From assembly GCA_041661045.1 (NCBI GenBank), contig JBAZVE010000001.1, forward strand, positions 660,001 to 692,000: a DNA stretch of 32,000 nt. Direction: 5' to 3'. Shown piece after piece: positions 1 through 32,000 of this stretch (position 1 is the first letter of the stretch; the number at the start of each line of letters is the position of its first letter). The notes below the pieces were generated by a model, which was not told where the DNA came from, made no database searches, and saw only the letters and a program-made list of their open reading frames with translations. Source of the stretch: Candidatus Saccharimonadota bacterium. GTDB lineage: Bacteria > Patescibacteriota > Gracilibacteria > UBA1369 > 2-02-FULL-48-14. Made by a program: the position numbers and the translations under genes.

Positions 1-103
1 GGTCTATCATTTGCTCTCTGGTTAAGTGCTAAAACTCTACGCTATTCCTACCTTTTGTCAAATCGCGTTGTTGAACTTGTACTTTAGGTGTTAAACTTGC
101 GGC

Positions 104-1858
104 ATGCGAAAAAACACTCGGCTCACCCTGCAGTTTTATGGAAAATATTTGCGGAAGCAATGGTTTTTGGTTTTGCTTGTGTTTATTGGGGCGACGGGGG
201 GTGCATCGGGCGCGATGGTGAATGCGTTTTTCCTTAAGAATTTGATCAATGCATTGAATCAGGGGCAGGCGGAACGGCTCATGCCTATTTTGTTCAGTAT
301 TGTGGGCATTGGTCTTGCGGAGTGGTTTTTTTGGCGGCTTTCTTTTTATTCCATGTGCATTGTGGAAAGTCGTGGGATGAAGGAAGTTGCAGACGCTTGT
401 TTTGAGCACCTGCATAAGCACTCCACTAACTTTTTCAACAATCAGTTTGTGGGTTCTTTGGTCAAACGAGTGGGACGGATGGCGCGGAGTTTTGAAGACA
501 TTTTAGATCAAATTTTTTATGATTTTTATACTTTGAGTTTGCGCATTGTGATTGCGGTGGTGGTTTTGTTCACGCTTAATTTTTGGCTGGGATTTTCTAT
601 TTTGGTTTGGGTCTCTATTTTTGTGGGACTGCATTTGTGGATTTCTTCGTACAAACTCAAACGCTATAACCTTCCTAAAGCGGAGGCAGATACGCGGCTT
701 ACCGCTCAGCTTGCCGATAGCATCACCAATAACAGTACGATCAAACTTTTTGCTAACTTTAAATATGAGCGGAGCCGATTTGCGGAGGTGACGCAGGACT
801 GGTCCTCTAAAATTCGGGCGGCATGGTTTTTTAATAATCATGTGGAGGCGGTGCAATTTCTTTTTATGTTGAGCTTGGAATTTTTAGTTTTTTACCTCGC
901 CATTTTGGAGTGGAAAACCGGGTCTTTGACCGTGGGGCATTTCATACTTTTGCAAAGTTATCTTTTAGAATTGTTCTCACAACTCTGGGGCTTTGATCGA
1001 TCGCTCCGTCGGTTTTATGAAAGCTTGGCGGATGCCGAAGAAATGACGGAGATTTTGCAAACTCCAATTGAAGTGGTGGACAAGCCACGGGCTAAAAATT
1101 TGGTGATGAAAAAAGGAGCGGTGGATTTTGATCGCGTGTCGTTTTCCTATACGGATGATATTGATCAAAGTGTGATCAAACAGCTTTCTTTTTCGGTGAA
1201 ACCGGGCGAGCGGGTTGCACTTATTGGACTTTCGGGTGGAGGGAAAACCACGCTCATTAAACTCCTTTTGCGTCTTTTTGATTTGGATGGAGGGCGCATT
1301 CTTTTGGATGGGCAGGACATTGCTCAAGTGACTCAAGACAGCTTGCGAAAACAAATTGCTTTGGTGCCACAAGATCCGGTTTTGTTCCACCGATCACTCA
1401 TGGAAAATATTCGTTACGGGCGGCTTGAGGCGACCGATAAAGAGGTCATTACGGCGGCGAAACTGGCGCATTGCCATGAGTTTATTTCCAAGTTGCCCAA
1501 GGGCTACCAAACTTTTGTTGGGGAGAGAGGCGTTAAACTTTCGGGTGGGGAGCGGCAACGCGTGGCCATTGCCAGAGCTATTTTATCTCAGACCAAGATT
1601 TTGGTTTTGGATGAAGCCACTTCGAGCTTGGATTCGGAATCCGAAAAAATGATTAAGGACGCGCTCAAAGTTTTGATGAAGGGAAAAACGGTTTTTGTGA
1701 TTGCCCATCGTTTGTCCACTGTGGTGGACATGGACCGCATTTTGGTTTTGGAAAAAGGGCAGATCGCGGAGGAAGGCACTCACAAAGATTTGATCAAAAA
1801 GAAATCCGGTATTTACAAAAAACTCTGGGATTTGCAGGTGGGTGGGTATTTGGAGTAG
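104..1858 (+). CDS. ABC transporter, fused permease/ATP-binding protein (type I exporter, MsbA/multidrug-like)
   Basis: 584-aa ORF. The N-terminal half is hydrophobic with multiple predicted TM segments. The C-terminal NBD has Walker A GLSGGGKTT, ABC signature LSGGERQR, Walker B ILVLDEATS and H-loop IAHRLST. Confidence 0.93.
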   Translation: MRKNTRLTLQFYGKYLRKQWFLVLLVFIGATGGASGAMVNAFFLKNLINALNQGQAERLMPILFSIVGIGLAEWFFWRLSFYSMCIVESRGMKEVADACFEHLHKHSTNFFNNQFVGSLVKRVGRMARSFEDILDQIFYDFYTLSLRIVIAVVVLFTLNFWLGFSILVWVSIFVGLHLWISSYKLKRYNLPKAEADTRLTAQLADSITNNSTIKLFANFKYERSRFAEVTQDWSSKIRAAWFFNNHVEAVQFLFMLSLEFLVFYLAILEWKTGSLTVGHFILLQSYLLELFSQLWGFDRSLRRFYESLADAEEMTEILQTPIEVVDKPRAKNLVMKKGAVDFDRVSFSYTDDIDQSVIKQLSFSVKPGERVALIGLSGGGKTTLIKLLLRLFDLDGGRILLDGQDIAQVTQDSLRKQIALVPQDPVLFHRSLMENIRYGRLEATDKEVITAAKLAHCHEFISKLPKGYQTFVGERGVKLSGGERQRVAIARAILSQTKILVLDEATSSLDSESEKMIKDALKVLMKGKTVFVIAHRLSTVVDMDRILVLEKGQIAEEGTHKDLIKKKSGIYKKLWDLQVGGYLE

Positions 1859-1922
1859 TGGGGATTGCCAAATCCGTAGGCGGCATGGTAATCTCACCCT
1901 CTATTTTTGTAAGCTCGTTTTT

Positions 1923-2594
1923 ATGTCAGCAGAAAAGGAAGGAAGTACGGACGGTTATGAAGTTGACTCCCGTTTGGTGGATTACAAAGAAATGTACGAT
2001 AGGTGGTCTCTTGATCGCAAAGGGCAAGTACCTTGGTCCGTTGTGCAAGCTAGACTTTTACACGGAAATAACTTGCAGATAGCTCATGCACTACGACAAC
2101 CTGTTTTATTTGGATTTGATAAACGGGGGAATCCACTGGTCGCAGACGAAAGCGTTAGGCCAGCTCTGACGAACCGAGAAACGAGTTATGCTGGGGCAAG
2201 AAGCGCCGTTGTAAGAGATGGGCATCAAATGTTTCCCCCATTACTACCTGCGAATCCTCCTGGTCGGAGCTTGAAACTTCCCGATTCTGTTTGGCTCCTT
2301 TACAGTCAAACTCAAGGTTTGTTTGCAAGTGCCGATGGTTTGCAGTGGGCAGCAAAATCATCTGAAATTAGACAATTTGAAGAGTTTATTGGAGGTCCAT
2401 TTGTAGGACCACCCAGGAGGATAGGCCATCGTGTATCCTCATTTTTGGACTCTGGGCCCCAGAATCTTTCTTGTGCTTTTGTCATCAATTTTGCCTATGG
2501 GGATCCTGGCCATAGTGACTTTACCTATGTAACTGAGGGGGGTGAGTACGATGGAATAGAGCGAGGTGTTCGTCGTATGTTTAGACTCGTCTAG
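1923..2594 (+). CDS. hypothetical protein (possibly DUF4256-like; unverified)
   Basis: The ORF track gives 1842..2594, but its first 27 codons overlap the end of the ABC transporter gene. The first ATG clear of that gene is 1923 (MSAEKEGSTDGYE..., 223 aa). I can name no motif with confidence. The segment W-S-V-VQARL and the tail ERGVRRMFRLV recall DUF4256 from memory only. Codon choice (GTA/GTT, AGA/AGG, CTA, ATA) differs from the neighbouring genes. Confidence 0.55.
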   Translation: MSAEKEGSTDGYEVDSRLVDYKEMYDRWSLDRKGQVPWSVVQARLLHGNNLQIAHALRQPVLFGFDKRGNPLVADESVRPALTNRETSYAGARSAVVRDGHQMFPPLLPANPPGRSLKLPDSVWLLYSQTQGLFASADGLQWAAKSSEIRQFEEFIGGPFVGPPRRIGHRVSSFLDSGPQNLSCAFVINFAYGDPGHSDFTYVTEGGEYDGIERGVRRMFRLV

Positions 2595-2995
2595 CTCTTC
2601 TTCAATAGCACTGCGTAGCTTTTTCGGTTTTGCCACAAAAAGGTAAGATTGAGGAGGAGAAGCACATTGCCCATAACTGCGCCGCCGGTGAAAGGGCCTC
2701 CGTCCAGCACCCAGTGGAAAGCCACAATGTTAACCGTGATGGGGAGAATGAGCAGTGCCACCAGTGCCATTCGGTTCGCGATGGTGAGGCCGATGGCGAC
2801 GGCGAAAATCAGTGCAATGAGCAAGGGGATGTATTGAGCCTCCGTTAATGCTTGGATGAAATTGAAGGCCTTTTCGGTGCTGTACATGTCAGCTGTTGGC
2901 TCCGGAAAAACGCCCAGGGTTCCCAGAATGGGCATGAGCATAATGAGGACGAGTAAAACTCTGCCGAGGATGGTGAGGATTTTTTTCATATTCAT
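2591..2995 (-). CDS. small integral membrane protein, four predicted TM helices (DoxX-like size and topology; family not verified)
   Basis: 134-aa ORF with hydrophobic stretches ILTILGRVLLVLIMLMPILGTLG, YIPLLIALIFAVAIGLTI, ALVALLILPITVNIVAFHWVL and AVMGNVLLLLNLTFLW. Its stop shares the palindrome CTAG (2591-2594) with the convergent upstream gene. Confidence 0.75.
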   Translation of the reverse strand: MNMKKILTILGRVLLVLIMLMPILGTLGVFPEPTADMYSTEKAFNFIQALTEAQYIPLLIALIFAVAIGLTIANRMALVALLILPITVNIVAFHWVLDGGPFTGGAVMGNVLLLLNLTFLWQNRKSYAVLLKKS

Positions 2996-3036
2996 AAACG
3001 GAGTGGATAAGAATGAGACCAGTCTAACAAGACCCT

Positions 3037-3065
3037 TTGAATTAGCAAGCGGGACTCGTTAGAAT
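3037..3065 (+). promoter_or_regulatory. sigma-70-type promoter of ung: TTGAAT-17 nt-TAGAAT, with the -10 ending 6 nt before the ATG (leaderless-type)
   Basis: TTGAAT at 3037-3042, a 17-nt spacer, TAGAAT at 3060-3065, then TGGGGT and ATG at 3072. No Shine-Dalgarno sequence can fit in 6 nt. Confidence 0.55.
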
Positions 3066-3071
3066 TGGGGT

Positions 3072-3737
3072 ATGGACATCAAAATTCACGAATCATGGAA
3101 ACGGCACTTGGGTGCAGAATTTGAAAAGCCCTACTTTAAAGACTTGGTGGAATTTGTCCGTGCGGAGTACGCTGTGAAGAAAGTTTTTCCGGCACCTGCG
3201 AATATTTTTCGTGCCTTTGAACTGTGTCCGTTTGAAGAAGTTAAAGTTGTGATCTTGGGCCAGGATCCGTACCACGGACCGGGGCAGGCGAATGGACTGT
3301 GTTTTTCTGTGAATTCGGGTGTGCAAATGCCGCCGTCGCTCCAAAATATTTTTAAGGAAATTCAGGCGGATTTGGGTGGGATTCTCCGCACGGAGGGTTG
3401 TTTGGATGACTGGGCGCGGCAGGGGATTTTGCTCCTCAATGCCACGCTCACGGTGCAAGCGCATCAAGCGGGTTCGCATCAAAAAAAAGGTTGGGAACCC
3501 TTCACGGATGCGGTGGTGGAAGCCCTTTCGCGCGAAAAAGAAAATTTGGTTTTTATTTTGTGGGGGAGGTACGCGCAAGAAAAAGGCGCGCGCATTGATG
3601 CGAGCCGGCATTTGATTTTAAAGGCGGCGCATCCTTCGCCCCTCTCCGCGTACAGTGGATTTTTTGGAAGCAAACCGTTCAGCAAAACCAACGCCTATTT
3701 GCAACAGCACGGGAAGGAAGCGGTGAAGTGGGCTTAA
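3072..3737 (+). CDS. ung: uracil-DNA glycosylase, family 1
   Basis: 221 aa. Carries the catalytic water-activating loop GQDPYHGPGQANGLCFS and the C-terminal leucine-intercalation loop region AAHPSPLSA, and has the typical family 1 UDG length. Confidence 0.95.
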   Translation: MDIKIHESWKRHLGAEFEKPYFKDLVEFVRAEYAVKKVFPAPANIFRAFELCPFEEVKVVILGQDPYHGPGQANGLCFSVNSGVQMPPSLQNIFKEIQADLGGILRTEGCLDDWARQGILLLNATLTVQAHQAGSHQKKGWEPFTDAVVEALSREKENLVFILWGRYAQEKGARIDASRHLILKAAHPSPLSAYSGFFGSKPFSKTNAYLQQHGKEAVKWA

Positions 3738-4639
3738 TCAGTGAACGAGAAGCTTTCAAGAAAGTGAGCGAAAGCCTCAGGCTCGCCGGTGGGTTCTACT
3801 AGCACGATATCATAAATGAGTCCGTTTTCTCGCTCCATCATGATGGTGTCAAAAAGGCCAAACGCATTACTGGACCAAGTGTAAGCGGTTTCTCCATCCA
3901 GTTGAATTTCTTTGACAGGGCTAACTCTGGAACCCCAGCGAGTGTCGTCACTCATGATCCATTCTTCAAATGTTAAACCTTCTTGCTCGTATTCATATGA
4001 AGTGGGGGTGTTCACGGTAATATTTAAATCCCATCGCCAGTACTCAGTTCCGTCATGGAGCTCCGCCTCTTTTTTGCGCTCCATTGAAACTGCTCCTAGG
4101 CTGTTGCTACATCCTTCGGTATCGATCTCCCAGTCTTTGGGGAGCTCAAATGAAAAATCATATTCTTCAAAGGTCACCAATTGCCAGCTTTCGTTTAAAA
4201 TTTCTGTTGTGGCGCCATCTTCGGTACAGGGGATGGTCTCTGTGATTTCATCACTGATTTTACTCTCTTCCACTTTAATCTCTTCTTCCTCTTGCACGGT
4301 TTCCCATACGCTGTCGATCTCTTGCTCAATGATCAATACATCTTCTTCCAGCTCCTCAATTTTTTCATTTTGATATTGTATGAACAGCATACCGCCCACG
4401 AGAGTCGCGAAGGCAAGAATGAATTTAACTTTTGAATTGAGCTTGGTTTCTTCGTTAGTGATTTTGTAGACCAACCAACTCACGCCAAAAAGAACGAATG
4501 AGATTAGTACGGTGTGTAAAATTTTGATGATTAACGGATACTGATAATTGTATTCTCCACTGCCAACAATAAGGATGGCTGCGATGAGCGCCACAAGATA
4601 TGCGATGAAGGGATTGTTTTTGAGATCAACGATTTTCAT
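3734..4639 (-). CDS. hypothetical membrane protein (three N-terminal TM helices, acidic linker, C-terminal globular domain)
   Basis: 301-aa ORF. TM-like segments are FIAYLVALIAAILIVG, LIIKILHTVLISFVLFGVSWLVY and FILAFATLVGGMLFI, followed by a Glu-rich linker (EELEEDVLIIEQEIDSVWETVQEEEEIKVEE). No recognisable motif. Its stop shares the palindrome TTAA (3734-3737) with ung. Confidence 0.75.
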   Translation of the reverse strand: MKIVDLKNNPFIAYLVALIAAILIVGSGEYNYQYPLIIKILHTVLISFVLFGVSWLVYKITNEETKLNSKVKFILAFATLVGGMLFIQYQNEKIEELEEDVLIIEQEIDSVWETVQEEEEIKVEESKISDEITETIPCTEDGATTEILNESWQLVTFEEYDFSFELPKDWEIDTEGCSNSLGAVSMERKKEAELHDGTEYWRWDLNITVNTPTSYEYEQEGLTFEEWIMSDDTRWGSRVSPVKEIQLDGETAYTWSSNAFGLFDTIMMERENGLIYDIVLVEPTGEPEAFAHFLESFSFTD

Positions 4640-4693
4640 GAGGCTGTTTGTGAAGAAGGGTATGCGTATTGTGACGCAGGATCTTTACAAAAC

Positions 4694-5962
4694 TTACACA
4701 CCAATCTTGTCTCGTCCGCCCATGTAAGGCCGTAGCACTTCCGGAATGGTGATGCTGCCGTTGGCATTTTGGTAGATTTCCAAAATGGGAATGAGAATGC
4801 GGGGGGAGGCGATGCAGGTGTTATTGAGAGTGTGCACAAATTGCATTTTGCCGTCCTTGTCTTTGTAACGAGTGTTGAGGCGGCGAGCCTGGTAATCCAG
4901 GAAGGTGGAACAAGAATGGGTTTCACCGTAACTTTCGCGAGAGGGCATCCAAGTTTCGATGTCGTTTTTGTAGTATTGGCCTTGTCCCATGTCTCCGCCA
5001 CAAACCGCTACCACGCGGTAGGGGAGCTTGAGGTCCTGCAAAACTTCCTCAGCATTTTTTAGGAGAAAAGCGTGCATTTTTTTACTTTCTTCCATGTCAT
5101 TTTTACACAGGACCACTTGTTCGATTTTTTGGAATTGGTGAATGCGGTAAAGCCCGTGTGTGTCTTTTCCGTAAGTTCCGGCTTCACGACGGAAACAGTT
5201 GGAATAGCCCGCGTAGAGTTTGGGTAGTTCATCTTCTTTCAAAATTTCGTCGCTGTGGTAAGAAGCCACGGCCACTTCGCTGGTTCCAATCAAATATTTT
5301 TCATCGCGTTCCATGGTGTAGGCTTGTTCCTCTCCGCCCGGAAAATATCCGGTGCCTTCCATGGCCTCACGGTTCACCAGGAGCGGGGGAAGGAAGGGGG
5401 TGAAGCCTTTGGCCACGAGTTTATTGAGGGTGTATTGCAAAATGGCGAGTTCCAAAAGCATGCCGTCATTCTTTAAAAAGTAGCTTCGACTTCCGCCGAT
5501 TTTCACTCCTCGGTCGATGTCCACAAGGTCCAGGTCTTTGCCCAGGGTCATGTGATCTTTAGGCTTAAAATCAAATTTTGGAAGTTCGCCCCAGGTGTAA
5601 AGTTCCACATTTTCCGTGTCGTCTTTGCCCTCGGGAGCATCGGGAGAAATGAGTCCCGGAGCGCGGAGCATGAGGGCTTTCCATTCGGTTTCCACTTCAT
5701 TCAAAGCTTCGCTCACGGTTTTTTCACTGTCCCCTTGAGCGCGCATTTCGGCAATGGCTGCTTGCTTTTCTTCGCCGCTGAGTTTTTGGATTTTGTCGGA
5801 AGCCTTGTTTTTTTCTGCGCGAAGTGTGTCTAGTTCAGCCTGTAAACTGCGGCGTTTTTCATCGACTTCAATAAATCGATCCACGGCAAAATCGATCCGT
5901 TTTTTGCGAGCCGCTTCACGGACGAGTTCAGGATTTTGGACAATGAATTTTGGGTCGAGCAT
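4694..5962 (-). CDS. serS: seryl-tRNA synthetase
   Basis: The ORF track extends to 6106, but the conserved SerRS N-terminus MLDPKFIVQNPELV starts at ATG 5962 (cat at 5960-5962), giving 422 aa. It has an N-terminal coiled-coil arm and the class II motif-2-like CFRREAGTYGKDTHGLYRIHQF. The upstream extension would overlap the preceding gene. Confidence 0.93.
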   Translation of the reverse strand: MLDPKFIVQNPELVREAARKKRIDFAVDRFIEVDEKRRSLQAELDTLRAEKNKASDKIQKLSGEEKQAAIAEMRAQGDSEKTVSEALNEVETEWKALMLRAPGLISPDAPEGKDDTENVELYTWGELPKFDFKPKDHMTLGKDLDLVDIDRGVKIGGSRSYFLKNDGMLLELAILQYTLNKLVAKGFTPFLPPLLVNREAMEGTGYFPGGEEQAYTMERDEKYLIGTSEVAVASYHSDEILKEDELPKLYAGYSNCFRREAGTYGKDTHGLYRIHQFQKIEQVVLCKNDMEESKKMHAFLLKNAEEVLQDLKLPYRVVAVCGGDMGQGQYYKNDIETWMPSRESYGETHSCSTFLDYQARRLNTRYKDKDGKMQFVHTLNNTCIASPRILIPILEIYQNANGSITIPEVLRPYMGGRDKIGV

Positions 5963-6009
5963 TTTTTGCAAACTTAAAAAGTGCTGAGAGGATAGCGCGA
6001 AAGGAGGGA

Positions 6010-9000
6010 TTAGACAAGAAGAGGTGCCAGCTTCATTAGATCCTTCAGTTCGAGTTCCTGAAGAAAGGGAGCCATGAGCCCTAAAGCACGGAAACAATGA
6101 ACCCATTCTTCTTTGAGTTCAATTTGTTCTGAACGGCAGAAGTCAAAAAATTCTGTTACATTCTGATTTAGGCTTGCCAGGCTTACTTTTTCACTGCCAT
6201 GGCGTTGAAGCCAAACATTAATTTTATCTTTGAGGTCGGGATGAGCACTTTGCTCTATGATGGATGCCAAAAAAAGACCTAAAGCCATGGGTTTTGAAGC
6301 CAAGGGGTTAATCAATTTTTTAAATAAATTTCGTAAGTTGGTGACGGCTTCCGTGCTTAGCTGACCTAGGTTCCCTGGGTCGATCCAAACAATGGACGCG
6401 GAGGTCGGCCCCGATTTTCTTTGGATGATCATGTTCCCTGGATTTAAATCGGCATGGTAAGACTTGCCACTTAGTATGAGTCTTAAGTTTGCTAAGGCTA
6501 CTTCCTTTTTCAAAGCTTTTGGGTCCAGTCCCAGCTTCCCAATTGCACCATCGTCATCAATTGAACAGCCTTTAATCAACTCTAAGATCAAAGCATCTTC
6601 GCTCTGAGTGACAGGTTGATCAGCACTATCCAATAGGCCTCTTTTCACTAGAGGTGTGCGGATTCCTTCGATCCGTTCTATATGCAAACCCGCGTTTAAG
6701 CTCTCGTAATTGTTTCGTTCATTCCCCATGGAAAGCTCCTCTTTTATTTGCTGCTTAACAATGGTTGCCAGATTAGTAGGTAGGCTGATTGGAAAGAGCC
6801 TTTTCCCTGAATGAGTGGCAGTATTAAAGTGCTCAACCAACGAAGCCAGGACTTGAGCATCCTCCTCCAGTTCCAAATCCAACCAGGAGTGGATTTTTTT
6901 ATAAGCGACCCTTTCTCCGGAATGTAGTTCTGCTTCATATACGGCTGCCATGGATCCCTCCGCAATTTTCCGTCCGATTTCTTTTAAAGGACTTCTTCCC
7001 CCAAAGGCTTGATTGGAGAGTTCATAGACCAAAACCTTATCAGCGTGTTGATTTTGATCGGATAATTTTCTAAAAGCGTGTCTCCACTCTTCCGGCAAAT
7101 CTCTGACTTGTGTGGCGATGTACTGTCCTGCTTTAATCATTATGCCTCCGTATGCTTGCATGATGGATGCCAATGCTTCCGGAACGGAGTGGATATTATC
7201 TGAGGTCATTAATGTCCAAATATCGTGAAAGATAGCAGGAAGTTTTTCTTGTGGACATGTCAGAAGAAATACATTTAGTAAGGATTTACAGGCTTGTCTT
7301 CCATTCTCATCCAACTGATTGGTAACTCCTTCTTTTCTGTCTACAAGCAATCGTACAACTTCTTGAACAAACTTCTCTTTTCGTTTCCCATTCATTGCTC
7401 CTTTTGGAGCAATAAGTAGCTCGGTTAATAGATTGATGCGATCTTGCTTTGAGAAGCTCACGCCAGCGCGCATTGCCTCCTCTAAGTTTATTCCTAAAGA
7501 GAGCTCGATCATCACTCCGAGTGAGGGTTTGCTCAGGAGGAAGTCATCGAGTTCGTACCCTTTTGCAAACTTTAATGACTGTTCTTTTAAGTTGCCATAT
7601 AAGGCTTGTATGCGGTACGGGGTTACCTTCTTGAACTCATAAATGTTTTCTTCCAAGTATAAATTGGTGGCTTTGAATAAAAAGCGTCTCTTGCCGAGCA
7701 AATAGAGTAATATTTCTTCACGGTCGAGGCTATCGACTTTTTCGATGGTGTCCATCAGTGTTTCAGTTCGCACTACAGTTTGTCTTTTTCTCTTTTCTGT
7801 GGATAAGAGTGCGGGTGTTTGATAGAGCTTGGACAGTGCTAAGGTGTCCTCCTCTGTCTGTGCTTGGTCAATGAGTGTGCGAAGCTTTTCATCCCTTTCT
7901 GCACAAGGGTATGGGAAGCAAGAGATCAACTCTTTCAAGGCTCGATTTGCTCTTAAGTGAGGTGGAACTTCAGCTAAAACTTCATTTAAGTAAGTTTCAT
8001 CAAATGGGATTATGCACTGATCCTTTAGTTCCCATAAACGAGAGGAAGCGGCAAGTATAAAAATAGGATTCTTAAAATGTCGCGCAAAACGTGTCAACAG
8101 GTTGGGATCTTCAAGGGCTTGAATTTTGGTCACTACTGTTTCAATCTCGTGGGTATAGTGAATGGTGGGCCACCCCACAGAGCGCATGAGCCAGAGATCT
8201 CGCTCCAAACATTGACTTGAATAGCATCCCACCAAATAATCAATCGCTTCTGTACCCGTTTTTGTTAACCAGTCTTTATAATGGGAACTAAACTCCCAAA
8301 ATAAATCTTCCACAGCGAAACCAACTGAACTTAAGGATTCAGTGTAAGGAACAGCACGCCGTTTTGTGCCAGAAAAATAGGCTAGAGCTGTTTCTTCACC
8401 CAAAGCACCCACCATCATTCTCGGATCTTCCCAAAAATTGAGATCTGAAATTTCATGGTCGCCAAGTGTGGCTCGTGCAGCCACATTAAAAGCCCTCCTT
8501 TTCATTTGTTCGTCAAAAAATGCACTTGCTTCACTCTCGTTTGATAATGCATGAATGGTGTCGTGTATTGTTTTGATCCAATAATCGTGGAGATCTACCA
8601 CATCAAACTCTATTCCTTGTTCTTTTAAAATCTCTTCGACTTCGTCTTTCGGTTTCCCAATTAAGAGCTGAGCTGGGATCCGAACCACAAAATATTCGTG
8701 TTTGTTTTTTTCAATTTGGATTGAGTCTCCGTTGGAAACAAGGACGATTTTCCCTAAGAAGGACTTCTTCCCCTCTTGTATGCGTACAGAAAAGTTTGAA
8801 GAATAGAGGGGGCGTGGCGCGGTTGACCTAGGAGAAGCAATTTTTCCTCCGGTATAACTCAATTGCCAGTCTTTATTCAAGTACATTGTGCCAAAAAATT
8901 CCTCCGCGATGAAGCCGTAACGCGATAGTTTTTCTTCAAACCACTGTCTATCCTTCGCTTTTAATAGTTCGCGCGCCGCATCGTGGGCAATGTACGGGAA

Positions 9001-10269
9001 AAATACTCCATTATTCCTGTAAAAATTTTCAGCGAGATCTAAAAGTGGATCAAAATCAGGCTCTTTGCTTAAGTAGACTTCGACCAGAATGGCCATTACT
9101 CCGTAAACCATTCCAGGCACTTTGCTTACGCCTTTACCTCTGGACAAGCACCGTTTTGGGTCTAGGTTCATGAGTTCTAATAGGTCTTGAGGGCTCAAGG
9201 CTTGCAATTGTTCTCTTATGTCATCCTGTTCAACTTCATCAAAAGCAGAAAGCATTGCGGCACGCCACCATTCATCCTTGAGGTTGGAAGTTAAGCCCTC
9301 GACATTCACATTTGAAGCGAAAATGCCGCTGGATAGAGTGGGGTCATCGTAAACGATGTCTTTAGGGTTGATGTAATCATTACCACTAAGGTGGAAGTTC
9401 ATCCATCGGGTAGGTATTTCCCACTCCACGCGTTTCCGATGAAAATCTGAATGTTTTGCGGGTGATAATGTGTGTTTGGGATCGTAGCGGAGTGTGCTGG
9501 AATAAAACGCTCGTCGTAAACGCTTAAGCTGCTGAAGGCGACGGGTGGTCATGGGATGGGTACTAAGAAGAGAACTGAAGACGATAGTTTCGGCTGCTTT
9601 AAGAGCTTTTCCTTGTTCCGAATCGAGTATTTCGTGGGCGTCGATTACACATTGTGGGTCTACCCCTAATCTAGTCATCAAGTACACAGACAGTCGATCT
9701 ACGCAGTACTCTTCTTCATAGCTATCAATGTGGTTAAGAAGGAATTCTGTAGCTGCGCTTGCTATTTCGAGATGTTCTTTGTTCGAGAAAAACAGATGTG
9801 CCAATTCGTGAGCCAATACCCCCAATATTTTGTCATGTTCGTAGTTGAGTGAATGGATTAGGGATGAGGAAATGTAAACTGTGCGAGTGGTTTTTACGAT
9901 GGATGCATTGGGTACATTATCTTCGTCTTCATAAACTCTTATATTTTGAATCAAACCTGGGTATCCTGCCACTTCACTCAGTTCATCCACTATCGATTTA
10001 AGCTCGGTTAATATCGGGTGATCTTCTCTTAACACCACGCTAAAATTTCTGACATTGGCATCGAACCCTTCACCTAAGACGCGGTCTTCATTTGATGGTT
10101 CTATGATGGGGAGTTCGGCAATGGGTGGGTAGGTCTTTTTTGCCGTGACACTCACCAAGGCTTCCTTAAAGGCAAGGTCAGATTGGACTTTAGTGAAATC
10201 TGTAGAATCTGGAGCTTGAGCTTGCTTACCCATTTCCTCCAAATGGGTGGGTTTCTTTTTATCACTCAT
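6010..10269 (-). CDS. giant multidomain protein: N-terminal M48-like Zn-metalloprotease module, ~790-aa unknown middle, C-terminal UbiB/ABC1-family atypical kinase module
   Basis: Uninterrupted 1419-aa ORF. The N-terminal module has HELAH at nt 9796-9810, followed by EEEYCVDRL and STHPMTTRRLQQL (M48/HtpX-type order). The C-terminal 375 aa (nt 6013-7137) carry KAGQ (7123-7134, the KxGQ signature), VAYKK, HADLNPGN (6433-6456) and IDPGNLGQL, matching UbiB motifs such as HADMHPGN. Confidence 0.8.
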   Translation of the reverse strand: MSDKKKPTHLEEMGKQAQAPDSTDFTKVQSDLAFKEALVSVTAKKTYPPIAELPIIEPSNEDRVLGEGFDANVRNFSVVLREDHPILTELKSIVDELSEVAGYPGLIQNIRVYEDEDNVPNASIVKTTRTVYISSSLIHSLNYEHDKILGVLAHELAHLFFSNKEHLEIASAATEFLLNHIDSYEEEYCVDRLSVYLMTRLGVDPQCVIDAHEILDSEQGKALKAAETIVFSSLLSTHPMTTRRLQQLKRLRRAFYSSTLRYDPKHTLSPAKHSDFHRKRVEWEIPTRWMNFHLSGNDYINPKDIVYDDPTLSSGIFASNVNVEGLTSNLKDEWWRAAMLSAFDEVEQDDIREQLQALSPQDLLELMNLDPKRCLSRGKGVSKVPGMVYGVMAILVEVYLSKEPDFDPLLDLAENFYRNNGVFFPYIAHDAARELLKAKDRQWFEEKLSRYGFIAEEFFGTMYLNKDWQLSYTGGKIASPRSTAPRPLYSSNFSVRIQEGKKSFLGKIVLVSNGDSIQIEKNKHEYFVVRIPAQLLIGKPKDEVEEILKEQGIEFDVVDLHDYWIKTIHDTIHALSNESEASAFFDEQMKRRAFNVAARATLGDHEISDLNFWEDPRMMVGALGEETALAYFSGTKRRAVPYTESLSSVGFAVEDLFWEFSSHYKDWLTKTGTEAIDYLVGCYSSQCLERDLWLMRSVGWPTIHYTHEIETVVTKIQALEDPNLLTRFARHFKNPIFILAASSRLWELKDQCIIPFDETYLNEVLAEVPPHLRANRALKELISCFPYPCAERDEKLRTLIDQAQTEEDTLALSKLYQTPALLSTEKRKRQTVVRTETLMDTIEKVDSLDREEILLYLLGKRRFLFKATNLYLEENIYEFKKVTPYRIQALYGNLKEQSLKFAKGYELDDFLLSKPSLGVMIELSLGINLEEAMRAGVSFSKQDRINLLTELLIAPKGAMNGKRKEKFVQEVVRLLVDRKEGVTNQLDENGRQACKSLLNVFLLTCPQEKLPAIFHDIWTLMTSDNIHSVPEALASIMQAYGGIMIKAGQYIATQVRDLPEEWRHAFRKLSDQNQHADKVLVYELSNQAFGGRSPLKEIGRKIAEGSMAAVYEAELHSGERVAYKKIHSWLDLELEEDAQVLASLVEHFNTATHSGKRLFPISLPTNLATIVKQQIKEELSMGNERNNYESLNAGLHIERIEGIRTPLVKRGLLDSADQPVTQSEDALILELIKGCSIDDDGAIGKLGLDPKALKKEVALANLRLILSGKSYHADLNPGNMIIQRKSGPTSASIVWIDPGNLGQLSTEAVTNLRNLFKKLINPLASKPMALGLFLASIIEQSAHPDLKDKINVWLQRHGSEKVSLASLNQNVTEFFDFCRSEQIELKEEWVHCFRALGLMAPFLQELELKDLMKLAPLLV

Positions 10270-10303
10270 TCATGCGGGATTAACTGCTGTGTGGCATCCC
10301 TTA

Positions 10304-10332
10304 ATTATAGCATATTTTAAAAGGTTCCACAA
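10304..10332 (-). promoter_or_regulatory. candidate extended -10 promoter for the giant ORF (TTGTGG-17 nt-TGC-TATAAT on the minus strand)
   Basis: Read on the minus strand: TTGTGG (10332-10327), a 17-nt spacer ending in TGC (10312-10310), then a perfect TATAAT (10309-10304). This lies 34 nt upstream of ATG 10269. A weak hairpin, AGGTT-TGTGG-AACCT (10322-10336), overlaps the -35 region and could act as a leaky terminator after the 137-aa gene. Confidence 0.4.
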
Positions 10333-10389
10333 ACCTGTTTGTGCTGAGCACTTAATCTGTAAATAATGGCTACTTATTGTTCTTTCTCC

Positions 10390-10803
10390 TTATTTGCCTT
10401 TCTTTTCAACCTTAACTATGGGAAGTCGTTTCACCAAAACTTGTTTTCCCTCAAAAAGAATCTGCAGTTCAATGTTTTCCCAAGTCTCTATTTTAAGACC
10501 TTGAATGCCCCAAAAATGCATGTGAGAGATGAGTGGTTTTTCCACTTCCTTTTCCATGCTGGATTTTGCGAGCACCTTGTCTTCCTGCATCAGTGCGAAA
10601 GAAATATTGTGCTTTCCTTTTGGAATCAGAATTTTGGACACCACGAACATTTGAGGATGCATGGCCGGCACTTGTTCCGCCATGATGCGGTCAAAGATGC
10701 CCACCAAATTGACTTTTCCATCCATAGACATGGAGGCGTAGTCGCAGAACACGGCGTATTCAATGGGTTGGATGCGGACACTTTTTTTAGGTTCGTCGGG
10801 CAT
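10390..10803 (-). CDS. hypothetical protein, 137 aa, immediately downstream of dnaK
   Basis: ATG at 10803, 28 nt after the dnaK stop, on the same strand. The sequence looks beta-rich (IEYAVFCDYASMSMDGKVNLVGIFDRI...FVVSKILIPKGKHNISFALM) with a Lys-rich tail VKVEKKGK. It has no J-domain HPD motif and no alpha-crystallin signature. Confidence 0.7.
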   Translation of the reverse strand: MPDEPKKSVRIQPIEYAVFCDYASMSMDGKVNLVGIFDRIMAEQVPAMHPQMFVVSKILIPKGKHNISFALMQEDKVLAKSSMEKEVEKPLISHMHFWGIQGLKIETWENIELQILFEGKQVLVKRLPIVKVEKKGK

Positions 10804-10831
10804 AGAGATTCTGTTAAAAGTTATTTAAAAA

Positions 10832-12760
10832 TTATTCCTCCTTCTTGTCTTCTGGCTCCTCTCCCTTTTCATAGACCTTTACCTCCGGATCTTCGCTTGT
10901 AGCCGCACCTTCGCCCGCAGGGCCTTCAGCATCTTCAGCCCCTGGGGCACCTGCGCCGGGTTGGCTGTACATGCTGGCGCCGATTTTTTGGATTTCTTCG
11001 GCGAGGGATTCGTGCTTGGTTTTTAAGTCTTCGGGAGAAGTTTCGGCGTTGGCAAGGGCGTCTTTGAGATCTTTGAGCTTGGCGTCCACGCCGGTTTTTA
11101 CATCGGCGGGTACTTTTTCACCCAAGTCTTTGAGTGTTCGTTCCGTTTGGGAAACCAGAGATTCCGCGTTCACTCGAATTTCCACACTGTCTTTCTTTTT
11201 CTTATCTTCTTCGGCAAATTTTTCCGCCTCTTCTTTCATCTTTTCAATTTCTTCTTTGGAGAGTCCGCCGGATCCGGTGATGGTGATGTGTTGGCTTTTC
11301 CCGCTGGCTTTGTCCACTGCTTTTACATGCAGGATTCCGTTGGCGTCGATGTCAAAAGACACTTCGATTTGAGGCACTCCGCGGGGTGCGGGAGGGATTC
11401 CGTCCAGTCCAAAATTTCCGAGCAATTTGTTGTCTGCGGCCATGGGGCGTTCCCCTTGAAAGACGCGAACATCCACGGATGGTTGGCTGTCTGCCGCAGT
11501 GGAAAACACTTGTGACTTGCTGGTGGGGATGGTGGTGTTTTTTTCGATGAGTTTGGTCATCACTCCTCCAAGCGTTTCGATTCCGAGAGAAAGTGGAATG
11601 ACATCCAAGAGCAAAATATCTTTCACATCGCCCTGCAAAACTCCCCCTTGAATGGCGGCACCCAAGGCCACCACTTCGTCAGGATTGATTCCACGGTGAG
11701 GTTCTTTTCCAAAAATTTCTTTGGCTTTGGCTTGGACGGCGGGCATGCGGGTCATTCCTCCCACGAGCACCACTTCCGCAATATCGCTCACAAAAACTTT
11801 TGAGTCTTCAATGGCTTGCTTACACGGTTTGGTGCAGCGCTCCACGAGTTCCGCGGTGAGGTCTTCCAACTTGCTTCGGCTGAGTTTCATCACCAAGTGT
11901 TTTGGACCATTCTTGTCCGCGGTGATGAAGGGTAAATTGATGTCGGTTTCGTGTTGAGAGGAAAGCTCGATCTTTGCTTTTTCGGCCGCTTCTTTGAGGC
12001 GTTGCAGTGCCACATTGTCGCTTTTGAGGTCGATGCCTTCTTGTTTTTTGAATTCATCAGCGAGGTAATCCATGAGCACCATATCAAAATCATCTCCTCC
12101 CAAAAAGGTGTCTCCATTGGTGGACAGCACCTGGAAAACGCCGTCTCCCAATTCCAAAATGGAGATATCAAAAGTTCCTCCTCCAAGGTCGAATACGGCA
12201 ATCTTCTTTTCACCCACATGTTTGTCCAGACCATAAGCCAGAGCGGCCGCGGTGGGTTCGTTGATGATTCTTTCGACTTTGAGACCGGCAATTTCTCCCG
12301 CATCTTTTGTGGCTTGTCGTTGAGAGTCGTTGAAGTAAGCGGGCACGGTGATGACCGCTCGAGTGACCTCTCCGCCCAGATATTTTTCTGCGTCGGCCTT
12401 CACTTTTTGCAAGACCATGGCAGAGATTTCTTGAGGTTGTTTTTCTTCACCGTCGAGCACAATCACAGCCTCCCCATTTTTTCCTTTTTTCACTTCAAAA
12501 GGGAAGCGGTCGGTGATTTTTTTCACTTCGTCGTATTTGCGACCGATGAGCCGTTTTGCGGAGAAAATGGTGTTTCGTTCATTCATCACCATTTGGCGTT
12601 TTGCAGGTTCACCCACGAGTCTTTCTTTGTCCTTTATCGCCACAATAGAAGGGGTGGTTTGCTTGCCCTCGCTATTGGCGATTACGGTGGGTTCACCACC
12701 TTCCATTACTGCAAAACAGGTGTTGGTGGTTCCAAGGTCGATTCCAATGATTTTTGACAT
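10832..12760 (-). CDS. dnaK: molecular chaperone DnaK (Hsp70)
   Basis: The ORF track extends to 12805, but the conserved N-terminus [14 protein letters not shown] begins at ATG 12760 and the extra 15 codons run into the promoter/CIRCE region. Motifs present: [22 protein letters not shown], and an acidic C-terminal tail. 642 aa. Confidence 0.97.
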
Positions 12761-12798
12761 AGGTTTTTGAATTAATGTGCGCCGCGCGCGTGTTAAAA

Positions 12799-12825
12799 TT
12801 AGCACTCACTATATTAGTGTGCTAA
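12799..12825 (-). promoter_or_regulatory. CIRCE operator (HrcA binding site) upstream of dnaK
   Basis: TTAGCACTC-ACTATATTA-GTGTGCTAA matches 17 of the 18 arm positions of the CIRCE consensus TTAGCACTC-N9-GAGTGCTAA. It lies 38 nt upstream of the dnaK ATG, and hrcA is encoded 0.8 kb upstream. Confidence 0.9.
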
Positions 12826-12839
12826 TGGTCTAGCGTCAA
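12811..12839 (-). promoter_or_regulatory. sigma-70-type promoter of dnaK interleaved with CIRCE (TTGACG-17 nt-TAATAT)
   Basis: Read on the minus strand: TTGACG (12839-12834), a 17-nt spacer, TAATAT (12816-12811). The -10 hexamer lies inside the 9-nt CIRCE spacer. Confidence 0.6.
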
Positions 12840-12849
12840 GGGCGAAATT

Positions 12850-13104
12850 TTATTCGGGGAGAATGCGGGTTCCTCTAACGCTTCTTCTCACTTCATCACT
12901 TGCGCCTGGCACTTCTCGTAAGGCTGGATCAAGGTTAACGCGCCCACCTTCACCGTAGTCCACCCTTGGACCTTCCGATCTGCTGCAATCCATGCCTTCG
13001 AAATTTTCTCTGTGCAGCCGACTCCTGTCTTCCTCAGTCAATTCGTGGTTGTAGTGCTCTCTAAAATCTACCAAATTCGGGTCTTCAAGTGGATTGTATG
13101 CCAT
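12850..13104 (-). CDS. hypothetical small, highly charged protein (84 aa) between grpE and dnaK
   Basis: ATG 13104 lies 11 nt after the grpE stop on the same strand. The stop at 12850 lies just upstream of the dnaK promoter/CIRCE. The sequence is rich in E/R/D/G/P (MAYNPLEDPNLVDFREHYNHELTEEDRSRLHRENFEG...) and looks disordered. No known motif, so coding status is uncertain. Confidence 0.45.
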   Translation of the reverse strand: MAYNPLEDPNLVDFREHYNHELTEEDRSRLHRENFEGMDCSRSEGPRVDYGEGGRVNLDPALREVPGASDEVRRSVRGTRILPE

Positions 13105-13115
13105 CTTTTTGTGGT

Positions 13116-13619
13116 TTATTGATTAGTGGTGGATTCCGTCGTTCTCCCCACGCTTACTTTGGCGGGGCGGATGGTTTTTCCTTTGAAAGAATAGCCTTTT
13201 TCGAAGATTTGGACAACGGTGCCGGTGGGGCCTTCCTCTTCCATGAGGACTTCGTGGATTTGTGGGTTGGCGGGGATTCCGGCTTGGTCAATCACCTGGA
13301 GCCCGAGCGAAGCGAGGGCGCTCATGAGGTTGCTTTCAATACCTTGGATGCCTTTTATCCATTCCTCTTCTTCCAGATCTTCCGGCACCAATTCAAAGGC
13401 GCGAGCAAAATTATCTAAAGCTGGAAAAATGGCTTCCAAGAGTCTTGCGTTGGCGAAGACTTGGAGCTCACTGCGTTCTTCTTCGGTGCGCCGTTTGAAG
13501 TTTTGCAAGTCCGCTAAAGCTCGTTTGGCGGTCTCCGTCATTTCGTTCAAATCGGCCTGAACTTTGGCAAGTTCTTCCTGTAATTTTAGGAGATCGTTTT
13601 GAGTGGTGTCGTCTGTCAT
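13116..13619 (-). CDS. grpE: nucleotide exchange factor GrpE
   Basis: 167 aa. An N-terminal coiled coil ([18 protein letters not shown]) is followed by the GrpE signature region [19 protein letters not shown]...[15 protein letters not shown] and a C-terminal beta domain ([21 protein letters not shown]). Its start overlaps the hrcA stop in an ATGA (13616-13619). Confidence 0.93.
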
Positions 13620-14341
13620 AGTTGATTGCTTTCTAAAAGGTTACGGACTTCGGTAAGGATGGCGGTGTTGTAGGCATAGGGCATCCGTTTGGGGCCAATG
13701 ATCCCAATGGCGCCCACATAGCCATCGTATTCGTAGCTTGCAACAATGAGGGAGCAACTGTCAATTCCCGGTAAAATATTTTCTTCACCAATCAGGATTT
13801 TTGGCTCATGCTCCACCCCTAAGCTTTTTATGCCCAATAGAAAATGATCACGATCTTCAATCACTTCCATCACTTGGCTCGCCTTGAGCGGGGATTCTAA
13901 AAATTCCCGTTGGCGGAGCATTTTTGAAAAGCCCATGAAGAAAGTTTTGCTGCTGTCCGGAATGGTGGCAAAGACCATGTTGGGAGTGGCCTGGGAGAGG
14001 AGTCCCACCGCATCGTGTACCCGTTGTTTTGCCGTGGCGGCCCTGGCTTGGTCTCGTAAGCCGGAGAGCGTTTGGTGGGCAAGAACCTTGGCACGGTCAA
14101 AATCCGCCAGTTCATCCACATAAAAACGATATCCTTTATCCGTGGGTACGCGCCCGGCGGAAGTGTGGGGCTGCATGATGAGACCCTGTTCCTCAAGCTC
14201 GGCCATATCGTTGCGTACGGTGGCCGGACTCACTTTAAAATTGTACGAAAGAATGATGGTTTTGGACCCCACCGGTTCCGCCGTTTGCACAAAATGGTCG
14301 ATGATGGCGCTTAGGATTTGATTTTTTCGATCTTCAGACAT
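13616..14341 (-). CDS. hrcA: heat-inducible transcription repressor HrcA (short form, 241 aa)
   Basis: The N-terminal winged-helix region has EPVGSKT and [39 protein letters not shown]. The C-terminal conserved block [16 protein letters not shown] is present. The protein is about 100 aa shorter than typical HrcA. Confidence 0.9.
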
Positions 14342-14426
14342 AGGGGCTTAGTTTAGAATGAACTTAGTGAGAAGAGCTGCTTGCCTTTAACTTAGCTCAT
14401 GGCCGGGGAGGATTCAAGTGAGGCTC

Positions 14427-14454
14427 TTGATCTTTTCTTAAAATGATCTATAAT
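14427..14454 (+). promoter_or_regulatory. candidate promoter TTGATC-16 nt-TATAAT for the cyclase-like gene
   Basis: TTGATC at 14427-14432, a 16-nt spacer, and a perfect TATAAT at 14449-14454. The first ATG of the ORF (14443) lies inside the spacer. The second in-frame ATG (14464) lies 9 nt after the -10. Confidence 0.45.
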
Positions 14455-14463
14455 ATCTCAACC

Positions 14464-15546
14464 ATGCAAACAACAGTAGAAGACATTAGTTCCAATGATT
14501 TGGCTCAGGATTGTCCCTGGGCTGCCGTTCATGCGCAAACCCTGGCACGAGCCGGTAATCGTGTGGATTTGGATGATGGTTTGTGCTCTCGAGACGCCTT
14601 GCGAGCTTTACCCCCCGGTTTTTTGTTGGCGTGGGATGTACGGGGATTTACCAAAGCTTTGGAGGCCTTGCCTCCAGAACAGCAGGTGGACTTGGCGCGA
14701 GCCATTTATGGCGAAGCGCTGAGATTTAATGCGTTAGGAGATTTGAGAATGCTTCAGCCGGTGGCGGGAGATGCAGCCTTGTATTTTTTGCCTGAAGAAA
14801 AAGAAAATCAGTTGAAAGGCCTTGTAGAAGCTTTGCGAACCATGAAGATCGATTCTCCAGGCGTTCCGCTTCCTGTCCGTGCGGCACTTGTTCATGTTGA
14901 TGAAAGAGCAGTAGTGGTCGGGTCTTTTTTTGGGCCCAAAGATCCAAGCACGGGAGTTCAATTGGGGTATGGTGCCGTGATGGGGCCCGGAATCACTCGC
15001 TTGAGTTCCATTCTTAGGAATGCGGACGAAGAAGTGAGGGTTTCTAAGCCAATAGTGCCAGGGCTTCCTCTTCCTATTGAGGTTTTTTCTGAAGGATACG
15101 AACAAGGAGATCCTGCTGATGACCGTTTGCGTCCTTTGGTGGCCCCACAATTTCCGATGAAGCCTTATAACCATGTGCTCTTGCATGCAAAGGGAAGAGT
15201 GGACCTTAAAGATCCTTTGCATTCCGCTGGCTTGGGATTGGATTTGTTTGAAGCGCTCCGTGCATCCCGTCGAATAGAACATGAAGTCGAAATGACTCCT
15301 TTGAAACAGGATGATGGGGTTTTGCATATGGCCCTTACAGGGGGGAATTCTGTATCAAGAGAAAAAGCTTTTCATACCTTCCTTGCTTATCTGGAGGAGA
15401 GTTTGGGGAGTCGAGGTATTGGTCTCCAGAGTGCCCATGCTCATATTCCAAAACCCCTTTCTGTGAGAATGGGGTTTGGAATCCAGGATGGTATTGGGCC
15501 TCAGCTTGCTCGAATGGTTCACGCTCTTAAGGGTAAAGCTCGTTAA
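14464..15546 (+). CDS. hypothetical protein with divergent class III nucleotidyl-cyclase-like (CHD/palm) core
   Basis: The ORF track gives 14443..15546 (367 aa). I prefer ATG 14464 because of the promoter geometry, but 14443 remains possible. Motifs (numbered from 14443): FLLAWDVRGFT (WDVRGFT = nt 14632-14652), VAGDAALYF (GD = 14767-14772), VRAALVHVDERAVVVGSFFG and GPGITRLSSIL. These follow the FxD[IV]xGFT / GDA / hGhHxG / VNxAxR pattern of cyclase homology domains, with the Asn not evident. Confidence 0.7.
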   Translation: MQTTVEDISSNDLAQDCPWAAVHAQTLARAGNRVDLDDGLCSRDALRALPPGFLLAWDVRGFTKALEALPPEQQVDLARAIYGEALRFNALGDLRMLQPVAGDAALYFLPEEKENQLKGLVEALRTMKIDSPGVPLPVRAALVHVDERAVVVGSFFGPKDPSTGVQLGYGAVMGPGITRLSSILRNADEEVRVSKPIVPGLPLPIEVFSEGYEQGDPADDRLRPLVAPQFPMKPYNHVLLHAKGRVDLKDPLHSAGLGLDLFEALRASRRIEHEVEMTPLKQDDGVLHMALTGGNSVSREKAFHTFLAYLEESLGSRGIGLQSAHAHIPKPLSVRMGFGIQDGIGPQLARMVHALKGKAR

Positions 15547-15554
15547 GAACTGAG

Positions 15555-16655
15555 TCAGGCCCTTTGATCCAAGGTGAGCATGCTTTCAATTACAGGTACT
15601 ATCACTTCGGTTTGCAAGAGGCTTTCTGGGCCATCGATGATCGGGAAAATGTACTGAGGCATGTAGTAAGTTTTTCCATTTTGGAAATCTGTCACACTGC
15701 CGTACACGAGCGTTGGAGTGCCAATGGAAACTTCAATAGTTTCTATGCCTTCCATGGAATCAAAAGGAAAGCTCCCTCCCAAGCTTGCCGCATCTAAAAT
15801 GGCTTGGTTATTTTGTGCGGTGGCATATTCTGAACTTAGATATTCGGGTGCATGGAGCCAAAAGGACAAGACTTCTTTTTGACTCATGTCTATGGATACA
15901 AAGAAGAGCATAGGATCCAAGGCTTCGTTTACAATCTGGTTGCAATTCATGGTCACTACCTTTTTTCCTTCTTCGTAATACCATTTGCGTTGCTCGGATA
16001 AATTCAAATCTAAGTCGTGTTCTTTCAAAAACTCATCCAAAATGATATTCAAAGCATCTTCACTCAAGACCTCTTCATCAGAAATCGGATCAGCAAGGCT
16101 GCAGTTTTCTTCGGTGCAGGATTCAAGTGCTTGAACATAGCTTGGGCTCTCTAGAGTGATGTTCCCAAATCCAAAGGTTTCTTCGCTTCTTCTCCAATCT
16201 CCAAGGCCTTTGCTTTCAAGGTAAGTATTGGTTTCTTCGGCTGTCATGGCTATTGGGGCGTACACCGGCATGGTTTCGGACAAAGAAGGAAGGTCGCCCC
16301 CGGTGTAATTGAAGCTGTAGTTTATGGTTTGGGCTTCACCGCCGCCTCCAAAACCATTTGAAATTTGGAATGAAAGAGGGCCAAAAGCATTGGGATCCAG
16401 GCTGACTGCGAAGTCCTCGAAGGCGATATCGGTAGAATTTTCTTCTTTGCTTAGTTGCATGGCAACAAAGGGTGTGAGTATTAGGAGCAGAGCAAAGCCT
16501 GCGAATACAGTGGGTTTCATGAAAAATAATTGTGAAAAAGAATAAGGGGATTTGATGCGTTGATAGAGGTTTTTTTGGAAAGACTTGTCCCAAGCCACTT
16601 TTGGTTTTGAGGCTTTTAGAAGCGCTTCCAATTTTTCCTGAGGATTTTTATTCAT
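15555..16655 (-). CDS. membrane-anchored protein translationally coupled to an ECF sigma factor (putative anti-sigma/partner)
   Basis: 366 aa. A short cytoplasmic N-terminus precedes one TM helix (VFAGFALLLILTPFVAMQL) and a large extracytoplasmic domain with no known motif. Its start overlaps the sigma-factor stop by 8 nt (16648-16655). There is no HxxxCxxC zinc anti-sigma motif. Confidence 0.7.
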   Translation of the reverse strand: MNKNPQEKLEALLKASKPKVAWDKSFQKNLYQRIKSPYSFSQLFFMKPTVFAGFALLLILTPFVAMQLSKEENSTDIAFEDFAVSLDPNAFGPLSFQISNGFGGGGEAQTINYSFNYTGGDLPSLSETMPVYAPIAMTAEETNTYLESKGLGDWRRSEETFGFGNITLESPSYVQALESCTEENCSLADPISDEEVLSEDALNIILDEFLKEHDLDLNLSEQRKWYYEEGKKVVTMNCNQIVNEALDPMLFFVSIDMSQKEVLSFWLHAPEYLSSEYATAQNNQAILDAASLGGSFPFDSMEGIETIEVSIGTPTLVYGSVTDFQNGKTYYMPQYIFPIIDGPESLLQTEVIVPVIESMLTLDQRA

Positions 16656-17148
16656 AGTTTCTTAATTGTGTTAAGGCTCTTGAGTAGGTCATCTTGAGGC
16701 TCGCTTCACTTTTACCTGTAATTTCTGCGATTTCTTGGTAAGAGAGCTCGTCCCAGAGTCGCATAAGAATGAGGCTCCGCGCATCTTTGGGTAGAGTGCT
16801 CAACAGTGCCCTCAACTCTTTATTTTCTTCGTTGGCAATGATGCTTTCAAGAATCATTTCTTCGGAAGGGACTTCTTCTGCCGCTTCCAAGTCTACCGAG
16901 GCTCGCGTTTTTCTAAAATGGTCGATAAGTGTGTTTCGAGCAATGGTGTAGAGCCATGTTTTAACGCTGGCTTTTGTGGGATCAAAATGCTCAAAGTTCT
17001 CAAATCCTTTTAAGAAGGTTTGACTGGTGAGATCTTCCGCTGTTTGTCGATCATTTACTCGATAGTAAATAAACGAATAAATTTTAGGGAAGAGATCTTG
17101 GTAGTGCGCACTAAATGTTTGCATGTTCAATTTGGAATTCCACTGCAT
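16648..17148 (-). CDS. RNA polymerase sigma factor, ECF (sigma-70 group 4) family
   Basis: Region 2 (IYSFIYYRVNDRQTAEDLTSQTFLKGF...WLYTIARNTLIDHFRK) and the region 4 HTH (LSYQEIAEITGKSEASLKMTYSRALTQLR) are present. On the minus strand a perfect TATAAT (17152-17147) overlaps the first ATG (17148), so the true start may be the second ATG at 17124 (MQTFSAHYQ...). Confidence 0.88.
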   Translation of the reverse strand: MQWNSKLNMQTFSAHYQDLFPKIYSFIYYRVNDRQTAEDLTSQTFLKGFENFEHFDPTKASVKTWLYTIARNTLIDHFRKTRASVDLEAAEEVPSEEMILESIIANEENKELRALLSTLPKDARSLILMRLWDELSYQEIAEITGKSEASLKMTYSRALTQLRNYE

Positions 17149-17183
17149 TATACGGTGGGCGCATCAAAAGGTAACAAGAATCT

Positions 17184-18209
17184 TTAAGCTTCTCGGCTCG
17201 CCATGTAGGAGGCAAGGTCTAGGCAGCGGACGGAATAGCCCCATTCGTTGTCGTACCAAGCAAGGATTTTTACGAGATTGCCTTTTTTGCCGAGCACTTG
17301 AGTTTCGAGCGAATCGAAGATGCTGGAACGGGGATCCATTTTGAAGTCGGCGGAAACCAGTGGAGCTTCGCAGTAACCTAGGATGCCTTTCATCTCTCCT
17401 TCGGATGCGGCTTTCATGGCGGCATTCACTTCTTCGGCGGTCACTTCACGGTCGAGTTCTGCGGTGAGGTCCACCAAAGAAACCACGGGGGTGGGAACAC
17501 GAATCGCGATGCCATGGAATTTGCCCGTGAGCTCCGGCAGCACCAGTCCGATGGCTTTTGCGGCTCCGGTGGAAGTGGGAATCATGCTGAGATTGGCGGA
17601 ACGGGCCCGGCGCAAATCTTTGTGTTCGTTGTCGAGCAGATTTTGGTCGTTGGTGTACGAATGGATGGTGGTCATGAGGCCTCGTTTCACTCCAAATGTT
17701 TTGCTGAGCACCTTTGCAACCGGCGCGAGACAGTTGGTGGTGCAGCTGGCGTTGGAAATAATGAAATCTTTTGAAGGGTCGTAGTCGGTGTGGTTCACGC
17801 CCATTACCAGGGTGTGGTCGATTTCATCTTTTGCCGGAGCGGAAATCATGACGCGCTTTGCGCCTGCTTTTAAATGTTTTCCTGCTCCTTCTTTTGTGGT
17901 GAAGGCTCCGGTGCATTCAATCACCAAATCGATATTGAGGTCCTTCCAGGGGAGTTGTTCAGGGTCACGGTTTTGGACGAGCGTTACTTCTTGCACTTTG
18001 CCATCGGGGTGGGTGATGACGAGTTTGCCGGGCTCTCCTTTTACTTCCATGGGGAGAATCCCGTAGCTAGAATCATATTTGAGCAAGTGTGCGGTTTGCA
18101 CGGGGTCGCCCAAATCGTTTACGGCGACAATATCAATTTTGGGATCCATTAAATTGGCGCGAAAGACCATGCGTCCTATTCGGCCAAAACCATTTATGGC
18201 AACTCGCAT
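17184..18209 (-). CDS. gap: glyceraldehyde-3-phosphate dehydrogenase, type I
   Basis: 341 aa. Has the N-terminal Rossmann motif INGFGRIGR and the active-site signature SNASCTTNCLAP, and ends with WYDNEWGYS. Confidence 0.96.
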   Translation of the reverse strand: MRVAINGFGRIGRMVFRANLMDPKIDIVAVNDLGDPVQTAHLLKYDSSYGILPMEVKGEPGKLVITHPDGKVQEVTLVQNRDPEQLPWKDLNIDLVIECTGAFTTKEGAGKHLKAGAKRVMISAPAKDEIDHTLVMGVNHTDYDPSKDFIISNASCTTNCLAPVAKVLSKTFGVKRGLMTTIHSYTNDQNLLDNEHKDLRRARSANLSMIPTSTGAAKAIGLVLPELTGKFHGIAIRVPTPVVSLVDLTAELDREVTAEEVNAAMKAASEGEMKGILGYCEAPLVSADFKMDPRSSIFDSLETQVLGKKGNLVKILAWYDNEWGYSVRCLDLASYMASREA

Positions 18210-18258
18210 TGGGGAAGGAGGTTAGTTGATCGCGCCCAGTATAATGACTGAGAAGGGC

Positions 18259-19524
18259 TTAGGGAAGTCGTAAAACTTCCGGGGGTTCACGGTGCTGTTG
18301 AGCGATGCTCATGTAGTTGGAAAACAACCACTTCTCTTCTTGGGAGCCGTCTTGCAGCGTGGTCTTAACTTTCCACGCCATTTGTCCGATTCCCAGTTCT
18401 CCCACAGCGGCCCGACTTTCTTCCGTTTGATTGCTGGCGGTGTAAGGGCCTATGAACTCGGTGCTGCGTCCATCGTCTTCTCCAAAAAAGCGTACAACGG
18501 CGTCTTCATCTCCTTCTTCTTGGGCCACCATCAGTATAGTGTTGGGCGTGTTGTTCACGAACTTCAAGTCTTGTTCGCCGGGGAACACGGTTGCGTCAAT
18601 CCCGTCTCCATAATCCTCATAATAAATAATGTAGAGACTGTGGTTGCGTTGCTCGGTGATTTCCAGGCCCGCGTCCAACGCGGCACGATAAATGGTGGTG
18701 GAGATTTGGCAGACGCCACCCGCGGGCGCTCGCTCCAACTGGGTGCCTTTAAAAATGGTGTAGGCCTGCTTCCATCCTCCATATTCAATGGGCCCGAGCC
18801 ATTCAACATAAGAAAATTCGGCTCCCGGTGGGATAAGGATGGCGTTGAATTTTTCGTTCAGCGCTTTGCGAACATTGAAAGCACGATCCGGTGACGAGCC
18901 ACTGAATTTGGAACGGCCCTGTGCTAAAAGCTCCAGAGGACCCAGGTCTTTGCCCGTTTGATTGATGATTTTTCCCTCCACTTTTCTCAGCACGGCGGTG
19001 CTTTCATTTTCTCCTTTTTGGAGAGCGGCCTCAATCATTTGTTCCGTGAGGTTCTGCACTACTTCTCGTCCATCCACGATTTTTCCCTCAAATTCCGCAC
19101 GGCTGACCTTTGTTTCATCAGCGCTCAGGAGCGTCATGTTTTCTGCGGGCTCCGCCACCTGCGCGTTGAGCGAATCGATCATAAAGTCCATGAACTCCGT
19201 GGAAAAGTTCAGCCCTGTGCCTTGCTCTGTTTTTGTGAGGATGATGTCTTTGCTCTGAGCGGGGAAGGCGTAAGATGCTTCATCCACTTTAATGTGAAAG
19301 CCTTCGGTGAGTAGTTCTTGAATGAGTGATTCTTGGCTTTTCAAATCCTCTGTTTGAATGGGGGTGTGTTCCTCTTCTATGGAAAGAAGACTCACAAAGG
19401 CCTCGTTGAAAGCGGGGAAGGAGGGTGAAATCTCTTCTTGGCCACTTCCCTTCACACTTGTACCAAAGAAAAGCACGGTTAGGAGGACAAGGCTCAAGGA
19501 TGCGGAAAAAAGTTGTTTTTGCAT
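18259..19524 (-). CDS. VanW family protein (secreted or membrane-anchored)
   Basis: 421 aa. Has an N-terminal signal/anchor (LSLVLLTVLFFGTSVKG). The VanW-domain core is PPGAEFSYVEWLGPI...GGVCQISTTIYRAALDAGLEITEQRNHS. Confidence 0.85.
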   Translation of the reverse strand: MQKQLFSASLSLVLLTVLFFGTSVKGSGQEEISPSFPAFNEAFVSLLSIEEEHTPIQTEDLKSQESLIQELLTEGFHIKVDEASYAFPAQSKDIILTKTEQGTGLNFSTEFMDFMIDSLNAQVAEPAENMTLLSADETKVSRAEFEGKIVDGREVVQNLTEQMIEAALQKGENESTAVLRKVEGKIINQTGKDLGPLELLAQGRSKFSGSSPDRAFNVRKALNEKFNAILIPPGAEFSYVEWLGPIEYGGWKQAYTIFKGTQLERAPAGGVCQISTTIYRAALDAGLEITEQRNHSLYIIYYEDYGDGIDATVFPGEQDLKFVNNTPNTILMVAQEEGDEDAVVRFFGEDDGRSTEFIGPYTASNQTEESRAAVGELGIGQMAWKVKTTLQDGSQEEKWLFSNYMSIAQQHREPPEVLRLP

Positions 19525-19575
19525 GGAGTGGTGGTGAGCCTAGCTTAAGAGATTTTCTGTCTAGGAGCAACTTTT

Positions 19576-19592
19576 GGTGTAGAATTCGCCTA
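19576..19592 (+). promoter_or_regulatory. promoter element of tsaC: GGTG-TAGAAT-TCGCCT-A(TG), with the -10 ending 6 nt before the ATG
   Basis: TAGAAT at 19580-19585 is followed by TCGCCT and ATG at 19592. The -35 is poor. The 17-mer GGTGTAGAATTCGCCTA recurs with one mismatch at 24564-24580. Confidence 0.45.
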
Positions 19593-20167
19593 TGAAAGAA
19601 AGAGATCAAACTTTATTGGATGCGGTTAAGGCGCTTCATCAAGGCTTGGTGGTGGCGCATGCCACCGAAACTTGTTATGGCCTTGCGGCGGATATTTTTC
19701 AAAAGGTGGCACTTGAGAAGCTTTACTCTTTAAAGAAGATGCCGCGGGATAAACCGGTGAGCGTTTTGGTGCGAGATTTGGAGGAGGCGGAGCGGTATGG
19801 CGAATTTTCCGCCGTGGCGATTGAGCTTGCGCTCAAGTATTGGCCCGGACCCCTCACTATTATTGTGCCGCGCAAGGTTGCTTTGCCCAAGCTGGTGAAT
19901 TTCGGTCAATCTACCGTGGGTTTTCGCGTGAGTTCCAATAAAAAGACCCGTCAGCTTTTGGAGGCTTTTGGAGGCCCACTCACCACAACGAGTGCCAATA
20001 TTCATGGGCAGCCCCAGGCCTATTCCGTTCAAGAAATGCTGGATCAAGGACTCGTGCCTGATTTTGTTTTGGACAGCGGGCGCATTGGTGAAAATCCCCC
20101 TTCTACCATTGTGGAAGTGATGGGGGATGAGGTGCGAGTGGTGAGGCAGGGAGGTCTTAAGATTTAG
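19592..20167 (+). CDS. tsaC: L-threonylcarbamoyladenylate synthase (YrdC/TsaC family)
   Basis: 191 aa, YrdC-domain only. Motifs present: ATETCYGLAAD, WPGPLTIIV and TTTSANIHGQP. Confidence 0.88.
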   Translation: MKERDQTLLDAVKALHQGLVVAHATETCYGLAADIFQKVALEKLYSLKKMPRDKPVSVLVRDLEEAERYGEFSAVAIELALKYWPGPLTIIVPRKVALPKLVNFGQSTVGFRVSSNKKTRQLLEAFGGPLTTTSANIHGQPQAYSVQEMLDQGLVPDFVLDSGRIGENPPSTIVEVMGDEVRVVRQGGLKI

Positions 20168-20654
20168 CTTTCACCAACAACAGCACTCCTTCCGTTCCAA
20201 ACATTACAAGGAGGCCGGTTACAATAAGTCCTGCGGTCATGATGAGCGCGGCTTTTTTGCGGGGGATGCCAAAGACGAAGGCGATGAGGGCGCCGGTCCA
20301 ACCGCCGCTTCCTGGGGTGGGGATGGCAATGTATGTGAAGAGGGCTAGGTGGCCAAGCTCACTGATCCCTTTGGAATATTTAAGTTGAGTTCTTTTAAAG
20401 AGCCAGTCGAAGAAACGGTCAAAGATTTTGAAGTGTTTTCGAAGGACTAAGGCGATGGATTCTAAAAACACCAGCAAGAACGAGGCCATGGTGATGCAGC
20501 CGGTCGTGCCCGCCACAAAGGCGACCCAGGGGTTCATGTCCAAAACCGTTACGCCAAATATGATAGCTCCTTGCAACTCTGTGATGGGGAGCATGGCCAT
20601 AAAGAACACAATAATGGGGTCCGGGATGACTTGAATGAGTTCAGAAAAAGGCAT
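20157..20654 (-). CDS. small membrane protein, COG2426 / putative small multidrug export family
   Basis: 165 aa, multi-pass. Contains PITELQGAIIFG and PTPGSGGWTGALIAFVFG, which match my recollection of the conserved PxxELRGxIP and PxPGTGxWTGA blocks of that family. The family assignment is not verified. Its 3' end overlaps tsaC by 11 nt. Confidence 0.65.
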   Translation of the reverse strand: MPFSELIQVIPDPIIVFFMAMLPITELQGAIIFGVTVLDMNPWVAFVAGTTGCITMASFLLVFLESIALVLRKHFKIFDRFFDWLFKRTQLKYSKGISELGHLALFTYIAIPTPGSGGWTGALIAFVFGIPRKKAALIMTAGLIVTGLLVMFGTEGVLLLVKAKS

Positions 20655-20661
20655 GAGGGGC

Positions 20662-20691
20662 TTGGCGAAGGTGGGCCTAATATGCTATACT
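20662..20691 (+). promoter_or_regulatory. candidate extended -10 promoter TTGGCG-18 nt-(TGC)TATACT for the 73-aa membrane protein gene
   Basis: TTGGCG at 20662-20667, TG at 20683-20684, TATACT at 20686-20691, and ATG at 20714. Confidence 0.4.
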
Positions 20692-20713
20692 TTTAGGATT
20701 AAATAAATACCAA

Positions 20714-20935
20714 ATGGCTAGGATCACTAAAAAAAAGAAAAGTCCGTCTGCATACTTCTTTAGTATTGTGCTCACCGCTACCGCAGTGGTCTTTTTTTGG
20801 AGGGGAATTTGGGGGCTTACGGATGCATTCCTGTTTCCCAATAACTCTCTTTTGAGTTACGCCGTCTCCATAGGGCTGGGGCTCTTTATTTTGTGGGTTG
20901 ATGACTGGCGTATTTCTGAATTGGAGCACCACTAG
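20714..20935 (+). CDS. hypothetical small membrane protein (two TM helices)
   Basis: 73 aa. A basic N-terminus (MARITKKKKS) precedes two hydrophobic helices (YFFSIVLTATAVVFFWRGIWGL and LLSYAVSIGLGLFILWV). Confidence 0.6.
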   Translation: MARITKKKKSPSAYFFSIVLTATAVVFFWRGIWGLTDAFLFPNNSLLSYAVSIGLGLFILWVDDWRISELEHH

Positions 20936-20954
20936 TAGGCTGAGTAAAGGCTCA

Positions 20955-20983
20955 CCACCACTGCTTGTGTCTGGCGGTTTTTT
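20955..20983 (+). terminator. candidate rho-independent terminator after the 73-aa gene
   Basis: CCACCA (20955-20960) and TGGCGG (20972-20977) form a 6-bp stem with one mismatch and an 11-nt loop, followed by TTTTTT (20978-20983). Confidence 0.35.
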
Positions 20984-21203
20984 GGGCTACAAAGCGGGCC
21001 CACTGTATAAAATTGTTATGCAATCACTTTCGCCGTTTAGCAAGCAAAACTTATTGAAAACTCTGACCCCCATTTAACAGGTTATTTTTTAGTAAATTGC
21101 GAGGACTTGTGCATAAGTTTTGTGTGCATCAAAACTGTCATTCTATACATTATTCTTGACGATTGTTTTGAGGGGGCCTAGCGTTGACTCACTTTCTTAA
21201 TTC

Positions 21204-22154
21204 GTGCAAAAAACTTATTCAGGCACAGAAACCGCTCATCAGCCCGTCCTCCTCAAAGAGACGCTGGAGCATCTGAGCTTGAAACCGGGGCAGGTTGCCG
21301 TGGATTGCACGCTTGGACTTGGAGGCCACGCCAGCGAGATCTTAAAAGCCATTGGGCCAAAAGGATTTCTCTACGCCTTCGAGCGAGATGAAAGAAACTT
21401 GAAGCTTGCTGAAAAGCGGCTCTCAGCCATCGGAAAGAATTTTAAAATCTTTCACGATTCGTTCAGTTCTTTGAAAGATCGGCTCAGGGGGGAAGGGGTA
21501 TCTCTCGTAGATGCTATTCTCTTTGATCTTGGACTCTCGTCCCCACATGTGGACGACGCCGACCGCGGTTTTTCTTTCTTAAAGGAAGGACCGCTCGACA
21601 TGCGCTTTGATGCTTCAAGCGGTAAAACCGCTGCTGACCTGCTCAACTCTTCAACCGAAGAAGAGCTGGCCGACATCTTCTACCATTATGGTGAAGAACG
21701 GTTCTCCCGTAAGCTCGCCAAAGCCGTGGTCCTCGATCGTAAAAAGGAACCTTTCCACTCAACTACGCAGTTCGCGGCCTTTGTAGAGCGCGTGCTGGGA
21801 AGAGGGAAGCCCGGGTATCACCGAGCAACTCAAATCTTTCAAGCGCTTCGCATTGCCGTCAATGAGGAACTTATGGCCCTGGAGCTTGGTCTCAATCAAG
21901 CGATTGAGCTTTTAGCTCCTCACGGACGCGTGGTTGTGCTCAGTTACCACTCTCTTGAAGATCGCTTTGTTAAGCAGACCTTCAAGCAACTCGCCACAGA
22001 CCTCCGCGATCCGAATGACATCTATGGCCGTAGAGTCCTAAGGTCGAAGAGCCTTTCCCTCCTGAATAAAAAGCCGATCCGACCTTCCGATGAGGAGGTC
22101 AAATCTAATTCCCGTGCTCGCAGCGCTTTGCTCCGAGCGGCACAAAAATCTTAA
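21204..22154 (+). CDS. rsmH: 16S rRNA (cytosine1402-N4)-methyltransferase RsmH (MraW)
   Basis: 316 aa. The start is GTG at 21204, because an in-frame TAA at 21198-21200 rules out anything further upstream. Motifs present: HQPVLLKETLEHL, DCTLGLGGHA, DLGLSSPHVD and SYHSLEDR. Confidence 0.93.
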   Translation: MQKTYSGTETAHQPVLLKETLEHLSLKPGQVAVDCTLGLGGHASEILKAIGPKGFLYAFERDERNLKLAEKRLSAIGKNFKIFHDSFSSLKDRLRGEGVSLVDAILFDLGLSSPHVDDADRGFSFLKEGPLDMRFDASSGKTAADLLNSSTEEELADIFYHYGEERFSRKLAKAVVLDRKKEPFHSTTQFAAFVERVLGRGKPGYHRATQIFQALRIAVNEELMALELGLNQAIELLAPHGRVVVLSYHSLEDRFVKQTFKQLATDLRDPNDIYGRRVLRSKSLSLLNKKPIRPSDEEVKSNSRARSALLRAAQKS

Positions 22155-22156
22155 CT

Positions 22157-22507
22157 ATGTCTCGACTCATTTCTTCATTTCACAGCCTATTCCTCCGCAA
22201 CGAAAAGCTCAGCATGATCTCGCTTGGAGGAGTGGTGGGACTTTCGCTTCTGGCCATGGGAATCGTTTCCTTGACCTCGCTCAATGATAAAGCCATGAAA
22301 GGATATTTGCTCAACAAACTTGAGAATGAGCGACAAGAATTGGTTTCGGATGGAGAAATAACCGAGATGCTCACGCTTCGTGCTCGCAGCATGAATACCG
22401 TGGAAGAGCAAGTGACCCATATGGTGAAACCTGCTGTTATTGATTACATCATGCCGATGAATACCGTGGCTCAAACAGGTGGACCCGAAGGGTCTGCTCG
22501 GCAATAA
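22157..22507 (+). CDS. FtsL-like cell division protein (single TM plus coiled coil); assignment by position and topology
   Basis: 116 aa, starting 2 nt after the rsmH stop. One TM helix (ISLGGVVGLSLLAMGIVSL) is followed by a short coiled-coil-like segment (YLLNKLENERQEL). This is the position FtsL occupies after rsmH in dcw clusters. Confidence 0.6.
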   Translation: MSRLISSFHSLFLRNEKLSMISLGGVVGLSLLAMGIVSLTSLNDKAMKGYLLNKLENERQELVSDGEITEMLTLRARSMNTVEEQVTHMVKPAVIDYIMPMNTVAQTGGPEGSARQ

Positions 22508-22547
22508 ACTATGAAACCCTAAAGGGGTTAAGGGGAAATCCATAAAG

Positions 22548-22570
22548 CCTTCCAGTGATGGGAGGTTTTA
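22548..22570 (+). terminator. candidate rho-independent terminator after the rsmH-ftsL pair
   Basis: CCTTCC (22548-22553), loop AGTGAT, GGGAGG (22560-22565, one G-U pair), then TTTTAT (22566-22571). Confidence 0.4.
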
Positions 22571-22613
22571 TGTATAGTCGTGGTGTATTTTACCCTTCTT
22601 TTTAACCTTCATT

Positions 22614-23636
22614 ATGAATTTAGAACTGCTCAAACAAACCGCTCAAGCCATGGTCGCTCCCGGTAAAGGAGTTTTGGCCATTGATGAAAGTACCGGCACT
22701 TGTAAAAAGCGCTTTGAGGCGCTTGGGGTGGAGTGCAGTGAGGAAACACGCAGAGAATACCGTGAGCTTTTGGTGACCGCGCCTGAGATTGAACAGGCCA
22801 TCAGTGGAATGATTTTGTATGATGAAACGCTTCGTCAATCCACCAAGGATGGGCGCCGTTTTGTGGATGTTTTGAAAGAGAAAGGGATGATTCCGGGGAT
22901 TAAAGTGGATACGGGGGCCAAGGATTTGGCTCTGCACAGTGGCGAACAAGTCACCGAGGGTCTCGATGGCCTACGGGAAAGGTTGGCCGAATACCACGCG
23001 CTGGGGGCTCAGTTTGCCAAGTGGCGAGCGGTGATCAATATCAGTGATTCTTTGCCGAGCCGTGCATGCATCAAGGCCAATGCTCATGCACTGGCTCGTT
23101 ATGCGGCGCTTTGCCAAGAAGCGGACATTGTTCCCATGGTGGAGCCCGAAATGATGATGGAGGGATCTCACAGCATTGAGCGGGCGTATGAAGTCACAGC
23201 GCAGGTTTTAAGAGTTTTGTTTGAAGAACTTGCCGAGCAAGGCGTGGCGTTGGAGGGAACACTGTTGAAAGTGAGTATGGTGCTCGCCGGTAAAGATGCG
23301 GCAGTGCAATCGAGTGAGCAAGAAGTGGCGATGCAAACCGTGAAATGTCTCAAAGAAAATGTGCCCGCGAACATTGCTGGAGTGGTCTTTTTGTCCGGTG
23401 GACAGAGCGATGCAAAATCCACAGTGCATCTCAATCTAATGCATCAGCTGGGGGAAACTTTGCCTTGGCCCTTGAGTTTTTCTTACGGAAGAGGAATTCA
23501 GCAGCCGGCCCTCAAAGCATGGGCTGCAAATAGAGCGGGCACCGCGGAAGCACAAAAACTTTTGTTGCATCGTGCTCGCATGAATGGTCTCGCGGCGCAA
23601 GGAAAATACTCCTTGGAACTTGAGCAAACGGTTTAA
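22614..23636 (+). CDS. fba: fructose-bisphosphate aldolase, class I
   Basis: 340 aa. Has LAIDESTGTCKKRF and the Schiff-base lysine context GTLLKVSMVLAG (compare LLKPNMV), and shows overall class I glycolytic aldolase colinearity. Confidence 0.9.
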   Translation: MNLELLKQTAQAMVAPGKGVLAIDESTGTCKKRFEALGVECSEETRREYRELLVTAPEIEQAISGMILYDETLRQSTKDGRRFVDVLKEKGMIPGIKVDTGAKDLALHSGEQVTEGLDGLRERLAEYHALGAQFAKWRAVINISDSLPSRACIKANAHALARYAALCQEADIVPMVEPEMMMEGSHSIERAYEVTAQVLRVLFEELAEQGVALEGTLLKVSMVLAGKDAAVQSSEQEVAMQTVKCLKENVPANIAGVVFLSGGQSDAKSTVHLNLMHQLGETLPWPLSFSYGRGIQQPALKAWAANRAGTAEAQKLLLHRARMNGLAAQGKYSLELEQTV

Positions 23637-23652
23637 TTTTTACCCCTCTTTT

Positions 23653-24561
23653 ATGTTCCTTCTTGAATTTCTCAATCAAAAGAATCTTCACACTTCTTTA
23701 GTGGAGTTGCTGGTGGAACTCAGCCGGGCTGCGGAAGAAATCTCCACTTCCATCATTCATGCCAGCACAAAAAAAGCGGGGAGCATCAATGCTTCGGGGG
23801 AGGAGCAAATTGCCATGGATATTTTGGCGAATGATATTTTGGTACGAACGGTAAAAACCAATCCTTTTGTGGTGGGATACTGCAGCGAGGAAATAGATGG
23901 ATACGAACAGGCGAGTGAGGAAGGGCTTTACAGTGTGTTTTTTGATCCGCTCGATGGGTCCAGTTTGTTCGACACCAATTTTTCAGTGGGAACGATTATT
24001 GGAATTTATGAAGGAGCCGAGGTGCTTGGACGAACGCCAAGAGGACAGGTTGCGGCCTTGTACACGGTTTACGGTCCCCGCACCACCATGATGCTTACGG
24101 TTGGGCAAGGGGTGCACGAATTTTTACTGACAGAAGAGGGTTGGGAGCTGGCGACGGAACAGGTGGAACTCCGCGGTACTAAAAAATACTTTGCACCAGG
24201 CAATTTGCGTGCCGCGCATGAGCGAAAAGACTACCTGGAATTGGTGAACACCTACATCCAGGAACAATACACCCTTAGGTACAGTGGAGGAATGGTCCCG
24301 GATCTCAATCATATTTTCAAGAAAGGCAGCGGAATATTCATGTATCCGGGTATGCCCAGTGCACCCGAGGGCAAGCTTCGACTTCTTTATGAATGTGGTC
24401 CCATGGCATTTCTTGTGGAACAGGCGGGTGGGGCGAGCAGTGATGGAAAGGGATCCATTCTGGATACGGAAATTCGGGATTATCATCAGCGAAGCCCGGT
24501 CTTTTTGGGGACTCAAACAGAGGTAGAGAAGTGCGTAATGGCTCTGGCCAATGCTTTGTGA
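23653..24561 (+). CDS. fbp: fructose-1,6-bisphosphatase, class 1
   Basis: The ORF track starts at 23584, inside fba. The first ATG after the fba stop is 23653 (MFLLEFLNQ..., 302 aa). Motifs present: FFDPLDGSS, RYSGGMVPD and GKLRLLYECGPMAFLVEQAGG. Confidence 0.92.
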   Translation: MFLLEFLNQKNLHTSLVELLVELSRAAEEISTSIIHASTKKAGSINASGEEQIAMDILANDILVRTVKTNPFVVGYCSEEIDGYEQASEEGLYSVFFDPLDGSSLFDTNFSVGTIIGIYEGAEVLGRTPRGQVAALYTVYGPRTTMMLTVGQGVHEFLLTEEGWELATEQVELRGTKKYFAPGNLRAAHERKDYLELVNTYIQEQYTLRYSGGMVPDLNHIFKKGSGIFMYPGMPSAPEGKLRLLYECGPMAFLVEQAGGASSDGKGSILDTEIRDYHQRSPVFLGTQTEVEKCVMALANAL

Positions 24562-24563
24562 GT

Positions 24564-24580
24564 GGTGTAGACTTCGCCTA
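24564..24580 (+). promoter_or_regulatory. promoter element upstream of the second ECF sigma gene: GGTG-TAGACT-TCGCCTA
   Basis: TAGACT at 24568-24573, with TGGCCA at 24545-24550 (17-nt spacer) as a possible -35. The 17-mer is a 16/17 match to the tsaC promoter element. It lies 26 nt upstream of ATG 24600 and directly after the fbp stop. Confidence 0.4.
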
Positions 24581-24599
24581 GCGCCTTTCCATTCCCATT

Positions 24600-25172
24600 A
24601 TGTCCTTGTCCGCATCTTCCAATTTTGACATTGATGCCGCGGTACTTGCTGCTCAAGAGGGCGATAAAGATGCCTTCGCGCAGCTCTATGACCGCTTCTT
24701 TGAGCCTATTTATAGGTATGTTTATTTTCGAGTGGCGGCGAGCGAAGTGGATGATTTGGTGGAAATCGTTTTTATAAAAGCATGGATGAACTTGGAGAAA
24801 TACGAAAAGCGAGATGTGAATTTTTCGGCATGGCTTTTCAAGATTGCTCACAATGCGGTGATTGATCATCGCCGTTCGCATCGCCCTCTTTTTGAGGTGA
24901 AGGAAGAAATTGCGGATGAGTCCGATAAATCGGCCCCAAAGGAATTGACCGAAAAGAATATGCTTTCTCAGACCATTCGTTTGGCGGTGGATGAACTTAA
25001 GGAGCCTTATAAACAAGTGGTGACACTTAAGTTTTTGCTTGGACTTTCCAATCCCGAGATCGCCGAAATCATGAATGAACGGGAGGGAAATATTCGCGTG
25101 ATTCAATTCCGTGCCCTTAAGGAATTGAAAGGCATTCTCAATAAAAAGGGCTTGGAGCAAGAATCCTTGTAA
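24600..25172 (+). CDS. RNA polymerase sigma factor, ECF (sigma-70 group 4) family
   Basis: 190 aa. Region 2 (FAQLYDRFFEPIYRYVYFRV...DLVEIVFIKAW...WLFKIAHNAVIDHRR) and the region 4 HTH (LSNPEIAEIMNEREGNIRVIQFRALKELK) are present. Confidence 0.9.
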   Translation: MSLSASSNFDIDAAVLAAQEGDKDAFAQLYDRFFEPIYRYVYFRVAASEVDDLVEIVFIKAWMNLEKYEKRDVNFSAWLFKIAHNAVIDHRRSHRPLFEVKEEIADESDKSAPKELTEKNMLSQTIRLAVDELKEPYKQVVTLKFLLGLSNPEIAEIMNEREGNIRVIQFRALKELKGILNKKGLEQESL

Positions 25173-25214
25173 TGAATTAGATTCTCCTCCGTTCTAAACC
25201 CATGCAAAGCACTA

Positions 25215-27071
25215 ATGTGGCGACAATCGCTCAAACCTATGGATCCCAATCAAATAGAAAACGCAAAAAAACGAATTTGGAATCAAATGTCCTCCAAACT
25301 TCCTGATCGGGGGCTTGGGCTCTATCAATCGGTGCTTTCGGATGTTCGTTCCATTGCTGTTCCTCAGGTCTCTCGGCTCAAAAGAGTGCAGAGTAAAGAA
25401 AACCTGTTGAACCTTTTGCCAGATCGAGCTTCTTCCGGATTCGCGTTCAAGCGAGTGTGGGGACTTGGATCGTTGTTTTTGGTCTTTTCGTTTTTATTTA
25501 TGCCCATTTTGCAGAGCCCTCCCGTGGCTTCCGCCGACAGCAACAATCGACTTGAAGTGGTGGAAGGGCAGGTTCTTGTGAATGGGGAGATGGCCATGGA
25601 AAGCCAAATTCTTGAAGAAGGAGACCGCATCGAGACTTTGGAGGGAGCGGTGGCTCATCTCTATTTTGTGGACGACAGCCGTATGACTTTGGCACCCGAA
25701 ACGGTAGTGGACATCGTGGACACTCATGTGAACCCCGAGAATCGTGCAGACACTCAGGTTTCGGTGCAACAAGAAAAGGGAAGAGCTTGGGTTCAAGTTC
25801 TCAATTTGGTTTCTCAGGATTCTTACTTTTTGGTTTCGTTCCCGGATGGCTTTGTTCAAGTGGATAGTCGTGCCAGTTTTGATTTGGAGCTTGCTCAAGA
25901 TACTCGCATTTCGATTGCACGAAATCTCGTGGAACTCAGGGTGGAGGGAGAGAGCATGTCTTACGCCGGAACTTTGGGGCAGGGGGCCGAAATCTTGCTT
26001 GCGCAGGGGCTTGTGGAGACGCAGTCCATCCCTGCAGAACGAGAAGAAGACCTGTGGTGGGATTTTAATGACGCCTACGGAAGAACTTATGCTCAGGTTT
26101 TAGATGATCAATACAAACAAGAAACCTCCTTGCATGCCACCATTCTCCCCACGCACCCGCTCTACTTTTTAAAGACTTTCCGTGAAGATCTTCAAGTTTC
26201 TTTGGCGCTCACTTCCGGTGCGCGCGAGGAGCTTTTGGTTCAACAGGCGGAGGCCCGTCTCACCGAAGCGCAAATTCTTATGGCCAAGGGTGAGCCCGAG
26301 GCCGCTGAAGAGGCGCTCAATGAGTACCACAATACCGTGCAAGATTCTTTGGAAAATTCAGACAATACCGTTTTGTTGGCCAAGGTGGAACTCACTCAAA
26401 AACAGTCTCTCGCGGCGGCTCAAGTGGATCCATCCTCCACCCTTTTGGAGGATCATTTACTGTCTTCCTCCGCATTGCTTTCTTCTAGCTTGGAAGGAAA
26501 AACAGAGCTCAAAATGTTCTCGGCTTCTCAAAAACTGGCGCGAGTTCCCGACCTCATTGCCAATGGAAAGTTTGATCAAGCTTTGGATGAACTCCTGGCG
26601 TACCAAACCAGCTCTCTTTCCATTCTTACGGAGCTTGAACAAGTTCCAATGGAAGAACGACAAGGAATTGTCTCTAAACTTTTGGATCAAAAACTGGAGG
26701 ACATTAAATTGCTTCGTGTGATCGCGAGTATGCCGGAGGTTTCCGGAGCTTTGGATTTGGACACTCAACTTGTGGAGCAACTCAGCATGATGGTGCTCTC
26801 TCTTAAAGAGCAGCAACTCTCCGACCTTTCCAATTTCTTTGAAAATACCGACTACGATTTGAGCGTTCAATACAGTGTTTATGCTCGTCTTAAAAATGAC
26901 ACGGAAATCGATGAAAAACTGACCGAACAATTTGAGACGGTGGAGAATGAAATTCAAAATTCCATCGATGGGGAGGTGTCTCCCGTGATCGAAATTGAAG
27001 AGTCGGTTTCGGATCCTGAGCCTGCTTCTGAGGAAGTTTTAGTCCCCCATACCGACGAGGCCCAAGAGTAA
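25215..27071 (+). CDS. FecR-like / DUF5667-like protein downstream of the ECF sigma factor (putative anti-sigma or sigma regulator)
   Basis: 618 aa. One TM helix (VWGLGSLFLVFSFLFMPIL) is followed by a FecR-type beta segment (LEVVEGQVLVNGEMAMESQILEEGDRIETLEGAVAHLYFVDDSRMTLAPETVVDI). Next comes a helical region starting HPLYFLKTFREDLQVSLAL...AEARLTEAQILMAKGE, which resembles DUF5667 from memory, and then an acidic tail. An alternative start is ATG 25239. Confidence 0.75.
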   Translation: MWRQSLKPMDPNQIENAKKRIWNQMSSKLPDRGLGLYQSVLSDVRSIAVPQVSRLKRVQSKENLLNLLPDRASSGFAFKRVWGLGSLFLVFSFLFMPILQSPPVASADSNNRLEVVEGQVLVNGEMAMESQILEEGDRIETLEGAVAHLYFVDDSRMTLAPETVVDIVDTHVNPENRADTQVSVQQEKGRAWVQVLNLVSQDSYFLVSFPDGFVQVDSRASFDLELAQDTRISIARNLVELRVEGESMSYAGTLGQGAEILLAQGLVETQSIPAEREEDLWWDFNDAYGRTYAQVLDDQYKQETSLHATILPTHPLYFLKTFREDLQVSLALTSGAREELLVQQAEARLTEAQILMAKGEPEAAEEALNEYHNTVQDSLENSDNTVLLAKVELTQKQSLAAAQVDPSSTLLEDHLLSSSALLSSSLEGKTELKMFSASQKLARVPDLIANGKFDQALDELLAYQTSSLSILTELEQVPMEERQGIVSKLLDQKLEDIKLLRVIASMPEVSGALDLDTQLVEQLSMMVLSLKEQQLSDLSNFFENTDYDLSVQYSVYARLKNDTEIDEKLTEQFETVENEIQNSIDGEVSPVIEIEESVSDPEPASEEVLVPHTDEAQE

Positions 27072-28109
27072 TCCAAGGGTTGCGAAAAGGCCTCCCACAA
27101 TCCAGAATCGCATCACCACTTGAGACTCGGGCCAGCCGAGGTGTTCGAAGTGATGGTGCAAAGGCGCGATGTGAAAGATCTTTTTTTTGAGCAGCTTTTT
27201 GGAGCTGAGTTGTAGAATAATGGACAAAGTTTCAATCACAAAAATAAAGCCGATGAAGGGGAGGATTAAAACCGTATTGGTGAGCATGGCGATGACGCCC
27301 AAAGTTGCCCCCAGCGCAGCAGAACCGGTGTCTCCCATGTAAAATCTTGCGGGTGGAATATTGAACCACAAAAAGGCCAGAGTAGCGCCTACAATAACGG
27401 CGCAAAAGGCCGAGAGGATCATGAGGCCGTGTGCGTAAGAAAGCCCGGCGTAAGCGCCAAAAGCAATGATGATGAGTCCGCCTGCGAGGCCGTCCAAACC
27501 ATCGGTAAAGTTCACGGAATTGGCTGTGGCGGTGATGATGAAAACAAAGAGTGGAATGTACCAAAGTCCCAAGACAAAGTCTCCCACGCCCGGAATATGG
27601 ATTTCGTTGTAGCCCAATTTGTAGTAAAACCAAAGGCCGCCCAAAAGGGCCAAAACGGTGAGCCAAAAGAATTTTGGTTTTATATTGAGCCCTTTGCTTT
27701 TTCCCCAACCTTTGATGTTGAAAAGGTCATCCAAAATTCCCAGCACGGCCACCGTGCCCATGGTGAATATGGCCAAATAAGTTTCCTTTCGACTCAGCAG
27801 GGAGTGTTCAAATATACCCAAATAAGAAAGTCCGCGAGAAAGTAAAATGGTGACGAGAGCGCTGCCCCAAATTAAAATTCCACCCATGGTTGGAGTGCCT
27901 GCTTTTTTGTGATGGAGTGCGTGGTAAAGGTCTGCGTTGCCTCCATCACTCGCCACGGTGCGAATGTTCTTCCCCATCTTCAAGCGAGTGAGGAGTCGGA
28001 CGAGAGGTTCCGCAAAAACAAAGGCGATGAGAAAGGCTAGAAATCCGGAACCCACAATCAAAATGAGCTGTCGCACGGTTTCCGTAATGGGAAAATAATT
28101 ACCAAACAT
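27039..28109 (-). CDS. mraY: phospho-N-acetylmuramoyl-pentapeptide transferase
   Basis: 356 aa, polytopic. Motifs present: KKAGTPTMGG, NSVNFTDGLDGLA and PLHHHFE. Its 3' end overlaps the convergent FecR-like gene by 33 nt. Confidence 0.96.
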   Translation of the reverse strand: MFGNYFPITETVRQLILIVGSGFLAFLIAFVFAEPLVRLLTRLKMGKNIRTVASDGGNADLYHALHHKKAGTPTMGGILIWGSALVTILLSRGLSYLGIFEHSLLSRKETYLAIFTMGTVAVLGILDDLFNIKGWGKSKGLNIKPKFFWLTVLALLGGLWFYYKLGYNEIHIPGVGDFVLGLWYIPLFVFIITATANSVNFTDGLDGLAGGLIIIAFGAYAGLSYAHGLMILSAFCAVIVGATLAFLWFNIPPARFYMGDTGSAALGATLGVIAMLTNTVLILPFIGFIFVIETLSIILQLSSKKLLKKKIFHIAPLHHHFEHLGWPESQVVMRFWIVGGLFATLGLLLGLVGMGD

Positions 28110-28971
28110 AGGCTTTATAAATCCAATCGACTAAAGTTCTTGTGTCGCCGAAACGGTTTTTACTTCCCAGCACGATGGTGAGGATTTCGTGGCCCTCCGG
28201 ACTTTCAGCCAAACTGATCAAGCATTCTCCGGCCATTGGGGTGGTTCCCGTTTTGAACCCTTTGATCCCCATTTCTCCAAGCAAAATATTGGTGTTGAGC
28301 AGTTTGTGTTCTTGTCCGCCCTCACCCTTCACCGAGACTTCTTTTTGGCTTACAATTTCCCGTATACTCTCGTTCTTTAGTAGGTGCGTGCTGAGTGCGG
28401 TGAGATCCCTTGCACTGGAATAGGCGCCAGCGCTGTCCAATCCGTTTGCATTTTTATAATAGGTGTCTTCCAGTCCGAGTTTTTTTGCCATACTGTTCAT
28501 TTTTTCGATGAAGGCCTGCTCGCTTCCGGCATTGTATTCGGCCAGGGCCATGGCGGCGTCGTTTCCGGATTCAATCAAAAGTCCGTAGAGTAAATTTCTA
28601 ATGGTGATTTGTTCTCCTGCACTCAGGCCCATGCGTGACCCCCCGGTGCTTGCTGCATTTGCACTCACGGTCACCACGGCGCTGGGATCGTTCTCTTCTA
28701 AAATAAGTGTGGCGGTCATCAATTTGGTGAGGCTGGCGATAGGCACTCTAGCCAAAGGATTTTCTTCAAAGAGTATGGCTTGCGTTTCCAGGTCCACCGC
28801 CAAAATAGCTGATCCGCTCAGGGAGCCTGGGGCAATGAACTCTTCTCGCTGAGTGGGCATGGAAGAAATAGAAAGGAGACTTTTGTCATCCCATTGGTCT
28901 TGAACAGCAACTCCGGAACCCCCAAGACTGAGGCTGCTGGCGAAGAGAAGAGAAATAAGGCTTTGAAACAT
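28099..28971 (-). CDS. D-alanyl-D-alanine carboxypeptidase (peptidase S11, PBP5/6-like)
   Basis: 290 aa with a signal peptide. Carries SxxK (ASLTKLMT), SxN (ESGNDAA) and KTG (FKTGTT). Overlaps the mraY start by 11 nt. Confidence 0.9.
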   Translation of the reverse strand: MFQSLISLLFASSLSLGGSGVAVQDQWDDKSLLSISSMPTQREEFIAPGSLSGSAILAVDLETQAILFEENPLARVPIASLTKLMTATLILEENDPSAVVTVSANAASTGGSRMGLSAGEQITIRNLLYGLLIESGNDAAMALAEYNAGSEQAFIEKMNSMAKKLGLEDTYYKNANGLDSAGAYSSARDLTALSTHLLKNESIREIVSQKEVSVKGEGGQEHKLLNTNILLGEMGIKGFKTGTTPMAGECLISLAESPEGHEILTIVLGSKNRFGDTRTLVDWIYKAYVW

Positions 28972-28983
28972 GAGCAGAGTATA

Positions 28984-30381
28984 TCAGTATATCCCGATGT
29001 AGAAAAGTTCGTCGTTGTCTTCGTAAAAGTTTCCAAAGTCTTCGCCCAGTTCAATGATGATTTCACCGTTGCTCGGCCAGTTTTCAGGCAAATATTGAGT
29101 GGGAAGTGTTTTGTTGATTTCACCAAAAGTGAGTGAGGGGAGGAGCTCCAGCGTATTTTCATTGCCCTCCATCCTTGAATAAATTTGAGTGTCCTTCACC
29201 TCCCGATCCAATCCGTTCCCATAATTCACCACAGTGAATCCATAGCGAACCAAATACATTTTAGTGAGTCCGGCCAGGCTTTCCACTTTTGTCCCGTTGA
29301 GCACCTGGAGTGGTGTTTTTTCGGCATAAACCTCCGGATGGTACAAGAACAGCTGTGCAAAAAGTTGGAGCTCTTCAAAATTCATTTCTCCCGCAAAAGG
29401 AATGAGGTAGTAGGGTTCATTTTCTTCCCGAGGGGGGGTGTATAAAAATCCACCCATGGTGGTGGCATCGTCGCTCAGCACCGCGGAGTTGATGGAGTCT
29501 CCGGTGAGGTCTTCCGCAAAGCCCACCAGGGAGACCAGTTCGCTGAGGGAAAGGTCGGTCTCAAAATTCGAAGAAATGCTGGAGTAAAGATCTTTGATTC
29601 GATTGGGGTTGGCCAGTACACCCAAGCTCAGGGCCTTTTCCTTCATGGCGCTGAGCACCTCTTGTTGACGGCGAGCTCTGTCGAAGTCGGAGGTGTTGTG
29701 TCGGCTGCGCACATATTTGAGCGTGGTTTCACCGTCCAGTTCTTGTACGCCCGCCCCCAAATAAAAGGGCTCATAAATGGCATTGGATCCGTCCGGGGCA
29801 GGGTAGGATTCGTCCACGATGGCTTCCTCAACCGTCACGGTTACTCCCCCCAGTGCATCCACCATTTCTGTGAAGCCCTGAAAGTCGACTTTTGCATAGT
29901 AATGAATGTCGATATCAAAAAGTTTTTCAACCTCTCCTTGCAGTTCGGACATGGCGTAAACAGGGTCCTCGGTTTCATCCAAAACATATTCATACACACT
30001 GTTGATGCGCGTTCCCCAGCCCACTTCTTCATTTTCGATATAGAGATCTCGTGGAATCGAGATCATGGAAACCAGTTTTTGGTTGTGGTCCAGGGAAGCC
30101 ACGATCATGGTGTCGGTTAAGTTTTCTCCGTCATGACCTTCACCGCCCACTCCAATCAGCAGGATGTTGCTGTGCCCATAAGCATCGGTTTCCAGAGTGC
30201 GGCCCACCGCCGAGATGAGGATTTGTTTCACCGAAAAGGGATTTCCCATGGCCAGCGCTCCGATCACGCCTTTTAAGGTGAAAACCCCCAAAATCAGGGC
30301 CAGCACACTTAAAGCCAAATGCTCCTTTACCCAAGATTTGGCTTTGGAGGTCTTGATGGGTCTCATCTCAAAAGAATTCAT
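28984..30381 (-). CDS. LytR-CpsA-Psr (LCP) family cell-envelope phosphotransferase
   Basis: 465 aa with an N-terminal TM anchor. The LCP core is ILLIGVGGEGHDGENLTDTMIVASLD...ISIPRDLYI...YVRSRH. Confidence 0.9.
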   Translation of the reverse strand: MNSFEMRPIKTSKAKSWVKEHLALSVLALILGVFTLKGVIGALAMGNPFSVKQILISAVGRTLETDAYGHSNILLIGVGGEGHDGENLTDTMIVASLDHNQKLVSMISIPRDLYIENEEVGWGTRINSVYEYVLDETEDPVYAMSELQGEVEKLFDIDIHYYAKVDFQGFTEMVDALGGVTVTVEEAIVDESYPAPDGSNAIYEPFYLGAGVQELDGETTLKYVRSRHNTSDFDRARRQQEVLSAMKEKALSLGVLANPNRIKDLYSSISSNFETDLSLSELVSLVGFAEDLTGDSINSAVLSDDATTMGGFLYTPPREENEPYYLIPFAGEMNFEELQLFAQLFLYHPEVYAEKTPLQVLNGTKVESLAGLTKMYLVRYGFTVVNYGNGLDREVKDTQIYSRMEGNENTLELLPSLTFGEINKTLPTQYLPENWPSNGEIIIELGEDFGNFYEDNDELFYIGIY

Positions 30382-30409
30382 GCGGAAGAGGCGTCAGAAA
30401 CTTGCAGAT

Positions 30410-30438
30410 ATTCTACCGAAGGTTGGTCTTTTTTTAAA
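30410..30438 (-). promoter_or_regulatory. candidate promoter TTTAAA-17 nt-TAGAAT upstream of the LCP-PBP5-mraY operon
   Basis: Read on the minus strand: TTTAAA (30438-30433), a 17-nt spacer, TAGAAT (30415-30410). It lies 28 nt upstream of ATG 30381. Confidence 0.35.
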
Positions 30439-30444
30439 GAGGAT

Positions 30445-30702
30445 TTATTGAGTTTTTTTAAGTATCCCCATGGTTTTGAGTATTTTCACGATTTCCTCAA
30501 TTTTATCTTTTTCCATCCTTCTGTATTTCGCCGCCAAATCCAAATCTCCTTCTTTCAGTTTGTTTTCTTTGAACACGCAAAGCTCCAGTAGGTCTACACC
30601 CAAGGTCTCGAGCTCCTTATTCTTGAGCTTTACCGAACTCAAGAGTTTGATTATTGAATGGGTGCTGTCTAGTTTGAGTTTTTTCATGACTCCTGATGTC
30701 AA
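30445..30702 (-). CDS. hypothetical small protein (85 aa), possible UVR-like helical motif
   Basis: Lys/Glu-rich and helical. The segment KEGDLDLAAKYRRMEKDKIEEI resembles the UvrB/UvrC (UVR) motif (acidic-hydrophobic-AA-x-xR); this is tentative. It begins 6 nt after the tspO stop. An alternative start is at M6. Confidence 0.5.
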   Translation of the reverse strand: MTSGVMKKLKLDSTHSIIKLLSSVKLKNKELETLGVDLLELCVFKENKLKEGDLDLAAKYRRMEKDKIEEIVKILKTMGILKKTQ

Positions 30703-30708
30703 TTGAGC

Positions 30709-31104
30709 TTATCTGTTCAGGTAGGTGATGGTGAGTTGAAGCACCGTGGCAAAACTGCCCCAAAGCAGGTAGGGGATATTGGCGTACACAACCCATCGAA
30801 AACGAGGCCACACGGCTACAAACGCCCAAATAAGCGTCCCCAAAACCAACAAAATATCTATGGAGGCCAGAATATTGTTTTCCAGCCCAAACTGAATGGG
30901 CGTGAAGCTGAGATTGAAGATCAGATTGAGCAAAAAGGGGAGGGCAACCCATCGTGGGATTTTTCGGGTAAAGGCTTTGTAAAATACAAATCCAAATGAA
31001 ATGAAAATGAGTACATATAAAACGGTCCACACCGGCCCAAATAGCCAGCTTGGTGGCGCCCAGAGCGGCTTTATCAATTCCGTGTAATAAGTGATTTCAT
31101 CCAT
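30709..31104 (-). CDS. tspO: TspO/MBR (tryptophan-rich sensory protein) family, short form
   Basis: 131 aa. The signature KPLWAPPSWLFGPVWTVLYVLI sits almost at the N-terminus, and Trp-rich TM helices follow. The protein appears to lack the first TM helix of the usual ~150-160-aa, 5-TM proteins. Confidence 0.8.
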   Translation of the reverse strand: MDEITYYTELIKPLWAPPSWLFGPVWTVLYVLIFISFGFVFYKAFTRKIPRWVALPFLLNLIFNLSFTPIQFGLENNILASIDILLVLGTLIWAFVAVWPRFRWVVYANIPYLLWGSFATVLQLTITYLNR

Positions 31105-31200
31105 GGTGTTGTGTACAGTTTAACCAGAAATAGCATTTGGTCCATACCTCTTAAATAAAAAGAGGCTGCGTTTTTCATATCTTTTTAAATATAATGGATT

Positions 31201-31581
31201 TTATTCCTTATGGCGTTTATATAAGAAAACAGTGTTAATAATAATCGCCCATACTGAAATTGCTAATGCTATTAGCATATAAGCCTCGCTGAGACCCCCA
31301 TAGTATCCATGTTGAATTAAATATGTTGAGGCGTAAATTGATGCCACATAATAGAAGCTTGATTGACGAAAGTGGTCGAGGCTATTTGGCTTGCGTAGTT
31401 TTTCGAGCTCCGCCATCAGTTTATTGGCCAGCCAAAATAATAGAGAACCTATTACAACAATCGAGAGAAACGCTTCGGGTGTTCCCACTAGTATTATACT
31501 GGATAAACCGATAGTCGACTCTAATGATGCCACAACAAAAATTGTGCCGATAAGAACAGGCATGAGAAAAGCTGCGTACAA
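31201..31581 (-). CDS. hypothetical integral membrane protein (about four TM helices)
   Basis: 126-aa ORF in an AT-rich stretch. The track start at 31581 is a TTG; the first ATG is 31563 (MPVLIGT...). No recognisable motif. Confidence 0.55.
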   Translation of the reverse strand: MYAAFLMPVLIGTIFVVASLESTIGLSSIILVGTPEAFLSIVVIGSLLFWLANKLMAELEKLRKPNSLDHFRQSSFYYVASIYASTYLIQHGYYGGLSEAYMLIALAISVWAIIINTVFLYKRHKE

Positions 31582-31690
31582 CAGGGGTGATATTATCTTT
31601 TTGATTATGTGTATATGCTATGGATAGTAATAAATGGGGCAACCGTCAGCTGATGTTCGTGTGTTGGTGAACTTGCTTAAATGGTAAAAA

Positions 31691-31900
31691 TTAATTTTGC
31701 TCAACGATTGTTAATGCTTTTTCGGCATCTTCTTCTTTACATTGCAGTTGATAGCCACCAAATGCATTTGAAAGTAATGGGTTCGTTCCAATTATTCCTT
31801 CGTTGTTGAGGAAGCATGGAATGCCTTCTGATTCGAGGTGGTTTTTACAGATGTTTGCTTCGTAAGGATCCAAAAAAGTTTTTATTGTGACGAAACTCAT
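31691..31900 (-). CDS. DUF2007-like small protein (putative signal-transducing, PII-like fold family)
   Basis: 69 aa. The pattern TFLDPYEANICKNHLESEGIPCFL...GGYQLQCKEEDAEKALTIV matches the DUF2007 pattern (hydrophobic-A-x-x-x-x-x-L-E-x-x-G-I ... V-x-x-x-D-x-x-x-A) from memory. Its ATG overlaps the stop of the upstream ORF in an ATGA. Confidence 0.65.
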   Translation of the reverse strand: MSFVTIKTFLDPYEANICKNHLESEGIPCFLNNEGIIGTNPLLSNAFGGYQLQCKEEDAEKALTIVEQN

Positions 31901-32000
31901 TTACTCAGTAACTCAAAGGAGGCAATGATCTCCTGAATTTCTGCATTGATTCCATCTACTTCAGTTGATGGGCTGTAGTTGTAGTAGTAAGTAGCGTCTT
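31897..32000 (-). CDS. 3' end of an unidentified ORF truncated by the window edge
   Basis: Open minus-strand frame from the window end: ...DATYYYNYSPSTEVDGINAEIQEIIASFELLSK, with stop TGA at 31897-31899 overlapping the next ATG. Only 33 codons are visible, so no function can be assigned. Confidence 0.4.
   Translation of the reverse strand, partial: DATYYYNYSPSTEVDGINAEIQEIIASFELLSK

Follow-up and report, generated by a model that had tools for sequence, protein, structure and literature searches.

The reading frame at 6010-10269 on the minus strand of the 32 kb window (the whole stretch of DNA that was analysed) raises the question of whether a zinc metalloprotease and a kinase-like module are truly joined in one protein and, if so, what such a protein could do. 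As the initial annotation had it, the frame is unbroken; it has an ATG start and lacks any in-frame TGA. All the motifs named there were found at their coordinates (Table 1): EEEYCVDRLSVYL corresponds to residues 185-197 of the 1419-aa protein, STHPMTTRRLQQL to residues 236-248, GSMAAVYEAEL/VAYKK to residues 1105-1125 and IDPGNLGQL to residues 1296-1304. The source is a MAG, and a chimeric assembly or separate genes fused by a frameshift had to be considered. This is barely conceivable and was rejected: the protein is identical, within the same flanks, in an independent Logan assembly, the 27 full-length homologues, from many samples, are colinear with it, and the closest relative, of equal length (1419 aa), is present on 12 contigs. 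The claim of a single polypeptide thus stands. That of atypical codons was overstated, the bias being mild: GC and GC3 (0.43 and 0.42) are somewhat below those of the neighbouring genes (~0.49 and 0.52), and the RSCU distance is not raised.

The product is a real single polypeptide, soluble and of ~160 kDa, in which three parts are conserved: an M48 zinc metalloprotease at the N-terminus, a helical region particular to the family and, at the C-terminus, an atypical kinase/ATPase of the UbiB/COQ8 fold. Its Kyte-Doolittle mean over 19 residues peaks at 1.41, and the maximum never exceeds 1.56 in the full-length relatives; by hydropathy no family member (1419-aa protein and full-length relatives) has a transmembrane helix or a signal peptide, which bears out the earlier impression that a transmembrane helix is absent. 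Residues 1-54, of low hydropathy, do not resemble a signal peptide.

Table 1. Features of the fusion gene and of its product
Feature	Residues	Coordinates	Strand	Remarks
Complete gene		6010..10269	(-)	1419 codons + TAA stop; same protein and flanks on independent Logan assembly contig
Candidate extended -10 promoter element TGCTATAAT		10304..10312	(-)	35 nt upstream of ATG
N-terminal tail	1-54	10108..10269	(-)	hydrophilic, predicted disordered; pLDDT <50; conservation 0.17
M48 zinc-metalloprotease module	60-260	9490..10092	(-)	Pfam PF01435; profile and fold matches
HELAH (H154, E155, H158), HExxH zinc-binding and catalytic motif	154-158	9796..9810	(-)	invariant in 27/27 full-length relatives
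E187-Y-C-V-D191, candidate third zinc ligand helix (M48 'E..xD' motif)	187-191	9697..9711	(-)	E187, Y188, D191 invariant in 27/27
H238-P-M-T-T-R-R244, M48 C-terminal 'HPxxxRR' motif	238-244	9538..9558	(-)	H238, P239, R243, R244 invariant in 27/27
Helical subdomain after protease	328-460	8890..9288	(-)	moderately conserved; W334, G421 nearly invariant
Variable, length-polymorphic linker	461-640	8350..8889	(-)	small low-confidence beta unit ~493-532
Conserved all-helical block	650-1020 (elsewhere 650-1045)	7210..8322	(-)	family-specific; contiguous with UbiB module
UbiB/ABC1/COQ8-type atypical kinase/ATPase module with KxGQ helices	1021-1419	6013..7209	(-)	Pfam PF03109, TIGR01982, Foldseek
KAGQ (K1046-A-G-Q1049), KxGQ UbiB signature	1046-1049	7123..7134	(-)
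K1124, ATP-binding lysine (VAIK equivalent)	1124	6898..6900	(-)	invariant; E1104-G-S1106-x-A1108 nucleotide loop upstream in sequence
HADLNPGN, catalytic loop (D1274, N1279)	1272-1279	6433..6456	(-)	D1274, N1276, G1278, N1279 invariant
D1297-P-G, metal-binding DFG equivalent		6373..6381	(-)	D1297 invariant

The prediction of Peptidase_M48 at the N-terminus and ABC1 at the C-terminus proved right: Pfam finds both above their curated cut-offs (PF01435, E 1.4e-12, 48.3 bits against 20.3; PF03109, E 8.3e-23, 81.2 bits against 22.9), and both motif conservation and predicted folds agree. For the protease, the family profile matched the M48 structures 3C37 (E 6e-11) and BepA (1.5e-5), and Foldseek of the AlphaFold N-terminal model, the M48 core of which has a pLDDT of 80-93, returned BepA (E 8e-6) and the soluble M48 peptidase 3C37 (TM 0.59). 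The ligand role of E187-D191 is presumed from what is known of the M48 family. The HPxxxRR motif is preceded by a low-confidence loop (residues 228-238, pLDDT <50); this predicted mobile loop resembles, and by analogy may be equivalent to, the autoinhibitory His-switch loop of BepA.

For the C-terminal module, the family profile matched COQ8A (6e-20) and Foldseek ranked COQ8A 5I35 first (E 1.7e-8, TM 0.70), then Rv3197 and MSMEG_1954, the next-best matches being RIO and eukaryotic-like kinases. Residues Q1049, E1104, G1105, S1106, K1124, D1274, N1279 and D1297 are invariant (37/37), and K1046 and G1048 are kept in at least 90% of the 37 members. As judged from the sequences, neither catalytic centre is degraded, and purifying selection acts on both.

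The activity of the UbiB family is disputed, its members being regarded as ATPases, lipid chaperones, decarboxylation factors or protein kinases. Could the module be a true protein kinase that acts on the protease, on itself or on a substrate common to both, so that the protease is regulated by phosphorylation or kinase and protease together form a signalling device? The invariance of K1124, D1274, N1279 and D1297, all canonical kinase residues, and the next-best structural matches to RIO and eukaryotic-like kinases would fit, as would the report that AtABC1K6 is a Mn2+-dependent protein kinase (PMC8956952) and the claim that plant ABC1K1 is a protein kinase too. However, the KxGQ helices are kept along with the invariant glutamine of the motif, and in COQ8 these features favour ATPase over protein phosphorylation and occlude the substrate cleft (10.1101/149823); moreover, an extra 370-residue helical block directly precedes these helices. 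We consider protein phosphorylation unlikely.

The ~790 aa between the two modules had been called unassignable. This holds as far as Pfam is concerned, residues 260-1020 being without a match in the 1419-aa protein or any of 37 relatives, but the region was resolved into three parts, one of them a conserved helical domain found ahead of the UbiB module in every case. The first part, with predicted helices H328-H459, has a pLDDT of 75-91 and a conservation of 0.28-0.33; the Foldseek alignment to BepA (query span unstated) extends over ~460 columns and exceeds the M48 core alone. In the linker, the pLDDT falls below 50 at residues 461-493 and 557-614; conservation is 0.13-0.19 across residues 451-600 and climbs to 0.37 from 601, and the length of the region through the linker varies from 593 to 865 residues among relatives. 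The helical block follows, with a pLDDT mostly of 85-95, a conservation of 0.37-0.47 and conserved positions that include R690-D691, R792-D793, G859, F863, P915, G926, G957 and C1005. It matched nothing in Pfam or among PDB sequences. The AlphaFold model of residues 600-1419 (pTM 0.84) suggests that block and kinase stand in a defined arrangement.

Relatives were collected by an exhaustive HMMER search, as clusters at 50% identity; 36 lay below the threshold of 1e-29. The 27 full-length ones (1399-1678 aa) all carry M48 and ABC1, and the 10 lacking the M48 match are exactly the truncated ones. Loci were found in genomes (8) and metagenomes (15), and in 17 of the 23 the match runs from query residue ~110 or earlier through 1403 or later. 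The order M48, helical block, UbiB is seen again in distant proteins 1.2-3.4 thousand residues long, both domains being present in 9 of 13 distant large relatives, while 4 have ABC1 without an M48 match; one giant M48+UbiB protein is from Omnitrophota. In these giants, the region before the kinase is homologous to the helical block (hhalign 99%, E 2.7e-18). Pairwise identities of the M48 module correlate with those of the kinase (r = 0.59, a value reached in 0 of 2000 Mantel permutations), and those of the helical block do so with r = 0.82; the three parts have thus diverged together as a unit. By sequence comparison this is a conserved family, not a one-off, with members from diverse uncultivated bacteria. 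The statement that no described protein joins M48 and UbiB holds as far as full-text searches for the domain pair reach, which gave no description of the fusion, and the architecture was not met with in any family that has been named or characterised; yet the protein is not unique, given the 27 full-length clusters. Existing labels for members are just 'AarF/UbiB family protein' or 'M48 family metalloprotease'.

The gene lies, as had been stated, downstream of hrcA-grpE-dnaK and the 137-aa orf, the order being hrcA-grpE-dnaK-DUF6941(137 aa)-fusion gene-serS, all on the minus strand. A survey of relatives, proposed with the initial annotation, showed that the dnaK or heat-shock context is kept at none of their loci. 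No neighbour gene recurs over 26 loci; the dnaK adjacency is therefore local to the source genome, and the fusion gene stands alone, without a conserved partner gene. The sole CIRCE operator sits upstream of dnaK, not of the fusion gene. The extended -10 element TGCTATAAT is present where it had been placed, TGNTATAAT occurring once in the window, at 10304-10312(-); a consensus scan found no -35 partner, and from its sequence the element may function as a promoter.

These data bear on a canonical role, either as a divergent UbiB in quinone biosynthesis or as a heat-shock protease of HtpX type within the HrcA regulon. NCBI and JGI label the protein AarF/UbiB, hrcA-grpE-dnaK lies upstream in the source genome, and no terminator-like site was found on the coding strand between dnaK and the gene. 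Yet the scores are far under the equivalog cut-offs (27 against 341 for HtpX; 98 bits against 487.55 for UbiB, TIGR01982, aligned over residues 1027-1388), the transmembrane helices typical of UbiB and HtpX are missing, the dnaK context is absent from all other loci, and CIRCE is at dnaK while the fusion gene has its own candidate -10 element. In published complete genomes of the related Peribacteria, most components of the respiratory chain are missing (PMC4736985), and this, with the TIGR01982 score, led us to reject a UbiB of the ubiquinone pathway. A canonical role is largely refuted and very improbable.

The family is patchy over distant lineages (CPR, Omnitrophota, Bdellovibrionota and Melainabacteria among them), some with host-dependent or predatory members, at loci with a GC of 0.32-0.64; this, the solitary gene with a GC slightly under that of its neighbours and the large multidomain product could point to a conflict system, either a defence encoded by one gene (anti-phage or abortive infection) or an effector against hosts or prey. 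But the taxon labels rest on MAG binning of short contigs, PADLOC gave no meaningful match (best E 0.009, over a 30-residue glycine-loop stretch), no relatives are on viral contigs, and there is neither a secretion signal nor an adjacent immunity-like partner. Annotated neighbours across loci are mostly housekeeping or metabolic (dnaK, serS, rpsP, signal peptidase, coaE, GTP cyclohydrolase), not defence islands. We regard such a function as quite improbable.

What, then, could the two activities do together? In plants and cyanobacteria, PGM48/sll1280, an M48 protease without transmembrane helices, shares plastoglobules and cyanoglobules with ABC1K kinases and is co-expressed with them; there each activity has its own polypeptide, both being located on the same lipid droplets. 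The ATPase of COQ8 is activated by cardiolipin membranes via its KxGQ domain (10.1101/149823), and its lipid-headgroup pocket is gated by ATP hydrolysis with long-range conformational change (10.64898/2026.02.03.703536). We tentatively propose that, in this soluble enzyme, a COQ8-like module gated by ATP and lipid governs a latent M48 protease or directs where it acts; the 'ATP-regulated protease' and 'sensor-effector' readings of the initial annotation are plausible inferences. If the UbiB module acts as now envisaged for COQ8, its KxGQ face would, by analogy, dock onto an anionic membrane and the module would take a hydrophobic or prenyl-type ligand. ATP hydrolysis would then power a long-range conformational gating, relayed via the rigid helical block to the protease, the latency of which might be due to the mobile loop before the HP motif, as with the BepA His-switch. 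The state of ATP and lipid would thereby decide when, or where, proteins associated with membrane or lipid are cleaved at the cytoplasmic face, the net role being that of a quality-control or regulatory protease.

Alternatively, protease and UbiB module may act independently on one lipid-associated compartment or pathway, without allosteric gating, the fusion merely securing equal amounts and a shared place, as for PGM48 and ABC1K on plastoglobules. The variable, predicted-disordered linker between the protease half and the helical-kinase half would fit loosely tethered independent modules, and the separate polypeptides on shared droplets and the four distant relatives with ABC1 alone speak the same way; still, we hold this rather doubtful, since every full-length member and the distant giants have kept the fusion and the modules co-diverge. 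These two facts argue for selection on the physical link; they do not prove allostery, and would also be expected if the modules merely need the same place.

To conclude, the novelty lies in an unnamed, unstudied combination of known parts plus a new helical domain, and this fusion family may reveal roles of UbiB-type enzymes beyond quinone synthesis.

The open reading frame at 6010..10269 on the minus strand, hereafter the fusion gene, runs without interruption for 1419 codons from ATG to TAA, with no in-frame TGA. The initial annotation had read its product as an M48 metalloprotease joined to a UbiB/ABC1 kinase, and all eight motifs that it quoted sit exactly at the residues and nucleotides claimed for them. 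The protein is on public record, from a contig of 1.3 Mb, under the name 'MAG: AarF/UbiB family protein [Candidatus Gracilibacteria bacterium]', and an identical protein with the same flanking genes is present in an independent Logan assembly of run SRR18595301. Together with a family of full-length relatives, this second assembly excludes, for practical purposes, a chimeric assembly or a frameshift fusion of separate genes and speaks for one real gene; an assembly artefact is thus disfavoured. TGA serves as a stop in 4 of the 23 genes of the window and the long ORFs are intact under table 11, so that an alternative genetic code, considered on account of the Gracilibacteria label, was rejected: the code is standard in spite of the NCBI name 'Candidatus Gracilibacteria', and the organism is more consistent with bacteria of the Peribacteria or Peregrinibacteria type within the CPR.

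As predicted from the sequence alone, hmmscan placed Peptidase_M48 (PF01435) at the N-terminus, in two stretches (E 1.4e-12, 48.3 bits for a cut-off of 20.3), and ABC1 (PF03109) at the C-terminus (E 8.3e-23, 81.2 bits for a cut-off of 22.9). Besides these two families, the Pfam scan of the protein gave nothing at E < 1, and no AAA-type match in particular. Residues 1-1200 were used as query in an exhaustive HMMER search of 1.84 billion cluster representatives: 36 other proteins were found below the 1e-29 threshold, giving 37 sequences with the query, 27 of them 1399-1678 aa long and 10 shorter fragments. ABC1 was matched in all 37 and M48 in 27; the 10 sequences lacking an M48 match are exactly the 10 short ones. 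With full-length, family-profile or helical-block queries, word-indexed homologue searches recovered only the query, only unrelated UbiB proteins or no sequence at all.

The catalytic residues of both modules are constant or nearly so. The 27 full-length members all pass the PF01435 gathering threshold, and in all of them H154, E155 and H158 of the HExxH zinc-binding and catalytic motif (H154-E-L-A-H158), E187, Y188 and D191 of the E-Y-x-x-D helix, and H238, P239, R243 and R244 of the HPxxxRR motif are invariant. From the ligand roles known in the M48 family, the E187 helix would provide the third zinc ligand. On the UbiB side, across the 37 sequences, the KxGQ motif (K1046-A-G-Q1049) of the N-terminal helical extension has an invariant Q1049, with K1046 and G1048 kept in at least 90%; the nucleotide loop E1104-G-S1106-x-A1108, the VAIK-type lysine K1124, D1274 and N1279 of the catalytic loop and the metal-binding, DFG-equivalent D1297 are invariant. 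In most members the catalytic loop reads YQxDPNLGNF, not HADxHPGN. This constancy indicates that neither module is a pseudoenzyme.

The absence of a transmembrane helix noted in the initial annotation was borne out (maximal 19-residue hydropathy mean, KD19, of 1.41). The N-terminus is hydrophilic, and neither a transmembrane helix nor a signal-peptide-like N-terminus was found in any family member; the fusion protein is probably cytoplasmic. A membrane M48 protease of the HtpX/Ste24/Oma1 type was rejected on the lack of a transmembrane helix and on the score with the HtpX NCBIfam model (27 bits for a cut-off of 341). UbiB proper was likewise rejected, with 98.3 bits for TIGR01982 (cut-off 487.55), 55.4 for NF003404 (cut-off 667) and again no transmembrane helix. 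A canonical UbiB or HtpX role is disfavoured by these scores, which come from partial matches and are all far below the equivalog cut-offs. The complete genomes of Peribacteria lack most respiratory-chain components, with a mevalonate isoprenoid pathway present (PMC4736985); this and the distance from the UbiB threshold make a canonical role in ubiquinone synthesis unlikely.

The region between the two modules had been described as unassignable. It has indeed no Pfam match, and a search of PDB sequences with the family profile, which retrieved COQ8A (6e-20), 3C37 (6e-11) and BepA (1.5e-5), gave no match for residues 260-1045; it is not, however, featureless. Conservation in 50-residue bins is 0.13-0.19 over residues 451-600 and 0.37-0.47 over residues 601-1000, the latter about equal to that of the M48 module. 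For residues 600-1419, AlphaFold2 with the family alignment as input gave a confident model (mean pLDDT of 85.8, pTM of 0.84); for the model of residues 1-1050, the segments of which are listed in the table, the values were 69.5 and 0.69, with a pLDDT of 80-93 in the M48 core. Residues 650-1045 form an all-helical block immediately before the KxGQ helices, with conserved positions that include R690-D691, R792-D793, G859, F863, P915, G926, G957 and C1005. In Foldseek comparisons with the PDB, the only significant matches of the 1-1050 model were BepA and 3C37, and the helical parts showed only a non-significant likeness to HEAT/karyopherin-type solenoids. This helical domain is newly defined, having neither a Pfam model nor a PDB sequence match. 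Two 'P-x-x-S/C-x-x-R-D' segments within it match each other over only 26 columns (hhalign probability 59%), a weak hint of an internal duplication.

Positions of the features discussed in the text (nucleotides are those of the window, except for L006, and residues those of the fusion protein)
Feature	Position	Strand	Remarks
DUF6941 family gene, 137 aa	10390-10803	-	Pfam E 7e-18; between dnaK and the fusion gene
serS ORF	4694-6106	-	seeming overlap with the 3' end of the fusion gene, caused by an upstream in-frame ATG
Inverted repeat, 11 nt, GATTAACTGCT / AGCACTTAATC	10278-10288 and 10347-10357		91% complementary, 58 nt apart
CIRCE (HrcA operator), TTAGCACTC-N9-GTGTGCTAA	12799-12825		one mismatch; just upstream of dnaK
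84-codon ORF (MAYNPLEDPNLVDFREHYNHELTEEDRSRLH...)	12850-13104	-	fills the 310-nt grpE-dnaK spacer, 5' of CIRCE
Disordered tail	residues 1-54		model of residues 1-1050
M48 core, well predicted	residues ~60-260		model of residues 1-1050
Helical subdomain	residues 328-460		model of residues 1-1050
Variable low-confidence stretch with small beta unit	residues 461-640		model of residues 1-1050
Helical block, well predicted	residues ~650 onward		model of residues 1-1050
Segments YLVGCYSSQCLERDLWLMRSVGW and LISCFPYPCAERDEKLRTLIDQA	residues 676-698 and 779-801; ~8176-8244 and 7867-7935	-	near-invariant terminal R-D
Giant distant relatives P0041, P0047-P0049, P0051, P0054, P0057, P0069 (from the HMMER search)			1.8-3.4 thousand residues; M48, helical block, UbiB in this order
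L004 (JACPMQ010000027.1), full-length member, 1399 aa			'M48 family metalloprotease'; 6.4 kb contig
L006, split family gene	3590-3946 (118-aa N-terminal piece) and 4079-8221 (1380-aa remainder)		Bdellovibrionota MAG

A more distant group, whose proteins have 1.2-3.4 thousand residues and which was returned by the same HMMER search, also possesses the helical block, its pre-kinase region aligning with that of the family over 284 columns (hhalign 99%, E 2.7e-18). M48 and ABC1 are both carried by 9 of the 13 large distant relatives that were scanned, and one protein of the group (3022 aa, 'Candidatus Omnitrophota') is annotated as an M48 family metalloprotease. The co-occurrence of the three elements in such distant proteins indicates that the succession of M48, variable linker, helical block and UbiB is a conserved architecture, older than the family of 1400-1680 aa proteins. 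The giants of the table contain large extra regions besides; one of them, P0048, is MBI4397780.1 from Candidatus Omnitrophota. Within the family, the pairwise identities of the M48 and kinase modules are correlated (r = 0.59, a value reached in none of 2000 Mantel permutations), as are those of the helical block and the kinase (r = 0.82), which is what a single ancestral fusion would give when its parts evolve together. The sequences point to a soluble bifunctional enzyme in which intact protease and phosphoryl-transfer centres are permanently joined by a conserved helical domain. A mere co-localisation of the protease and the UbiB module in one chain, without allostery between them, is conceivable but doubtful.

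Further loci were obtained from species-representative genomes (8) and from metagenomes (15); in 17 of these 23 the tblastn match spans the query from residue 110 or before to residue 1403 or beyond, the others being incomplete, at a contig end or for another reason. The carriers, all uncultivated and grouped in small clusters of 1-4 members, are labelled in their sources as Gracilibacteria, Peregrinibacteria, Melainabacteria or Cyanobacteria MAGs, Bdellovibrionota, Pseudomonadota or Gammaproteobacteria MAGs and, in one case, a 'Woesearchaeota' MAG. The contig of that last locus (L004), from 0.1 µm-filtered groundwater, is placed in a Woesearchaeota archaeon by its bin label; the gene may truly occur in an archaeon, or the contig may come from a CPR bacterium and have been mis-binned. 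The split of the gene at a Bdellovibrionota locus (L006) may be due to a frameshift, a pseudogene or a sequencing error. Full-text literature searches found no paper describing an M48-UbiB fusion, and none for accession GCA_900089805. A defence or effector role is disfavoured, and a defence-system or phage origin was rejected: the best PADLOC-DB 2.0 matches (E 0.009-0.014) cover only ~30 residues of the kinase glycine loop, those in PHROGs are generic, and no relative was found on viral contigs.

The initial annotation had placed the fusion gene directly downstream of hrcA-grpE-dnaK and the 137-aa ORF. The gene order is indeed hrcA, grpE, dnaK, a gene for a 137-aa DUF6941 protein, the fusion gene and serS, all on the minus strand, but the dnaK neighbourhood is absent at every other family locus. 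The closest relative (38% identity, likewise 1419 aa, on contigs of ~1.23 Mb) is encoded between a hypothetical gene and a GT4 glycosyltransferase gene, away from dnaK; the other loci have unrelated neighbours, mainly housekeeping and metabolic genes, and the equivalent of the DUF6941 gene is absent beside the relatives. An all-against-all ORF comparison of 26 loci (GC 0.32-0.64) revealed no recurring neighbour, near-identical contig pairs aside, and a conserved operon partner was therefore rejected. The sole CIRCE operator of the window is the one at dnaK, with none upstream of hrcA within 3 mismatches. It overlaps the GTG start (12805) chosen for dnaK by the ORF lister, the true start being probably an ATG near nt 12760. 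The putative promoter element attributed to the fusion gene was found in place: TGCTATAAT lies 35 nt 5' of its ATG, the sole TGNTATAAT of the 32 kb window. This own -10 element, a CIRCE at dnaK only and unrelated neighbours elsewhere make the heat-shock link a local one; membership of a heat-shock regulon was rejected, and the association is at most confined to this genome. There, the stretch from dnaK to the fusion gene showed no terminator-like site, so that the latter may be transcribed by read-through from dnaK. The -10 element is flanked on both sides by an inverted repeat (GATTAACTGCT / AGCACTTAATC), which may function as an operator or as an RNA element. Scans of the window for Rfam families and tRNA genes found none. 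The codon usage, announced as atypical, is only mildly so (GC3 of 0.42 for ~0.52 in the neighbouring genes), and the strong form of that claim does not stand. Downstream, the serS start is probably the ATG near 5962, which would leave a spacer of ~47 nt, since the Seryl_tRNA_N domain begins only at residue 49 of the longer ORF.

How the UbiB module might work is suggested by its structural relatives. The best Foldseek matches of the model of residues 600-1419 are COQ8A structures (5I35, 7UDQ and 4PED; E 1.7e-8 to 2e-7, TM 0.65-0.71 normalised to the target), followed by the mycobacterial proteins Rv3197 and MSMEG_1954 and then by RIO kinases. With COQ8A/ADCK3, COQ8B, yeast Coq8 and E. coli UbiB (all PF03109) the module has in common KxGQ, the Ser/Ala nucleotide loop and the Lys/Asp/Asn/Asp set, and its predicted fold matches that of COQ8A (TM 0.70 to 5I35). 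In contrast to them, the fusion is by its TIGR01982 score not an orthologue, has no transmembrane anchor, carries a 370-residue helical block and an M48 protease before the UbiB module, and is found in some hosts that probably make no quinones. The ATPase of COQ8 is activated via the KxGQ domain by cardiolipin-containing membranes and phenolic ligands (10.1101/149823), a pocket for lipid headgroups in COQ8 is gated by ATP hydrolysis, via conformational changes that act over a long range (10.64898/2026.02.03.703536), and in bacterial UbiB the ATPase activity is required for handling quinone intermediates (10.64898/2026.03.05.709815). By analogy, the UbiB module probably works like COQ8, with hydrophobic ligands gating an ATPase or phosphoryl-transfer activity. 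That it is instead a true protein kinase with a signalling role seems quite unlikely. Rv3197 (MABP-1) and MSMEG_1954, third to twelfth among the structural matches, are UbiB-fold ATP-binding proteins from outside ubiquinone synthesis that adopt open and closed conformations and bind a small molecule (erythromycin); they have neither protease nor helical block, and their sequence likeness to the fusion is weak (profile E 0.006-0.11).

For the M48 module, Foldseek retrieved BepA (6SAR, E 8e-6, ~460 aligned columns) and the soluble Geobacter peptidase 3C37 (E 2.4e-4; target-normalised TM 0.59). Both BepA (YfgC of E. coli) and 3C37 (Q74D82) have the M48 fold and the HExxH, E..xD and HP...R motifs in common with the fusion, which is further BepA-like in the helical subdomain after the protease core and in a loop predicted to be mobile (residues 228-238 in the model of residues 1-1050), directly before H238 of the HP motif. 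BepA is a latent M48 protease in which the HP-motif loop contributes an autoinhibitory histidine. It is however a periplasmic partner of the BAM complex with a signal peptide and TPR repeats, whereas the fusion has a kinase but no signal peptide and is predicted to lie in the cytoplasm; a BepA-type M48-TPR protein was rejected on the hydrophilic N-terminus, the lack of a TPR Pfam match and the poor whole-chain superposition on BepA (TM 0.33, rmsd 17 Å).

We infer from these likenesses that the UbiB module could be a switch driven by ATP and lipid, that the helical block could relay this switch to the M48 protease, with the mobile loop before H238 at the receiving end, and that membrane- or lipid-associated proteins would thereby be cleaved in a gated manner. 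In its full form, this would be an unrecognised class of energy- and lipid-gated protease, where a UbiB-fold ATPase, not an AAA+ ring, is the regulatory motor of a zinc metalloprotease and is coupled to it through a new helical transducer, a reading that we consider unlikely as it stands. FtsH (AAA+ plus M41), which unites a module for ATP hydrolysis with an HExxH zinc protease in a single chain and acts in membrane protein quality control, offers an analogy only: the fusion has no AAA+ domain, is M48 and not M41, has another domain order and gives no sign of a ring oligomer or unfoldase activity, so that the likeness is conceptual.

To our knowledge, plastoglobules and cyanoglobules are the only setting in which an M48 protease without transmembrane helix and UbiB-family kinases act together on one lipid-associated compartment. 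The pair consists of the protease PGM48 (sll1280) and the kinases ABC1K1/3/7 (slr1919, sll0005). PGM48 and ABC1K kinases are co-expressed in Arabidopsis (10.1101/2021.02.05.430006), and sll1280 and ABC1K kinases were found together in the cyanoglobule proteome of Synechocystis (PMC12223511). The fusion can be regarded as a 'Rosetta stone' form of this pairing, which is its closest biological parallel. PGM48 and the ABC1Ks are separate polypeptides of oxygenic phototrophs, located on prenylquinone-rich lipid droplets. We know of no helical block in either.

Both catalytic domains come from known families, and sequence databases already list the protein, by generic names. The novelty lies in the conserved three-part architecture, the integrity of the catalytic residues throughout the family, the unmodelled helical domain and the link to giant relatives. 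The UbiB/ABC1/ADCK family is ancient, present in all domains of life and involved in human disease via COQ8A and COQ8B, and whether its members are, in biochemical terms, ATPases, lipid chaperones, decarboxylation factors or protein kinases is under debate. A natural fusion to a protease whose catalytic residues appear intact would give a proteolytic readout of what the UbiB module senses or drives, and would be a separate line of genomic evidence for a joint action of UbiB-type and M48 enzymes, a pairing to which the co-residence on lipid droplets in plants and cyanobacteria also hints. Among the carriers there appear to be bacteria in which quinones are probably not made, and the role of the fusion would then be separate from quinone biosynthesis. 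The finding is of value mainly as a natural experiment, and a tractable one, on what UbiB-family proteins do, for which a soluble protein of ~160 kDa free of transmembrane helices should suit biochemistry and cryo-EM. If the two modules were merely co-localised, the finding would be a modest one, namely a new arrangement of domains from little-known bacteria that helps annotation. If, on the other hand, the protein is a gated protease, then UbiB-family proteins and M48 proteases would be an ancient functional pair, the PGM48-ABC1K pairing in plastoglobules and cyanoglobules would be explained, and the UbiB family would gain a quinone-independent biochemical output, the control of proteolysis.
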